From the sequence record PV874203.1: 64,000 bases of DNA; one strand, 5' to 3'. The translations under genes and the position numbers were made by a program. A model generated the notes under the pieces. The model ran no database searches. It saw only the letters and a program-made list of their open reading frames with translations, and had not been told where the DNA came from. The stretch is from a phage. Below, piece after piece: positions 1 through 64,000 of this stretch. Positions within the stretch are counted from its first letter, which is position 1, and the number at the start of each line of letters is the position of its first letter.

Positions 1-1
1 T

Positions 2-3000
2 GCTAACCCATTAGCTGCCGCCGCTATCATTGCAGGTCGTGAGACAGGTCGTGCATATGCAGACCAAACCCCTGAAGAGGGAGAAGATAAGTCTATTCTA
101 GATGCAGCCTTAGTTGGTGGTGCTAACTATGCGGCTCAGAGAATCCTTCCGGGTGCTGTTGGTACAGCTGAGTCCACACTTGGACGTATTGGTCAGAACG
201 TTGCTACTAACGCAGTGGCTGGTGCTAAAGGTGGTGCTCTTGTAGGTGCTGCTGAAGCTCAGAACAAGCATGGAGATGATACAACCTTTGCTAATGTATT
301 AGAGGGTGCTATCGAAGAAGGTGCTATGGGTGCTGCATTCGGTGGTGCAGTTGGTGGTGTTCATGGTTTGATTAGCCGTCCGGATTCTGCTGTCTTCAAG
401 AACACTCCAGAGTATGCGAAGACTGATATTGCTGCTGATGATGAACTGATTCGTAGTGCTAAGAATATTGATGAATTGAAAGAAGCTTACTCTAAAGCTG
501 AAACTGCTAACGCTGCTTCCGCTCTTAATCTTCTAGATGAGAATGGATTCCGTATCACAGATGCTGTTGCTGTAGATTCTCCTGCTGCCCAGCGTATTCT
601 TAATACAGACCAAGCTCGTGCTGAGAAAGCTGCTTCTGTTCAGAAAGAACATTCTAATATTCCTGGCCTCAATCCTTTGGCTTCTCCTGCTAAAGTTCGT
701 GGTAAAGCATTCGCTGATAACGAGCACAACCAGAAGCAAGCTGTTGCTATGAAAGATGCAATGGCTGATTACACAAAGGATAACACTAAAGCTCTTACAG
801 ATGTTCTGGATAATCTTGATCGTGAGTTAGTTTCTCTCCGAGCTTCTGGTGATTTTACTGGTAGTCCGATTGATATTAAGAATCGCACACAAGCTGATCG
901 TGACTTCATTGATGCTTACAAGACTTTCTATAATGAAGCAAACCGATTCAAAGCTCGTGATGGTGAAGACTTTAATAACTTTGTAGAGAAAGCTACTGAA
1001 CTACAGAAGATGGCTGACAATGTTTCTCCAGAGATGAAACAAGCTATTGGTGGGTTGAAGAAACTGAAAGGTATGCCTGAAGGTTTTAATCCTATCCAAG
1101 ACGCCTACACTCTGAACAACACAGCTAAGTTCATGAGCAACCAAGACCGTGGTTGGACTTCCCTTACTGATGATGGCTTCCGTGAGACTTCTTCTCCTAG
1201 TCTGGTTATGAACACCCTTGGTGCTGCTAAGTATGCTCTGAATCGCTTCTCTTCTCAGCGTGCTCGCTCTCAACGTGTTAAGCAACAAGAATCTAACAGT
1301 GAAGCTATCCGCTCTCTGGCTCGTGGTGATTTGGAAGTTGCTCGTGCTAAATCCACTGCTGATGAAGCTCGTGCTAAAATGGAAGAAGAACCAGTTGTTG
1401 ATGACATTAAATTTAAGACGCAAAATGACGTAGAAACCGAACCGGTTCGGGAGCCTTCTTCTAGTACTGTGACGGAAGAAAATCTTCCTTCTTCTGCTCC
1501 TCAAGAAACTCCTCTTACAGCTCGTGATTTAGTTGCGCAAAGACGTGCTATCCGTCAGGCTGAACAGCGTCGCGCTGAAGAAGAGGCAGCAGCTGCTCAA
1601 GAAGCTCCGGTCGAACAAGCTCCACAGGCTGAACCTCTCCCTGCTCGTAATCCTTTAGAGGAACGTCGTGCGATGGAACAGCAACGTGCTCAAGAAGAGG
1701 CCACACAGGCTCCAGAACCCACCGTAGAGGAACCAACAGTTAAAGCTGAGCCATTACCTGCTCGTGCTCCTAAAGCTCCTAAGGAAGCTGTACAGGACGT
1801 TAAACCGGCAAGTGGTGTAGAACGTTTAGCTGCTATGTCTAGTGCTGCTCGTCAGGCTACTAAAGATCGTGCAGAACGTTTTGCTCGTTCTCTGTATTCC
1901 AAGGCTGCTAAGGCTAAAGCTACTGCTGAAAACTTCTTGGCTTACAAGGGTGATCCTAAGGAACTGATGCGTCGCATTCGTCAGGAAGATAATGCTATCA
2001 ACACTGAACGTCATGAAGAAATGGCTCGTAACCAGTTAGCTTCTCAGCAAGGTATTGCTACTGCTAAGAACAACACTGTACGAACTAATTTTGCTGAATG
2101 GGTTAAGGAACGTGGTCTGCCAGAAGATATTGCTACTAAGGCATTACGTGCTGAAGAGAAAGGTTTAGGTGGGAACGTGACTAACTTGGATAGTTTGAAA
2201 CGTCGTGCTGAAAGGTTGTATCAGAAGCAGCGTGAGGCTGAGTTTGATAGACTGTACCAAGAAGCTCTGGAAGAGAACAAAGCTTTCGATAAGAAGGATG
2301 CTCCTAAACTGGTTGACCAGAAGAAAGAGCTTCAGTCTGAGATTGATACTTTGATTGATTCAGAACCTTTACGTCCTGCTCAGAAAGATGCTATGCGCAG
2401 GCTGATGAATGATTATGTAGATGGGAAGTTTAAATCTTCAGAGAAGGCTGGTAGGGAAGAGGCTTTGGAAGTTGGTCAGATGAAGGATATTTGGGATGGG
2501 TTCATTAACACCTATAACAGAGAAGTGAATGCCTTCAACAAAGCTAACAAGAACTCTCAATACGAAGCTGCTGCTAAACACTTGCAGGCTCGTGAAGAAC
2601 GTCTTGCTACTCTGAGAAATAAAGCTCAGGCTCGTTCAGATGCTAAAGCTGCTGTTGAAAATGAACGTAAAACTCTAGAGGCTATTGCAGCTCAGAAGAG
2701 TGAGATTGAGAAGATGATGGAAGGTTTACCTAAACCTGTTCGTGAGGCTCAGGAATCTCGTACATTGAAACAGTTGGCTGCTCACCATGATAAGAACTCT
2801 CCAGTTCCTCCAGAGAAGTTCCGTAGTTACATTGAACGTATCCATAACGCCGAGTCAGATTACCTTGATCGTCAGCGTCGTTTAACTGATGCAGAGGAAG
2901 ATGCTCGTCAGGCTAAGTGGAATAAGATGTATGAGCAAGCGGAAGAGATGGACCGTAAATTTGATATAGACAAAAGAGTTAAACGCAGTGAAGAGCTTAA

Positions 3001-4006
3001 AGCGGCTCAGAAGCGTGAGAATGATCTCATGGCAGTACAACGTCAACGTGACGACATTCATCGTCGCCTGATGCATACTTTGGAAGATAAAGGCATATCT
3101 AAAGAGGATGCTGAAGCATTTGCTGGTTCCTACATGGATAACCGTTATGCACTTCTTGATAAGCCTATGACTCCTACTGAACATCAGAATGCTCGTTCTC
3201 GTATCGAAGCTGATGTTGAGAAGTTTGCTAAGAAGTACGAATCAATGACTCCTATCGAGAAAGAGATTGTTAAGGTTACTGGAGATACTGAAGGTAAGCT
3301 TGATAACTTGGATGCGGATACTAGGAAGGCTATTGAGGAGGCTCAGAAGGTTGACTCTGATATTAAGAAATTGCAAGAGGAAGAGTTGGAGATGGAGAAG
3401 ATTCGTTCTGCTCTGCCTGATGATGAAAAATCTCAAGCAAATTCTGATATCTTGGAAAGTATCAAACAGCAGGAAGAAGTCTTTGCTGATAAAGTAGAGA
3501 AAGCTTTCTTGAGTGGGAAGAGCTTGGATGAGTTAGCTAGTGTGGCTGAAGTTTTAGACAGGGTTCATGGTGCAGATAAGGCTGGTAACAACCGTCGCTT
3601 TGTACGTGCATTGCAGACTGCTGCTGAAAACAAGAAGAAGTATGGTGATAATCCAGTAGCTTGGTTTAGTGCTGATGATTACTCTGCCATTGCTAAACTT
3701 GGCGCTTCTTCCGCAGGTGGTAACAAATCTAGAGCACTGGAGAAGATCTTTGGTTCTACAGCTGAACAGGCTAAGAGTAAGTTGCTTGGTAGGGATGATG
3801 TAGCGAAGATGAGACGTGTGATTGAAGAGAACCCTGATATTAAGATTCCTTCTTACAAGACAACGAATCGTACTGAGTACTTGCAGTTCTTGGAGAAGTT
3901 TAATGACGAAGGGAAGCCGAAGATTAAACGTGGCTCATTGTCAGAGAAGCTTGAACGCAGTAAGCGTCAATCGAGACTCCGTGTAAGAGTTCGACCTAAG
4001 GAGTGA
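2..4006 (+). CDS. Large virion-associated protein, 5'-partial (frame open from window start); Gly/Ala-rich N-terminal region then long charged helical region; putative internal virion/ejection protein or tape-measure-like protein
   Basis: Frame open from position 2 with no stop before 4006; first start codon in track at 215. N-terminus is GA-rich (GAKGGALVGAAEA, GAMGAAFGGAVGG), remainder is K/E/R/A-rich. Function inferred only from size, composition and position at the end of the late block. Confidence 0.6.
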   Translation, partial: ANPLAAAAIIAGRETGRAYADQTPEEGEDKSILDAALVGGANYAAQRILPGAVGTAESTLGRIGQNVATNAVAGAKGGALVGAAEAQNKHGDDTTFANVLEGAIEEGAMGAAFGGAVGGVHGLISRPDSAVFKNTPEYAKTDIAADDELIRSAKNIDELKEAYSKAETANAASALNLLDENGFRITDAVAVDSPAAQRILNTDQARAEKAASVQKEHSNIPGLNPLASPAKVRGKAFADNEHNQKQAVAMKDAMADYTKDNTKALTDVLDNLDRELVSLRASGDFTGSPIDIKNRTQADRDFIDAYKTFYNEANRFKARDGEDFNNFVEKATELQKMADNVSPEMKQAIGGLKKLKGMPEGFNPIQDAYTLNNTAKFMSNQDRGWTSLTDDGFRETSSPSLVMNTLGAAKYALNRFSSQRARSQRVKQQESNSEAIRSLARGDLEVARAKSTADEARAKMEEEPVVDDIKFKTQNDVETEPVREPSSSTVTEENLPSSAPQETPLTARDLVAQRRAIRQAEQRRAEEEAAAAQEAPVEQAPQAEPLPARNPLEERRAMEQQRAQEEATQAPEPTVEEPTVKAEPLPARAPKAPKEAVQDVKPASGVERLAAMSSAARQATKDRAERFARSLYSKAAKAKATAENFLAYKGDPKELMRRIRQEDNAINTERHEEMARNQLASQQGIATAKNNTVRTNFAEWVKERGLPEDIATKALRAEEKGLGGNVTNLDSLKRRAERLYQKQREAEFDRLYQEALEENKAFDKKDAPKLVDQKKELQSEIDTLIDSEPLRPAQKDAMRRLMNDYVDGKFKSSEKAGREEALEVGQMKDIWDGFINTYNREVNAFNKANKNSQYEAAAKHLQAREERLATLRNKAQARSDAKAAVENERKTLEAIAAQKSEIEKMMEGLPKPVREAQESRTLKQLAAHHDKNSPVPPEKFRSYIERIHNAESDYLDRQRRLTDAEEDARQAKWNKMYEQAEEMDRKFDIDKRVKRSEELKAAQKRENDLMAVQRQRDDIHRRLMHTLEDKGISKEDAEAFAGSYMDNRYALLDKPMTPTEHQNARSRIEADVEKFAKKYESMTPIEKEIVKVTGDTEGKLDNLDADTRKAIEEAQKVDSDIKKLQEEELEMEKIRSALPDDEKSQANSDILESIKQQEEVFADKVEKAFLSGKSLDELASVAEVLDRVHGADKAGNNRRFVRALQTAAENKKKYGDNPVAWFSADDYSAIAKLGASSAGGNKSRALEKIFGSTAEQAKSKLLGRDDVAKMRRVIEENPDIKIPSYKTTNRTEYLQFLEKFNDEGKPKIKRGSLSEKLERSKRQSRLRVRVRPKE

Positions 4007-4010
4007 TAAA

Positions 4011-4048
4011 AGAAAAGCCCTCAACCGAAAGGAAGAGGGCTTTATTAT
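4011..4048. terminator. Bidirectional rho-independent terminator at the convergence of plus and minus gene blocks
   Basis: Hairpin GCCCTC-12 nt loop-GAGGGC followed by TTTATTATTT on plus strand, and preceded by an A-rich run that gives a T-run on the minus strand. Confidence 0.6.
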
Positions 4049-4050
4049 TT

Positions 4051-4308
4051 CTAGATTAAATCGTAATACTGAATAATGTCAGAGAGTTTGAACTCTCGAA
4101 TCTCATCTTTCTCTACATCAATTGCTGTCATAATCCAACAAGGTTTGCCACCGTTATGAAAACGGGAGCTAGCAACGGAGGTTCGGAGTGGAATAACGGA
4201 CCGGTCAGCAACCTCGCCTCTCCAATTGCGATAGCGAAAGCGAAGCACTTGTTGCGTAGATTTTTGATCATCACTCATTTCCTTTTTTGAATTGTTTTCT
4301 TGCATCAT
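4051..4308 (-). CDS. Hypothetical protein
   Basis: 85-aa ORF in the minus-strand block, tightly packed against neighbours. Confidence 0.45.
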   Translation of the reverse strand: MMQENNSKKEMSDDQKSTQQVLRFRYRNWRGEVADRSVIPLRTSVASSRFHNGGKPCWIMTAIDVEKDEIREFKLSDIIQYYDLI

Positions 4309-4817
4309 TGGTATTCCCTAGCCATCAGATCTTCCTTAGCTTTAAGGTAGGCGTTATGTGCTTCTATTGGTGTGTTGAAACTACCTATATGTTTCCTTTT
4401 ACCTCTGAAGGTAATAGCGGCTACATAAGGATTACTCTTACTGGTCTTGTTGATAGTAACACCTTTCAATCCTGTTGAGAGGTTATCAACTCTAGGATTA
4501 CTCTTATTTAAATTCTGAAGAGATCCTTCTGCTATTCTAAGATTTTGAATAGTGTTGTTTGTCTTATTCTCATCGATATGATCCAGGCTATCTGGATATG
4601 TTCCATAAATGAGGAACCACGCCAGCCTATGAGCGAGCCAAGGCTTCCCATCAAATTGTATCCTCACATATCCATCATTACCTAGTGTCCCAGCCAAAGA
4701 ACCTTTTGAGGCTTTTCCTCCTCTTCTCACTTTCCAAAAGAAGTGACCTGTGTCTGCATTATAGTCTAACACTTCATGGAGATTGGCTAGTCTTTTTAAA
4801 CTGTTTTCGATCTTCAT
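4305..4817 (-). CDS. HNH homing endonuclease with AP2-like DNA-binding region
   Basis: Track ORF 4305..4928 trimmed to an internal ATG (MKIENS...) preceded by AAGGAA. Contains HRLAWFLIYG and DHID-N motifs typical of HNH_3 phage endonucleases. Confidence 0.7.
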   Translation of the reverse strand: MKIENSLKRLANLHEVLDYNADTGHFFWKVRRGGKASKGSLAGTLGNDGYVRIQFDGKPWLAHRLAWFLIYGTYPDSLDHIDENKTNNTIQNLRIAEGSLQNLNKSNPRVDNLSTGLKGVTINKTSKSNPYVAAITFRGKRKHIGSFNTPIEAHNAYLKAKEDLMAREYQ

Positions 4818-5181
4818 TTTCCTTCTTTGTTTTAATCTTATGACAAGGGTCTTTACACAGAACCTGAAAACCTTCTTTCTCACACAGAGCACGAGAGATG
4901 ATTTCATCCCAAGTTGCTTCATGGTCAAGAGGAACTATAGGTTCTATGTGGTCAATAGCCATATCCTTTACAGGGTGGTCAGAACCACACATGGCACACT
5001 TAAAGTGCATTGCCAGTCTGCCTGTCTTTGGATTAATCTTCTGCTCTGTCTTGGCGTCTGCTAGTGCATCGAACATGGGCTTCCACTTTCTAGTCAGAGA
5101 ACGAATCCCTGACTTGATAAAAGAGTTGTAACGAGCTTCAGTCCACATTCCAGAGCATCTAGTCTTCTCAGCCTTCGCCAT
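4774..5181 (-). CDS. HNH endonuclease family protein
   Basis: Motif CAMCG...DHIEPI...LCK-PCH matches the Cys/His HNH nuclease core. Confidence 0.6.
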   Translation of the reverse strand: MAKAEKTRCSGMWTEARYNSFIKSGIRSLTRKWKPMFDALADAKTEQKINPKTGRLAMHFKCAMCGSDHPVKDMAIDHIEPIVPLDHEATWDEIISRALCEKEGFQVLCKDPCHKIKTKKENEDRKQFKKTSQSP

Positions 5182-5359
5182 AACCTACACTCATATCATC
5201 TTCTTCCCATACACGTTTATCCACTCGGTGTGATACTTTTTCACGTTTTTCTTTAATATAGCGGTTGCCTAATTCGTGGCTATATTTAATACGCTGCTCT
5301 TTACGAGATTCACGGTTGGAGGAGTTTTCATCATATGAACGATAATCAAATTTACCCAT
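5168..5359 (-). CDS. Hypothetical small basic protein
   Basis: 63-aa ORF between two HNH genes. Confidence 0.3.
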   Translation of the reverse strand: MGKFDYRSYDENSSNRESRKEQRIKYSHELGNRYIKEKREKVSHRVDKRVWEEDDMSVGYGEG

Positions 5360-5382
5360 TATAATATCCTTATTACCAAGAT

Positions 5383-5892
5383 TTATTTGTGACGATGAAA
5401 GCCTAAGTGTAGGTCTTCTCTCTTTATTCTTAGGGCTTCTTCAGCCTCTTCTTTAGTTGCATAATACCCTAGATGGATAGATTTCCCAGACACTCCAATA
5501 ATAGCTCTCCACTTATTAGCTCTTTTATGGAAAGAGACTCCCTTGATTCCGGAAGTACAGTTTATAGAGATCTTTCTGTTCCACTGATTCTGACTTAAAG
5601 TGGCTTCTCTTAGATTACACCACTTGTTATTAGAAGGGTCCCCATCTATGTGATCTACACAATCGGGAATGTAACCTTCCATATAAAGGAATGCAAGTCT
5701 ATGAGATTGGTACAATATTCGATTTACCTTGATGCAGTGGTATTTATGTTTTCCATAAAAACATCCAGCCACATCTCCAACATTCTTCCTACCTTTCTTA
5801 ACTGTCCAAGTAAACTGACCAGTATTCGGGTCATACTTGAGAAGTCTTTTTAACTCTTCTCTATCCAAGATTACCATTCCTTGTTTAACCAT
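5383..5892 (-). CDS. HNH homing endonuclease (HNH_3 plus AP2-like domain)
   Basis: HRLAFLYMEGYIPDCVDHIDGDPSNNKWCNLR motif, then GVSF/KW-A AP2-like segment. Confidence 0.8.
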   Translation of the reverse strand: MVKQGMVILDREELKRLLKYDPNTGQFTWTVKKGRKNVGDVAGCFYGKHKYHCIKVNRILYQSHRLAFLYMEGYIPDCVDHIDGDPSNNKWCNLREATLSQNQWNRKISINCTSGIKGVSFHKRANKWRAIIGVSGKSIHLGYYATKEEAEEALRIKREDLHLGFHRHK

Positions 5893-6675
5893 GTCCAGTC
5901 GAACAGGTCTTCCGGAGTCTGACCAACAAAGAGCAGCCGAGCATTCTCAAGCATTTTCTCTTCATCTTCAGTATCGAACTTCTTATAATATTCCATTCGT
6001 ACTATATGATACATGGTCCACTTATCTGTAACACCAGCCAACAGTTTAGCTGCTGCTTTCTTCCCTACTCCTTGACGTCGAAGCTGGAGCTTACCACCCC
6101 ACATAACTTCTTTACGTTCTCCACATCCGGGGATATTATCTGTACCATCTCCAATCAACATCTGATAGAAGAAGTTTTGCCATGAAACTAAATCAGATAC
6201 GTAGTGAGGAGGAACCTCTTTTTGTCTTTCTCCACAAGCCCAACGGTAATGCCATCCGGGAGTTATTAACAAATCCTTGTCTCTTGTACAGATAATAGTG
6301 TTCTTATCCCTACGTTGCCTTTCAGCTAATGCATCATCAGCCTCTCTCCCAAATACATCAATGTATTCATACTTACTCTTAATGTAATCACCGACATTTT
6401 GCCAATGAAAAGGTCTTTCTCCGGGAGGTCTGTTTGCTTTGTAGTCTTGCTGCTTAGCAACATCAAAACGGAAATTACCACCTTCGCTGAAGTAGAATAC
6501 AACCTTACTACAACCCGAGCGAGCTATGATTGTATCAATCTTGTACTGAAGTCGTTCAATCATGAAATTGTAATCAACTGGAACACGTCCTGTGTCAAGG
6601 AAGGGATGCTCTTGAGTAAGAGCACCTACTTCATATCGAAGAACGTCAGCGTCCACTATAGCAACTTCAGGGAGC

Positions 6676-8212
<1,537 letters not shown>

Positions 8213-8460
8213 AATGCATCTCTTTATAAACAGTTTCCGTGTTCTTCTTCCAGTTAGATAAACTGGTAAGAACTCTCTGAGCAACTTCATCAGCTGCTCT
8301 ATTTCTTTCAATCTCTAACTCTTGTTGATGCTTTTCTTTATCCAGATTGTTACTGTCTGTTCTGTACTCATTAAACTTCATACCACCAAAGAATACAAGA
8401 GCTGAGAAAACGATAAACCCTAAGTTATCACTTAACGTGTTTTGCATGTTGTCTCCAACG

Positions 8461-8484
8461 AAAAAAAAGCCACCCGAAGGTGGC
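8461..8484 (-). terminator. Rho-independent terminator
   Basis: Perfect hairpin GCCACC-CGAA-GGTGGC followed by an 8-T run on the minus strand, downstream of the SSB-like gene. Confidence 0.6.
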
Positions 8485-8506
8485 TAAGCTATAACAAGGA
8501 GAGTTA

Positions 8507-9253
8507 TTAGAATGGGCTATCGTTGTCGTCTTCGTAAGTAGAAGCAGGCTCTTTATCAATCGTAGGGATTGAAGGAGTAGCTTCTTTCTGTTCTGTTTCA
8601 GAAGCACGAGTAATTTCACGACCAGCCAGAGGCATGTTCTTAGCATCATTAGCTTGAGTAAGCAGGTTGCGCTGGAACGGGAACATCAATTGATAGGATG
8701 CTACGTTCTCATCGGTTTCAGCATATGGTTCGAAGAATACCAGAGGACTACGAGCTTCACCAACTGCTGCACGATATTTGGTTGGGATTGGAGAAATGGT
8801 TTTGATGGAGTTTTTAACTTCACCGGCTTTGTTAGTGTAAGAGTTAACCAGAATGTTAACAGGCTGGCCTAACAGAACATCCTTGAACCAAGACAGATCA
8901 CCTTTCAGTGCTTGAATACTTGGGTCAATCATCTTGCAGAGATCAAGAATACCAGAGTTCTTAGCTCGTGGGTTTACATCATAGCTCTTGAACTGGCAAG
9001 CCGGACGTGGTTCTAATGCCTTACCATCGGAATCTTTACCAGTAGCATCAACACCAATCAGCTCGAAAGCCAAATCCATACGGAAAGCTGGATTCTTAGG
9101 AGTTACTGCTTTGGTCTTCGGGTCAATCCAAGGGTCTCGATTGTGAACACCCAAACCTACTACACGAACGATGCGTGCTTCGTACTCACCATCAGGGATG
9201 ATGTCGTAGTTGGATTTACGGGAAGAAGTTGCGATAGTTGGAATCATAGACAT
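8507..9253 (-). CDS. Putative ssDNA-binding protein (T7 gp2.5-like)
   Basis: Acidic C-terminal tail ending in Phe (YEDDNDSPF), as in SSB tails; sits in the replication neighbourhood. Fold not verified. Confidence 0.45.
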   Translation of the reverse strand: MSMIPTIATSSRKSNYDIIPDGEYEARIVRVVGLGVHNRDPWIDPKTKAVTPKNPAFRMDLAFELIGVDATGKDSDGKALEPRPACQFKSYDVNPRAKNSGILDLCKMIDPSIQALKGDLSWFKDVLLGQPVNILVNSYTNKAGEVKNSIKTISPIPTKYRAAVGEARSPLVFFEPYAETDENVASYQLMFPFQRNLLTQANDAKNMPLAGREITRASETEQKEATPSIPTIDKEPASTYEDDNDSPF

Positions 9254-9313
9254 ATTTTAATTTCCTTATTTAATTTTGAAAGATTGTTGCTCTCTTTGAG
9301 CGGTTATGTATAA

Positions 9314-9322
9314 TATACATTA
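9314..9322 (-). promoter_or_regulatory. TAATGTATA motif (putative phage promoter element) upstream of the SSB-like gene
   Basis: Minus-strand TTATAATGTATATTA about 60 nt upstream of the start at 9253; same 9-mer recurs in gene orientation at 16338-16346 and 60218-60226. Confidence 0.35.
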
Positions 9323-9687
9323 TAACTTTTGTAAGATAAGTATCATTTTATTGGTAGTAGATACTCACTAATGGTAATGTATATAAGGTAGAGTTAGAGA
9401 ATAACTCTTGCACGGGACTGACGACGATAAGGCGCAGACGACAATCTCTCATAAGTTTGTAAGAAATTGAGAGACTACCGGAAGGGCAGGAGCCACCTGC
9501 GAGATAAAAATAGAGAATTAAGGAATCCTTGATTTAGGTTGTAGGGACTCCTAGGGACTTTGATTCTCTATTTAAAAGAATATTAATTACTTACTACCTA
9601 AATAATTAACTAGCTTACTTAAACCAAATTCAAGAATAATAGATAAAAAGATTATTCCTAAGAAAGCTAAGAAGTAAAGGATATAAG

Positions 9688-9852
9688 TTACCATTCAAGT
9701 AAACCTTTAAAATTAGATTTTTCTACTATTCTCTGATAATGAAGATTAGAATCAGCTTGTTTCTTTAACATCTCATTATACCTATCTCTGATAGAGTCTT
9801 TATAAACTACAGGTTCTTTAAATAATGAGATCTTGTTCTTTTCTTCTTTCAT
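9688..9852 (-). CDS. Hypothetical small protein
   Basis: Track ORF 9688..9936 trimmed to an internal Met to avoid overlap with the phosphoesterase gene. Confidence 0.3.
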   Translation of the reverse strand: MKEEKNKISLFKEPVVYKDSIRDRYNEMLKKQADSNLHYQRIVEKSNFKGLLEW

Positions 9853-10321
9853 CGAAAACCTTCCTAATCTCTTGCAGAGAAACAGCTTTATAATTAATTT
9901 GCTCCATTGATGTACAGAAATATCTCCAATCATCAATTACATGGTTATGAGTATGAGCATAAATATTAAACTTCCCTCTCATCTCATCAGAGTGAATAGG
10001 AATATGAGTTACCCAAAACTCTTTATATTTAAAGTCACCAGAGATTCTACGGAAGACTTTCATCATATCAGGGAGAAGTTCTAATCTGTCATGATTTCCT
10101 AAGACCAGATGCTTCTCTCCTCTAACTTCAGCGATGATATCAAGGGCATACTTTTCAAACACCCAATCACCTGTAAAGAAAACTTTATCACGTTTGGTTA
10201 CGTGGTCAAAAGCAGCCAGAATTGCTTTGTCATGCTCTTCAATGTTTTTAAATTGCTTACGAAAACTACAGATGTTGCGATGGCCTAAGTGACCATCTCC
10301 TGCAAAATAAACTTCAGCCAT
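9818..10321 (-). CDS. Calcineurin-like metallophosphoesterase (Ser/Thr phosphatase-like)
   Basis: Motifs GDGHLGH, GDWVFE, LGNHD and HTH-H match the metallophosphatase signature. Confidence 0.7.
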   Translation of the reverse strand: MAEVYFAGDGHLGHRNICSFRKQFKNIEEHDKAILAAFDHVTKRDKVFFTGDWVFEKYALDIIAEVRGEKHLVLGNHDRLELLPDMMKVFRRISGDFKYKEFWVTHIPIHSDEMRGKFNIYAHTHNHVIDDWRYFCTSMEQINYKAVSLQEIRKVFDERRKEQDLII

Positions 10322-10330
10322 AAAGACCTC

Positions 10331-10546
10331 TTAAATCAAGCATCCATCACAGGTTAAGTCACCTAATAGGGACAGGGAGAGTAATCTGGATTGTTCATCG
10401 CTGTACAGTTGATCAATCTCTTCTTTGAGTTTTGCCAATTCCATAAAATTAATAAGCTGTCCATGTTCTAGACAGTCTGTTTTCAATATGAATAAAACAT
10501 CAGCGTCTTTTGAATCTTCACTTGAGTATTTATCAATGTATTCCAT
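10331..10546 (-). CDS. Hypothetical protein
   Basis: 71-aa acidic ORF. Confidence 0.4.
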   Translation of the reverse strand: MEYIDKYSSEDSKDADVLFILKTDCLEHGQLINFMELAKLKEEIDQLYSDEQSRLLSLSLLGDLTCDGCLI

Positions 10547-10548
10547 TT

Positions 10549-10770
10549 TTATGCCACATCTCCTTGTTTATTGTTAATAACATCCAGTGCTGTATATGCT
10601 TTACCTGTTCCTAAGTATTCTAGAACTGGAGGACTTTTCTTCTCCTCAGCGACTACATAAGGTGTGATCTTTCCTTTCAGTACAGCCTGAGATGCTTTAG
10701 CGCTGTCTTCAGATGTGTGAACAGTAGTAAACCCTTTCTTTCCAATTCTATAAGTGTGAATCCAAATCAT
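10549..10770 (-). CDS. Hypothetical protein
   Basis: 73-aa ORF. Confidence 0.4.
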   Translation of the reverse strand: MIWIHTYRIGKKGFTTVHTSEDSAKASQAVLKGKITPYVVAEEKKSPPVLEYLGTGKAYTALDVINNKQGDVA

Positions 10771-10782
10771 TTAATTTCCTTA

Positions 10783-11193
10783 TTAACGTATAACCAGAGG
10801 CTCTTCAGAGTACACAGGAGCGGCTATTTCTACAGGAGGTGCTGCCCTAAGGTCATTAAGTCTTACACCCTTCAGCATACCATCTAGGTGGTCCTTTTTG
10901 GGGATTCCAACAGGGAAATCGTCAATCCAGATATCTACAAAGAAACCTAACTGTCGACAAACCTCATCCTTCTGCACACCATTACAAAAGATGATAGGAA
11001 TTTGCAAACACTCTGCATCAATCTTAATGTCGTGATTATCATATCCATTAGGCTCTGCAAAGCGATAAGTTACAAAACGTACATCATAACCTTTAGCTTG
11101 CATTAATGTCACCACAGACCGCCACAGCTCCTTATCTGAGGTGTAAGTATCATCATAATCTAAACCGATATTCATGTCAAGTCCTTTAGACAA
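10783..11193 (-). CDS. Hypothetical protein, possible HAD-like phosphatase/nucleotidase
   Basis: N-terminal IGLDYDDT resembles HAD motif I (DxDxT); other motifs not confirmed. Confidence 0.4.
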   Translation of the reverse strand: MSKGLDMNIGLDYDDTYTSDKELWRSVVTLMQAKGYDVRFVTYRFAEPNGYDNHDIKIDAECLQIPIIFCNGVQKDEVCRQLGFFVDIWIDDFPVGIPKKDHLDGMLKGVRLNDLRAAPPVEIAAPVYSEEPLVIR

Positions 11194-11221
11194 GAAAAGC
11201 CGCCCTAAGGCAGCTTCTTAT

Positions 11222-11398
11222 TTAACTATTCACTTTAGCTTCAAGTGCTTCATTTTCGATACTCAAGTCAATCACTACGCCAGTAAGCTCAACGACTGCT
11301 TGGCGAAGGGCATCTTTACCCATAGAGTGTACTTGAGATAAGAAGAAAGCTTTACCTTCTTCAGTGGATAGGGTTTCTTTTAATTCAGAAGCAGTCAT
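11222..11398 (-). CDS. Hypothetical small protein (58 aa)
   Basis: Sub-threshold ORF (MTASELKETLSTEEGKAFF...) found by hand translation in an otherwise unexplained gap. Confidence 0.3.
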   Translation of the reverse strand: MTASELKETLSTEEGKAFFLSQVHSMGKDALRQAVVELTGVVIDLSIENEALEAKVNS

Positions 11399-11407
11399 TG
11401 ATATTCC

Positions 11408-11602
11408 TTATGTTATGTTATAAATTCGCATGATTGTACCACTATTGGCTTCAATAGCAGCAACCATTTGGTTTCGTTCTTCATCCGTGTAAACTAACAC
11501 ACTTCTAAACTCACCTGTTGCATCAGTATAAAGGATGTTGTATTTCGGAGGTGGCTTACGGTAGATACCTTCCATCATTCTTTCTCCTCTCGTTCTTTCC
11601 AC
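11408..11602 (-). CDS. Hypothetical protein
   Basis: 64-aa ORF. Confidence 0.4.
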   Translation of the reverse strand: MERTRGERMMEGIYRKPPPKYNILYTDATGEFRSVLVYTDEERNQMVAAIEANSGTIMRIYNIT

Positions 11603-11758
11603 AGTTCAGCAAGTTCTAAATAAAACTCAGCTTCATCAGGACGTCCTTGTTCATTACAGATGGCGCTCTGGCGATAACACCAATCCGATGGCATCTCTTC
11701 CACTTCAATCTCCTTGTTAAGAACCAATCAATAAGAATAGTTCATTCGTCTTATTTAT

Positions 11759-11953
11759 TCACTCTACCAATGCAGGTACTTCTATCCTTTTAACTGTGAA
11801 TGTTTTGTTTGGAAACTTTCGAACTAACTCTGCTGCTTTGGTTATTGCTAAGTTCTCTGTCTCAAAGATACACAGTTGACCATTTAATGCTACAAGAGTA
11901 GAGCCACCGCTGAAGACGGCCCAAGATTCATAATAACCACGAACACTCATCAC
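11759..11953 (-). CDS. Hypothetical protein
   Basis: 64-aa ORF. Confidence 0.4.
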   Translation of the reverse strand: MMSVRGYYESWAVFSGGSTLVALNGQLCIFETENLAITKAAELVRKFPNKTFTVKRIEVPALVE

Positions 11954-12315
11954 TCAACCTCAATATTATATAAAGATTTTAATGTATCTTTAACCCAAGA
12001 GATTCGTTTTTGGTTCTTATGATGTGCTCTGTTGTCCCTATCTCTGAAGTATTGATCACATCCAAAAGGATAAGTCTTGTCCAAGAATTTATCCTGAGTG
12101 AACATGTTTTTCATATCATCTATATCTAGATGTTTTGTGAAATAATAATACCTCTTATAACAACGGAAGTTGAAACATAATCCATGATCTTCGTTAAACC
12201 AAGGAGGGCACTCCTCTGTTTGAGTTATATGGTAGTATTGGAGGAGGAAGTCCTCCATCCCCCTCTCCTTGAATAAACACCTAAGTGTTCTGTAAACTAT
12301 ATTAGTTTCTTTCAT
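11950..12315 (-). CDS. Hypothetical Cys/His-rich protein
   Basis: Track ORF trimmed to its first ATG; several Cys/His residues. Confidence 0.45.
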   Translation of the reverse strand: MKETNIVYRTLRCLFKERGMEDFLLQYYHITQTEECPPWFNEDHGLCFNFRCYKRYYYFTKHLDIDDMKNMFTQDKFLDKTYPFGCDQYFRDRDNRAHHKNQKRISWVKDTLKSLYNIEVE

Positions 12316-12323
12316 CACCTACC

Positions 12324-12476
12324 TCAATGGGTATGCATCCAATTCAATCCAATCTGACAATCAGATGCCAGAGGACATTCCATGTTCAAATACTCACCAG
12401 CCTTCTTAACACAAAGCTCGGTGTGCTCTTTGAGTTTCTGTACATCGTTACGATTAGCTGAGAACTGACCCTCATC
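12324..12476 (-). CDS. DNA polymerase (family A, T7 gp5-like), exon 2: motif C (DE of HDE) and C-terminus
   Basis: Hand translation gives DEGQFSANRNDVQKL...MECPLASDCQIGLNWMHTH*, paralleling the T7 DNA polymerase C-terminus (HDE... PNWAICH) as I recall it. An in-frame stop sits immediately upstream. Confidence 0.7.
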   Translation of the reverse strand, partial: DEGQFSANRNDVQKLKEHTELCVKKAGEYLNMECPLASDCQIGLNWMHTH

Positions 12477-13083
12477 CATTTATGTTATTCCCAAATTACT
12501 TCGGGTATCGGACTATATCATAACAGCATAGCTAATTTGCTGTTGTTGGCGCTTCGAGGGTTTCCCTGTTAACCCCCTACTCCCGCAGGATAGTCTCTAC
12601 ACTTTCCACTTTCGAATCCATCTACAAGCGATTCCAAAGCTCACACCAAACCTTTCTGCAAGAGCAACACCAGTACATTCATTATTAAGCCAGAACTCTT
12701 TAGCAGCATCCTGTCTTTCTCTGTTTCTACCAGTATTTGATTCTATGGCATGTGCACTACCTTCTAAGATCTCTAGATGATCAGTGTTACAACATGCCCT
12801 ATTCTTGCATTTGTGGTTAACTTCGTAGCCGTCAGGAATGTTTCCAAACTTCTCTTCCATGACATACCTATGATACATGACCCATTTGCCATTTATCACT
12901 TTTCGAAAGTATCCATCTTTATTTAATTTGTGTGAGATAGGGATGATACATCCTGTGCTAGTTGTTTCTAGCACTAGATCTTTCTTAGCCATATCACCTC
13001 CTAATAGCTTAGCTCGGTATTGCCCTCAACTTAATGGTCGGGTTTCACCGAGTTCACCAACTTTTACATGCACAATGAAGTTT
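12477..13083 (-). mobile_element. Putative group I intron interrupting the DNA polymerase gene at motif C, carrying an HNH homing endonuclease ORF
   Basis: 607-nt insert between exon 1 ending ...VIDMH (codon CAU, so U precedes the 5' splice site) and exon 2 starting DE...; last insert nucleotide is G. Exon 1 frame runs into the insert for 9 codons then stops. Boundaries are plus or minus a few nt. Confidence 0.6.
12597..12992 (-). CDS. HNH homing endonuclease (insert-encoded)
   Basis: GYEVNHKCKNRACCNTDHLE motif (HNH_3); lies wholly inside the insert in the polymerase gene. Confidence 0.8.
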   Translation of the reverse strand: MAKKDLVLETTSTGCIIPISHKLNKDGYFRKVINGKWVMYHRYVMEEKFGNIPDGYEVNHKCKNRACCNTDHLEILEGSAHAIESNTGRNRERQDAAKEFWLNNECTGVALAERFGVSFGIACRWIRKWKV

Positions 13084-14775
13084 ATGCATATCAATTACCT
13101 TAGCACAACGAACCTTATCTCTCTCAATCCACTTGTTAAGGAACATCATAGCATATTTCATAACAACAGCACCAGCACATTGCAGGAGAGTGTTAAGTGC
13201 TTTATGAACCATAACCTTACCAGTGGCATCTCGTCTCATTGTAATCTTACGACCATCAACACCAATCAAGTACCCTTGAGCAGCTTTCTCTGTCATACGA
13301 TCAATGAGGATTGCAATACATGGGTTCTCTGCCAAGAAACGTGCTCGCATCACTGAACCTTCGTCAGCCCCACCACCTACAATTGAACCGAGCTTAGCAT
13401 CACCAGCACCATAGTTGAATGCGTAGATAAATGTCTTAGCGTTGTCACGAGTAGGAAGACCAGCAAGTTTCTGGTTGTGGGAGTGTATATCACCTTCAAG
13501 GAGAATATCACGATACATAATAGCAGAAGCTAAACCACGTTCTGCCAGAGCTTTCTTAGCTGGATTGTTTTCTTCTATTGCTTCAGCAAGCATATCCCTA
13601 CACTCTTTAATGAGGTAGTGTGCAAGCATACGCAACTCTAACCCAGAACCATCATACCCCAAGAATACTTCTTTACCAGCGGGTATGTAATATTTGTAAG
13701 CACCTACAGGTTTGTCTTTCTTCCCCGGCTTACCTTTCTCATAAATTACGTTAGTACCTTTTCGTATATAACAACCATCAGGAACAACGTTAGTAATAAC
13801 GAAAGGACGAGAGTGATCATCATCTGAGTTATAGTCAGATTCAAACAAACTGCGACACTCATGACCAAACAAACCACGGGAGGGAATATTAACCACGATA
13901 CGATGTTTGAATCGAAAAGTCGGCGTAGCGCAGCTGTTAGCTTCTGCCGAAAGTTTACCATCTTCGCGCTCCTTTGCTATAAGTCCACTAATAAGACCTA
14001 GCCTGTGAGCCGCTACAACGCGTCTCTTAAGCAAACTTCCGACACTCCCTAGCTCACCCCCTAACCCTTCTTCAAGAGTCTCCTCGAGGTTTGTAGGGGC
14101 TGTAGGCCACTTGTTTGAGGTAGCTAGTGCTATCTTAATCTCATCAAAAGTAATAGGTCTACGTCGGTTAGGATTTAAACCTAAACCAAACACATAAGCC
14201 TTCATGTAGTTCTTAGTTTTAAACCGAAAATGCTTCTCTAAGAACTTTCTAATATCAGCGTCAACCATCTCGGCTGTCTGCTTCTGTTTAGCATTACCTC
14301 GCATCCAAGCTGAATACCATGCTTGGTATGTTCCATACTTTCGCATATCTTTCTTGATTTCAAAAGTATTCCAAGGTTTCTTTGATACATTAAACTCTGG
14401 AGGAAGAAAACCCTCATCCATAAGGGCTTCTTTAACTCGGGCATCTTTCGATGGGTCAAAGGCTACGTACTCTACACAGGTGAATGCTCCACCAATGTCT
14501 TCTCTCTTAAGTCCAACCCTATCACAATAGGCTTGAGGCCACTTCTGTAAAGCTCCAGACTTCTTAAATGGCTTCATATAAGTAGAGCCATCTAATCTCA
14601 TCTTAGGTAAGAGAGGAATCAGTTCTTTGTCAATATTAACAATAATCTCTTTAAGGAGGTGAACATACCACCGAGCATTTCTTCGGTTGAAACTCACTCC
14701 GTGCTTCGCTTGCTTAGAGATTATATCAGCGACAGTCATCTCTGTCAAAAATGGGAGAGCGTCCGGGTTGCTCAC
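13084..14775 (-). CDS. DNA polymerase (family A, T7 gp5-like), exon 1: polymerase domain through motif B, no 3'-5' exonuclease domain
   Basis: Motif A GYDGSGLELRMLAHY, motif B RDNAKTFIYAFNYGAG, and ALNTLLQCAGA segment parallel T7 gp5. Track ORF ends at 13054 after reading 9 codons into the insert. Confidence 0.85.
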
Positions 14776-14791
14776 TTTATACTCCTTTAAA

Positions 14792-15214
14792 TTATTGGTA
14801 AAGTAAATCTGTAAATGCTTGGTTATCTTCTATCACATCTAACACGGTAGCTTCATAGCTGTAAGCCCTAACCGCCCCGTTAACAACTATCCGAGGAGTA
14901 GGTGGAGGTGGTGCATGGTTAGTCCTAGCTTCACGAGGTTGCTCTCGTACTAAATGAGCCACAACCCTTTGGTTAGCGACTTCTTCTCTTTCTCGGATAG
15001 CTCTCTGAATGTAAGCTAACTTCATACCCCAAGCTTCTTCAAACTCTTGAGGGTGCTTATCACTGATTACTACATACTGACGCTCAGGGATACCAGATCG
15101 AATCTCTGATAATAGCTCATGGAACAAATCCAGTTCATGTTCAGTGAGATTCATTTCAATATCATCCCACTTGAGAACTAAGAAACGGTTTTGATGTCTA
15201 GTCGGTAATGGCAT
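14792..15214 (-). CDS. Hypothetical protein
   Basis: 140-aa ORF upstream of the polymerase gene. Confidence 0.45.
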   Translation of the reverse strand: MPLPTRHQNRFLVLKWDDIEMNLTEHELDLFHELLSEIRSGIPERQYVVISDKHPQEFEEAWGMKLAYIQRAIREREEVANQRVVAHLVREQPREARTNHAPPPPTPRIVVNGAVRAYSYEATVLDVIEDNQAFTDLLYQ

Positions 15215-15371
15215 TCTACTCCACCTCTACTCTAACGTAAGTTCTCTCGCCCACATCATCTTTCCAGACCCATGCCTTGGCATCTTCTTCAGACTTAAAA
15301 ACTTTCACAACGATGTATCCACCTTCCCATTCATCACCGCTCTGTCCTACGTAAACATATTCTTTCATTAT

Positions 15372-15656
15372 TTAACCTTTTGGGAATGGCATTAAAGATT
15401 CCATAGCATTTTTGATATCACTATTGATTCGTGCATCTCGATAAGAGATAAACTTACCTTTGCTATCACGGAACGTCACATGAGTTCTGGCTGTTTCGTA
15501 AGGAAGTAATCTAACACTGGTTGGGATAACATCAATCTCCACATAGAACTTGTCAATAGTCTTACTCTTAGCTAACAGATAAGACCAAGTACGTGGTTTC
15601 TGATCTGGGCGATTTGGGTATGTGTCTCGAATCTGAACCATAGCTAACTTATTCAT
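15372..15656 (-). CDS. Hypothetical protein, paralog of adjacent ORF
   Basis: Shares ...DGKFISY...E(N/S)L(I/M)PFPKG C-terminal motif with 15658..15909. Confidence 0.5.
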   Translation of the reverse strand: MNKLAMVQIRDTYPNRPDQKPRTWSYLLAKSKTIDKFYVEIDVIPTSVRLLPYETARTHVTFRDSKGKFISYRDARINSDIKNAMESLMPFPKG

Positions 15657-15657
15657 A

Positions 15658-15909
15658 TTAAACTCCTTTAGGGAATGGGATGAGGTTTTCTACTGCAACA
15701 CGGAAATCTTTCTCTACATCTTTATTCTTATAAGAAATGAATTTACCATCAGCACCACGTAGGATTACGTTAGTACGAGCTGTTTTTGGGTTATGACTAA
15801 TCTGGTTTGCAATGATATTAGCAATGCCGTGATTATTGGTGAACTTCCATTTAACCATACGATTGTTAGACATTACATCAATGATATTTACAGATTTTAC
15901 AATAGACAT
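15658..15909 (-). CDS. Hypothetical protein, paralog of adjacent ORF
   Basis: Tandem duplicate of 15372..15656 by shared motifs. Confidence 0.5.
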   Translation of the reverse strand: MSIVKSVNIIDVMSNNRMVKWKFTNNHGIANIIANQISHNPKTARTNVILRGADGKFISYKNKDVEKDFRVAVENLIPFPKGV

Positions 15910-15977
15910 ATTTATTACCTAAGAAGTTTAATTTGGTTTATATAAAAGAAAAGGCCACCCATTTGGGTAGCCTTATA

Positions 15978-16301
15978 TTACGATGAGCTTAAAGCTCCTT
16001 TTCGCTTAGCAGCACCAGCTGCTTTTCCAGCTCGATTACCACTTTTGCCGCCGTTTGAACGGTTTGAGCTGACTGATTCAATACGTAAGTTGCTTGACGC
16101 ATTAGAGCCTCCAGACTTGACAGCTCGTTTGTGTCCAACATCTTTACCTCTGACAGCAGCTTTTCCATCGCGCTTTTCAACGATGCGACGTGCACGGTGG
16201 CGCTGAGCATCTCCGCTCTTGCTCCCAACGCCTGTCTCACCACGGGCAATTGCGGTACGTCTTTCTTGTGCATAATCTCTCTTTCCTACATGATCTGCCA
16301 T
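15978..16301 (-). CDS. Hypothetical basic Gly/Ser/Arg/Lys-rich protein (possible nucleic-acid-binding)
   Basis: ATG with AAGGAG 6 nt upstream and the TAATGTATA motif about 40 nt upstream. An alternative overlapping frame (15989..16273) exists. Confidence 0.4.
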   Translation of the reverse strand: MADHVGKRDYAQERRTAIARGETGVGSKSGDAQRHRARRIVEKRDGKAAVRGKDVGHKRAVKSGGSNASSNLRIESVSSNRSNGGKSGNRAGKAAGAAKRKGALSSS

Positions 16302-16337
16302 TTAAAACTCCTTAATATATCAGTGTACACTAAGGAG

Positions 16338-16346
16338 TATACATTA
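16338..16346 (-). promoter_or_regulatory. TAATGTATA motif (putative promoter element)
   Basis: Minus-strand CCATAATGTATACTCC about 40 nt upstream of the ATG at 16301. Confidence 0.35.
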
Positions 16347-16355
16347 TGGATGCTA

Positions 16356-16721
16356 TTAAAACTCTGCTAAGTATTTAATATCAGAGGCATATACCTCATC
16401 AAAGGAAATAACTTCTCCATTGTAAAGAAGTTCTATCTTCAATATACCAGAGCATTTGGTGTCTTTAGAATCAACCCTGATAGAGAGTTTATCAACTATC
16501 TGAGCTTTAATCTCTTCTATTTCTGGCTCTTGAGTATACTCACTCCACCCTCCCGGTGGTACAAAATCATCGGGAACGTCAATGATAGTAGGTTCTCCAT
16601 CATTCATGCAGGTATCTTCATTGAACTCTTCACACTCAAAGCATGCTCGTTCGATATTTTTGTAGAAGTCGATGGTTGCTGAACCATCACCACAATCTCG
16701 GATAACTAAAGCGACTTGCAT
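16356..16721 (-). CDS. Hypothetical protein
   Basis: 121-aa acidic Cys-containing ORF. Confidence 0.45.
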   Translation of the reverse strand: MQVALVIRDCGDGSATIDFYKNIERACFECEEFNEDTCMNDGEPTIIDVPDDFVPPGGWSEYTQEPEIEEIKAQIVDKLSIRVDSKDTKCSGILKIELLYNGEVISFDEVYASDIKYLAEF

Positions 16722-17461
16722 TTATCTTGTTCCTTTTCCATAGCTTTAACAATGGCCTTACAGAAACCAGAACGAACAATGTCATCCGATTCTCCGTCTA
16801 CAATCTCAGCGAACTCATATAGATCATGTTCATCAATAAAGTTAGTAGCCCAAGTAAGACCACTCTCACGACCACGCATATCATGCTGGTTAGTATCACC
16901 CATGCAGAACAGCTGAGAGGTTTCTCCCAATCTAGTCATGATTGAGAAGGCTTCATCTTTAGTGGTGTTCTGGAACTCATCAACGATAACGATAGCATCA
17001 TTGAAAGAACGACCACGGAGATATTCCAGAGGTACAAATTCAATGTTACTGTTACCGAGCTGGCATTCATAGAATCCCTTACCGTATCGCTGAGTAATAA
17101 CATCAATGATAGGCATCAGATAAGGTTCAAACTTCTCGCGCATTCCTCCCGGAAGTAAGCCAAGAGAGTTACCCATGCCGACCGAAGGGCGACTCAGGAT
17201 GATCTTCTGAATCTTACCACTCTTCAGTGCATCAATAACCGTGGAAGTGATTACAAAGGTCTTACCACAGCCCGCAGGAGCGTCTGTGAACACAACTTGC
17301 TTAGTCTTGATAGCATTGAGCAGCTCAGACTGGAACTGGTTCTGAGGGACTACAGGCTTTGCTAAAACCACCTCTTCAAACTCTCGCTTACCCTTACGAG
17401 TGACAAGTGCTTCCCGACGAAGGTCTTTCCGTGATTCTTTCCGTGATTGACGACGACTCAT
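16706..17461 (-). CDS. phoH: PhoH-like ATPase
   Basis: Walker A DAPAGCGKTF plus characteristic PhoH segments (GNS-GLLPG, EF-PLEYLRGRS, IVDEFQN, MGDTNQHD). Confidence 0.8.
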   Translation of the reverse strand: MSRRQSRKESRKDLRREALVTRKGKREFEEVVLAKPVVPQNQFQSELLNAIKTKQVVFTDAPAGCGKTFVITSTVIDALKSGKIQKIILSRPSVGMGNSLGLLPGGMREKFEPYLMPIIDVITQRYGKGFYECQLGNSNIEFVPLEYLRGRSFNDAIVIVDEFQNTTKDEAFSIMTRLGETSQLFCMGDTNQHDMRGRESGLTWATNFIDEHDLYEFAEIVDGESDDIVRSGFCKAIVKAMEKEQDKCKSL

Positions 17462-17655
17462 TTACGCTCTCCAATTTCTTCGTAATGACATTCAGTAGTT
17501 AAACAATCTTTACAGATTGCTGTGTAAACCCTGACGTTAGTAAATCGTTTGTTCTTCCCTTTGGTTGGAGAGCCTTTAGCAAGCTCTCTGATAACCTTGT
17601 TACTTAAATGAAGGTTTGTCCCTTCACATCTAGAGCACTTCACCACAATGTCCAT
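17458..17655 (-). CDS. Hypothetical zinc-ribbon protein
   Basis: CSRC ... CKDC pairs in a 65-aa ORF. Confidence 0.4.
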   Translation of the reverse strand: MDIVVKCSRCEGTNLHLSNKVIRELAKGSPTKGKNKRFTNVRVYTAICKDCLTTECHYEEIGERK

Positions 17656-17840
17656 TCAGTAAGAGACCACAGAGAGTCACCTATGCGGGCATTGTCATTC
17701 CTGATGAGATCTTTAATTTTATCCACATCAGTTAAGTGTGTTACGTTCAAGATATCCTTAACCTCTGGGGCATATTTAAATATGGCAACAATACTTTTAT
17801 GATCTTCAGCATATCTTTCTAGAACATAAACTACGCTCAT
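17640..17840 (-). CDS. Hypothetical protein
   Basis: 66-aa ORF. Confidence 0.4.
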   Translation of the reverse strand: MSVVYVLERYAEDHKSIVAIFKYAPEVKDILNVTHLTDVDKIKDLIRNDNARIGDSLWSLTEWTLW

Positions 17841-18160
17841 GCGACGTTAGCCTCTTTATGAAGTCTGTAAACAGCTGTCGCCATACAAGCAACAGCCTCA
17901 TTGTGTGGGAGATGCATCCCTGTAGAACCATCCCAATCTTTGAACTCATTGTCAAAGACTCCGGTAGGCTCTGGATATAAGGCTTGCAACTCAACCAAAT
18001 CATTAGCAACTTGTTGCCATTTATCATCAGACCAGATAGGGTCATCCAACCAGTAATACAAATAGGAATGGATGATCAATTGCCTTCTGTGCCGATTGAT
18101 TACTTCAGCGGGACTTATCTCACTTCCATTTGAAGTCCTAAATGTATCACTGTCAATCAT
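17837..18160 (-). CDS. Hypothetical protein resembling the N-terminal domain Ia of NAD-dependent DNA ligase
   Basis: LIIHSYLYYWLDDPIWSDDKW...LVELQALYPEP parallels the LigA N-terminal pattern (HH-YLYHV-D-P-I-D-EYD...LE...PE). Only about 107 aa, no adenylation domain. Confidence 0.35.
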   Translation of the reverse strand: MIDSDTFRTSNGSEISPAEVINRHRRQLIIHSYLYYWLDDPIWSDDKWQQVANDLVELQALYPEPTGVFDNEFKDWDGSTGMHLPHNEAVACMATAVYRLHKEANVA

Positions 18161-18162
18161 GA

Positions 18163-18819
18163 TTACTTATTCCAAGTAGTTGATAAGGCTTTCCAAGAGA
18201 TAGGATAAAGTTTCTTCATCTCTTCGTCAATAGTTTGTGCAAACAAACGAACTTCATATTGAGCGTGTTCTGATAGGCGTTGACGACATACTTCTGACCA
18301 GCCGTATAAGGATCCAGTCCAGATCCACTCTGTCGTCATTCCCTGAGGTAGGACAAACCGAGCTTGCTCAGGAGCAATTAGGTCAATCAATTTTTCATAA
18401 TTGCTAACAGCTACTTCATACGCCTCATTAATCAATGTGAGAGCCTCTACACGGGCTTCATCTTGTAAGATGATACCAGAACCCTTATGAAGGTCATCAG
18501 GTCGGGAGAAGATCTCTTGTGGGATAAATACCTCAACACCATCATCCTTGTACCTGCGGCTTTTCTCATTCCAGCTAAACCCTGATTGATGCTTCCCAAG
18601 TTGACGAGCGATGGCAATAGGAGCTACACAGCGGAAGGTTACTTGTGGGTGCCTAAAAGGAGTCACATGTTTTTCACGAGCAAGAAAGTTGATGAGACGC
18701 TCATCACGCTCATTTAAATCACCTTCACGGGTTACACCAAAGGATACACGAGCTGCATTAACAACGGTTTTATCCGAGCCCATTGCTTCTACTAATGTTA
18801 CTTTTAACTGATCAGACAT
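18163..18819 (-). CDS. thyX: Putative flavin-dependent thymidylate synthase (ThyX-like)
   Basis: Size and a KH-x7-S-RRY segment resembling the ThyX RHR-x7-S signature; not a perfect match. Confidence 0.5.
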   Translation of the reverse strand: MSDQLKVTLVEAMGSDKTVVNAARVSFGVTREGDLNERDERLINFLAREKHVTPFRHPQVTFRCVAPIAIARQLGKHQSGFSWNEKSRRYKDDGVEVFIPQEIFSRPDDLHKGSGIILQDEARVEALTLINEAYEVAVSNYEKLIDLIAPEQARFVLPQGMTTEWIWTGSLYGWSEVCRQRLSEHAQYEVRLFAQTIDEEMKKLYPISWKALSTTWNK

Positions 18820-18831
18820 TGATTATCCTTG

Positions 18832-19107
18832 TTATTTATTATTCAGAGCTGTATCTAAAAATGCTTTCAGGTTTGCTTCAGTCTGCATACCAGAGAGGCT
18901 GTAATGTGCACCACTGTTACGGTCAGGTACAACAAAAGCAGGGATGCTTCGTACACCATATTTAACAGCTTGTTCACGACCATCACCTTCAAGGATGTTA
19001 ATCTCTTCCACTTCTACATCAAACTCCTTAACAACCTTCTCAAAGGTAGGAGCCATTGCTTTACATGGAGCACACTGATCACTATAAAACTTAATTACTT
19101 TAGACAT
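18832..19107 (-). CDS. Thioredoxin
   Basis: CAPC active site in a 91-aa protein with thioredoxin-like flanking sequence. Confidence 0.8.
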   Translation of the reverse strand: MSKVIKFYSDQCAPCKAMAPTFEKVVKEFDVEVEEINILEGDGREQAVKYGVRSIPAFVVPDRNSGAHYSLSGMQTEANLKAFLDTALNNK

Positions 19108-19115
19108 GTAAATCC

Positions 19116-19295
19116 TTATGCAGTCAGGAGGTGAAGAATGAATGGGATAACAACAGCTACGACAACCATAATGGTTGATGCTGTTTGAATCTCACCTTTC
19201 TTGTCAGGGGTTTCTTCAATAAGCTTACCAGAAGCCCAATAAATACCACCACCAATAAAGATAGCCCAAATACCCCATACGATTGCTGATAACAT
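19116..19295 (-). CDS. Hypothetical small membrane protein (59 aa, two predicted TM helices)
   Basis: Sub-threshold ORF found by hand (MLSAIVWGIWAIFIGGGIYWASG...VVVAVVIPFILHLL). Confidence 0.35.
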   Translation of the reverse strand: MLSAIVWGIWAIFIGGGIYWASGKLIEETPDKKGEIQTASTIMVVVAVVIPFILHLLTA

Positions 19296-19352
19296 ATATC
19301 TATATCCTTATAAAGAGAAAACCCCGTCTATTCCTAGACAGGGCTTGAGTTT

Positions 19353-19916
19353 TTAGTAAGACACATCACCACTTGAGTGGGACATGTTGCTCTTGACGAA
19401 GTAGCAATACTTGCCGAGACCTTCATTGATTTCTTGAAGCATACTCTGATCAACTGGATAGGTGGCTAAATCACCATCAAACTCATCCATCTTCTCAATA
19501 ATACACATCAAGGTCATGCACATATCAGAGAGCATACCGTCCATATCTAGGTCAGCATTACCTTCTGAGAACCAAGCATGAGAAAGATAATTGGCTGCTG
19601 TAGCGTCCACTTTAACACAGTGGTAACGCATACGTTCAGCAATACGATCTCCTACTTGTCGTGCGTAATCTTCCAGCTCATCAAACATACCATGAACACC
19701 CTGAAATCCTGCACCAGAGACGTTCCAGTGGTAGTTTTTAGCTTTGATATGCAAGAGTTCCATGTTAGCTTGTAAGCAGCTCAGGATGTGTTCTAGGCTG
19801 TTTCCACTAATCATACCCTGCATAGTTTCAAGGCGAGAGATTGAAAGCTCAGATCGGTCTAACATGTTATATTCTGCACGACCGATTTCAGGTAAATCAA
19901 AGACATTCTTATGCAT
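19353..19916 (-). CDS. Dps/ferritin-like protein
   Basis: KAKNYHWNVSGAGFQGVHGMFDELEDYARQVGDRIAERM matches the Dps helix A/B ferroxidase-region pattern; length about 187 aa. Confidence 0.55.
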   Translation of the reverse strand: MHKNVFDLPEIGRAEYNMLDRSELSISRLETMQGMISGNSLEHILSCLQANMELLHIKAKNYHWNVSGAGFQGVHGMFDELEDYARQVGDRIAERMRYHCVKVDATAANYLSHAWFSEGNADLDMDGMLSDMCMTLMCIIEKMDEFDGDLATYPVDQSMLQEINEGLGKYCYFVKSNMSHSSGDVSY

Positions 19917-20403
19917 TATATTCCCTCCAAGTTTGATTAAGTAGAGCTTTTGACATCACTTGCTGAGAGACACCAAAACGTCTTGCAAGGGCAGAGCCTC
20001 CAAACTCTTTATCTCGAGGGATATAGACTCTCCTACAGTACTCTACATCTTCTAGAGTAAGTTTAGACTGTGGATTGTCTTCTCCAAACCTCTGTACCAT
20101 CAGACCTAATGATGATGCATGTTGAGAGTTTTCTCGGTGGGTACACCATTCAAGATTATCTTTATGATTGTTAAGTTTATTGCCATCCTTATGGTTGACA
20201 CATGGAAGATTATCAGGGTTCGGTATGTACTTACTAGCAACCAGCCTGTGGACATAGAAATTCTTTAATCCTTCAGGAAAGTAAATAGTAACTCTGTAAT
20301 AGGCACCATTAGTGTGGAGGGTTAAAAACCTTCCACTCTTTATAGTAAATACTCTACCATCTTCTGTTACATCAATCTTCCCTTCCAATTCTTTTGGAAT
20401 CAC
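19909..20403 (-). CDS. HNH homing endonuclease
   Basis: YVHRLVASKYI...VNHKDGNKLNNHKDNLEWCTHRENSQH (HNH_3). Confidence 0.8.
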   Translation of the reverse strand: MIPKELEGKIDVTEDGRVFTIKSGRFLTLHTNGAYYRVTIYFPEGLKNFYVHRLVASKYIPNPDNLPCVNHKDGNKLNNHKDNLEWCTHRENSQHASSLGLMVQRFGEDNPQSKLTLEDVEYCRRVYIPRDKEFGGSALARRFGVSQQVMSKALLNQTWREYNA

Positions 20404-20726
20404 TTAGGGTCTTCTCCTTCTAACTCAGTAGAGTTTGCTACATTTCTTTCTAGATTGCTTAGAATTTGCTGGGTAATTACGATGCAGTTCTGTGGGTCTA
20501 CTGACTTAGAACGCCCCATTTCAGGGTCATACACCTTAACACGCTTAGCAGTTGAACCTGTGACCTGAAGAACCTTCAACAGATATCCCTGATTACCGAT
20601 AGACCAAGCAACAACATCACGATTCTTGATAAAGCGACCAAGCATATCACGATGATAAAACTGTTGCATCACCTTGGATTTTGTAATCTCTTCAGTGGGC
20701 GGGGCCACTTTACTCAAATCTAACAT
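20400..20726 (-). CDS. Hypothetical protein
   Basis: 108-aa ORF. Confidence 0.45.
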   Translation of the reverse strand: MLDLSKVAPPTEEITKSKVMQQFYHRDMLGRFIKNRDVVAWSIGNQGYLLKVLQVTGSTAKRVKVYDPEMGRSKSVDPQNCIVITQQILSNLERNVANSTELEGEDPK

Positions 20727-20798
20727 AACTCTCTCCTGTAAAATACAAATTCTTATTGTACTCTATATACATTTGAGAGTTATCATATCTACTACCAA

Positions 20799-30532: not shown

Positions 30533-31636
30533 TTACAGCGCTTGCTCTAACTGATTTTCCAGATGATCTGGAATGTACCCTGTGATATTGCTATCACTGT
30601 GTCCTGACTCACGTAGCAAGTCAAAAATAGCACGGATACGTTGCTCTGGTGCAGATCGTACAGTAGATAAATCAGTTGTACGAAGCATAACCAGAATCTC
30701 TTGGTACAAGTTGTTAGCGTTCCCTCGGACATATCCAAGGAATCCGTAGAAGTCTGACATATAACGTAAGTCAACAAGAACATCTCCGTTGGAGTTGGTT
30801 CGACGTAAACGAATACGACCAGACTGCTCTACTCCATGAGAACGGCAATACAAAACATCACGGGCCATACAATAGCCTGAATGCAAATCCGACTCGTCCA
30901 GATTGTAATCCAGAGGAAGGTAAGGAAGCATCGGGGCAAATCGTACAGTATTTAAATGCTCAATAAACTGATCATTGCTCATCTCTGCGTTATCTAATGC
31001 CAGCTTCTTCAACATCAAGAAGCGGTTAACCAGATTGAGAAGTTGACCACGTTTCCACTTAGGCTCACTGATACGGAACTCAATCGAACCGTATTGGGCA
31101 AGTGGCAGAAGGTTCAGAGATGTATATTTATCCCATGAACGAACCAGACGGTTGAAGAACTCTTCATCGTCGTAGTTAAATGCGTCAGAGGCATTCATTA
31201 CCTGTGCTTGTACCACTGCGAAAGCAGGGCAGAAGTTGCTACGGTAACGATGGTAGCCTGAACACTTGAACAACATCTTTTCATAGAAGGTCCAAGCGAG
31301 AACGGTTTTCTTGAGGATATTACTATCAGCATCCCTCATATCCATATGAACGTGAGTAGAGCAACGCCAAGTCCCCTCGGCGTGCGATTCAGCTACTGCT
31401 TCACTCAGGTTGTTGATAGCGTCTAACAACTCCTGTCCGTTGTAAGGTCGTGAACATACCATTTCACAACCATTACGCAGGGAACCATCCTCTGTACAAT
31501 CCCACATATCTGCTTCGATATGATCGGAACCTTCGAGTTCAAGTTCAATACCGACACCGCACTGAAGTGCAATTGAACTATGCGCCTCAGTTAAACGACC
31601 TTCTCGATATCCAAAAGTTTGCGCTACAGTTGTCAT
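30533..31636 (-). CDS. Amidoligase (glutamine-synthetase-like fold, Amidoligase_2-type)
   Basis: GIELELEG and CSTHVHMD motifs consistent with carboxylate-amine ligases of the GS fold; assignment from memory of the family. Confidence 0.55.
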   Translation of the reverse strand: MTTVAQTFGYREGRLTEAHSSIALQCGVGIELELEGSDHIEADMWDCTEDGSLRNGCEMVCSRPYNGQELLDAINNLSEAVAESHAEGTWRCSTHVHMDMRDADSNILKKTVLAWTFYEKMLFKCSGYHRYRSNFCPAFAVVQAQVMNASDAFNYDDEEFFNRLVRSWDKYTSLNLLPLAQYGSIEFRISEPKWKRGQLLNLVNRFLMLKKLALDNAEMSNDQFIEHLNTVRFAPMLPYLPLDYNLDESDLHSGYCMARDVLYCRSHGVEQSGRIRLRRTNSNGDVLVDLRYMSDFYGFLGYVRGNANNLYQEILVMLRTTDLSTVRSAPEQRIRAIFDLLRESGHSDSNITGYIPDHLENQLEQAL

Positions 31637-32250
31637 AACGAATCCACCAACGTAATATTGTAATTGCTAAGGTTTTCAGAAATGTGATGAAAGTGTTCCA
31701 GAAGTCGCATCGGTTGCTGACCGTAAGAGTCACGAGGCGCTTCCAGATCTACTTGTCCTACCAGTGCACCTTTATAATGCACCTTACCATCAGTAGGGTT
31801 GATGTAAATATAACGAGTGACCAATCCTTCGAATTCAGGATTGAACAGACTGTAAACCATCTCCCCGGAGATAGCACGACCAACACCCGGAGCATTTCGA
31901 ATCTTGTTACCCATCAAACCCTTTGCTCTCTGACGAACAGGGTTAATATGAGTCCAGCTTACAGTGTTACCGTTATGGAACAGATAACCAACATCAGGTG
32001 ATTCAAGAATCAAGGTTGGGTCGAACACTGGAATACTTATCGTAGTGTTTCGAAGGTGCCCTTGCTCATTCTTGTACCACTGCTCTACAACAAAGTACAG
32101 AGCCTGTTCTGCTTCGTGAGAGAAGTCATCGCTGCGGAAGTTACCGCTCTGCTCGACACCGATCACAAAACACGGAAGGTTGATATTACCTGCTCGTTTA
32201 GCAATCCATGTACCATTATAGTAATGAGAAAAATCAGCTACTAAGCTCAC
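31633..32250 (-). CDS. Hypothetical protein
   Basis: 205-aa ORF, translationally coupled to neighbours. Confidence 0.5.
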   Translation of the reverse strand: MSLVADFSHYYNGTWIAKRAGNINLPCFVIGVEQSGNFRSDDFSHEAEQALYFVVEQWYKNEQGHLRNTTISIPVFDPTLILESPDVGYLFHNGNTVSWTHINPVRQRAKGLMGNKIRNAPGVGRAISGEMVYSLFNPEFEGLVTRYIYINPTDGKVHYKGALVGQVDLEAPRDSYGQQPMRLLEHFHHISENLSNYNITLVDSL

Positions 32251-32259
32251 GATAACCTC

Positions 32260-33066
32260 TTATGCTACCTGAAGGAGTTTGATCTGCTGGTCCGCTTCTT
32301 TAACGTTGTTGCCGTTAATGATTTCATGAAGCTTCTCAATCGGAAGGCGAGAGTGCAATGCCATCAGAGTGGACATATCACACTGCTGAACAACTTTGTC
32401 AACCTGATCATAAACAAACTTACGATTTTCACGATCACTAATCCAGAAGTTAGACAGTGAACGATATTCAATACCATAATCTTTATAACGGATTGCAGAC
32501 GCTTTACCGTAGAGTTCTTTACGGCGAGTATCTTTATCCATAATAACTGCTGGAAGGGACAGGAAGTAGTCACACAGCACACCCAACATCATCTGAGTTT
32601 GCAGGGTGATATCCAAAGCACCAACTACGCCAAGATGTACGTGACCGCCGGCAGTACGAAGTCCCTTATTCTGAGAAGTCGGGGATGGATTCTTCTGACC
32701 AGTGAAAGCGTTGAAATCAGGAGTACACCCGAAGATGAACGCTGATTCATTGAAAGTCTTCATCTCTTCTTCAGTGAAGATGTGAGAGCTAACACCCGGA
32801 GCTGCTTCCATGTCCAGTTTGTTCAGGACATTGTTGGTGAGATCGATACCACGTTGCATGTTATCGTTAAACGCTTCAAAACCGCTCTGTGGGTCGATAT
32901 CAAACTCAGCCAGTACGTTGTCCTCTTGAAGACGAACATCCTTAGCCAGAGTGATCTTATCGTCCTTAGAACAGCCTAACAGACCAGCCACAGAGGTGAT
33001 AATACCATTGCTGGTACGAACGAACATTTCAGGGTCAGAGCCAATAAGGAAAGCGCGCTTAGTCAT
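32260..33066 (-). CDS. Hypothetical protein, possibly a second GS-fold amidoligase-like enzyme (weak)
   Basis: LIGSDPEMF, SSHIF and GGHVHLGV are reminiscent of the E-x-E / H-x-H metal-site pattern. Confidence 0.45.
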   Translation of the reverse strand: MTKRAFLIGSDPEMFVRTSNGIITSVAGLLGCSKDDKITLAKDVRLQEDNVLAEFDIDPQSGFEAFNDNMQRGIDLTNNVLNKLDMEAAPGVSSHIFTEEEMKTFNESAFIFGCTPDFNAFTGQKNPSPTSQNKGLRTAGGHVHLGVVGALDITLQTQMMLGVLCDYFLSLPAVIMDKDTRRKELYGKASAIRYKDYGIEYRSLSNFWISDRENRKFVYDQVDKVVQQCDMSTLMALHSRLPIEKLHEIINGNNVKEADQQIKLLQVA

Positions 33067-34030
33067 TGTAATACTCCACTAATTCAGAAAAGAGAGATGA
33101 GATTGTGTTACCAACTTCTTCAGTAGTAAGGCCAGAGCTTGGGCCAGTACGCTGAATTAGTCGGGCTGTAAAGTTTTGTACTGTAATGTTTTCCAACTTA
33201 TTGTCTATTGCTTCACGTTTGTGACCATGACAGTTGGACCAGAGTTGTAACCACTCTGACATTGTTTGGTACTCGTCCGGGTCTTGATCTTTAGCTTGAG
33301 CAAAAGCAGTCAGAGCCTCTAGGTCGTGGTTTCGAACATAACCATTTTGGTTTCTACCTTCACCAAACATACCTTGCACCCACACCTGATCTGTATACTC
33401 ATCAGAGTCTACAACCAAAGGTAAGAATGCTGCTGCTGACATGTCACCATTAATGGCAACAGATGTACTTTCACTTGAGCTGTTAGCCCTTCCTCGTTGA
33501 GACCACCCACCGAAGAAGTCACGACCTAACCCAGCTAACACTAGAGCGATGCCGATGCGTTTACGCTTCAGCCACTCTTCCCTGTCTTCAATTCCTTCTG
33601 CTAGGAAATCCATTCCACGATACTGCCCTTCCAGAATACTACGGAAAAGCATAAGTCCTGTGAAGATCTGATCTGCTGGATGCTCACGGAGGTTGACAGC
33701 AACACTATTCGCTGAAGTGATTGTAAATACGTCACGATAGCAAGACATGGAGTTCATAATGTCTGCTGTTTCAACCAAGTTCTTTTCAATATCAGATGCA
33801 ACATGACCATGAAAAGAGTGAGTCCAGTAATTCAACATCTCCAATTGCAAGTTGATGTCACGGTTGAAGCGTCTATAACGTCCTTCTTCCGTGATAACTT
33901 CACCATTAATGTCACTTACGCATTGGCCTTGCATGTAGTTGTGGATACCGAAGCATCCACGACCTAAGAACTTCTGTTCCCCTAAATCTTGTTGAAGATT
34001 CAGAGGTACGATCGTTGTGGAGATTGACAT
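33059..34030 (-). CDS. Hypothetical protein
   Basis: 323-aa ORF. Confidence 0.5.
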   Translation of the reverse strand: MSISTTIVPLNLQQDLGEQKFLGRGCFGIHNYMQGQCVSDINGEVITEEGRYRRFNRDINLQLEMLNYWTHSFHGHVASDIEKNLVETADIMNSMSCYRDVFTITSANSVAVNLREHPADQIFTGLMLFRSILEGQYRGMDFLAEGIEDREEWLKRKRIGIALVLAGLGRDFFGGWSQRGRANSSSESTSVAINGDMSAAAFLPLVVDSDEYTDQVWVQGMFGEGRNQNGYVRNHDLEALTAFAQAKDQDPDEYQTMSEWLQLWSNCHGHKREAIDNKLENITVQNFTARLIQRTGPSSGLTTEEVGNTISSLFSELVEYYND

Positions 34031-34040
34031 AACTAACCTT

Positions 34041-35237
34041 TTATTTTCCTAAAAATAATCCGCTCATAACACCATCCCATTCAGAGGATGGAATCACTGA
34101 ATACACCGAACTTTGGTCCAGAGTTCCACTACTAAATCGCTGAACAATGTTATAAATGTTGAACAGATCTTTAGTCTCAGCACGAATGCCGTAGATTAGG
34201 CTGTTAGCTGTTCTTTCATCTTTAGACACTCGACGGGCAAAGTTAATCAGAAGGTTATCACATTTCAGGATTTCTGATTCACTCTCTACTAGATCAGGGT
34301 GCATCACCGGCAAGAACATCGAGTTATTAACTCGTAATTCTGCTGTTTCATCATTCTCATAATGAATCCACTTAAAGTCTTCATCACGGAAATGACCACA
34401 CCCCTCTCTGTACGACTGCTGACGCCAAGGAACTTGAAATGCTTCAGCATACTTATCAGCCATACCAACTGTAAATAACGACGCCGGGAAGATACAAGCA
34501 TCCCAATCATTACCAACCAGAGTTGCTTTCGTTTCCCCTAAGAGGTTAGTGTAAGTGCTAACCATTCGTGAGTAAACATAAGCCTGAAGGATTGTCCAGC
34601 CCTCAACCAACCATTTATGGAGGAAGGTTTCAACTTGACTCTCTTCATCTTCACAATAGAAGGTTCGGTCTAGCATTAAATAGAACAGACAACGATCAGC
34701 AGGAACGTTCTCAGTTGCTACGCCCATAAAACCTTTCTCGTGCCAGCGTAAACAGGAGGGACGATCTTTGTCCACAAATGCTTCCATAGCTTCCAGTACA
34801 GCACGAGGTGTGGTTCGATGCTCAGGGTTTTTACTATTCCAACGATCAATGTTATTCTTGGGAGGTGTGTCTTCATCTTCATATGAACACCAACCTAAAG
34901 CTGCGGATACAGGTTTTTCATCACGCCAACGTATAAAACCTAACATCTTCATGTGAGTTCCGGAGTTCCAGATATGCTTGATTTTACACATATCCATCTC
35001 TCGGCTTAACAGGAACTCTTCCCCATCAGCACTACGAACGTTAGCTTCTTCATGCCACACTCGAACGTGCATATTCCACCCATGAGTCGCCTCATACATG
35101 TTAGGGTCAAAGTATTCGTCTTCGTAATCATCTTCATCAACGCCACCGTTATAGTTGCGAAGCTGAAGGAACCCATAACAAGGAGGGTGGACCGTTAAAA
35201 CATTACCTTCAGTATCTTCTAATGTTACTGGAAACAT
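34041..35237 (-). CDS. Hypothetical protein
   Basis: 398-aa ORF rich in Trp/His/acidic residues. Confidence 0.5.
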   Translation of the reverse strand: MFPVTLEDTEGNVLTVHPPCYGFLQLRNYNGGVDEDDYEDEYFDPNMYEATHGWNMHVRVWHEEANVRSADGEEFLLSREMDMCKIKHIWNSGTHMKMLGFIRWRDEKPVSAALGWCSYEDEDTPPKNNIDRWNSKNPEHRTTPRAVLEAMEAFVDKDRPSCLRWHEKGFMGVATENVPADRCLFYLMLDRTFYCEDEESQVETFLHKWLVEGWTILQAYVYSRMVSTYTNLLGETKATLVGNDWDACIFPASLFTVGMADKYAEAFQVPWRQQSYREGCGHFRDEDFKWIHYENDETAELRVNNSMFLPVMHPDLVESESEILKCDNLLINFARRVSKDERTANSLIYGIRAETKDLFNIYNIVQRFSSGTLDQSSVYSVIPSSEWDGVMSGLFLGK

Positions 35238-35248
35238 TATACCAACCT

Positions 35249-35611
35249 CTATTGGTTTTTAATCAACTCAATCGACTTACGGATATAAAGAATATCTCGG
35301 AAGTTTCTGTAGTTGTTCATAAATTGGTGCTTCTGGAAAGTAGCTTCTTCCAGAGCTTTCTTTGCTTCTGCGTAGTTTTTACGGGCAAGATGTACAACCC
35401 GCTCTGGTAACGTGTTTGCACGACGGATGAGATACTTGTGAGCTTTCATGTTGCTTTGCTCACGAGAAATCTTACCTTTAGCAACTTTGATACCATTTGC
35501 AATCCAAGCAAGTTCTTGCTCAAGCTCACCGTTGGACATTCCACCGAGATTTGATGCAACCTTGTTCAGAGTTTCAATATTAACGTTGCCCTTGATGGGA
35601 CGTGTATTCAT
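35249..35611 (-). CDS. Hypothetical protein
   Basis: 120-aa ORF. Confidence 0.45.
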   Translation of the reverse strand: MNTRPIKGNVNIETLNKVASNLGGMSNGELEQELAWIANGIKVAKGKISREQSNMKAHKYLIRRANTLPERVVHLARKNYAEAKKALEEATFQKHQFMNNYRNFRDILYIRKSIELIKNQ

Positions 35612-35992
35612 ACTTACTCCTGTTGTTTACACTCGTCAATAACCCACTGATAAGTGGATTGCCCAGAAAAGAAACACTGAATAAATCCAGATGTTCTCTG
35701 CGTTACCAGTGCTAGTGCACAAATCACTACCGCTGCTGCTAGCAGTTTTAAATCTAATTTAGACATATTTCCTCTCATTGAATTTAAAAAAGGACTCTCC
35801 GAAAAGAGCCAAGCTTTAAATCCAAAAAAAGATATTACCCAATATCTGTGGATAACCTGCTCTTAAAATATCTATCCGACGGATGTTTGAGGAATACTCC
35901 TCGCCCTAGCATCGGCCCCATACGGGAAATATATTAAGATTAGGTTAGTTGAGTCAGAATAACTCACATAGCCCTCCGGAGGGCTATAGGCG

Positions 35993-36457
35993 TTACTCTA
36001 TCCTAACTGAAGGGCAGTATTTCTCTTTCTTGCTGCGATACATCACAACAATCCAGTTTGAATCACGACGCTCTTTCTTACGTCGTTTCTTTTCAGCACG
36101 AGTTTCATATGTGCTAGTTCTGTGGTCACGGTATATTCCACGAAGTTCATAAAATGCCCAACCACCACCAAACACTACACCAGCCAAAGCAGCCAAAGAC
36201 AAGGCACCAAGAGCAGGGGCAGTGAACCATGTCCACCAATTGAATGACAAAAAATTCTCATGCCCAAGTAAAGAGCCACCAATCATGGACAGTGCAGCGT
36301 ATACAACCCCTAACAGCAGCGTCAGTGCAATGAAGTGCATCACTGTACGCCAGAAGTATTCACAGAAGTTGGTCATGTTGTCCCAATGATAATTGGGTAG
36401 GCTTGACATGGCTTTGTTGAACTTGTGCAACCAGCCGTTCTTGTTAACCTTGATCAT
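35993..36457 (-). CDS. Hypothetical membrane protein (two predicted TM helices, basic C-terminus)
   Basis: Hydrophobic segments HFIALTLLLGVVYAALSMIGGSLLG and FTAPALGALSLAALAGVVFGGGWAF. Confidence 0.5.
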   Translation of the reverse strand: MIKVNKNGWLHKFNKAMSSLPNYHWDNMTNFCEYFWRTVMHFIALTLLLGVVYAALSMIGGSLLGHENFLSFNWWTWFTAPALGALSLAALAGVVFGGGWAFYELRGIYRDHRTSTYETRAEKKRRKKERRDSNWIVVMYRSKKEKYCPSVRIE

Positions 36458-36690
36458 TACTCACCTTTCTTGGCACGATCTTTGGCAGTTTTGCCAGTGC
36501 GGATACGATGGGAAACGTTAACCAGAGTGCCACCATCAACTACGGTAACACTCTTGTTTTTAGCCAGATCGAACACAGTTTTCTCCGTGCCACCCAAGCG
36601 AATTTGCTTAGGCTCACTGAAGGTTTGGGTTGATTTGGATTGGAACTGGAACGGTTGACGAATTGCATCGATTGCGCTTACTTTAGACAT
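36457..36690 (-). CDS. Hypothetical protein
   Basis: 77-aa ORF. Confidence 0.45.
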   Translation of the reverse strand: MSKVSAIDAIRQPFQFQSKSTQTFSEPKQIRLGGTEKTVFDLAKNKSVTVVDGGTLVNVSHRIRTGKTAKDRAKKGE

Positions 36691-36921
36691 AGGGGAAATT
36701 CCTTAAAAAGTTATGGCTGCGTAGAGGGAATTCCCTACGCAAATTGGGCCGCCCACAGAGAGGCGTCATAGTACTAAAAGGAGGAGAGAAGAGGGCTTAT
36801 TTAGCTACCTTTTTCTGTCCGTTTACGAACCAGATAATTGAACCGTCAGGCTGTCGTTGCCCGAAGCCTTTCTGGTTAATCATATCGTCATAAGAATATG
36901 CTTTGATTCTCATTTGTTTTC

Positions 36922-37164
36922 CTATGGAGTTAAGATAATTTCAGCCTTACTAAACTTCTCACCAACTTCAAGAGTATCAGCAACAGGACGGGGCACACCT
37001 GTACCCAAACAAACAGCCCTTCGATACCCTCCAGTCACAGGCATCATCAAATAGATGACCTGATTATCATCTTCTTTTAAAGTAAAGATATCAGCGATCG
37101 ATAGATCTTTAACAAAGAGTTTCTTTTCTTCTTCATGATGAACTTTGATATGTATTGTGCTCAT
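36922..37164 (-). CDS. Small protein, member of a paralogous family
   Basis: Shares the D(L/V)xxG(D/S)(V/I)F ... NL(x)TG pattern with at least 7 other small ORFs. Confidence 0.5.
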   Translation of the reverse strand: MSTIHIKVHHEEEKKLFVKDLSIADIFTLKEDDNQVIYLMMPVTGGYRRAVCLGTGVPRPVADTLEVGEKFSKAEIILTP

Positions 37165-37166
37165 AC

Positions 37167-37412
37167 CTACTCCTGAACAACTGACATACGAATCACTTCA
37201 ACAGGTGCATCACTTTTCATAACACCCAGTACGCCAGTAAGAAGATTAACGGTCGTAATCCAACCTTCTTCGACAGAGATTTTGTTGGATACATTATTAA
37301 CACGGATGTAATACTGAGGGGATGCTGTTCCTCTCTGAACTACGAAAGGGTTTCCGGGAATAATTGTAGCCAGTGAAACAGTGTTATCTTTAATCTTTGG
37401 GATAATCTTCAT
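37167..37412 (-). CDS. Small protein, probable member of the same paralogous family
   Basis: Similar size and LATIIPGNPF...LLTGV pattern. Confidence 0.45.
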   Translation of the reverse strand: MKIIPKIKDNTVSLATIIPGNPFVVQRGTASPQYYIRVNNVSNKISVEEGWITTVNLLTGVLGVMKSDAPVEVIRMSVVQE

Positions 37413-37420
37413 ATTGATTC

Positions 37421-37744
37421 CTATTTAAGTTTTAGGCTAATATTAAGGTGCATACATGCCCTGTTCTGTACAGCAGCATAACTTCTACCGAGCATGTCAG
37501 CCATTCTCTGAATAGACATGAACCCAGCATTACGGATAAGGAACTGGTCTTCTTCTTTAGACCACTTGACTCGGATTACAGCTCTAGAAATACCGAACTT
37601 AGTGCAAGCTGTATTAACTGCATTCTCCGTTACATTCATAATCTGAGCAACTTCTTGAACCGAGTACTCTTTGATTAGTCTCCGAAGATTTTCAATCTGC
37701 ATCGGAGTCCATATAGTTCTTCGAGCTTTCATTTTACCACCCAT
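37421..37744 (-). CDS. Putative DNA-binding protein with two tandem HTH-like repeats
   Basis: Two approx 50-aa repeats each with W...E...L...S..E.A..M........R. Confidence 0.45.
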   Translation of the reverse strand: MGGKMKARRTIWTPMQIENLRRLIKEYSVQEVAQIMNVTENAVNTACTKFGISRAVIRVKWSKEEDQFLIRNAGFMSIQRMADMLGRSYAAVQNRACMHLNISLKLK

Positions 37745-37955
37745 GTCGACTTTTAACTAACACACCATCAATTATCAGATAATGTAAATGTCTTATCATA
37801 TCTGAAGACAGATCTCCATGAGCGCTATTCCACTGAAGGAAGTTCATATCCTTCCAATCTGTGTAGTGCTTTTTGGCTTCTTCCTCTATCTGACTAAGAG
37901 TTACCCTTCTGAAAGGATATGGACTATACTTAATAAGTGTTTCACATTTTGTCAT
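37734..37955 (-). CDS. Hypothetical protein
   Basis: 73-aa ORF. Confidence 0.4.
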   Translation of the reverse strand: MTKCETLIKYSPYPFRRVTLSQIEEEAKKHYTDWKDMNFLQWNSAHGDLSSDMIRHLHYLIIDGVLVKSRHGW

Positions 37956-38245
37956 ATATCCTCCAATTAAATGTTTATGTAAGACTTGCTTAGATAAAGA
38001 TTCAATAAAATAGGGGGAGGGGACGAATCCTCCCTTATCCTATTAATTAATATTGCATGTAAGATCTAACAATCGGTTGCCTTTGTAGGAATAAGCGTTA
38101 TGCCAATCCAGCACTAAACTCCCGCCCCCTTAGTGGGCTGGGTTTATAAAGGGTAACGCCCTTATGGGCTAGTTACATGAATGTTAGTTTGATAGGGGAT
38201 CTGAAGTCCTATCTCAAAGGACTCTCGTAAGAATCCTTCACGATA

Positions 38246-38503
38246 TTACTTAAAGATGAAATGTATAACTGCATCATATGCTTTAGACAGAAGCCAACCT
38301 ATCGGATAACAGACTCCTGCCAGTATTGAGATGGGCCATAACATAATTAAGATCACAACCATCATCTCATCAGGTTCAGAGCTGGTAGACCCTGTTGTAA
38401 TGACCCCTTTTAGTAGACCTTTCTTGTATAGCAGTTTCAGCACTAAAACAGAAAGGAATACTCCAATAAAGTAAACTGAGATAAAAATATCAAGTAAACC
38501 CAT
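38246..38503 (-). CDS. Hypothetical small membrane protein (holin-like topology, unproven)
   Basis: 85 aa with 2-3 hydrophobic helices. Confidence 0.4.
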   Translation of the reverse strand: MGLLDIFISVYFIGVFLSVLVLKLLYKKGLLKGVITTGSTSSEPDEMMVVILIMLWPISILAGVCYPIGWLLSKAYDAVIHFIFK

Positions 38504-38654
38504 TTAATCACCTATTACTTATTCAACTTTCGTCTGCTATCTCGCCAAGCCAACCAAGTGTAGGTTTTCAGCTCTTCAAAGTCTTCTGGAGAGAATAGAT
38601 ATTCTTTGAAGGTATTTCCAAACCACTTTAAAAATTCTTCAGTCATAAAACCTC

Positions 38655-38828
38655 TTAACAAGACTGGTCACATGGCTGATCACCACATGTTTTACAAATC
38701 ACTGGTGAATAACTACAGGAAGGATATACTGACACACCGTCAAACGTCTCACACCCACAGTCAGGGCATGTACCATTGGATTCCATGTCATAATCATCAT
38801 CCACTTCACCACCACCATAACAGCTCAT
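38655..38828 (-). CDS. Hypothetical small Cys-rich protein (57 aa)
   Basis: Hand-translated ORF MSCYGGGEVDDDY...CPDCGCETF...CKTCGDQPCDQSC with AAGGAG upstream. Confidence 0.35.
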   Translation of the reverse strand: MSCYGGGEVDDDYDMESNGTCPDCGCETFDGVSVYPSCSYSPVICKTCGDQPCDQSC

Positions 38829-38837
38829 ATGAACTCC

Positions 38838-39059
38838 TTAGTAAACTAAACCTATAGCCTTTGCATCAGGCTGAGGGACTACTTTTGCATTAGGGCGATA
38901 ACCATCCACTGAACCATTCCAAAGGTTGACACAGGTGATATACCCATCGTTCAAGTAGTCTGTTTTAATCCAGAAGTGTTTATCGTGACCAAAGATACTT
39001 CCTTTTGGCAGTGTGGACAATTCAACAGTTTTAAGGGATTGTTTAGAATCTAATTTCAT
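38838..39059 (-). CDS. Small protein, member of paralogous family
   Basis: LSTLPKGSIFGHDKHFWIKTDYLNDGYITCVNLWNGSV fits the family pattern. Confidence 0.5.
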   Translation of the reverse strand: MKLDSKQSLKTVELSTLPKGSIFGHDKHFWIKTDYLNDGYITCVNLWNGSVDGYRPNAKVVPQPDAKAIGLVY

Positions 39060-39068
39060 ATAAGTTCC

Positions 39069-39266
39069 TTAATACACCAAGCCATGTAAGAGAAACACTC
39101 TCTTAGTTAACTCTGCTTTAGCTCTGTAATAAGCCTTAGAACCTAACAGGCGGCGTTTAACAAAGAACTTAATGTCATTGCTAACATCTTGTATTAAACG
39201 CTCCTGTACAGCTTCTGAGGAGCTATTAATTGAATCAATTAACACCTTTGTAGATGTATAATTCAT
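39069..39266 (-). CDS. Hypothetical protein
   Basis: 65-aa ORF. Confidence 0.35.
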   Translation of the reverse strand: MNYTSTKVLIDSINSSSEAVQERLIQDVSNDIKFFVKRRLLGSKAYYRAKAELTKRVFLLHGLVY

Positions 39267-39267
39267 A

Positions 39268-39567
39268 TCACCACTCCTTACCGGTTGTTGTTACAGAGCC
39301 ACCACACCACAACGCTGTATCAATCACAACATTATCTGGCGTAGACTTCTCTTCGTTGATAGAAGGGTTAGCATTGGAGCAGGTTGCTCCGTTCCAGCGC
39401 ATATCGATTTCACCAGAAGGAACCTTCTCACCTTTATGCCAGCGAGAAACACAAACACCTTCCACTGCTACTGCACACCATCCATCAGGACGGCTCTGTA
39501 CGCAGCCTGTAAGGGCCACACAGACAAGGAAGATACAGATTAAGGATATTACACCACCCCAACTCAT
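39268..39567 (-). CDS. Predicted lipoprotein (possible superinfection-exclusion / receptor-masking protein)
   Basis: Signal peptide with lipobox LTGC, then Cys-rich mature domain. Function inferred by analogy to phage lipoproteins such as T5 Llp. Confidence 0.5.
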   Translation of the reverse strand: MSWGGVISLICIFLVCVALTGCVQSRPDGWCAVAVEGVCVSRWHKGEKVPSGEIDMRWNGATCSNANPSINEEKSTPDNVVIDTALWCGGSVTTTGKEW

Positions 39568-39586
39568 AACTATCTCCTACGTTGAT

Positions 39587-39662
39587 TGGTGCACCCTACA
39601 GGACTCGAACCTGTAACCAACGACTTAGAAGGTCGCTGCTCTGTCCATTGAGCTAAGGGTGC
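39587..39662 (-). tRNA. tRNA-Arg (anticodon UCU), 76 nt with encoded CCA
   Basis: Hand-folded cloverleaf: acceptor GCACCCT/AGGGTGC, D-arm GCTC/GAGC, anticodon stem GCGAC/GTCGT with loop CTTCTAA, T-arm ACAGG/CCTGT with loop TTCGAGT, 3' ACCA. Confidence 0.8.
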
Positions 39663-39671
39663 TATATTTAT

Positions 39672-39980
39672 TTATAAGGAGAAAGACTTCTTACAATCCT
39701 TCTCTTCAAAAGTGTAGTAGCCTGTTGTATCAGGGAAGTAGGCATACTTTGTTTCTTTGCCATCAATAGCCATGACACGATTACCAGAAGTTGTTTCTAC
39801 AAACAGAAGCCCATCTCTTACCATACCATGAGATTCTTTGATACCAGTTAAGCTATGCTCTTTAAGAGTGCATTGCTGAACACTCTGATACTTAACTCCA
39901 ATCTCTGCACTATTAACAGAGATGATACCAATGGTTGTCATTAGTAGTAAGGTTGAGATGATAAAATGCTTTTGTTTCAC
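39672..39980 (-). CDS. Hypothetical secreted protein
   Basis: N-terminal signal-peptide-like segment (MKQKHFIISTLLLMTTIGIISVNSA). Confidence 0.45.
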   Translation of the reverse strand: MKQKHFIISTLLLMTTIGIISVNSAEIGVKYQSVQQCTLKEHSLTGIKESHGMVRDGLLFVETTSGNRVMAIDGKETKYAYFPDTTGYYTFEEKDCKKSFSL

Positions 39981-39998
39981 ATTAACCTCTGGATTTAT

Positions 39999-40208
39999 TT
40001 AACTGAAGATACGCAAGGCCACATCGTGATAGATATGACCGGGGACTTTGTGCTGTTCTATTTTCAAACAGCGTTTACAGACACGAGATACACGAGATTC
40101 TTTTCTCTCGACCGGAGTGTCTTTAGCGTGAGTAATATGTAAGTTTTCAGTGATCACCCACTCATGTTTACATCCAGAATCTTCGGGCTTTTTCTTACGA
40201 AAGAACAT
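39999..40208 (-). CDS. Hypothetical Cys-containing protein
   Basis: 69-aa ORF with CKHEW ... CKRC pattern. Confidence 0.4.
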   Translation of the reverse strand: MFFRKKKPEDSGCKHEWVITENLHITHAKDTPVERKESRVSRVCKRCLKIEQHKVPGHIYHDVALRIFS

Positions 40209-40217
40209 AACACCCCC

Positions 40218-40379
40218 TTAGATTACATCACGATGACTAACATCACCACACACCTTACACTGAATAACGTAACGTGTGCCCTTGTCATTATTCCCATCTG
40301 AATCTGTATAGACCAGAGGGCGAGTATTAATAATCTTCCAATCATGACAATGAAAGACACGCTTTAGCCACTTGAACAT
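40218..40379 (-). CDS. Hypothetical zinc-ribbon protein
   Basis: Track ORF trimmed to internal Met (MFKWLKRVFHCHDW...CKVCGD) to avoid overlap. Confidence 0.35.
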   Translation of the reverse strand: MFKWLKRVFHCHDWKIINTRPLVYTDSDGNNDKGTRYVIQCKVCGDVSHRDVI

Positions 40380-40386
40380 ATTAACC

Positions 40387-40638
40387 TCAAGCACAAGCAG
40401 GGAGAGTGATGATTTTATGCTTACCATCAAACTCTCCAAATAAACCTAAGAATGTAGGACTGTAAGTGCCAGTACAAACAAACTCATCAAACAGTGCGTT
40501 ATAGCTAGGCTTAATCTTCCAAGCCCATACATAACCCATCTTGTCAATTGCAATGTAACGAGTGTTCAGAGGAACAGTCATCATCACACCATCAACTTCA
40601 ATCACTTTAGTTATTGGTGCAGCTTGGAAGTTTTTCAT
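40387..40638 (-). CDS. Hypothetical protein
   Basis: 83-aa ORF. Confidence 0.4.
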   Translation of the reverse strand: MKNFQAAPITKVIEVDGVMMTVPLNTRYIAIDKMGYVWAWKIKPSYNALFDEFVCTGTYSPTFLGLFGEFDGKHKIITLPACA

Positions 40639-40865
40639 TACATTTCCTCTAACTTAAGAGTTGCTTTATATTCTTTAACCGGAGCGTCTTCAGGGAAAGA
40701 AAGTCTTTGAGAGGGTTGGGGTAATCGTACAGAAAACCCGCCACCAATCTTCATGTAGAAAGATTCTTGACTGGCAAGTTCTGTGTTGAATGTGAAAATA
40801 GAACCAATGCTCAAGTCTCGGAAAGTCTTTTGCTTTGGTTTAGTCGAGTCTAAAACGATATTCAT
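40638..40865 (-). CDS. Small protein, probable member of paralogous family
   Basis: FRDLSIGSIFTF pattern. Confidence 0.45.
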   Translation of the reverse strand: MNIVLDSTKPKQKTFRDLSIGSIFTFNTELASQESFYMKIGGGFSVRLPQPSQRLSFPEDAPVKEYKATLKLEEM

Positions 40866-41038
40866 ACTTTACCTTTGATAAAAATGTCATTACCACAGAC
40901 ACAGCATGAACGAACAACAGTAGCGCCACGCTGAACGATACGAACCTCTTCTTTAACCAGATTAACACGAGCACCACAGCAAGGAGAGTTAACATAAGAG
41001 TAACCAGCTTGCGTATTCTTGATTGTTTGCTTAGACAT
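40862..41038 (-). CDS. Hypothetical zinc-ribbon protein (58 aa)
   Basis: Hand-translated ORF with CC...CCVCG; start overlaps the upstream stop (ATGTCTAA). Confidence 0.35.
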   Translation of the reverse strand: MSKQTIKNTQAGYSYVNSPCCGARVNLVKEEVRIVQRGATVVRSCCVCGNDIFIKGKV

Positions 41039-41489
41039 TTGATTCGAGATCTCTTAGTTGTTCAGCCAATTGTTCGCACTCATTGATGCAGAACTCTTCT
41101 GTTCTTGGAACCCCATTAGGGTTGAACCGTGTCTTATCACACGCATGGGCACAATCAAACCCGATTGTATTTAAACCACCCATCTCTTCAAGAGTGTCTT
41201 GCCATGTTACACCACCGTGAACTCCAACATACCAAACAACCGCTTCCTCTCCGTTATATCCGGTGAAGTTTTTATGCTTTAAGCTGTCTGGTAGCTCTAC
41301 ATATCCACAAAGATGGGAGTCGTTCATGTGAATAATCACAGCACGAAGCCCTGATTTAGTTACCCAACCTTTAACCATGCGTCTCATATAAGCACCTCTT
41401 GTTAGTTTAAGTAAGAGTTGTCCCTTAATTAAAACAACAAAGGCCACCCGATTGGGCAGCCTTTTATCTATTAACTGTTGTATGTCCAA
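41031..41489 (-). CDS. Hypothetical protein
   Basis: 152-aa ORF; true start may be an internal Met. Confidence 0.45.
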   Translation of the reverse strand: MDIQQLIDKRLPNRVAFVVLIKGQLLLKLTRGAYMRRMVKGWVTKSGLRAVIIHMNDSHLCGYVELPDSLKHKNFTGYNGEEAVVWYVGVHGGVTWQDTLEEMGGLNTIGFDCAHACDKTRFNPNGVPRTEEFCINECEQLAEQLRDLESNV

Positions 41490-41969
41490 TTACCTTGCTT
41501 GTTACGGATAGCTGACATTGCATGAAGCCAGAAGCCTTCCAGTTTCAGAGCACCGTTAGCTACTGCATCCATACGTTCAGGGCGGTTCATAAGTTTGGTT
41601 GACACTTTCATACCTATATCTCTTTGTTAGTGGAGGCATTATTGCCAGTTGATATAAGGGATAGCCCTAGTCAGGAGACTAATTCTGACCGCGTACTCAT
41701 TGCCGACCTTCTCTGCCTAAGAGTTCAGGTTCTAGAGCTATCTCTTATTCCAACTGGTGAAGACTCCCTACCCCTAGGAAGTCTCCTGAATCCCAAACCG
41801 ATACGTACCCCTACATATCAGAAAGTCTTTCGAAAATTAACAGGTTTTAGTCTAACACCGGATGTTCGAGCAAGCTCTCCCTAGCGGTGTGGCATATGCC
41901 TGAGTTAATAAGTTAATGAGGAACACCCTCACATAGCCCTCTGATAGACACAAGGGCTATAAGTCGGTG

Positions 41970-42188
41970 TTACTTTTGAGTCAAACACAGATCAGGACGG
42001 GGCATAACAGTGGTTGATAGACCAAAGACTTCAACATAACCAGTGCCCAGATTGGCAGCCTTACGTAAACCGTCAGGGGTTTTATCTTCTAGCATCAGCC
42101 AGAAACGTTTATCGTAAGAGAAAACATCACCACCCTTAACGTCTTCTGCATTTGCATATTTAGGATAATCAACTACTTTAATTTCCAT
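41970..42188 (-). CDS. Small protein, member of paralogous family
   Basis: AEDVKGGDVFSYDKRFW...NLGTGYV. Confidence 0.5.
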   Translation of the reverse strand: MEIKVVDYPKYANAEDVKGGDVFSYDKRFWLMLEDKTPDGLRKAANLGTGYVEVFGLSTTVMPRPDLCLTQK

Positions 42189-42198
42189 TTACTTACCT

Positions 42199-42417
42199 TT
42201 ACTGATAGATGGAGAGGTGGATAAGTTTATTCACATGAGCGAAGTTAGGTAGGATTTGCATCTCATTGTTGAAGATATTAAAACAACGAACCCCACCCTC
42301 TACAGCATAAGCAGATTTCTGAAACAGACTACCTCCCCACACAAATACATCATGTGTTTCAAGAGATCGTAACTGAACAGCCTCGTCAACAACCTTCTTT
42401 TCAATGTTCATACTCAC
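42199..42417 (-). CDS. Small hypothetical protein in the paralog array
   Basis: 72-aa ORF inside the array; family membership weak. Confidence 0.4.
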   Translation of the reverse strand: MSMNIEKKVVDEAVQLRSLETHDVFVWGGSLFQKSAYAVEGGVRCFNIFNNEMQILPNFAHVNKLIHLSIYQ

Positions 42418-42668
42418 CCTTGATTAGTAATCACTACATCGTGAAACATGATAACACGGGTTGTAGAGTGTATCTTAATAACTTGCTTACTTCTCAGATT
42501 AAGAACAACGCAACCTCCATCAGAAGGCTTAGTCTCTTCTATCTGAGAAGTAAATAACTGAACAACCATGTAGAAATCTGCACGGGTATCCCTGATTTGG
42601 AATACATCTCCAAGTTTAAGATCACTGACATAAAGAGTTGGTTCATTTACCTTCAAATTAATCTTCAT
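42414..42668 (-). CDS. Small protein, member of paralogous family
   Basis: VSDLKLGDVFQIRD...VLNLRSKQV. Confidence 0.5.
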   Translation of the reverse strand: MKINLKVNEPTLYVSDLKLGDVFQIRDTRADFYMVVQLFTSQIEETKPSDGGCVVLNLRSKQVIKIHSTTRVIMFHDVVITNQG

Positions 42669-42894
42669 CCTTAGCCCCTATGTTAGTTATGTGGAGATCA
42701 CTACGTACTTGGCAGACTTCATCCCGTTTAAAAGGCATGAGCTTTCCAGTTACCACATCAACACAGTTTACATAGTTATCTGCGTATAGTGTGTCGGTTC
42801 TAATATAAAGAGAGTCTTTACGCTCAAATAGAACCCCCGGCTTCATATTATTTAATCGAAGCATTGTACGATCGGATTTAATATTAACTTTCAC
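42658..42894 (-). CDS. Small protein, member of paralogous family
   Basis: LNNMKPGVLFERKD...VDVVTGKL. Confidence 0.5.
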   Translation of the reverse strand: MKVNIKSDRTMLRLNNMKPGVLFERKDSLYIRTDTLYADNYVNCVDVVTGKLMPFKRDEVCQVRSDLHITNIGAKDED

Positions 42895-42896
42895 TG

Positions 42897-43154
42897 TTAA
42901 TCCGCCTTATTCGTGAGTCGAGCGTTAACTTTCTTAACAACTTCATGAGTGAAACCATCAGAAATCACACCAGTTGAAAGGTTAATATATTTTCTCTGAT
43001 CTCCTGATCTGTTATAAGCACTTGAGGACATATAATAATCACTCAGGTTCAGAGGGAACTGGAACACATCACCTGATTCTAAATCCCCAAGAGTCAAAAC
43101 CTTTGGGGCGTTGTTCATATCAATTATCACTGTTAATCTCCTGCTGCTTAGCAA
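42897..43154 (-). CDS. Small protein, member of paralogous family
   Basis: LGDLESGDVFQF...INLSTGVI. Confidence 0.5.
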   Translation of the reverse strand: MLSSRRLTVIIDMNNAPKVLTLGDLESGDVFQFPLNLSDYYMSSSAYNRSGDQRKYINLSTGVISDGFTHEVVKKVNARLTNKAD

Positions 43155-43416
43155 TAGCTACTCGCAAGTCTTCATTAGCACGAGCAAGGCGTAACACTTC
43201 ATGGTTGAGGTTCTGAAGACGCTTGTTTCTGTCTTCAACTTGCATAATAAGATCGTTAAGAGTTTCTTTAACTTTCTCATTGTACATCTCATCCACTCGG
43301 ACTAGAGATTTATACATTCTCTCCCAGCTTGCTGCTTTGTTTCTTAGAATAATAAATCCTATAACGCTGATAGTTAAACAGCTTACAAAAAGGAATTTAT
43401 ATACTTCTAAAGTCAT
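43120..43416 (-). CDS. Hypothetical membrane-anchored coiled-coil protein
   Basis: N-terminal hydrophobic helix then charged helical region. Confidence 0.4.
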   Translation of the reverse strand: MTLEVYKFLFVSCLTISVIGFIILRNKAASWERMYKSLVRVDEMYNEKVKETLNDLIMQVEDRNKRLQNLNHEVLRLARANEDLRVAIAKQQEINSDN

Positions 43417-43615
43417 ATTATTTACCCTTTATCAGAGATTAAAAGTAATATTATTTAAGTAAGTTATATTTAGTAAACTTATTTTCTAAGAAATTTTCAA
43501 AGGGTCTATATACAGAGCATTACCCATAGTCCCAGAATACTACCATCTTTTTCAATAAATTTACTAAGTGGTTGGTTTATAAAGGAATTTAGTTTGTCAA
43601 ATCTGGCACTAGTGA

Positions 43616-44005
43616 TTATTCCCTAGAGCTATTATCGAACACTAAATCACCACAATACATAGGATTGGCATACCATTTTGGCACCCCTTCGCTCTTACTC
43701 TGAAAGTAAGTCCCACTATACAGCGGAACATAATTCTTCTTAAGGGCACGTTTAGCCAGCCGCTCGCTTTCTCTAATGGCTTGCTTAGTCATCGGATTTT
43801 TATCACGAATCAGCTTTACATAACGTTTATAAGGTTTCTCCTGTTTTAATAGTACCGGAATCCACTCAAACTGGTTCTTTTGTCTTATCACCTGTTCAGC
43901 GGTCAGTTTTCGTTGAGCCATTCTATTTATCACGGTATCCGCAACCATAGCTTTACATGCGGTTGGCTGATTCCCTGCCTCATAATAAATAGTCAATGTC
44001 AACAT
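43616..44005 (-). CDS. Putative cell wall hydrolase (SleB/Hydrolase_2-like); candidate endolysin
   Basis: YYEAGNQ...AMVADTVINRM...NQFEW pattern resembles the Hydrolase_2 family. Confidence 0.5.
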   Translation of the reverse strand: MLTLTIYYEAGNQPTACKAMVADTVINRMAQRKLTAEQVIRQKNQFEWIPVLLKQEKPYKRYVKLIRDKNPMTKQAIRESERLAKRALKKNYVPLYSGTYFQSKSEGVPKWYANPMYCGDLVFDNSSRE

Positions 44006-44052
44006 TAGCTGGGCCGTTGTTATCAGAACTTGCTACCTCCTGTTTTACGGGC

Positions 44053-44080
44053 ATAAAAAAGCCCCAGCCGTAGCCGGGGC
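44053..44080 (-). terminator. Rho-independent terminator
   Basis: GC-rich hairpin (GCCCCAGCCGTAGCCGGGGC) followed by a 6-T run on the minus strand. Confidence 0.5.
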
Positions 44081-44140
44081 AAACCTGAAAGCAACATATG
44101 ACCGTTGCTATAAATACACTCGCAAATGCACTTACAGCAA

Positions 44141-44163
44141 CGCAAAAAGCCGCTCAAAGGCGG
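44141..44163 (-). terminator. Rho-independent terminator (tandem with previous)
   Basis: Hairpin GCCGC-CTTTGA-GCGGC followed by a 5-T run on the minus strand. Confidence 0.5.
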
Positions 44164-44245
44164 CTATGCGGAAGCTTCAAATGGGGAGAGGGCACGACGC
44201 GACAGAAAGAGCGTCATAGTACTAAAAGAGGGGGATATATTCCTA

Positions 44246-44689
44246 CTATTTAACCCTTGCCTCTTTGATGGGGTCAATGTATTTCTCAACGCCCCACTTG
44301 TGTTTACTATCTGCATAGAAAACATCAGGAGCACACTGGCTTGTCTTAGGAAAAGCCTGCGGGTCTTTCGTGCTACCCTTAAACTTCTGTTTACCACGGG
44401 TGCGACCATTACAGAAGATTTCTAACTTCTTCTCCTCTTCTGTTTTAGCTCCCCCGCTCTTTAACAAAGAACGTTTATGATCAGCTAACAACAACGCATC
44501 AGCACGATGGACACGATGGCCTACACGTTTTGCCACACTAGAAGGGATATGAGATTCAGCCTCAGCTTTTGCAGCACGGCGTTTTAAACTGCGCTTACTA
44601 ATGTAATTGGTTGCCTTCGGCTTCCCTTTCTCCAGTTCAGAGATAGAAAAACAACGCCCGCCCTTCATGCTGATTTTAGATTTAGTCAC
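44246..44689 (-). CDS. Hypothetical basic protein
   Basis: 147-aa Lys/Arg-rich ORF. Confidence 0.45.
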   Translation of the reverse strand: MTKSKISMKGGRCFSISELEKGKPKATNYISKRSLKRRAAKAEAESHIPSSVAKRVGHRVHRADALLLADHKRSLLKSGGAKTEEEKKLEIFCNGRTRGKQKFKGSTKDPQAFPKTSQCAPDVFYADSKHKWGVEKYIDPIKEARVK

Positions 44690-44758
44690 AATCTTATTCC
44701 TTTTAGTGATAAATTATATCGGGCAAGCCCATCAAGGCGACGGGCTTGAACAAATAGC

Positions 44759-44968
44759 TTAATCAAGTAAACCGAATGACTTCCAACTACGTAGCAGGAT
44801 TGTACCATCATCCATAGTTACACATAATTTTAGTAGTGTTTTGTTGGTACTACTCACCGTTGTAATTTGTCCGGTTGTACATTTACCTTTATTGCTATAA
44901 AGATACATAACACGACGGCCTAACAAACGAGATGGCGCTTTCTTAAATTCTGAAATGTTAGTGATCAT
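44759..44968 (-). CDS. Hypothetical protein
   Basis: 69-aa ORF. Confidence 0.4.
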   Translation of the reverse strand: MITNISEFKKAPSRLLGRRVMYLYSNKGKCTTGQITTVSSTNKTLLKLCVTMDDGTILLRSWKSFGLLD

Positions 44969-45189
44969 AATGCTTGATACCTTTGGATATGTTCAATACG
45001 GGTGGATTGAGCAAATGACGCTTTAACCGCCATCTTTCTAGCTTCTTCCTTACGTTGGTTAGTGTGTACAGTATCCCAATGATTGTTATCACGTTGGCGC
45101 TGTAATATCTTACTACATTTGCGATGGTTTCCCGTGCTGCGATGTTTCTCACAAATAGGGCACTTGCCAAAATTATTACTGAATATCAT
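44965..45189 (-). CDS. Hypothetical Cys/His small protein
   Basis: CPICEKH...H pattern; an overlapping alternative frame (44958..45170) exists. Confidence 0.4.
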   Translation of the reverse strand: MIFSNNFGKCPICEKHRSTGNHRKCSKILQRQRDNNHWDTVHTNQRKEEARKMAVKASFAQSTRIEHIQRYQAL

Positions 45190-45413
45190 TTTCTCAATCC
45201 CAGCTTTCTTAAGATACGGCCTAACGTTGTTTCTTGCGTGATAATATAGCTGATCGCCTCACGTTCCAACGTTTCAATTTTCATTGGCGACGGATACCAT
45301 TCACCAGTAATCACGCATTTACATTCAACGCCATACTTTTTAGATAGGCGGTAATGTTGACCGTTGACAAGATTCCTATAGATCGTGGTGTGTGTAATTA
45401 ACATGATCGTCAC
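45186..45413 (-). CDS. Hypothetical protein
   Basis: 75-aa ORF. Confidence 0.4.
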   Translation of the reverse strand: MTIMLITHTTIYRNLVNGQHYRLSKKYGVECKCVITGEWYPSPMKIETLEREAISYIITQETTLGRILRKLGLRK

Positions 45414-45516
45414 CTTTGATTATATTCTTTGATTAATGCACTGAATCAATGCACTGATAAAAGAAAAAGGCGATACCCGTTAAGATAGCGCCTCATGTTT
45501 ATTAGAATTATCTTAC

Positions 45517-46425
45517 TTATGCTGCCTGACGTGCCGCCATAATCTCAGCCGCTTTACGCAATACTTCCTCTTCTTCTTCTTTCGCAGCTTGTTCGGTACG
45601 GGTAGCAACCGTTGAAGAGATACGACCGCGCAGTCCTTCTAACTTCTCCTGCATAGCTGCGATAGTCTTTTCCATTTCATCAGCGTATGAATCGAGTGAT
45701 TCCAGTTCCTTGCTTGATGCGTTCATCAGATAATCGTCAGAGATCGCTACCGTTGAAGCCGTGACTTTCTTGATGAGTGAATCAAAGGACTTTTTAACCT
45801 TGCCCACTTCTTCACTCAGTGCGATCGTGTTATCGCTGGTAGCGCCGTTGCGCTCATCAGCCAGTAATTTGGCTTCAATACGGATTGCATTCAAGCGTTC
45901 AACCAAAGCGTAAATATCTTGGTTAAAGTCTTCTTTATTCTTTGCCGGAATTTGCAGGTGTGCCGCTACGTTGTCATTGCAACCTTTGAAGAAGTTAGGG
46001 TTATCGACTTCAATTTCACGACCTAAGGCAAAGTTTTCGAAAGCATTTGACCAGCGAGCGCGGTTTTGTTCCATTTTGGCCTTAATTTGCGCCTCTTTCG
46101 CATCTTCTTTCGCTTTCGCTTCACCTTCCAGATTAATCCACTTCTTACGGCCATTCGCCGCATCAGTGTTAAACTTGATAGGAGTTAAGAAAGTGATTGC
46201 AGTGGCGATCACGTCCATATCGCGGAAGCGTTCAGTTAACAGAAAGTCAACCGCCGTCTGCAATACTTCTAACTTTTTACCGTTACTGCGGAAGTGCTGC
46301 AAGTGCCCTAACAGAAAATTAGAAACATCTTGCTTGATCGCCGCGTTATTGCTACGAATGTTGTTAGCCAGTGCGTTAAAACCAGATTCTTTTACCAGAT
46401 TAAAAACTTTAGCCATGATATTCAC
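45517..46425 (-). CDS. Hypothetical protein (helical, Ala/Lys/Glu-rich C-terminus)
   Basis: 302-aa ORF; first gene downstream of the 1.7-kb ORF-poor region. Confidence 0.5.
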   Translation of the reverse strand: MNIMAKVFNLVKESGFNALANNIRSNNAAIKQDVSNFLLGHLQHFRSNGKKLEVLQTAVDFLLTERFRDMDVIATAITFLTPIKFNTDAANGRKKWINLEGEAKAKEDAKEAQIKAKMEQNRARWSNAFENFALGREIEVDNPNFFKGCNDNVAAHLQIPAKNKEDFNQDIYALVERLNAIRIEAKLLADERNGATSDNTIALSEEVGKVKKSFDSLIKKVTASTVAISDDYLMNASSKELESLDSYADEMEKTIAAMQEKLEGLRGRISSTVATRTEQAAKEEEEEVLRKAAEIMAARQAA

Positions 46426-47242
46426 CTTTCAATTGTAAGGGCACTATGCCCCGCTCTCTATGAGCTTGTTTAAGTCACTATTAACTTAACTATAACCACT
46501 CGTTGTTAAGTAGTTATAGGTAAGCGGGGCGGTCTTATCAGGAGTTAACCTTGCCGCCCCCTTATCCGTGATGTTTCATCTGGTACGCTTTAATTTTCCG
46601 CTATAAATAAAGCCGGATTGCGTAGCGATGATCAATCATCACAATAAGGCTATGCGTCCAACTCAATTTAATTACATTGCTGTAACCGTTGGCAATATCG
46701 TCTACTTTGCTTTCGCTCCCGCCTATCCTTTGTGCCAACTCCTAACCGCTAACCATCGCCCACTACGGGAGGTTATTGCGGAAAGAGATCATTGACCGCC
46801 TAATATTCCGGCGTTTTATATCTTTCGGCGGGTTTACTACATAACCCGACTATGTACTTCCGTCATAAGACGAATCTCAAGCCGTTCACATCGTAAACGT
46901 TCGCATTAAACCTTATTGTTAAATAGCAATTTGCCACTTTTTAACCACTCCCCGCCGCCCTCAATTGGGCGTTAATTCGTCGGACTTGTCTGCCCTGATT
47001 AGTTTCTTTCACTGTAGCACCGTGTTAGCGATGGCCGCCGCTACCCTTAACCGTGGGCGATTAGCTTAAACCTTTGCGTGTACTCAATGAATCCGCTTAT
47101 CAGTGGCGACTTTTCCAGTTAAGGGATTGTAAAACTGTTTACCCTGATGTTTTAGGGAGTTTTACGCCGTTTTATCTGGTATGCTGTCCGATGGTTATTA
47201 TCTTCCAGCATATTTAACCGATATATGGGAATGTTTAAATTG

Positions 47243-47868
47243 TTAAAGAGCGGTAAATCTGTCAGCGTGCTTTCTCACGCTACGCAACTGTTAGCCGTTG
47301 TTACGCTTTTCACTTAAGCGGTGATTTGCTTCAGTGATGCTCATTATGGACCATGATGTTTTTGCTGTCAACCGCTTTTTTAATCTTTTTCGTCGTTCCC
47401 GCTATTGGGAGGATATATCAACCCGCTTTATTGGGTTGAAGATTAAGCGATGAGGCTTAACCCATGATTCATATTGTTAAAGAGCGTTTAGCCTTTTATA
47501 GTGTCTGCTAATCACTGCATCATTAAAGGCTTACTTATTCATTAACGGGGCGCCTAATCCCGAACTACCCGCTGCACTATGTGCCACCTTTCCCGCGATA
47601 CGTTGATTTAGGAACTAGTTAACGTTGTTTTGTTAACTTGTGGTTAGTATGAACTACCTTAACCACGTTTGCAACCCTTTTTTATCATCTTCTTTTATTC
47701 TTTTCCCTTATCTCGCTTGAATCTATGCGAAAGGGCAAGATGATAAGTTTTTAAAGAGCGGGATGCTTTAAGTCATCGCTGACTATGCTCACTATATATC
47801 AGGCTATTTTCGGTGTCAATACTCTTTTTAAGAATATTTTCACTTTCTAGCCTGATTTTTAAAGAGCG
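47243..47868 (+). repeat. Four dispersed copies of TTAAAGAGCG(G) in an ORF-poor 1.7-kb region
   Basis: Copies at 47243, 47477, 47751 and 47859, in two subtypes (ATTGTTAAAGAGCG x2, TTTTTAAAGAGCGGG x2). Confidence 0.5.
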
Positions 47869-48204
47869 GGGCAATTTCTTGCCTTGTATGTTTTTCATCG
47901 TACCCGATGAATTGAAGTATACATTAATCAGTGAGGGATGCAATAGGGTAAAGCAAACTATTTTAAACTTTTTCACTATAGGGAAGATAAAGGAACGGGT
48001 GCGCGTGATACATCATAGAAAACGGCTTGTAAAGCGATATTTAGCGGCCTAAAACGCACTATAGCGAGCTAAAAGGGAGTAAGGTATACAATCACCTTAG
48101 AAACGATAAGAGCCTCACTAGGAGGCTTATAGGAAGGATTTAGAGCATTAGATAGATTATGACCATAGGCATGACTACGGCACAATATAGGAGAAAGATT
48201 AAGC

Positions 48205-48579
48205 CTATGGATTTACACACTGACCATTACCTGATGCCATTTCATTCATGGACTCATCAAAGAGCGTCAACGATGAGCGCATTAAGTGATCAACCGTAAC
48301 TTGTTTACCAGTGGTTTCATTCACTAATTGAATAGTTTTAGCGTATGATTGTACATGCTCGAAATCATTTACATGCAAAATAATAACCTTAGGTGACTTT
48401 TTACCAGTCTCATAATTCTCCACAAGATAGGTGCACTGTAAACCGTCAACCGTAGCAGGGGAAAACGTTGCAGCTTTAACGCTACCCATAGCAGATAGTA
48501 AGACACCCAACAGAAGAATGACCAGAAAGAAGCCTACAAATACTTTCACTACGAATTTAATAATACCCATGATAATCAA
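48205..48579 (-). CDS. Hypothetical membrane protein
   Basis: N-terminal hydrophobic helix (IIKFVVKVFVGFFLVILLLGVLLSAMG). Confidence 0.5.
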   Translation of the reverse strand: MIIMGIIKFVVKVFVGFFLVILLLGVLLSAMGSVKAATFSPATVDGLQCTYLVENYETGKKSPKVIILHVNDFEHVQSYAKTIQLVNETTGKQVTVDHLMRSSLTLFDESMNEMASGNGQCVNP

Positions 48580-48672
48580 CCTTTAGTTAGAGAATGTAAG
48601 AATACAGCATATCAGCGACGAATAACGCCACTGTAACAACGAACAAGCAACGCCAAAAATAATCACAGATCA

Positions 48673-48927
48673 TTAGTTGCACTTACCCTCAAAATATGCT
48701 ACGCTAAGTAGTTCGATCTCTTCCAGAGAAAGGAGAATCTCACGTTGCGCCAGATAACGACCAATTTCAGCGTCATCCATAGCTAGAGCGACAGCAGGAA
48801 ACTCAACCGCATCAGCCTTATCGCCACTAGTAAACAAGATTAGACACATGTCAGAACTGTCAGTGTATGAGAAATCAATATCCCCATAGTTGTGCGTAGA
48901 GATAGTGAAGCTATATTCTTTAGCCAT
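48673..48927 (-). CDS. Hypothetical protein
   Basis: 84-aa acidic ORF. Confidence 0.45.
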   Translation of the reverse strand: MAKEYSFTISTHNYGDIDFSYTDSSDMCLILFTSGDKADAVEFPAVALAMDDAEIGRYLAQREILLSLEEIELLSVAYFEGKCN

Positions 48928-49171
48928 GTATCAATCCCTCACTAAGCAGGTTAGCCAGAGTTAAATCACCGTCAATATAAATTGACTTGAAATCTTCACG
49001 GGTAATTTCAAAATTAGCAAAGGCTAACCAATCCTTAAGAGGTTGAAATTCCATCCTACAAAAAGTAATAACAGGTAACGTTATCTGACCATCAAGCGTG
49101 TTAAACATGATTTCAGAACGACCAACGAAACAGGAAAAACCATTAGCCAGCTTAATTTCTTTGATAGCCAT
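48920..49171 (-). CDS. Hypothetical protein
   Basis: 83-aa ORF. Confidence 0.45.
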   Translation of the reverse strand: MAIKEIKLANGFSCFVGRSEIMFNTLDGQITLPVITFCRMEFQPLKDWLAFANFEITREDFKSIYIDGDLTLANLLSEGLIHG

Positions 49172-49275
49172 AACCTACACTCCCAAAACAATAAGAACAT
49201 AATAAGCAATTGCAGTTGCAATCACCGTGAAAATCAAAGATAGCAAAAATGAACTAGTACTGCAAATTAATCTTC

Positions 49276-49767
49276 TCATTTGTTAGCCTTAATGCAGTTG
49301 GCTAGATTGATGTGAACAGTATAAACAGCGTTATCCGCATTATTGTAAACCGTAGTGGCGATCATCGACTCTTTAACCGGTCCATAACTCACTAGGTTGG
49401 TTACAGCTTTAACGTCTTCGTAACGTTGTACAGTGCCATACGTCACCATATCCGCATCGTTATCGGTACGCTTGAGAACTAGATCATTGTTAGGCTGATT
49501 GTCCAGTGTCTTAGACTGAAAGAGAACGCCTTCACTAGTTACGTTACTAAATTTCACTTTTAACACGATGTTATTGCTGTCACTATCCGCACCATTGCAA
49601 ATCATCCAACCCTTATTGATGGAACTAGCGAAAACATCAGCGGCATTAGTTGCAGGAGCTGGACTAGCGATAGCCTTATCAGAAAGAGATGTGACCAGTG
49701 CACTAACACCGATAGCTGCAACCAGTGCATAGCTTGCCAGATTTACTACCTGCATTGCCTTAGCCAT
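49276..49767 (-). CDS. Hypothetical secreted/periplasmic protein
   Basis: Signal-peptide-like N-terminus; first gene of the minus-strand block. Confidence 0.5.
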   Translation of the reverse strand: MAKAMQVVNLASYALVAAIGVSALVTSLSDKAIASPAPATNAADVFASSINKGWMICNGADSDSNNIVLKVKFSNVTSEGVLFQSKTLDNQPNNDLVLKRTDNDADMVTYGTVQRYEDVKAVTNLVSYGPVKESMIATTVYNNADNAVYTVHINLANCIKANK

Positions 49768-50435
49768 TTTTGTTACTCCTTATATAAATTCAATCAACTG
49801 TTACCAACTATATATTAAAGGAAAAGACCGTCAACCAATTATTTTCTAACTTTCTTGCATCCTACTGAAAACTAAAGGAATTTAATTTACCTAACTTTCT
49901 ACATTCAGGGGATTATCTTACTTCTTATTGTTACTTTATAACACTACGGATGTAACGCTATCGCTACGGGTAGCAGACCAACATACCAGGACACGGAGAG
50001 CACACAACCGCAGAACAGACCACGGGGAAACATAGCCAGATAGTGCGGTAATAATATACCACTTAAATAATTAGTTAACTCAAACATCAAAGACGTTCGC
50101 TACGCTCACAAAGGCACGCTGAAAAAGGAAAGAATAAACATCAATAAAAACAATCATTCTTAAAAGAATTATTAAAAGAAACATAATCATCCACTTAATT
50201 AATACATACATACGACGCTACTTCGTAGCTGTGCATTCCATGCACCCATCATATATTGCACTCATAATCATTACTATTGAAACTATTTACACTCAAACTA
50301 TGGGGAGTGGTGACCATCATTAATGGCTTTATTAGCAGACTAATCAGTTGGCCTGTACAGTGTTAGCCTTTCTCTCACTCTTTAAAGGGGTACTAAATAA
50401 ACGGGTAGGTAATGTAATGAGTAGTATACACGGGG

Positions 50436-50474
50436 AAAGAATAACGGGGAGTAGGCACGGGGAAAAGCTGGAAC
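50436..50474 (+). repeat. Three closely spaced ACGGGGA(A/G) direct repeats in the divergent intergenic region
   Basis: TATACACGGGGAAAGAATAACGGGGAGTAGGCACGGGGAAAAGC; a further CACGGGGAAA copy near 50021. Confidence 0.45.
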
Positions 50475-50617
50475 GTTGATAGGGATGTAAAGGCGTTGCC
50501 AATAACCCTTTTTTATTTGAGGACTCCCCCTTTTTTAACAATTCGCCGCGGAGGGCCTAGCCCCACTCGGTCAAATCAGAATTTTAAACACTTATATATA
50601 AGGTTGAAAGAGAACTT

Positions 50618-50782
50618 ATGTGGAAAATTAAGTTAATCATTAAGCAATTCAAATGTGATCATGAGTACTATCGGATACGCAAAGCTTACGGGGATGAAAG
50701 AGTTCACACCCTTTATAAGTCCACTTGGAGATGTAGTAAATGTGGTAAGCTTAAGCACAGCACATGGATGGATAGGCCTTAA
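50618..50782 (+). CDS. Hypothetical small zinc-ribbon protein (54 aa)
   Basis: Hand-translated ORF with CDHEYYR ... CSKCG; first ORF of the plus-strand block. Confidence 0.3.
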   Translation: MWKIKLIIKQFKCDHEYYRIRKAYGDERVHTLYKSTWRCSKCGKLKHSTWMDRP

Positions 50783-50910
50783 CATGACATAGCCTTTATG
50801 AAGGTGCCTTAACATGAAGACTCCTTTAAACCTCTTCCCTTTATCAGCGCACACGGGTTGTTGGTATGAAGGTGCCTTTACGGGTTGGTCTTATGATGTG
50901 CCCTTTATAC
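50775..50910 (+). repeat. Cluster of short direct repeats (GCCTTAACATGA x2, TATGAAGGTGCCTT x2, related TATGATGTGCCCTTTA)
   Basis: Read directly between two tiny ORFs at the start of the late block. Confidence 0.4.
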
Positions 50911-51064
50911 TTTTATTCAGAGGATAGAATATGAAGTTTTTAAAAGAACTACACTCCTTGATTTATAAGGACATAGTGTACTCAGTATCCCGCAATGCAT
51001 GGTTCTACCAAAAAGGTGGCAACGGTGAATGGGTAGATTGAATCTTATTCAGAGGAGATGAATT

Positions 51065-51319
51065 ATGAATTTAGTATTAGATTTTTTATCAGAGTTGGTG
51101 CCTCGGTTTAGAACGGAGACATATGCTTTCGTAGTCAACAGTGACTCTGAAGAAGGGATGGAAGCTACGTGCTTAGGTCGTCTTGTTGACCTAGATGATG
51201 ATACAGATTTCGATATTACAATTGATGTGAGTAGTTTAGGTTGGCTCTTCTTCAGAGCATTCCTCACTTACAAAGTAGAAACGTATAAAGATTACAGCAA
51301 GGGAGATACAGATGAATAA
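51065..51319 (+). CDS. Hypothetical acidic protein
   Basis: 84-aa ORF. Confidence 0.45.
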   Translation: MNLVLDFLSELVPRFRTETYAFVVNSDSEEGMEATCLGRLVDLDDDTDFDITIDVSSLGWLFFRAFLTYKVETYKDYSKGDTDE

Positions 51320-51881
51320 TTTAATCAAAGCGATGGATCTTAATGAGTATAATTCACAGCTATGTCGCTCTGGTTGTAGCTTACAACATTTAGAAACTAT
51401 GGGAAATGTTTCAGGGTTAGCTGTACAAGATTTATATAGTGGAAGTATTCTTAAACCAAATATTACGGAGAACAAAAACATGTTAGATTTGATTCATACT
51501 ACTCGCCCTGATTCTAAAACTAAAAAACAACCATCTACTCTGGAAGTAGTTGAATACGAATCTACTAAACATGATCACCTCCCTGACTATGCTCGTGCAA
51601 TGATTGAGATGATTGAAGAAGCTGAATATGAAATGCTCCATGATTACATTACCTCCAAAGATGAGTGGCATCGTGATGTTCGAATCGAAGAAGACGGTAC
51701 AGAAACAATTACGTGGATTCACAAGAGTGAGTTAGTAGACGACGCACTGCGAGACTACGAAAAATTTTTGGTCGACGGCTCTATTGTTTTAGAGGGAGAG
51801 AAGGGTGTAGAACTTCCGTGGGAGGGTGAGACGATTGCTTTAGGTAAGATGTTCAACCTGTCCGTTGGTGATTGTAAGTAA
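51312..51881 (+). CDS. Hypothetical protein
   Basis: 189-aa ORF. Confidence 0.5.
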   Translation: MNNLIKAMDLNEYNSQLCRSGCSLQHLETMGNVSGLAVQDLYSGSILKPNITENKNMLDLIHTTRPDSKTKKQPSTLEVVEYESTKHDHLPDYARAMIEMIEEAEYEMLHDYITSKDEWHRDVRIEEDGTETITWIHKSELVDDALRDYEKFLVDGSIVLEGEKGVELPWEGETIALGKMFNLSVGDCK

Positions 51882-51887
51882 TGTTTA

Positions 51888-51909
51888 CCTCCCTTGGGAG
51901 GCTTTTTGT
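51888..51909 (+). terminator. Putative rho-independent terminator / attenuator
   Basis: Hairpin CCTCCC-TT-GGGAGG followed by CTTTTTGTG. Confidence 0.4.
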
Positions 51910-51937
51910 GTTGTTGATAATGTAGAAGGAGTATAAA

Positions 51938-52411
51938 ATGTTTGGAGAAAACGGAGAACTCACGCCTGCACAGGTAGCTGAGATTACAGGAAGATTGCCC
52001 GGAGTAACGGAAGAACTTGAAAGCCGTGGTATGAACCCAAGCAATGGGAAGTTTCAAAAGGGAAATAAATTCGGACGACCCAGAGGTAGTAGAGGTAAAC
52101 TGACACAATTAATGTTGGACCGTGTTGCTGCAAGTCATTTGTCTCCTGATGAAGTGTTAATTCAAATTTACGAAGATCCTAATATTCCACCTGATCTTAG
52201 ATTCAAGGCTGCATCAAAAGTTGCAGATCTGGTATATCCTAAGGCGGCCTCTGTTGAAGTTAAGATTGAGGAAGAGAATGTAATCAACGAAGAATCATTG
52301 AATGCACAAATCAAGGACTTCTTGACTGGAGCACTTGGTATCGACGTTATGCCTCCAGAAGAAGACAACTCTGAGGACGCTGAAAAGGGGGAGGAAGCGG
52401 ACGAGAGTTAA
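51938..52411 (+). CDS. Putative terminase small subunit
   Basis: Immediately upstream of the large terminase; HTH-like LTPAQVAEITG, basic Gly-rich segment, acidic C-terminus. Assignment by position and composition. Confidence 0.4.
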   Translation: MFGENGELTPAQVAEITGRLPGVTEELESRGMNPSNGKFQKGNKFGRPRGSRGKLTQLMLDRVAASHLSPDEVLIQIYEDPNIPPDLRFKAASKVADLVYPKAASVEVKIEEENVINEESLNAQIKDFLTGALGIDVMPPEEDNSEDAEKGEEADES

Positions 52412-52529
52412 TTAAAGGAAGCTGTATGGATGCTGGATTCCTAAGTTAACCAGATATGCAGCGAATAAGAGAGGGGGAGGTTCTTTGACGAAGGGACTTT
52501 CCCTTTTCTATTTTTAAACTGGAGGAAGT

Positions 52530-52736
52530 ATGTCATTAGATAAACAAATTTATGAAGCTCTAACTGGTAACAATCTTAGTGTAGAGGAAAAGAAAGCACT
52601 ATTGAATATGTTGAAAGAGCGTGACCAATGGAGGAAGTATAATAGGATTTTGTCTTTCAAGGCGTATGACTTCCAAAAGAAATTTTATGCAGCAGGATTG
52701 AAGCATCGCTTTAGGTTCTTGTGTGCGGCTAACCGT
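52530..52736 (+). CDS. Terminase large subunit (T7 gp19-like), exon 1, ending inside the Walker A motif
   Basis: GGAGG RBS, ATG; translation ends ...YDFQKKFYAAGLKHRFRFLCAANR then an in-frame TAA. Confidence 0.65.
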
Positions 52737-53558
52737 TAACTGTTATTCACCAAGATAACCAACACGAATCTGTCGCAGTATACAAAAGAGATTATCACCT
52801 AAGGCTTAGCTATGGTGGAGCGGTTTAAAAAGTGTGCTAATTGCTGGAAGGCTGTTACGAAAGTTATGCTAATCAGCAGCGAAGCTTAATGTGGGAAACC
52901 TATTAAGAACGTTCAACGACCAGAGATTATTCTCGTAGGGTAAAGTTACCCGAAACGCACACCCCAGAGTGGGATGATATGGTCTATTCTTTTCGGAAAC
53001 GTAAAGCAGGAGAAATTAAAAATATGTTTTTATATCACATCCGTCGTCCGGGTATGTCTTTAGAAGAGGGCTACATCGGAATCACGACAAACACTACAAA
53101 ACGTTTTGCTCAGCATCACAGAGACACTCGAAATAACAACCGACATAATAGGAACTGGCATCTCTATAACGCTCTTCGTAAATATGATGATATAGAGTTC
53201 GTTATCATAGAAGAAGGGGAAGATGAAGTAATTCGACAGAGAGAGTTTGAATTACGCTCGAAACCTAATATGGGTTGGAATCAAGCAGTAGGAGGTTCTC
53301 ATAATGGTGGCAACACTTGGAAAGGCAAACAACGACCTGAACACTCAGAGCTGATGAAGAAGATAGGTTTCCAGAAAGGTAATACCACTGGATCACATCA
53401 TCCAATCATGGCTGAAGGTCAAATATTTGAGAATAAACGTTTAGCGTCAGAAGCTCTTGGAATAAACCCTAAGACAATCTATAATAGATGCAAGAGAGGT
53501 GTTGATGGTTATAAATTTCTCCGGGATGACACTGTTACGGGTGCATCTGAATAAAGAG
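52737..53558 (+). mobile_element. Putative group I intron in the terminase large subunit gene, carrying a GIY-YIG homing endonuclease ORF
   Basis: About 822-nt insert splitting the P-loop: exon 1 ...AANR (last nt U) and exon 2 VGKSYSEA... give AANRVGKS (AxxxxGKS); insert ends in G. An alternative junction (52731/53550) is also rule-compatible. P1-P9 structure not verified. Confidence 0.55.
52979..53554 (+). CDS. GIY-YIG homing endonuclease (insert-encoded)
   Basis: N-terminal YHIRRPGMSLEEGYIGITTNTTKRFAQH matches the GIY-YIG core; basic C-terminal DNA-binding region. Confidence 0.75.
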   Translation: MVYSFRKRKAGEIKNMFLYHIRRPGMSLEEGYIGITTNTTKRFAQHHRDTRNNNRHNRNWHLYNALRKYDDIEFVIIEEGEDEVIRQREFELRSKPNMGWNQAVGGSHNGGNTWKGKQRPEHSELMKKIGFQKGNTTGSHHPIMAEGQIFENKRLASEALGINPKTIYNRCKRGVDGYKFLRDDTVTGASE

Positions 53559-54893
53559 GTTGGTAAATCTTACAGCGAGGCATACGAGTTTGCTTGTCAT
53601 GTCACAGGTCGCTACCCAACTTGGTGGACAGGATATAAATTTAAAAGACCTATCTTAGCATGGGCAGTTGGTATTACAGGGGATTCCACAAGGAAAGTAT
53701 TGCAAAAGGAATTGTTTGGTACACCTATCGGAAAGGATACAAATTTATTAGGGACAGGTGTCATTCCTCGTGATGCTATCGTCATTGATACGATAGAACG
53801 AGATGGTAACAAACTTCAAATCGTACAAATCAAACATCAAAATGAGAGAGGAGAATTTGACGGTTTAAGTACATTAGAATTCCGTTCAACCCAACAGGGT
53901 GAACACACATTGATGGGTGCAACAGTTGACTACATTTGGTTAGACGAAGAAGATCCATATGAGTCTATGGCTATATTCGCACAGTGCGTCACACGTACAC
54001 TCACAACTAAAGGTCTAGTTACAATTACAGCTACACCAGAGAACGGTTTAACTGAACTGGTAGATAAATTTATGAAAGGTGAAGGGGATGAGAACACAGG
54101 TTCTCTATATTTCCAGAATGCTTCTTGGTGGGATGCTCATGCAGACCTAGGTGGACACATCACTGACCAAGATATAAAAGATATGACTGAGGGTATTCCA
54201 GCGTGGCAATTAGAGATGCGTTCAAAAGGTATGCCATTGTTAGGAAGTGGTTTGATATATGATGTATCGGATGACACAATTAAATGTGAACCATTCGAAA
54301 TTCCTGATACGTGGAAACGTGTCTGTGCAATTGATATTGGTATTGATCACCCAACTGCTGCTGTTTGGACAGCTTACGATGCAAACACGGATACTATCTA
54401 TGTTTACGACTCATATAAAGAAGGTGGCTTTACTCCAGTGTATCATGCTCCAGCTATTAATGGTCGTGGTCAGTGGATTCCTGTCATCCTACCGCATGAT
54501 GCGGACAATACTGAGAAAGGTAGTGGTTCATCTGTTGCTCAATTCTATAAGAATGCAGGAGTTAACGTACAGAGTGAGACCTTCTACAACAAAATTGGAA
54601 TGGATGGTAAAAAGAACTTCTTTGTAGAACCGGGAATCACAGATATCCGAGAAAGAATGATGAGTGGACGCTTTAAAGTCTTTAACACAGCCGCTAACGC
54701 TAAGCTATTCGAAGAGAAAGCTAGATATCACCGTAAGGTTGGTAAGATTATTAAAGAACATGATGACTTAATGGATGCAATGCGTTATTCAGCGTGCTCT
54801 GTTACACATCGTGGTCGCTCTAAGCATGATGTTAGCTACGGAAGCGCTTCTTTGTATGAGGCAAACGTAAGCAGATGGAATCAGAGCTACTAA
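53559..54893 (+). CDS. Terminase large subunit (T7 gp19-like), exon 2: rest of ATPase domain and nuclease domain
   Basis: Begins VGKSYSEAYEF (completing Walker A), Walker B VDYIWLDEED. Track ORF starts at a GTG at 53499 inside the insert. Confidence 0.7.
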   Translation, partial: VGKSYSEAYEFACHVTGRYPTWWTGYKFKRPILAWAVGITGDSTRKVLQKELFGTPIGKDTNLLGTGVIPRDAIVIDTIERDGNKLQIVQIKHQNERGEFDGLSTLEFRSTQQGEHTLMGATVDYIWLDEEDPYESMAIFAQCVTRTLTTKGLVTITATPENGLTELVDKFMKGEGDENTGSLYFQNASWWDAHADLGGHITDQDIKDMTEGIPAWQLEMRSKGMPLLGSGLIYDVSDDTIKCEPFEIPDTWKRVCAIDIGIDHPTAAVWTAYDANTDTIYVYDSYKEGGFTPVYHAPAINGRGQWIPVILPHDADNTEKGSGSSVAQFYKNAGVNVQSETFYNKIGMDGKKNFFVEPGITDIRERMMSGRFKVFNTAANAKLFEEKARYHRKVGKIIKEHDDLMDAMRYSACSVTHRGRSKHDVSYGSASLYEANVSRWNQSY

Positions 54894-54954
54894 AGTAAGG
54901 GGGAGGTTTGTCCTCCCTTCTTTTATTTAAGCTATCAACCGAGGGAGAGAATAG

Positions 54955-57198
54955 ATGGCTAAGCAAAAATATAGTGAAGAGGTGTTGGACGAGTTACGTG
55001 TTGACCTTCAACGTCGTTTTAATTACGCTCAAGGTTACGTTGACATGGCTGTTAAGGGCTATGCTCGTGAAGCTTGGGAATATTTCTATGGTAACTTACC
55101 TGCACCAGTAACTGCTGGCAGCTCTAGTTGGGTAGATCGTACTGTTTGGGAATCTGTTAACGGTACACTGCAAGATATTATTAACGTATTCTGTTCTGGT
55201 GATGAAGCGGTTACTTTCGTAGCTGACAACCAACAGGATTCTGATGCTGCTGATGTAGCAACTAAATTAGTTAACCAAATTCTTCTGCGTGACAATCCGG
55301 GATACAACATTATCTCTTCTGCTGCACAAGAATGTCTGGTTACTCGTAACTCTTTTATCAAGTATTATTGGGATGAACAAACTTCTACTCAAACTGAAGA
55401 AGCTGAAGGTGTACCACCGGAAGCGTTGGCTGCATATGTTCAGGGATTAGAAGCTGGTGGACTCAAGAATCTGGAAATCTTCACTGAAGAAAATGAAGAC
55501 GGTACAGTAGATGTTAAAGTTACTTACGAACAAACTGTTAAACGTGTGAAAGTTGAATATGTTCCTTCAGAGCAAATCTTTGTTGATGAACATGCTACCT
55601 CTTTTGCAGATGCACAATATTTCTGCCATCGTGTACGTCGTTCTAAAGAAGATCTGGTTGCTATGGGCTTCCCTAAAGATGAGATTGAAGCATTCAACGA
55701 CTGGACAGACACGATGGATACCACTCAATCTACAGTTGCTTGGTCTCGTACTGACTGGCGTCAGGACATTGATGCTGATATTGGTGTCGACACTGAAGAC
55801 ATCTCTTCTATGGTTTGGGTTTATGAGCACTACATCCGTACTGGTGTTCTAGATAAGAATAAAGAGTCTAAACTCTATCAGGTTATTCAAGCTGGTGAGC
55901 ATATACTTCACACTGAAGAAGTAACTCACATTCCGTTTGTAACCTTCTGTCCATATCCGATTCCGGGTTCCTTCTATGGTCAATCTGTTTATGACATTAC
56001 GAAAGATATTCAGGATTTACGCACCGCGCTAGTTCGTGGTTACATTGATAACGTCAACAATGCTAACTATGGTCGATACAAAGCTCTTGTTGGTGCATAC
56101 GATCGTCGCTCTCTGCTTGATAACCGTCCCGGTGGAGTGGTTGAAATGGAACGTCAGGACGCTATTGACCTGTTCCCATACCATAACCTACCTCAAGGTA
56201 TTGACGGCCTCCTAGGCATGTCTGAGGAGCTTAAAGAGACACGTACTGGTGTAACTAAACTTGGCATGGGTATCAACCCTGATGTGTTTAAGAATGATAA
56301 CGCTTATGCAACCGTAGGCTTGATGATGAATGCTGCACAGAACCGTCTCCGTATGGTATGTCGTAACATTGCTCACAACGGTATGGTTGAATTGATGCGT
56401 GGTATTTACAACCTTATCAGAGAAAATGGTGAAGTTCCTATTGAGGTACAAACCCCTCGTGGTATGATTCAGGTTAATCCGAAACAATTACCAGCTCGTC
56501 ATAATCTTCAAGTTGTTGTAGCTATCTCTCCTAATGAGAAAGCAGAACGTGCACAGAAACTGATTAGCTTGAAACAGCTGATTGCAGCAGATGCACAGTT
56601 AGCACCTCTCTTCGGTTTGGAGCAAGACCGTTACATGACTGCACAGATCTTTGAGTTGATGGGTATTAAGGACACTCATAAATACCTTCTGCCTCTGGAA
56701 CAGTATCAGCCTCCGCAGCCTTCTCCGATGGAAATCCTTCAGCTTGAGATGACTAAAGCACAGGTTGAGAACGTACAGGCTTCTTCTCAGAAGATGATTG
56801 CTGATGCATTCGACCAGCGTGAACGTACTACATTCGAACAGCAGAAAGCTGCGGATGAGTTAAGTCTGCGTCAGGAAGAGTTGCAGTTTAAGCAAGAAAA
56901 TGCAGCAGATGCTATGACTCTGGAAAACCGTAAAGAAGATAACAATGCTACTCTGGAACAAGCTAAGCACAAGTTAGCTCTTATGCAACAGCAGGTCCGT
57001 CAGTATGAATCTGTACTGAAAGAATTGCAGATGGTTATGGAACATCAGGTTGACCAAGAGAAGATTGTTCATCAATCTCGTGTTCAGGATAAAACTTTGG
57101 AACTCCAAAAGAAAGAAGCTAATGTAACTAAGAAAGAGCAACAAGCTTCTCTCAAAGATTCACGGATTCCAGGCAAACGTCTTGGAAGTAAAAAGTAA
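54955..57198 (+). CDS. Portal protein (putative)
   Basis: 747-aa protein directly after the terminase and before scaffold and capsid; assignment by synteny and size. Confidence 0.6.
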   Translation: MAKQKYSEEVLDELRVDLQRRFNYAQGYVDMAVKGYAREAWEYFYGNLPAPVTAGSSSWVDRTVWESVNGTLQDIINVFCSGDEAVTFVADNQQDSDAADVATKLVNQILLRDNPGYNIISSAAQECLVTRNSFIKYYWDEQTSTQTEEAEGVPPEALAAYVQGLEAGGLKNLEIFTEENEDGTVDVKVTYEQTVKRVKVEYVPSEQIFVDEHATSFADAQYFCHRVRRSKEDLVAMGFPKDEIEAFNDWTDTMDTTQSTVAWSRTDWRQDIDADIGVDTEDISSMVWVYEHYIRTGVLDKNKESKLYQVIQAGEHILHTEEVTHIPFVTFCPYPIPGSFYGQSVYDITKDIQDLRTALVRGYIDNVNNANYGRYKALVGAYDRRSLLDNRPGGVVEMERQDAIDLFPYHNLPQGIDGLLGMSEELKETRTGVTKLGMGINPDVFKNDNAYATVGLMMNAAQNRLRMVCRNIAHNGMVELMRGIYNLIRENGEVPIEVQTPRGMIQVNPKQLPARHNLQVVVAISPNEKAERAQKLISLKQLIAADAQLAPLFGLEQDRYMTAQIFELMGIKDTHKYLLPLEQYQPPQPSPMEILQLEMTKAQVENVQASSQKMIADAFDQRERTTFEQQKAADELSLRQEELQFKQENAADAMTLENRKEDNNATLEQAKHKLALMQQQVRQYESVLKELQMVMEHQVDQEKIVHQSRVQDKTLELQKKEANVTKKEQQASLKDSRIPGKRLGSKK

Positions 57199-57207
57199 GG
57201 ACGTCGA

Positions 57208-57444
57208 ATGAACATTAGGCATCAATTCAATAAAGAGCACGCCGCCGCTTTGGCGGCTCTCAATCTTAACGGCAGTCTTGACGCAGCATTAGAGGCATTG
57301 AAAGAAAGACTCATGACAGAGATAGTTCAAACTGAACCTCATGAGAATAAGAAACGCGAAGATTGTTATCAAAAGTATAAAATGGTGGGTAGCTTAAAAG
57401 AGGTCATAAAAGCTGCTATCAATAGTGCAGGAGATGTTTCATAA
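57208..57444 (+). CDS. Hypothetical protein
   Basis: 78-aa ORF between portal and scaffold. Confidence 0.45.
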   Translation: MNIRHQFNKEHAAALAALNLNGSLDAALEALKERLMTEIVQTEPHENKKREDCYQKYKMVGSLKEVIKAAINSAGDVS

Positions 57445-58529
57445 TGCCACAAGATAATTATATTGACCCGAACGATTTTAAATCTTTCCTCCAACTGGAT
57501 GACCTGAAAGGTTCTTTTAAAGAAGAGCTTGGTCGATTAGAATCTGAACAAGAACCAGAAGTGGACATTGACGATGAGTTCCCGGAACAAACCGGTGACG
57601 AATTCGACTTTGATACCGACCTTCTCGGTGAAAGCGATGTGCTTAAGTTCGAAGATGAAGATGGTTGGGAAGATCATGATGAGGAAGGCGAAGTCGAAGA
57701 AGATGAGGACGACTCTGATGAAGGTGCTGAAGACACTGAAGTAGAAGAGGAAGACTCAAGCGATGCAGGGTATGAAGATGATTCTGCTGACGGTGATGGT
57801 GAAGTCTTTGATGTAGACTACGAAACCGTTATCACCCTTCCTGATGGACGTGAGATGACTATTGAAGAACTCTCCAATGGCTATCTTACTGGTGCTGATA
57901 TGACAGAACGAGAAACAACTCTTCAGCGTCATATGGAAGCATTTGAGGAACGTGTAGTAGGTTTGAAGGATGTATTAGAATTAGCGTCTTTAGAAGCAGA
58001 CCGAGTAATTGAAGATTACAACGGATTTGATTGGGACAAGCTTGCAGTAGAAGATCCTCAAGCATATGTTGAAAACAAACGTTTCCTAGAGAAGTACACA
58101 GCTCGTCGTAACCAGCTTGAACAGGCTCAGGTCCGTATTAAGCAGGAAGCAGCAGCTAAAGAGCAGGAAGCTTTCCAAGCCAAGAGCATTGAATGTGTTA
58201 ATATTCTGAAACGTGAGATTCCAAATTGGGATGAAAACTTATATCAAAACTTAATGCAATACGCAATTGACTTAGGTGCTACTGAAGAAGAAGTATTGAA
58301 GGAAAACCGTCCGTCTATTTTCCTAGCTCTCCACAAAGCATACCAATTTGATAAAGGTAAGCAACAGGTGATGGCTAAGATTAAACGTCCCGGTGCTCCA
58401 CGCAAGGTTGTGAAGTCTGATGCTGCAAAGTCTCGTACTTCCAATAAGCCAGACAACGCTAAGGTTGCCAAGGCATTCGCAGAGGGTCGCGTTAGTCACG
58501 AAGACGCATTCAAATTCCTCGTAGATTAA
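57444..58529 (+). CDS. Scaffolding protein (putative)
   Basis: Highly acidic N-terminal half, helical C-terminal half, immediately upstream of the capsid gene. Confidence 0.55.
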   Translation: MPQDNYIDPNDFKSFLQLDDLKGSFKEELGRLESEQEPEVDIDDEFPEQTGDEFDFDTDLLGESDVLKFEDEDGWEDHDEEGEVEEDEDDSDEGAEDTEVEEEDSSDAGYEDDSADGDGEVFDVDYETVITLPDGREMTIEELSNGYLTGADMTERETTLQRHMEAFEERVVGLKDVLELASLEADRVIEDYNGFDWDKLAVEDPQAYVENKRFLEKYTARRNQLEQAQVRIKQEAAAKEQEAFQAKSIECVNILKREIPNWDENLYQNLMQYAIDLGATEEEVLKENRPSIFLALHKAYQFDKGKQQVMAKIKRPGAPRKVVKSDAAKSRTSNKPDNAKVAKAFAEGRVSHEDAFKFLVD

Positions 58530-58570
58530 TCGACAAATTAATTATTTAATAGTATAGGAGCTAACATAAC

Positions 58571-59629
58571 ATGGCTAATCCAACTTTATTTGTATCGTAT
58601 GACCAGAATGGTAAAAAACTTTCTTTTGCTAACTGGATTTCTGTTCTGTCCCCTCAGGATACCCCGTTCGTATCCATGACCGGTAAAGAGTCTATCAACC
58701 AGACTATCTTTAGCTGGCAGACCGATGCACTGGCAAGCGTTGACGCTAATAACGCACACATTGAAGGTTCTCGTGCGGTTGATGGTGAAATGCAACCTAC
58801 CGTAATCAAATCCAACGTTACTCAGATTCTGCGTAAGGTTGTTAAAGTTTCTGATACCGCTAACACCACCGCTAACTACGGTCGTGGTCGTGAACTGATG
58901 TACCAGCTGGAGAAGAAAGGTAAAGAGATCAAACGCGACCTCGAGAAAATTCTTCTGTCTGGTCAGGCTCGTACCGACGTTCTGGCTGACCAGTACCTGA
59001 CTAACTCTGCCGCTGATCCGACTCAGATTGGTAAGAACGACACCCATGCAGCTCGTAAGACTGGTGCATTCCAGTTCCTGTGTGCTCACGGCGGTCTGGC
59101 TGGTGGTGTTGTTGACAAAACCAAGAATGGTCCTGCTGATCCGGATACCGGTGCAGTAACTGTTAAGGTTGCACAGAACGCATCTAACCCGGCTACTAAC
59201 ATCGGCTTTGATGAAGCAGATATCTTTGATATGACTCTGCAACTGTATACCGCTGGTTCTGAAGCAGATATCATCATGATTAACCCGGCTCATGCTAAGA
59301 TCTTCGCTGGTCTGCAAGAAAATACTCAGGGTTCACGTAAGCGTATCTTTGAGAACACCAAGCAGTTCATCTACGAAGTTAACAGCATCACTGACCCGCT
59401 GGGCCAGAGCTACAAAATCATCGTTAACCGTTGGATGCCTACCGATGCAGTTTACTTCTTCCGTAGCGCTGACTGGACCCAGATGGTTCTGCGTGCTCCG
59501 AAACGTACTGAACTGGCGAAAGATGGTTCTTACGAGAAGTGGATGATTGAGATGGAAGTTGGTCTGCGTCACCGCAACCCGTATGCTTCCGGCGTTCTGT
59601 TCACTGCTGCGGGAAAGGCGGCGGCGTAA
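58571..59629 (+). CDS. Major capsid protein (putative), zero-frame product
   Basis: 352-aa protein after scaffold, followed by a terminator; assignment by synteny. Confidence 0.6.
   Translation: MANPTLFVSYDQNGKKLSFANWISVLSPQDTPFVSMTGKESINQTIFSWQTDALASVDANNAHIEGSRAVDGEMQPTVIKSNVTQILRKVVKVSDTANTTANYGRGRELMYQLEKKGKEIKRDLEKILLSGQARTDVLADQYLTNSAADPTQIGKNDTHAARKTGAFQFLCAHGGLAGGVVDKTKNGPADPDTGAVTVKVAQNASNPATNIGFDEADIFDMTLQLYTAGSEADIIMINPAHAKIFAGLQENTQGSRKRIFENTKQFIYEVNSITDPLGQSYKIIVNRWMPTDAVYFFRSADWTQMVLRAPKRTELAKDGSYEKWMIEMEVGLRHRNPYASGVLFTAAGKAAA
59611..59617 (+). other. Candidate -1 programmed ribosomal frameshift slippery heptamer G_GGA_AAG
   Basis: GGGAAAG lies 10 nt before the capsid stop; the -1 frame is open from here to 60156. 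Confidence 0.5.
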
Positions 59630-60156
59630 CAGTAGACAGTGTAACTGTTAGCCCTGCGTCTTTATCAAGTCTAGAGACAGGGGCTACTCGGCAGTTCACT
59701 GCAAGCGCGGAGAAAAGTGATGGTTCTACCGAAACAACTGGCTTTACTTGGTCAGTGACAGGAGGTGGTACTATCACTCAGTCGGGTTTGTATACTGCTC
59801 CGAGTGCGTCTCAATCCACTGATGTATCCATTACTGCAACTTTAGAAGGTGTTTCTGGTACAGCAACCATTTCTGAAATTGTTGATCCTACTCCTACTAT
59901 TGTAGCTAAAGGTCCAATTACTGGTAAGGTAGGCGGTTCTACTACAGCTTTCACTACAATGTTTACCGTTACCAATTCAGCTGCTTCTAACTATACTTTC
60001 GTAGTAACTCCTCCGGAAGCTGGTTCTGTAAGTGCTGCCGGTCTGCTGACCTTGGCTGATGCTGCTTCTGGTGCTGTAAGTGTTAAAGCCACCCACTCTA
60101 CGGTTTCGAGTGTTACGGCTACTTGTGAATTTACAGGTGTAACTCCAAAAGAGTAA
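59617..60156 (+). CDS. Capsid C-terminal extension in the -1 frame: Ig-like (BIG2-type) domains, probable decoration
   Basis: -1 frame reads GKGGGVTVDSVTVSPASLSSLETGATRQFTASAEKSDGS...TWSVTGGGTITQSG...; pattern resembles bacterial Ig-like domain 2. Track lists only 59755..60156. Confidence 0.5.
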   Translation, partial: GGGVTVDSVTVSPASLSSLETGATRQFTASAEKSDGSTETTGFTWSVTGGGTITQSGLYTAPSASQSTDVSITATLEGVSGTATISEIVDPTPTIVAKGPITGKVGGSTTAFTTMFTVTNSAASNYTFVVTPPEAGSVSAAGLLTLADAASGAVSVKATHSTVSSVTATCEFTGVTPKE

Positions 60157-60165
60157 AACTATAAA

Positions 60166-60190
60166 GGCTGCCTTCGGGTGGCCTTTTCTT
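60166..60190 (+). terminator. Rho-independent terminator after the capsid region
   Basis: Hairpin GGCTGCC-TTCG-GGTGGCC followed by TTTTCTT. Confidence 0.55.
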
Positions 60191-60217
60191 GTTTTAAGAC
60201 CTATACAAGCTAGTGTG

Positions 60218-60226
60218 TAATGTATA
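60218..60226 (+). promoter_or_regulatory. TAATGTATA motif (putative promoter element)
   Basis: GTGTAATGTATATTC 34-42 nt upstream of the ATG at 60260, followed by AAGGAGG. Confidence 0.35.
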
Positions 60227-60259
60227 TTCTTTGTCTACATATAACAAGGAGGACAACCT

Positions 60260-61012
60260 ATGGCAATGCCAGATGTTCAATACCCCATCAATACCTATGG
60301 GTGGCTAAAGAAGGCCGTGGCCCTCTGGGCAGATAGGGACGATGATGAATTTGTTAATCAGATTCCAAACTTTATTAACTTTGCAGAGAAAGAGATTTAT
60401 CGTAACTTACGTATCCCTCCTCTGGAAAAAGAAGTGTATTTAGATATTAAAGATGGAGTAGCTTATATTCCTCCTGATTACTTAGAAGCTCAATGGATGA
60501 TGAGAGCCAAAGATGGCACAATCTTCCAAGTAACATCTCCTGAAGAGATTAGCTATCGTAGACAGCATGGAACAATTAGCCCATCTCATTGGAATAACCA
60601 ACCTGTTAACTTTGCTCGTTTCGGTAGTCGTTTCATTTTCTATCCTAGCATCGAAGCAGACACTCCGTATTATCCGGATGATGGAAGTCCTTTGATTCCA
60701 GCAGAAAACTCAGTAATTCTTAGTTATTATGCAGACCCACCGGAATTCCATGAAGATACAGATACTAGTGCTATTCTTACTATTGCACCAGAACTTCTTC
60801 TGTATTTCACTCTACGTCATGCTTGCTTGTTTGTTCAAGATGATAATGGAGTTCAGAAATGGTCTGCATTAGGAAAATCTATCCTTGATGAAATGGTAGA
60901 GCAGAATAAGAAACAAGAGTACTCAGGTTCACCTATCGCAATTCCGAATAACATGACTCGACTTCAGAGCAGCTTGCCTGATATTTATGGTATTCGTACT
61001 TCTCGTGTATAA
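60260..61012 (+). CDS. Putative virion structural protein
   Basis: 250-aa ORF between capsid and tail fibre genes with own promoter-like motif and strong RBS. Confidence 0.5.
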   Translation: MAMPDVQYPINTYGWLKKAVALWADRDDDEFVNQIPNFINFAEKEIYRNLRIPPLEKEVYLDIKDGVAYIPPDYLEAQWMMRAKDGTIFQVTSPEEISYRRQHGTISPSHWNNQPVNFARFGSRFIFYPSIEADTPYYPDDGSPLIPAENSVILSYYADPPEFHEDTDTSAILTIAPELLLYFTLRHACLFVQDDNGVQKWSALGKSILDEMVEQNKKQEYSGSPIAIPNNMTRLQSSLPDIYGIRTSRV

Positions 61013-61021
61013 GGAGATAAT

Positions 61022-63865
61022 ATGATCGTTTATAATAACCAAGCACCTGATGCAGTGAATAACGTTGGGCAGTTTGGTGCTACGGAAGGCTCTATCGGAG
61101 CTTATAAGCAAGCAGCAGAATACGCAGCTGACTCCAAATATTGGGCACTGCTAGCAGAGTCTAAGTTTGGTACAATTGATGACTTGATCGCTGAAGTAGA
61201 ACGTCTGTATCAACAAGGTGTTCTGATGAAGCAGGATATTGAAGATCTTAAGCAGGATTTTAAAGATCAAGATGCTCGTTTGATGACCCTGATTGCTCAA
61301 ACTAACGCAGCGGTCTCTGATGCTAATAACGCTGTTGCTCTTATTAACCAGAAACTTATTGAAGTCCAGAAACAGCTTGATGTTCTGTTGGGAATGTCTG
61401 TTGATGTAACTACCCTTCCTCCGGGAACTCCAGCTACTGGCTCTTTTAATCCGAGCACTGGTGTAATCTCTTTAGGTATTCCAGAAGGGGATCCCGGAAA
61501 GGATGGCTCTGTTAAGGATTTGGATACAGCACCTACTGGTGTTCCAGAGTTGGGCGACTTAGGTTTCTATGTTGACAAAGATGATAACACTGTTCACAAA
61601 ACCACTCTAGAGAGTATTGCTAACTTAATCCCGTCTGTTCGTTCTGTTTCTGTTAACGGCGGCCCGGCTCTTGATGGAGAGGTTGCTCTAACAATCAACA
61701 AAGAGACAGTAGGTTTAGGAAATGTTCTGAACGTCGCTCAGTACAGTCGTCAAGAGATTAATGACAAATTTGACAAGACTACCAAGACATACCAATCAAA
61801 AGCAGAAGCTGATGCTGATGCTCAGTATCGTCAAGTAGGTGAGAAAGTTTTAGTTTGGGAAGCTACTAAGTATGAATTTTATACTGTTGCTGCTAACAAA
61901 ACATTAACTCCTGTTAAGACTGAAGGTAGAATCCTTACTGTTAACTCTCGCTCTCCAGACTCAAGTGGTAACATTGATATTACCATTCCAACAGGAAACC
62001 CATCTCTGTATCTTGGTGAGATGGTGATGTTCCCTTACGACCCAACTAAGAATATCTCATATCCGGGAGTTCTCCCTGCTGATGGTCGTCTGGTATCAAA
62101 AGAGTCTGCTCTAGATTTAGGCCCATCACTTGTTAGTGGTCAGCTTCCTGTGGTCTCTGAAACAGAATGGCAGGCTGGTGCTCGTCAGTATTTCTCTTGG
62201 GGTAAGTTAGCAGATGGGGTTACTGATGCAGATTCTACTAATTTTATTAGCATTCGACTTCCCGACTGGACTGGTGGTGAGGCTATCCGCTCTCCTGACT
62301 CAGGTAAGGATTCCAATTACAAAGGGCGTGTTCAATCTCAGATTCCTTACATTGTAACAGTAAATGGAAAAGCTCCTGATGACGCTAATGGTAACGTAGT
62401 CCTCACAGCTGATACTGTTGGGGCTTTTAGTGTATCTAATAACTTGTCTGAGATTACGAACACAAGTCAAGCTATTAAGAACATAGGACTTGCTGATTAT
62501 GGTATTGGTAGCCCTTCATTAACTGTTAAAAGAAACTTTGATTGGCAAACTTATGAGTTCAAGAATACAGAGAAAATGTTAGTGGATGCGGAAACATGGC
62601 TAAACCCTCCAGTAATGATTAATGAGGGGTGGGTATGGGTTGAGGTTATTGGGGTAACTGTCAATACGTCTACTCAGAACCTTTCTGCTGAGGTTCGGCT
62701 GGTTAAATCAACAGGGAGTGATACTACATATAAAACCTACTCGGTTCGTATTCTTGGTCCGGTAGGCAGTCGCACATTTCTAGCACGGGAAGAGTTATCT
62801 TCTGCTATCCCGGTAACTCTTGCACAGGGTGGTACAGGCGCAAAAACTGCTGATGGTGCTCGACTGGCACTAATTGCAGCTAAAAGTGGGGATAATTATG
62901 ATATCACATCCCTCCACAATCTCACTACAGCGTTATCAATAGGACAGGGTGGGACAGGAGCTACTACAGATGCGGCAGCACGTGTTAACCTAAAAGTTGA
63001 TAAACTTGTCCAAAGTTCAACTGACACTAAACTTTTAGATGGTTCAGGAGACCACACATTCTTTATTACAGATACTGATTGGGGGTATTTCAATAATTCT
63101 GATTCTTCTAGAATTGCCCTACCAGTAATCAGTGGTGGTACAGGAGGGAAAACCCCAGCAGAAGGTTCTGAGAAACTAGGGGCAATGCATTGTTGGTATG
63201 GTCAATCAACATTCTATGGTAGTGAGGATTTGCCAACCGGCATTGGATTCTATAGCCAAGACACTTCTCCATTCCCAGGAGGTAACGGAGCACCTTATTC
63301 TTATGCAGAAATAATGACCATATCGGAAGGTGGGCGTGGAGGTAACTGGTCTCAAATAGGGTTCTCTACTATCACGAACCAAGCCCCTCGTTATAGACAA
63401 AGAACTAACGACCCTGCTTTGATCACAAACTGGAGAGATTTCTTAGTAAGAGATTTAAATACGACTGTAGATGTTAATGGTTTTGTTAAGATTGCATCAC
63501 CTATAGTCAAACTAAAATCTGATGGCTCTTCTGAAGTTAATGACCAAGCCCAAGGAGTAACAACCGAAAGACTAGATGTTGGTGTTTACAAGATATCCGG
63601 AACTTTAGGGTTTAACTCGGATGCATCTTGGGGCGGTATTGAAGGTGGTTTTTCTATTCCACAAAACTCCAACGGACTACCTCTTCTTTGGGTTGATTAT
63701 GAAGTTGATGAAAAAGGTGACATTACTTTGAAGACTTATCATCGAACCCATGAGGGAGTTCCTTCTTTTGCTAGTAATGTAATAGAGGGTGTAGTAGATG
63801 GAGAGCCTATTGATATCCCTGTTGGAAGATGGATTGACCTTCGTGTTGAAATGCCTTCTAAATGA
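61022..63865 (+). CDS. Tail fibre protein
   Basis: 947 aa with three copies of the fibre repeat (LAQGGTGAKTADGARLALIAA, IGQGGTGATTDAAARVNLKV, ISGGTGGKTPAEGSEKLGA) and a Gly-rich beta-type C-terminal region. Confidence 0.7.
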   Translation: MIVYNNQAPDAVNNVGQFGATEGSIGAYKQAAEYAADSKYWALLAESKFGTIDDLIAEVERLYQQGVLMKQDIEDLKQDFKDQDARLMTLIAQTNAAVSDANNAVALINQKLIEVQKQLDVLLGMSVDVTTLPPGTPATGSFNPSTGVISLGIPEGDPGKDGSVKDLDTAPTGVPELGDLGFYVDKDDNTVHKTTLESIANLIPSVRSVSVNGGPALDGEVALTINKETVGLGNVLNVAQYSRQEINDKFDKTTKTYQSKAEADADAQYRQVGEKVLVWEATKYEFYTVAANKTLTPVKTEGRILTVNSRSPDSSGNIDITIPTGNPSLYLGEMVMFPYDPTKNISYPGVLPADGRLVSKESALDLGPSLVSGQLPVVSETEWQAGARQYFSWGKLADGVTDADSTNFISIRLPDWTGGEAIRSPDSGKDSNYKGRVQSQIPYIVTVNGKAPDDANGNVVLTADTVGAFSVSNNLSEITNTSQAIKNIGLADYGIGSPSLTVKRNFDWQTYEFKNTEKMLVDAETWLNPPVMINEGWVWVEVIGVTVNTSTQNLSAEVRLVKSTGSDTTYKTYSVRILGPVGSRTFLAREELSSAIPVTLAQGGTGAKTADGARLALIAAKSGDNYDITSLHNLTTALSIGQGGTGATTDAAARVNLKVDKLVQSSTDTKLLDGSGDHTFFITDTDWGYFNNSDSSRIALPVISGGTGGKTPAEGSEKLGAMHCWYGQSTFYGSEDLPTGIGFYSQDTSPFPGGNGAPYSYAEIMTISEGGRGGNWSQIGFSTITNQAPRYRQRTNDPALITNWRDFLVRDLNTTVDVNGFVKIASPIVKLKSDGSSEVNDQAQGVTTERLDVGVYKISGTLGFNSDASWGGIEGGFSIPQNSNGLPLLWVDYEVDEKGDITLKTYHRTHEGVPSFASNVIEGVVDGEPIDIPVGRWIDLRVEMPSK

Positions 63866-63872
63866 AACAAGA

Positions 63873-63895
63873 ATGCTCCCTTCGGGGAGCTTTAA
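63873..63895 (+). terminator. Putative terminator / attenuator
   Basis: Hairpin GCTCCC-TTCG-GGGAGC followed by TTT. Confidence 0.45.
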
Positions 63896-63906
63896 GGAGA
63901 AATAAA

Positions 63907-64000
63907 TGTCTAGAGAATTAATGCCCAAATCTGGCATAATGATGCCTCACGTAGTTGTGACCAGAGATGCGGCTGTTGTTGGTGTTTCTACAGTAGATGG
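63907..64000 (+). CDS. Hypothetical protein, 3'-partial (runs off the window)
   Basis: AAGGAGA RBS then ATG at 63907; frame open to window end (MSRELMPKSGIMMPHVVVTRDAAVVGVSTVDG...). Confidence 0.45.

Follow-up and report, generated by a model that had tools for sequence, protein, structure and literature searches.

The window analysed here, a stretch of 64,000 nucleotides (sequence record PV874203.1), comes from a phiEco32-like phage (Kuravirus) that infects E. coli. Its large terminase gene (terL) lies on the (+) strand, as do all features described below unless stated otherwise, and is read in two pieces. The first is an open reading frame of 69 amino acids (52530–52739), which ends with ...RFRFLCAANR followed by TAA; the second is listed from a GTG at 53499 and is readable as ...VGKSYSEAYEF from 53559. 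The first 20 codons of the listed frame overlap the end of an endonuclease gene in another frame, and the GTG start is an artefact of ORF calling, as had been stated in the initial annotation, made from the sequence alone. When 52530–52736 and 53559–54893 are joined, as was also proposed there, a large terminase of 513 amino acids is obtained, which differs at three residues from gp7 of phiEco32 (ABY52808, 513 aa). Exon 1 (52530–52736, 69 codons, ending ...FLCAANR) is in the same register as the phiEco32 gp7 N-terminus and is the true TerL N-terminus, not an unrelated gene. Exon 2 (53559–54893, 444 codons and a stop), assigned from matches to Pfam Terminase_6N and Terminase_6C, begins with the VGKS of the Walker A motif and contains a Walker B-like IWLDEED about 130 residues downstream of that motif, as well as an RNase H-like nuclease domain that matches the large terminase of P22 (4DKW, E 1.6e-31). 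The joined protein thus carries the ATPase and nuclease domains on one polypeptide (PF03237, 56 bits; PF17289, 53 bits). The residues across the junction, AANRVGKS, previously read as the P-loop, fit the Walker A pattern A/GxxxxGK[ST] and are located at the start of the Terminase_6N match.

The limits of the insert were fixed by comparison with uninterrupted relatives, whose DNA at the site reads ...AACCGT directly followed by GTTGGT... Local BLAST joins 52736 of the window directly to 53559, and the insert is exactly 52737–53558 (822 nt). Its first and last bases, T and G, are bordered by a T in exon 1 and a G in exon 2, so the junction cannot slide; of the two junctions originally considered, 52730/53550 is ruled out by the DNA alignment with intron-free relatives and by the BLAST breakpoint (52736/53559). 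The insert splits the Walker A motif in phase 0, with R69 as the last codon before it and V70 as the first after it. It follows U52736, which is the last base of exon 1 and marks the 5' splice site, opens with an in-frame TAA (52737–52739), and has G53558, the omega-G, as its last base. The Rfam search that had been suggested for this segment was positive over the full length of the model: RF00028, the group I catalytic intron, matches at positions 1–253 of 253 with 74.6 bits (gathering threshold 50 bits; E 4.4e-17 in a search of all 64 kb of the window), which is far beyond chance. Together with the junction comparison, this match defines 52737–53558 as a group I intron. Because of the in-frame stop and the ribozyme the insert must leave at the RNA level, and the same two features exclude an intein.

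The insert is absent from terL in all 98 related GenBank phage genomes, which are sequenced isolates, and no phage record in a collection of 50,697 genomes carries the intron; the nucleotide matches in that collection cover only about 60 nt over P3–P5, at ~80–87% identity. The exact 69-aa exon-1 peptide is on record and gave access to related loci. The same intron was found at the same terL site in multiple independent assemblies, which excludes an assembly artefact, and the endonucleases of these copies are 52–97% identical to that of the window. The related copies are 783–822 nt long, those that were scanned score 64–75 bits in Rfam, and all nine examined follow a U and end in G. The phages that carry them differ clearly in their terL and portal sequences, and some relatives have a second intron in the Walker B motif of terL. 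Automatic gene calls on the related contigs split the terL locus into pieces of 69, 176 and 147–462 amino acids. In IMG/VR, a window-specific 17-mer gave 0 matches and a 15-mer from P7 gave 83 loci, where nearly all nhmmer matches were confined to the core; one near-full-length match (L036) lies in a different gene, and the P3–P9 core is common to many phage contigs of this database. A pattern scan of JGI metagenomes yielded four loci.

The catalytic core is enclosed by P3 (GUGUGC 52832–37/GCACAC 52957–62), inside which are found P4 (52842–47/52873–78), P5 with a GAAA loop, P6/P6a (52885–90/52902–07), the 5' strand of P7 and two further hairpins, P7.1 (GAGA/UCUC, 52923–26/52931–34) and P7.2 (GGGUAA/UUACCC, 52938–43/52946–51). 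P7, the guanosine-binding helix (GACCA 52918–22/UGGUC 52980–84; GACUA/UAGUC in the related lineage L020), encloses the 3' strand of P3 together with P8 (52963–65/52971–73). The helices from P3 to P8, P7.1 and P7.2 included, were placed by the Rfam alignment, and compensatory changes are present in P3, P4, P6a, P7.1 and P7.2. J7/9 (UAUUC, 52985–89) provides the 5' strand of P9.0 and leads into the P9 hairpin (52989–95/53000–06), which has a GAAA tetraloop and is represented by four sequence variants with 5–7 of 7 positions paired. At the other end of the intron, the last endonuclease codons form a 3'-terminal hairpin (“P9.2”; GAUG(A)CAC/GUGCAUC, 53525–53547), seen in five different fully paired versions across lineages, with five of its seven pairs changed on both sides. 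The 3' strand of P9.0 (GAAUA, 53549–53; the helix is UGGUC/GAACA in L020) overlaps the ORF stop codon (53552–54) and is followed by AAGAG, whose final base is the omega-G. Upstream of the core, a P2-like hairpin (AAUCU 52767–71/AGAUU 52789–93) with the conserved loop GUCGCAGUAUACAAAAG is followed by a P2.1-like hairpin (UCACC/GGUGG, 52795–52818). The variants of the former (GAGUCU/AGAUUC and GCUU/AAGC) are all fully paired, and the latter occurs as CUCC/GGAG (L019), CACCA/UGGUG (L018) and CGUC/GACG (L115). An optional hairpin next to the 5' splice site (GUUAU/AUAAC, 52742–52759) has a counterpart at the same place in L015 (GUGU/ACAC) and is absent from L019, L020 and L110.

In a helix check over ten sequences, 93.4% of 739 cells were paired, compared with 38–42% when the partners were slid, 34 of the 76 pairs were changed on both sides, and none of 500 shuffles equalled the real alignment on any measure. 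All helices are kept in seven diverged copies at the same terL site from independent metagenome assemblies, and the ribozyme core is much more conserved than the synonymous sites of the endonuclease ORF. After Michel and Westhof, subgroup IA2 is characterized by two additional hairpins, P7.1 and P7.2, in the segment from P7 to P3'; taken as the single subgroup criterion, these hairpins suggest that the intron may be assigned to IA2.

Regarding the recognition of the exons, the 5' strand of P1 would be the exon sequence AACCGU (52731–52736) and its 3' strand the putative internal guide GCGGUU (52820–52825), directly 5' of UAAAAA-P3. The six positions are all paired, with a U52736.G52820 wobble at the splice site. 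Both strands are invariant in all lineages, so covariation says nothing about P1; in the seven diverged lineages GCGGUU is kept while its neighbouring bases vary. The Rfam alignment itself puts P1 elsewhere, at about 52738–52779. That helix (ACUGU/GCAGU, about 52739–52779) was rejected, as the splice site would then fall downstream of the stop codon and the helix is not conserved in L015, L019 and L020. The candidate P10 guide is a box ACCAAC (52758–52763), which follows the optional hairpin and complements GUUGGU (53559–53564), the six nucleotides that open exon 2. This helix is 95% paired, with two pairs changed on both sides, and covariation is seen in two independent double changes, ACCAAU/AUUGGU in L020 and CCUAC/GUAGG in L110. 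The box is found ~55 nt upstream of the P1 guide, and such noncontiguous guides are atypical. In L018, without the P10 box and P2, the guide is contiguous, since CAAU, which matches the 3' exon AUUG of that lineage, stands immediately before GCGGUU. We give about even weight to a split internal guide in the window intron, with its P10 strand ~55 nt upstream of its P1 strand and two hairpins nested between them. Alternatively, the true guide of a genuine intron would be the contiguous ACCAAC-ACG (52758–52766), GCGGUU being a conserved joining segment. These nine nucleotides perfectly complement the ligated junction CGU-GUUGGU, the window, L015, L019, L020, L110 and L115 all retain the ACG, and the order P1-P2-P2.1-P3 would be the textbook one. 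This arrangement appears rather unlikely, however, since it would leave a P1 of only 3 bp (4 in L019) with a U-A pair at the splice site, where a U.G wobble is almost universal, ACG is replaced by ACA in L106, and GCGGUU, invariant in all lineages, gives 6 bp with U.G and is part of a canonical contiguous guide (CAAU-GCGGUU) in L018 even where the box and P2 are missing. If the split guide is true, the intron family would record a rearrangement of the substrate-binding domain of the group I ribozyme and, with the second intron in the Walker B motif of relatives, would constitute a natural series for the evolution of exon recognition.

The gene for a GIY-YIG homing endonuclease of 176 amino acids (53024–53554) is located between P9 and the 3'-terminal hairpin, downstream of a Shine-Dalgarno sequence GGAG (53009–12). 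The presence of such an ORF in the insert, recognized from the beginning, is confirmed by Pfam PF01541 (26.1 bits, cutoff 22.6) and by membership of the PHROG homing-endonuclease families phrog_314 (E 1e-13) and phrog_5123. Homologues (n = 28) are 51–97% identical, and ATG 53024 is the start position in 14 of 15 that were aligned. A start at ATG 52979, giving a 191-aa ORF, was discarded: most homologues begin with MFLYH or MYLYH at Met 53024, and the extra upstream codons would run through P7', J7/9 and P9. The ORF is under strong purifying selection, with a dN/dS of about 0.06 (0.04–0.07). GYIG 16–19, R27, H31, E74 and N86 are invariant in 16 homologues and Y4 is nearly so; R27, E74 and N86 may correspond to R27, E75 and N90 of I-TevI. 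A helix-turn-helix may be present at the C-terminal end, where residues 133–158 give a weak match to the Fis/NtrC type (E 0.24) and the KTIYNR segment is invariant. The PDB sequence search retrieved no solved relative and no detectable match to I-TevI, and neither the exact 191-aa nor the exact 176-aa protein is on record. A long-range helix that would close the ORF and bury the ribosome-binding site (53009–17/53514–22) is tentative: 792 of 2000 shuffles gave one as long, and L110 offers a single possible compensatory pair.

These features indicate that the insert is very probably a mobile self-splicing group I intron, with P7.1 and P7.2 suggesting IA2, positioned in phase 0 between terL codons 69 and 70, inside the P-loop; its splicing, endonuclease activity and homing are what we infer from them. 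terL would be transcribed with the intron, and ribosomes on unspliced RNA would halt at the opening TAA, producing only the 69-aa fragment. The ribozyme would fold via its P3–P9 core, the exon sequence AACCGU would pair with the guide GCGGUU to form P1 with its U.G wobble, and exogenous guanosine would attack after U52736. The 3' splice site would be positioned by P9.0 (UAUUC/GAAUA), omega-G53558 and P10 (GUUGGU/ACCAAC), and exon ligation would generate the mRNA for the normal 513-aa terminase, with a predicted junction at which ...GCTAACCGT runs directly into GTTGGTAAA... In a mixed infection the 176-aa GIY-YIG enzyme would cut intron-free terL alleles, probably upstream of the insertion site, and repair would carry the intron over into the recipient, along with a short part of exon 1 (homing).

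Synonymous changes in terL are clustered in the last 30 nt of exon 1 (three in the window and five in L005, ~0.3 expected), and none is found in the first 56 nt of exon 2. This one-sided cluster in exon 1 is the pattern that co-conversion would leave and fits recent homing. A reading in which the intron still splices but has ceased to home, its endonuclease being a passenger without activity or having taken on another role such as that of a maturase or regulator, is quite unlikely. The spread of the intron does look limited, because it is missing from 98 of 98 sequenced isolates, but the dN/dS of 0.04–0.07 and the invariant catalytic-motif residues, in homologues 51–97% identical, show selection on the protein, and both the exon-1 cluster and the presence of the element in phages that are clearly distinct in terL and portal sequence point away from lost mobility. 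A truly split terL, in which the insert is retained in the RNA and the 69-aa and ~444-aa fragments cooperate, or a terL pseudogene, would agree with the in-frame stop that opens the insert but is highly improbable, as exon 2 at 53559 has neither a suitably placed start codon nor a ribosome-binding site, the GTG within the endonuclease ORF is the sole start upstream of it, the P-loop itself is interrupted, structural covariation of the ribozyme is strong across the seven lineages, and the exons are tightly conserved, with three amino acid changes with respect to phiEco32.

The proposed terL intron resembles the td intron of T4, a group IA2 intron with P7.1 and P7.2 that is inserted at a conserved site of an essential phage gene (thymidylate synthase) and encodes I-TevI. 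I-TevI is a GIY-YIG homing endonuclease with an N-terminal catalytic domain and a C-terminal DNA-binding helix-turn-helix, which cuts upstream of the insertion site and whose ORF lies in the P6 loop. The window intron likewise has P7.1 and P7.2 and occupies a highly conserved site of an essential phage gene, its enzyme has an N-terminal GIY-YIG catalytic domain and a candidate C-terminal helix-turn-helix, and the flanking exon changes are upstream of the site, on the side that I-TevI cuts. It departs from td in having its ORF behind P9 instead of in the P6 loop, in residing in terL, and in the separation of its candidate P1 and P10 guides. The group I introns in DNA polymerase genes of Felix O1-like Salmonella/E. 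coli phages and of Staphylococcus phages, which gave the only nucleotide matches in the phage collection, share only the catalytic core (~60 nt, P3–P5) with the window intron; the latter has a different 5' domain (guides, P2 and P2.1), a different ORF and another host gene.

Phage terminase genes are established hosts of group I introns, and the window intron is a familiar kind of selfish element. Bastillevirinae phages of Bacillus carry group I introns with homing endonucleases in their large terminase subunit genes, some of which contain two or three introns, and splicing has been demonstrated in vitro and in vivo for the TerL of SIOphi (PMC11878797). The window combines the same elements, a group I intron and a homing endonuclease in terL, with splicing that would follow from its structure; it belongs to a podovirus of E. 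coli, whereas the Bastillevirinae are myoviruses of Gram-positive hosts, and its endonuclease is of the GIY-YIG type, whereas those reported for the Bastillevirinae terL introns are of the HNH/VSR type (PMC11878797). No sequence relationship between these introns and that of the window was found in the nucleotide search of the phage collection. In mycobacteriophages, inteins sit in the P-loop of Walker A and in the Walker B motif of TerL (PMC5050341), exactly the ATPase motifs occupied by the window intron and by the Walker B intron of its relatives; both kinds of element are associated with homing endonucleases, but the inteins splice as protein, whereas the window insert has an in-frame stop and a ribozyme. 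Walker A, and Walker B in relatives, would thus be targeted by introns as they are by inteins in mycobacteriophages.

A literature search retrieved no report of a self-splicing terL intron with a GIY-YIG endonuclease in Kuravirus, and the present analysis would extend such introns to these E. coli podophages. Current understanding of group I introns is unchanged, unless the separation of the P1 and P10 guides turns out to be both genuine and novel. In practice, genomes of the phiEco32-like group that carry the element will be annotated with a truncated or split terminase, the correct product being the normal 513-aa TerL, and in phage therapy with phiEco32-like phages a terL homing element could spread between co-infecting phages. 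The initial annotation had also counted a second essential gene interrupted by a homing-endonuclease insert. The DNA polymerase gene on the minus strand is indeed split by an HNH-like ORF, but Rfam gave only a sub-threshold match there (27.2 bits), and this second case, though plausible, is less well supported. Relatives with an uninterrupted terL also have the DNA polymerase split.

The large terminase gene (terL) is read in two pieces on the plus strand. The ORF at 52530–52739 encodes 69 residues ending in ...RFRFLCAANR, followed by TAA, and VGKSYSEAYEF... is read on the same strand from 53559 to a stop codon at 54891–54893. The GTG at 53499, the start of the second terminase ORF in a mechanical ORF list, is an artefact, as the initial annotation had recognized: the 20 codons that it adds lie in another frame over the 3′ end of an endonuclease ORF. 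By itself, the 69-residue piece gave no match in a Pfam scan; the downstream piece matches Terminase_6N and Terminase_6C, and joining both extends the Terminase_6N match further N-terminally, to profile position 4. The joined protein has 513 residues and differs from gp7, the intron-free large terminase of phiEco32, in three residues (E19D, N248S and A264V), which upholds the proposal that the two ORFs form one terminase.

The region was matched at 80–99% identity by 98 phage records, nearly all from phiEco32-group phages (Kuravirus, Gordonclarkvirinae) of Escherichia or Shigella. Query coverage was below 80% in every one of them, and the insert is absent from the best 30 of the 98, where about two thirds of the query was covered in two or three pieces. 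Across the site, intron-free DNA reads ...TGTGCAGCGAACCGT directly followed by GTTGGTAAATCT..., and the window reads ...TGTGCGGCTAACCGT, 822 nt of insert and GTTGGTAAATCT.... When the whole window was aligned to the relative OQ540978 by local BLAST, 52736 was joined to 53559 with no bases lost or gained. The boundary cannot slide because the first base of the insert is T and its last base is G. This comparison with intron-free homologues, a check suggested at the outset, places the insert at 52737–53558, where it separates R69 from V70 of AANR/VGKS in phase 0, and excludes the alternative junction 52730/53550.

A search with Rfam Intron_gpI, likewise proposed earlier, gave a full-length match at 52734–53006 (74.6 bits against a gathering score of 50; E = 4.4e-17 in the 64-kb window). 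P3, P4, P5, P6, P7, P8 and P9 are visible in the alignment, with two extra hairpins between P7 and P3′, P7.1 (GAGA/UCUC) and P7.2 (GGGUAA/UUACCC), which we take to be the mark of subgroup IA2, to which the T4 introns belong. The base before the insert is U and its last base is G; these features and the 822-nt length, all given in the initial annotation, agree with the mapped junction. From its sequence, the terL insert is assigned to the group I introns.

Eleven contigs in NCBI, ENA and Logan assemblies encode the exact exon 1 peptide. These copies are 97–99% identical to the window, and the GIY-YIG ORF and terminase pieces come next wherever the contig is long enough. The endonuclease has 28 homologues (51–97% identity). 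Contigs retrieved for nine of them, read as far as each extends, share a layout in which an exon 1 ORF ending in FLCAANR is followed by the intron, the GIY-YIG ORF, terL exon 2 (V/I-G-K-S/T) and an SU10-type portal gene. Their introns were Rfam-positive in all those scanned, and all copies, 783–822 nt long, have U before and G last. In an alignment of 10 intron sequences with the ORF removed, 93.4% of the cells of a 76-pair structure are paired, against 38–42% in controls with the 3′ partners shifted by 1–3 columns; both sides have changed in 34 pairs, and none of 500 shuffles matched the alignment on any of five measures. A hand-checked table lists two to six versions each of P2, P2.1, P3, P4, P6a, P7, P7.1, P7.2, P8, P9, P9.0 and the 3′-terminal hairpin, all fully complementary save P9 (5–7 of 7 paired) and P9.0 (4–5 of 5). 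An additional lineage, L115, is consistent with the same model.

The putative P1 guide, GCGGUU at 52820–52825 (plus strand, as are the other elements of this intron), lies directly 5′ of UAAAAA-P3 and is the same in every lineage amid variable neighbours. All six of its bases pair with AACCGU at the exon end, which places U52736·G52820 at the splice site. Conservation and fit argue for this P1, rather than covariation, because both strands are invariant. The P1 placement given by Rfam was rejected: lineages do not conserve it, and it would set the splice site 3′ of the stop codon. The P10 box, ACCAAC at 52758–52763, is complementary to the six bases that open exon 2, GUUGGU, and two independent double changes keep the match (AUUGGU with ACCAAU in L020; GUAGG with CCUAC in L110). 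Two hairpins, at 52767–52793 (AAUCU/AGAUU) and 52795–52818 (UCACC/GGUGG), would separate the two guides in most lineages. L018 lacks the P10 box and adjacent hairpin and carries CAAU, the complement of its own exon AUUG, directly 5′ of GCGGUU, which reads as an ordinary contiguous guide. A contiguous guide ACCAAC-ACG, although fully complementary to the ligated junction, is improbable, as it leaves P1 with 3 bp, puts U-A in place of U·G, fails in L106, which has ACA, and is inapplicable to L018. The separated guides are the one feature here that might be structurally new, terL group I introns being already known.

At L106 (OERV01000146.1, about 1420–1540), a copy of the intron 5′ domain follows ...LMAGNR instead of ...FLCAANR, and the element is therefore present in more distant terminase genes too. 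This locus stops short of the 3′ exon; its candidate P10 box is UCCAAC. On the unrelated virus contig L036 (IMG/VR 3300017818_001639, about 2930–3480), what looks by translation like a capsid-type structural gene is interrupted by a tandem pair of group I introns that lack ORFs and whose core is related to that of the window's terL intron. The P3–P9 core is common to many other IMG/VR contigs.

At the 3′ side, P9 (52989–53006, CUUUUCG-GAAA-CGUAAAG) is followed by a Shine-Dalgarno GGAG at 53009, ahead of the ORF. The 3′-terminal hairpin (53525–53547), with five different paired versions among lineages, falls within the final 34 nt of the intron. GAAUA (53549–53553) pairs with UAUUC of J7/9 (52985–52989; UGGUC/GAACA in L020) and precedes AAGAG, whose last base is ωG. 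Because the hairpin and GAAUA overlap the end of the ORF, its final codons and stop codon would double as ribozyme elements. A candidate helix, GGAGAAAUU (53009–53017) with AAUUUCUCC (53514–53522), would close the ORF-containing loop and bury the ribosome-binding site; its length is not above that in shuffled-sequence controls, so it is kept as a possibility.

The GIY-YIG ORF, already recognized in the initial annotation, scores 26.1 bits in Pfam (cutoff 22.6) and matches several PHROG homing-endonuclease families. It starts at ATG 53024, as do 14 of 15 aligned homologues; ATG 52979 was rejected, since the extension overlaps P7′, J7/9 and P9. Across 16 homologues, the GYIG motif, R27, H31, E74, N86 and the C-terminal KTIYNR are invariant, and the central RPEHSE..K.GFQ.GN largely so. 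The C-terminal segment weakly matches a Fis/NtrC helix-turn-helix (E = 0.24), and a sequence search of solved structures found no detectable relative. Pairwise dN/dS values of 0.04–0.07 point to selection on the protein. The window differs from its closest copies at 1–2 of 287 ribozyme core positions, with an ORF dS of 0.2–0.26. Relative to L005 and L007, dS of the ORF (53024–53554) is far above the divergence of the core and terL exons (about 1.5%), which suggests either very strong RNA constraint or a separate history of the ORF (recombination).

The window terL differs from four intron-free relatives at 14–23 of 1542 positions. Three of its differences (−22, −10 and −7) fall within 22 nt of the 3′ end of exon 1, and in exon 2 the distance from the junction to the nearest change is 15 nt for vB-EcoP-XT32 and PH444, 57 nt for phiEco32 and 138 nt for OQ540978. 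In L005, five changes fall within 30 nt of the same exon 1 end; these junction-proximal changes are all synonymous in both, and GCGGCUAACCGU is common to intron-bearing alleles of otherwise diverged phages. I-TevI cuts upstream of its insertion site, with co-conversion, and by analogy the one-sided pattern would be the expected trace of such an event. Splicing, endonuclease activity and homing are here readings of the sequence.

The kind of element is already known, because group I introns in phage terL are documented (5 of 52 Bastillevirinae, some with two or three; TerL splicing shown in SIOphi; PMC11878797), as are inteins in mycobacteriophage TerL, where they occupy the P-loop and Walker B (PMC5050341). 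No paper on an intron in phiEco32 or Kuravirus phages was found in titles and abstracts, and no record in a 50,697-genome phage collection has the window's terL intron.

Several relatives have a second Rfam-positive group I intron in terL (60–78 bits; L005 6411–7144, L015 about 3909–4171, L017 3930–4634, L021 1336–1575), absent from the window, where its site corresponds to 53945/53946. It was examined in L005, where it separates the D and E codons in Walker B (IWLD/EED); this copy has U before and G last and carries a 148-residue ORF whose HNH-like motif scores below the Pfam HNH cutoff (16.7 bits). The second interrupted essential gene of the initial annotation is probably the DNA polymerase, split on the minus strand at 12324–14775 into a 573-residue ORF (13054–14775) and a 51-residue C-terminal piece (12324–12479), with a 131-residue HNH-like ORF (12597–12992). 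The Rfam group I match at 12489–12676 is sub-threshold (27.2 bits, E = 2e-4). OQ540978 is annotated with the same split, and its terL is uninterrupted. Two minus-strand ORFs matching Pfam HNH_3 (4305–4922 and 5383–5892), one of which also matches AP2 below its cutoff (30.6 against 33.3 bits), lie in segments missing from OQ540978 and look like free-standing homing endonuclease genes. Further gaps specific to the relative correspond to window positions 6690–7303, 9846–10787, 11752–12328, 19917–20404 and 20802–21671. One tRNA gene was detected (39590–39662, minus strand; Rfam 71.9 bits), and OQ540978 annotates tRNA-Arg at the matching place.

Follow-up and report, generated by a model that had tools for sequence, protein, structure and literature searches.

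The 64,000-nt window analysed here (sequence record PV874203.1) comes from a Kuravirus-type E. coli phage, and the features of the locus described below lie on its plus strand. The head module runs in the order portal, small ORF, scaffold, capsid, adaptor and tail fibre, with ORFs starting at 54955, 57208, 57444, 58571, 60260 (matched by Pfam SU10_adaptor) and 61022. An identical gene order was found in ECBP2, YF01 and SU7. The major capsid protein gene (58571..59629, 0 frame) encodes 352 aa with a calculated mass of 38.6 kDa. Its product matches Pfam SU10_MCP (PF17236) with E=9.3e-77 and 258.8 bits, compared to a cut-off of 24.1, and is covered over residues 1-352 by the SU10 major head protein (PDB 7z45, E=8.9e-231). 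The profile score above the curated cut-off and the full-length 7z45 match identify the head module as SU10-type, Kuravirus-like. T7 and T3 capsid chains were absent among the PDB sequence matches of the capsid protein at E<=0.001. The 3’ end of the capsid ORF reads TTC ACT GCT GCG GGA AAG GCG GCG GCG TAA, in which the TAA (59627..59629) is the 0-frame stop that ends the short capsid form. An intrinsic terminator with a 10-bp stem, a tetraloop and a T-run (60163..60196) is located not 3’ of this stop codon but 3’ of a second open frame, described below, and a terminator is annotated at the equivalent place in the SU10 record.

A slippery heptamer, G_GGA_AAG (59611..59617, Gly348-Lys349), precedes the capsid stop codon with a spacer of 9 nt (59618-59626). 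It stands in X_XXY_YYZ register with the capsid ORF, the codons being GCG GGA AAG, as an earlier note on this DNA had claimed for a GGGAAAG near the capsid stop. GGGAAAG occurs 8 times in the 64 kb on both strands, compared to about 8 copies expected for a 7-mer by our rough estimate. The occurrence of the heptamer by itself is at chance level; its combination with a long -1 frame is not. The 55 long ORFs in the window contain 38 in-register X_XXY_YYZ heptamers, of which the site at 59611 opens 179 codons in the -1 frame, compared to 33 for the runner-up. Other in-register heptamers, such as A_AAA_AAG in the minus-strand ORF 28422-30114, were dismissed with at most 33 codons open in the -1 frame. 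In E. coli, G_GGA_AAG has been described as highly shift-prone (PMC5009743).

The -1 frame has no stop codon between 59551 and a TAA at 60154-60156. Counted from 59617, the extension (59617..60156) has 179 sense codons before this TAA, in agreement with the roughly 180 codons reported previously. A fusion of residues 1-349 of the capsid protein to these 179 aa would have 528 aa and a calculated mass of 55.9 kDa, which replaces the earlier estimate of about 57 kDa. The -1 reading begins with a Gly-rich linker, GGGV (59617..59628), that crosses the end of the capsid ORF and is seen both in this sequence and in relatives.

Alignments of relatives were used to assess how the two frames are maintained. 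G_GGA_AAG shows no variation across 11 Kuravirus-like sequences and Proteus phage J3S, and no relative carries a synonymous replacement of GGA or AAG. A 0-frame TAA is retained in all relatives, 9 or 12 nt 3’ of the heptamer. Setting the SU10 record aside, each of the 11 other Kuravirus-like sequences examined has an uninterrupted -1 frame of 178-543 codons. Between the heptamer and the stop codon the relatives vary in both readings: the linker occurs as GGGV, GGSV, GSGGV or GSSGV in the -1 frame, and the tail as AAA, AGA, VAA, VVA, AVAA or VAAA in the 0 frame. On the 5’ side of the heptamer, every variable column (6/6) falls on a third position of the 0 frame. Within 59630-59754, a stretch that has no start codon here, 40 columns vary, and 24 of these are third positions in the -1 reading. 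This pattern in the alignment indicates that coding constraint changes from the 0 frame to the -1 frame at the heptamer.

Domain searches and structure prediction divide the extension into Ig-like domain 1, of Big_2 type (59632..59889, extension residues ~6-91; Pfam and AlphaFold2), and Ig-like domain 2 (59890..60153, residues ~92-179), a β-sandwich modelled by AlphaFold2 with a pLDDT of ~97. Pfam Big_2 (PF02368) gave a weak match to residues 6-83 (E=3.8e-4, 20.8 bits). Scored singly, domain 1 gave 19.6 bits and domain 2 gave 14.9 bits (E=0.026), and neither the whole extension nor either domain reached the Big_2 gathering cut-off of 22.8 bits. Orthologous extensions do exceed this cut-off, with 25.0 bits in phiEco32 and 36.9 bits in YF01. 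PHROG 13745, an ‘Ig domain containing protein’ family that was built from truncated ORFs and begins at residue 33 of the actual extension, matches with E=2.5e-81. Because a phmmer search of the extension against PDB sequences returned marginal matches only (E=0.029), a comparison of folds was needed. AlphaFold reached a pLDDT of 41 from the single sequence and gave a usable model only from a 24-sequence alignment; in that model (pLDDT 96.6) there are two β-sandwich domains, the first strand starting at residue 6. The top Foldseek match was the LigA variable region (8gyr; E=8.9e-11, TM 0.54, 24% identity), which we take to be made of tandem Big_2 domains. Two non-phage Big_2 proteins (P0027 and P0028) align with the extension from ‘SVTVSPAS’. 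The model, confirmed as to fold by AlphaFold and Foldseek, is that of two tandem bacterial Ig-like domains. The BIG2-type assignment made in the earlier note is upheld by the fold and the LigA match, whereas the Pfam Big_2 score remains under the cut-off.

In the -1 frame, the earliest codon that could serve as a start is a GTG (59755..59757) at extension residue 47, inside domain 1. If the Ig ORF were an independent gene with a translation start of its own, here this GTG, the product would be a free 133-aa decoration protein binding the capsid. Most GenBank records do annotate such a separate gene, with an ‘Ig domain containing protein’ in the ECBP2, NJ01, MN05, SU7, ShigP1 and SU10 records, and in the SU10 cryo-EM paper gp10 is considered as a minor capsid protein that may be separate (PMC9509320). 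However, we regard a separate gene as very unlikely. The Ig fold of the AlphaFold2 model starts 41 residues before the GTG, and initiation at that codon would delete about half of domain 1. No Shine-Dalgarno sequence is present in the 20 nt 5’ of it (CAACTGGCTTTACTTGGTCA), and the GTG is probably not a real start. The 138 nt 5’ of 59755 carry the -1-frame coding pattern, and the peptide GGGVTVDSVTVSPASLSSLETGATR is encoded 5’ of every -1-frame start codon. The annotated starts also differ between relatives and therefore look like gene-caller artefacts: the phiEco32-type start is a GTG at the position equivalent to 59641, the basis of an annotated 170-aa ORF, and is a GTA in PV874203.1; the NJ01 type is an internal ATG; the ECBP2 record begins at the codon equivalent to GTG 59755. 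Finally, mass spectrometry detected capsid forms of 38.5 and 55.4 kDa in SU10 (PMC4281155), and the larger form argues against a free decoration protein.

The -1 ORF might instead be unexpressed here, a decaying remnant, with the heptamer kept merely for coding Gly-Lys. This is marginally less probable again than a separate gene. In the deposited SU10 sequence, the -1 frame ends after 11 codons owing to a 1-nt indel (also PMC9965538), yet the phage still grows, and the extended capsid form appeared neither as density nor as a gel band in the SU10 cryo-EM study (PMC9509320). Decay does not agree with the intact frame of the other Kuravirus-like sequences, where variation is concentrated on third codon positions, with the very high confidence at which AlphaFold2 folds the extension into two complete domains, or with the constancy of GGA and AAG. 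The least credible explanation, to which we give almost no weight, is that the frame change reflects a sequencing or assembly error, or transcriptional rather than ribosomal slippage. A one-base error would look identical, and the SU10 record may hold one nearby. However, the two-frame layout with its 0-frame TAA recurs across independently sequenced genomes, and the short form is the abundant product in SU10 structures, in which the 7z45 chain has 352 residues. The AAA run is also far shorter than the homopolymer runs that cause RNA polymerase slippage.

RNA structures around the site were also analysed. A candidate 3’ stimulatory hairpin (59618..59657) has a 7-bp stem formed by UAACAGU (59627-59633) and ACUGUUA (59644-59650), with a dG of -18.1 kcal/mol and z=-2.55. 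The equivalent hairpin is strong in ECBP2 (-18.6, z=-4.1) and weak in NJ01 (z=-0.76); across relatives the loop varies and the core stem does not, and compensatory changes are absent. Just 3’ of 59617, where the earlier note had suggested a search for a stimulatory structure, there is thus a strong hairpin here and in ECBP2; given the weakness in NJ01 and the lack of covariation, it may or may not act as a stimulator. No Shine-Dalgarno-like sequence was found in 59590-59610, 5’ of the heptamer, and neither of the two kinds of element sought (a 3’ structure at a distance of 5-9 nt, or a Shine-Dalgarno-like sequence on the 5’ side) was clearly identified. Stimulatory elements are not obligatory for G_GGA_AAG in E. 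coli. A second hairpin (59658..59678) pairs GUCUU (59658-59662) with GAGAC (59674-59678). It is paired in 8/8 distinct sequences, and two of its pairs co-vary across lineages (U-A/G-C/A-U and U-G/G-C), but it starts 40 nt 3’ of the heptamer and is therefore too far away for a classical stimulator. A helix predicted by RNAalifold at 59641-59699 was rejected as a stimulator on similar grounds, as it begins 23 nt past the heptamer, and only its apical hairpin was kept. The stem-loop enclosing the slippery site that was proposed in the SU10 paper (CUGCUGC...GCGGCGG) folds here with -11.3 kcal/mol and z=-0.98, like shuffled sequences, and one of its pairs is broken in ECBP2 and KBNP1711. It was rejected as a stimulator because a ribosome decoding the heptamer would already have melted it.

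Every computational test that was run favours the central proposal of the earlier note, a -1 frameshift by which Ig-like domains are joined to the capsid protein. The signal, the frame layout, their conservation, the switch in constraint and the fold of the extension are features of the locus itself, and both virion forms are known from the literature on relatives. Frameshifting is preferred because the heptamer is conserved, coding constraint switches at it, no start codon precedes domain 1 and more distant relatives carry the two parts fused in frame. A minority of capsid subunits very probably receive Ig-like domains through -1 programmed ribosomal frameshifting in the capsid gene. Most ribosomes would read GCG GGA AAG GCG GCG GCG TAA and terminate there, giving the capsid protein of 352 aa and 38.6 kDa. 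In a minority, tRNA-Gly on GGA and tRNA-Lys on AAG would slip back one base to GGG and AAA, and translation would continue in the -1 frame through the GGG linker and the two Big_2-type domains to the TAA at 60154. The resulting 528-aa, 55.9-kDa fusion would co-assemble into the prolate head with its Ig-like domains on the surface. Capsid Ig domains are usually proposed to adhere weakly to carbohydrates on cell surfaces or in the environment, and this may be their function here as well. If the site behaves as the identical heptamer does in lambda G/GT, where frameshift efficiency is ~4% (PMC3296357), an efficiency of a few percent would be expected.

This frameshift is already known and is ordinary, having been published for close relatives. 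In phiEco32, SU10, YF01 and other Kuravirus-like phages (Gordonclarkvirinae), the gene family (SU10_MCP), the heptamer GGGAAAG and the -1 direction are the same as here, and the heptamer likewise lies 9-12 nt before the stop codon (PMC4281155; PMC9965538). SU10 and PV874203.1 share an identical 21-nt context, CTGCTGCGGGAAAGGCGGCGG. The two-domain Ig extensions are orthologous, that of PV874203.1 being 83% identical to the MN05 extension, while in its linker and at the 3’ end of domain 2 it follows the ECBP2/NJ01 type and not the phiEco32 type; the YF01 extension, at 543 codons, is longer. According to the SU10 and Privateer papers, phiEco32 also has the frameshift, with proteomic support for both capsid forms (PMC4281155; PMC7881722), and the YF01 paper describes frameshifting for the whole Kuravirus-like group (PMC9965538). 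The region was examined in ~14 of 123 matching phage records. A frameshift join is annotated in the GenBank record of YF01, which is the only one of the 11 Kuravirus-like records inspected to carry it. In the remaining records the extension is either missing from the annotation or appears as a truncated ‘Ig domain containing protein’ or as a second ‘major head protein’. For general science the case matters little, as another instance of a published recoding event. The correct annotation model does give the PV874203.1 phage a 528-aa minor capsid protein. This is relevant to users of Kuraviruses in therapy or display because the extension marks a naturally tolerated, modular site for C-terminal fusions on the capsid.

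A wider reading, that recoding is older and more varied than published (ancestral to the SU10_MCP clade, employing G_GUA_AAG in Aeromonas phages, and set in level by 3’ RNA structure in Kuraviruses), is tentative, and as a whole we think it rather doubtful. Taken separately, recoding may go back to the ancestor of the entire SU10_MCP clade of prolate podophages, and the level of Kuravirus frameshifting may be set by the stem at 59627-59650 together with the hairpin at 59658-59678, both of which are previously undescribed. In Aeromonas phages (Lahexavirus), such as 4_4572, G_GUA_AAG is a probable non-canonical frameshift site with a T7-like first part, G_GU. None of the Aeromonas phage records inspected annotates a frameshift there, and a literature search found no paper discussing a capsid frameshift in Lahexavirus. 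A separate observation concerns L015, which has A_AAA_AAG 10 nt before the capsid stop and a 42-codon -1 ORF with no domain match.

Comparable arrangements are known outside the Kuravirus-like group. Proteus phage Privateer/J3S (Grimontviridae) has a homologous capsid gene (57% identity) with GGGAAAG likewise at its end, and the minor capsid protein of Privateer was detected in virions (PMC7881722). Unlike here, the TAA of J3S directly follows the heptamer, and its -1 extension (I-set and Big_2) is Ig-like but not orthologous. Cronobacter phage GAP52 and phage PKM.Lu.22.1 have a second capsid paralogue, encoded directly 3’ of the main capsid gene, in which SU10_MCP and Big_2 are fused in frame following gene duplication. 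The slippery heptamer and the open -1 frame are absent from these two phages, and thus the same final architecture exists without recoding. The lambda gpG/gpGT system uses the identical heptamer, GGGAAAG, and the same E. coli tRNAs (PMC3296357; PMC9965538), but it operates in a tail assembly chaperone gene whose product is no component of the virion (PMC3296357). In T3 and T7 10A/10B, ribosomes that shift to the -1 frame near the 3’ end of the major capsid gene produce a longer subunit, which is a minor component of the virion (PMC5009743; PMC9965538). The likeness to T7 gp10B suggested in the earlier note is right in kind, but T3 resembles this case more closely: the T3 extension is Ig-like, whereas that of T7 is not, and the T7 shift site, whose first part is G_GU, is a different one (PMC5009743). 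The T3/T7 capsid family is unrelated to SU10_MCP at the sequence level. PV874203.1 has the 10A/10B type of genomic layout, and incorporation into virions is known from its relatives; the resemblance is an analogy of mechanism and not homology.

The window comes from the genome of a Kuravirus-type coliphage. Its positions 40000–64000 are ~93% identical to Escherichia phages DE5, EK5, TH06 and others over 81–87% of the length. In order, the capsid locus contains the portal gene (54955–57198), a small ORF, the scaffold gene (57444–58529), the major capsid gene (58571–59629, 352 aa), the adaptor gene (60260–61012, Pfam SU10_adaptor) and the tail fibre gene (61022–63865). The capsid protein matches Pfam SU10_MCP (E=9.3e-77) and aligns over its full length with the major head protein of SU10, for which a structure has been solved (PDB 7z45, E=8.9e-231); its nearest relative is that of MN05 (99.1% aa). 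An intrinsic terminator (60163–60196) is located 3’ of the -1-frame extension described below, not 3’ of the capsid stop codon.

The 3’ end of the capsid ORF reads GCG GGA AAG GCG GCG GCG TAA, with the heptamer G_GGA_AAG (59611–59617) in the X_XXY_YYZ register ahead of the 0-frame TAA (59627–59629). An open -1 frame spans 59551–60156 and holds 179 sense codons counted from 59617. The site is confirmed as the earlier note had placed and described it. The heptamer by itself is not unusual: it occurs eight times on both strands of the window, where our own 7-mer estimate gives a chance expectation of roughly 8. Its combination with a long open -1 frame is unusual. Among 38 in-register X_XXY_YYZ heptamers in 55 long ORFs of the window, the capsid heptamer opens 179 -1 codons and the runner-up 33.

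GGGAAAG is invariant in the window, ECBP2, KBNP1711, NJ01, SDYTW1, ShigP1, phiEco32, YF01, MN05, SU7 and one IMG/VR contig. In these sequences the 0-frame TAA always follows at a spacing of 9 or 12 nt, and the -1 frames opened are 178–180 codons long (543 in YF01). The recurrence of this layout in independent genomes contradicts a sequencing error or transcriptional slippage as the origin of the frame change, as does the A run, which is short (three A). In the 51 nt 5’ of the heptamer, all variable alignment columns (6/6) fall on 0-frame third positions. Past the capsid stop and ahead of any start codon (59630–59754), third positions in the -1 frame account for 24 of the 40 variable columns. 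Within the overlap, a Gly/Ser linker persists in the -1 frame across relatives (GGGV, GGSV, GSGGV, GSSGV), and the 0-frame tail varies freely (AAA, AGA, VAA, VVA, AVAA, VAAA).

The Ig-like, Big_2-type character claimed for the extension holds. Pfam Big_2 matches extension residues 6–83 weakly (20.8 bits, below the cut-off of 22.8). That cut-off is exceeded by the orthologues from phiEco32 (25.0 bits) and YF01 (36.9 bits), and the extension also has a match to PHROG 13745, ‘Ig domain containing protein’ (E=2.5e-81). An AlphaFold model of the extension, made from a 24-sequence alignment, has a mean pLDDT of 96.6 and two beta-sandwich domains, the first strand running from residue 6. Its top PDB match is the variable region of LigA (8gyr, E=8.9e-11), a protein composed of tandem Big_2 domains; S-layer, invasin and further Ig-like proteins come next. 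The first ATG/GTG/TTG in the -1 frame is the GTG at 59755, extension residue 47, which lies within domain 1 and is not preceded by a Shine-Dalgarno sequence. A product started separately at this codon would therefore be short of about half its first domain. Most records annotate the Ig ORF as a separately initiated gene. This reading is contradicted by the missing start ahead of domain 1, by the truncated fold, by annotated starts that are inconsistent among relatives, and by coding constraint upstream of the start. The extension is a genuine Ig-like module that folds and lacks its own start. Together with the conserved heptamer and the frame-switched coding constraint, this supports the proposed -1 frameshift fusing the capsid to Ig-like domains, and the window phage is very likely to produce the predicted fusion.

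The extension is also mosaic and modular. Although the capsid protein in the window is closest to that of MN05, the 3’ end of domain 2 (60066–60156, alignment columns about 190–220) is of the ECBP2/NJ01 type, and in most Kuravirus records only 90–93% of the query aligned. The number of Ig modules in relatives is two, three or more, with called ORFs of 231–252 aa and 543 codons in YF01. Third-codon-position GC is 0.48 in the capsid gene (58571–59626) and 0.27 in the extension (59617–60153), a contrast that we read as an abundant capsid part that is codon-optimised and a rarely translated extension that is not.

Tandem -1 slippage on G_GGA_AAG is the best-supported mechanism. The tRNA-Gly would move from GGA to GGG and the tRNA-Lys from AAG to AAA; besides the 38.6-kDa capsid protein, this predicts a fusion of 528 aa and 55.9 kDa (residues 1–349 plus 179). 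In E. coli this heptamer has been described as highly shift-prone (PMC5009743). It is also the lambda G/GT site, where ~4% (PMC3296357) or ~3.5% (PMC9965538) of ribosomes shift; for the window phage, shift efficiency is a value that we infer. Two hairpins are treated only as candidate stimulators. The first (59618–59657), directly 3’ of the site, has a dG of -18.1 kcal/mol (z=-2.55 in the window); its equivalent is found in ECBP2 (-18.6, z=-4.1) and is weak in NJ01 (z=-0.76) and YF01 (z=-1.37). Its 7-bp core is invariant and its loop variable, with no compensatory changes among the aligned relatives. The second (59658–59678) begins 40 nt past the heptamer, within the Ig coding region, and has two pairs at which the changes are compensatory (U-A/G-C/A-U and U-G/G-C), with approximately four independent lineages sampled. 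A synonymous Ser codon change in this hairpin is coupled to a non-synonymous E/Q/P/L change. The stem-loop proposed in the SU10 paper, which would enclose the heptamer, was indistinguishable from shuffled sequence (z=-0.98).

The capsid frameshift is already known. For the major head gene of SU10, ‘a potential ribosomal slippage (GGGAAAG)’ has been reported that joins it to CDS10, which is Ig-like, ‘as in phage phiEco32’, and mass spectrometry detected 38.5- and 55.4-kDa forms (PMC4281155). The site published there, CTGCTGCGGGAAAGGCGGCGG (PMC4281155), is identical to window 59605–59625. The signal was also reported for Privateer, whose virions contain a minor capsid protein, and the same paper states that both capsid forms are seen in phiEco32 and SU10 (PMC7881722). 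Two capsid isoforms were described for YF01 ‘and other group phages’, with isoform sizes of ~500–550 aa in most members; a premature -1-frame stop was noted in SU10 alone (PMC9965538). This stop was confirmed in the SU10 record KM044272 (L024:1891–1960): owing to a 1-nt indel ~25 nt past the heptamer, the -1 frame ends after 11 codons, and the Ig ORF, now in the 0 frame, is preceded by two stops. The indel reflects a true loss or else an error in sequencing, and is at odds with the 55.4-kDa form (PMC4281155; PMC9965538). It may also be why SU10 cryo-EM revealed no extra density (PMC9509320). In all other relatives the frames are intact, which, with purifying selection, contradicts the notion that the extension is an unexpressed remnant.

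The practical value of the finding is in annotation. Among 11 Kuravirus-like records inspected, only the YF01 GenBank record annotates the joined CDS; in the others the extension appears as a truncated ‘Ig domain containing protein’ or as a second ‘major head protein’, or is given no product. The Ig entries in ECBP2, NJ01, MN05, SU7 and ShigP1 are gene-caller products that lack the N-terminus and whose starts disagree, and residue 33 of the true extension is where the PHROG 13745 profile sets in. The NJ01 RefSeq record lacks a capsid CDS and SDYTW1 lacks an Ig ORF.

More distant phages suggest that a capsid protein followed by Ig-like domains is made by several routes. In Proteus phage J3S (57% capsid protein identity), TAA immediately follows the same heptamer, and a 169-codon -1 extension holds I-set and Big_2 domains. 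Cronobacter phage GAP52 (L021:4029–5129) and phage PKM.Lu.22.1 (L022:4022–6358) have a second full-length SU10_MCP paralogue with in-frame Big_2 domain(s) immediately downstream of the main capsid gene, and no slippery site; they arrive at the same capsid-Ig product via gene duplication, not frameshifting. In a more distant capsid homologue (L015:4421–4555, IMGVR_UViG_3300033688_000038), A_AAA_AAG lies 10 nt before the stop and opens only 42 -1 codons, with no domain match.

In Aeromonas phages of the Lahexavirus lineage (L010–L013 and phage 4_4572), the capsid gene ends in CTG AAG GTA AAG GCG/CCC TAA, with no canonical heptamer. The -1 frame is open for 109–190 codons (L010:4412–4924; L011–L013; L020:3912–4190 in phage 4_4572, MK813943) and encodes a pair of Big_2 domains (119 bits) or else an Ig_3/I-set domain; in either case the domain starts within 4–8 residues of the putative shift point and ahead of any start codon. 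TGAAGGTAAAG, at the capsid gene end, is invariant in both module types. G_GUA_AAG is a plausible non-canonical shift site, at which a -1 frameshift probably takes place in these phages. The one Lahexavirus GenBank record inspected carries no such annotation, and our literature search found no paper on a G_GUA_AAG capsid frameshift in Lahexavirus-type phages.

The addition of C-terminal Ig-like domains to phage structural proteins by frameshifting has been reviewed as a general principle (PMC5009743). T7 gene 10 shares the G_GU first part of its site with the Lahexavirus G_GUA_AAG (PMC5009743). The comparison with T7 gp10B drawn in the earlier note is right in kind, but the T7 extension is not Ig-like; the T3 capsid protein is cited as an Ig-like frameshift case and is therefore the better parallel (PMC5009743).
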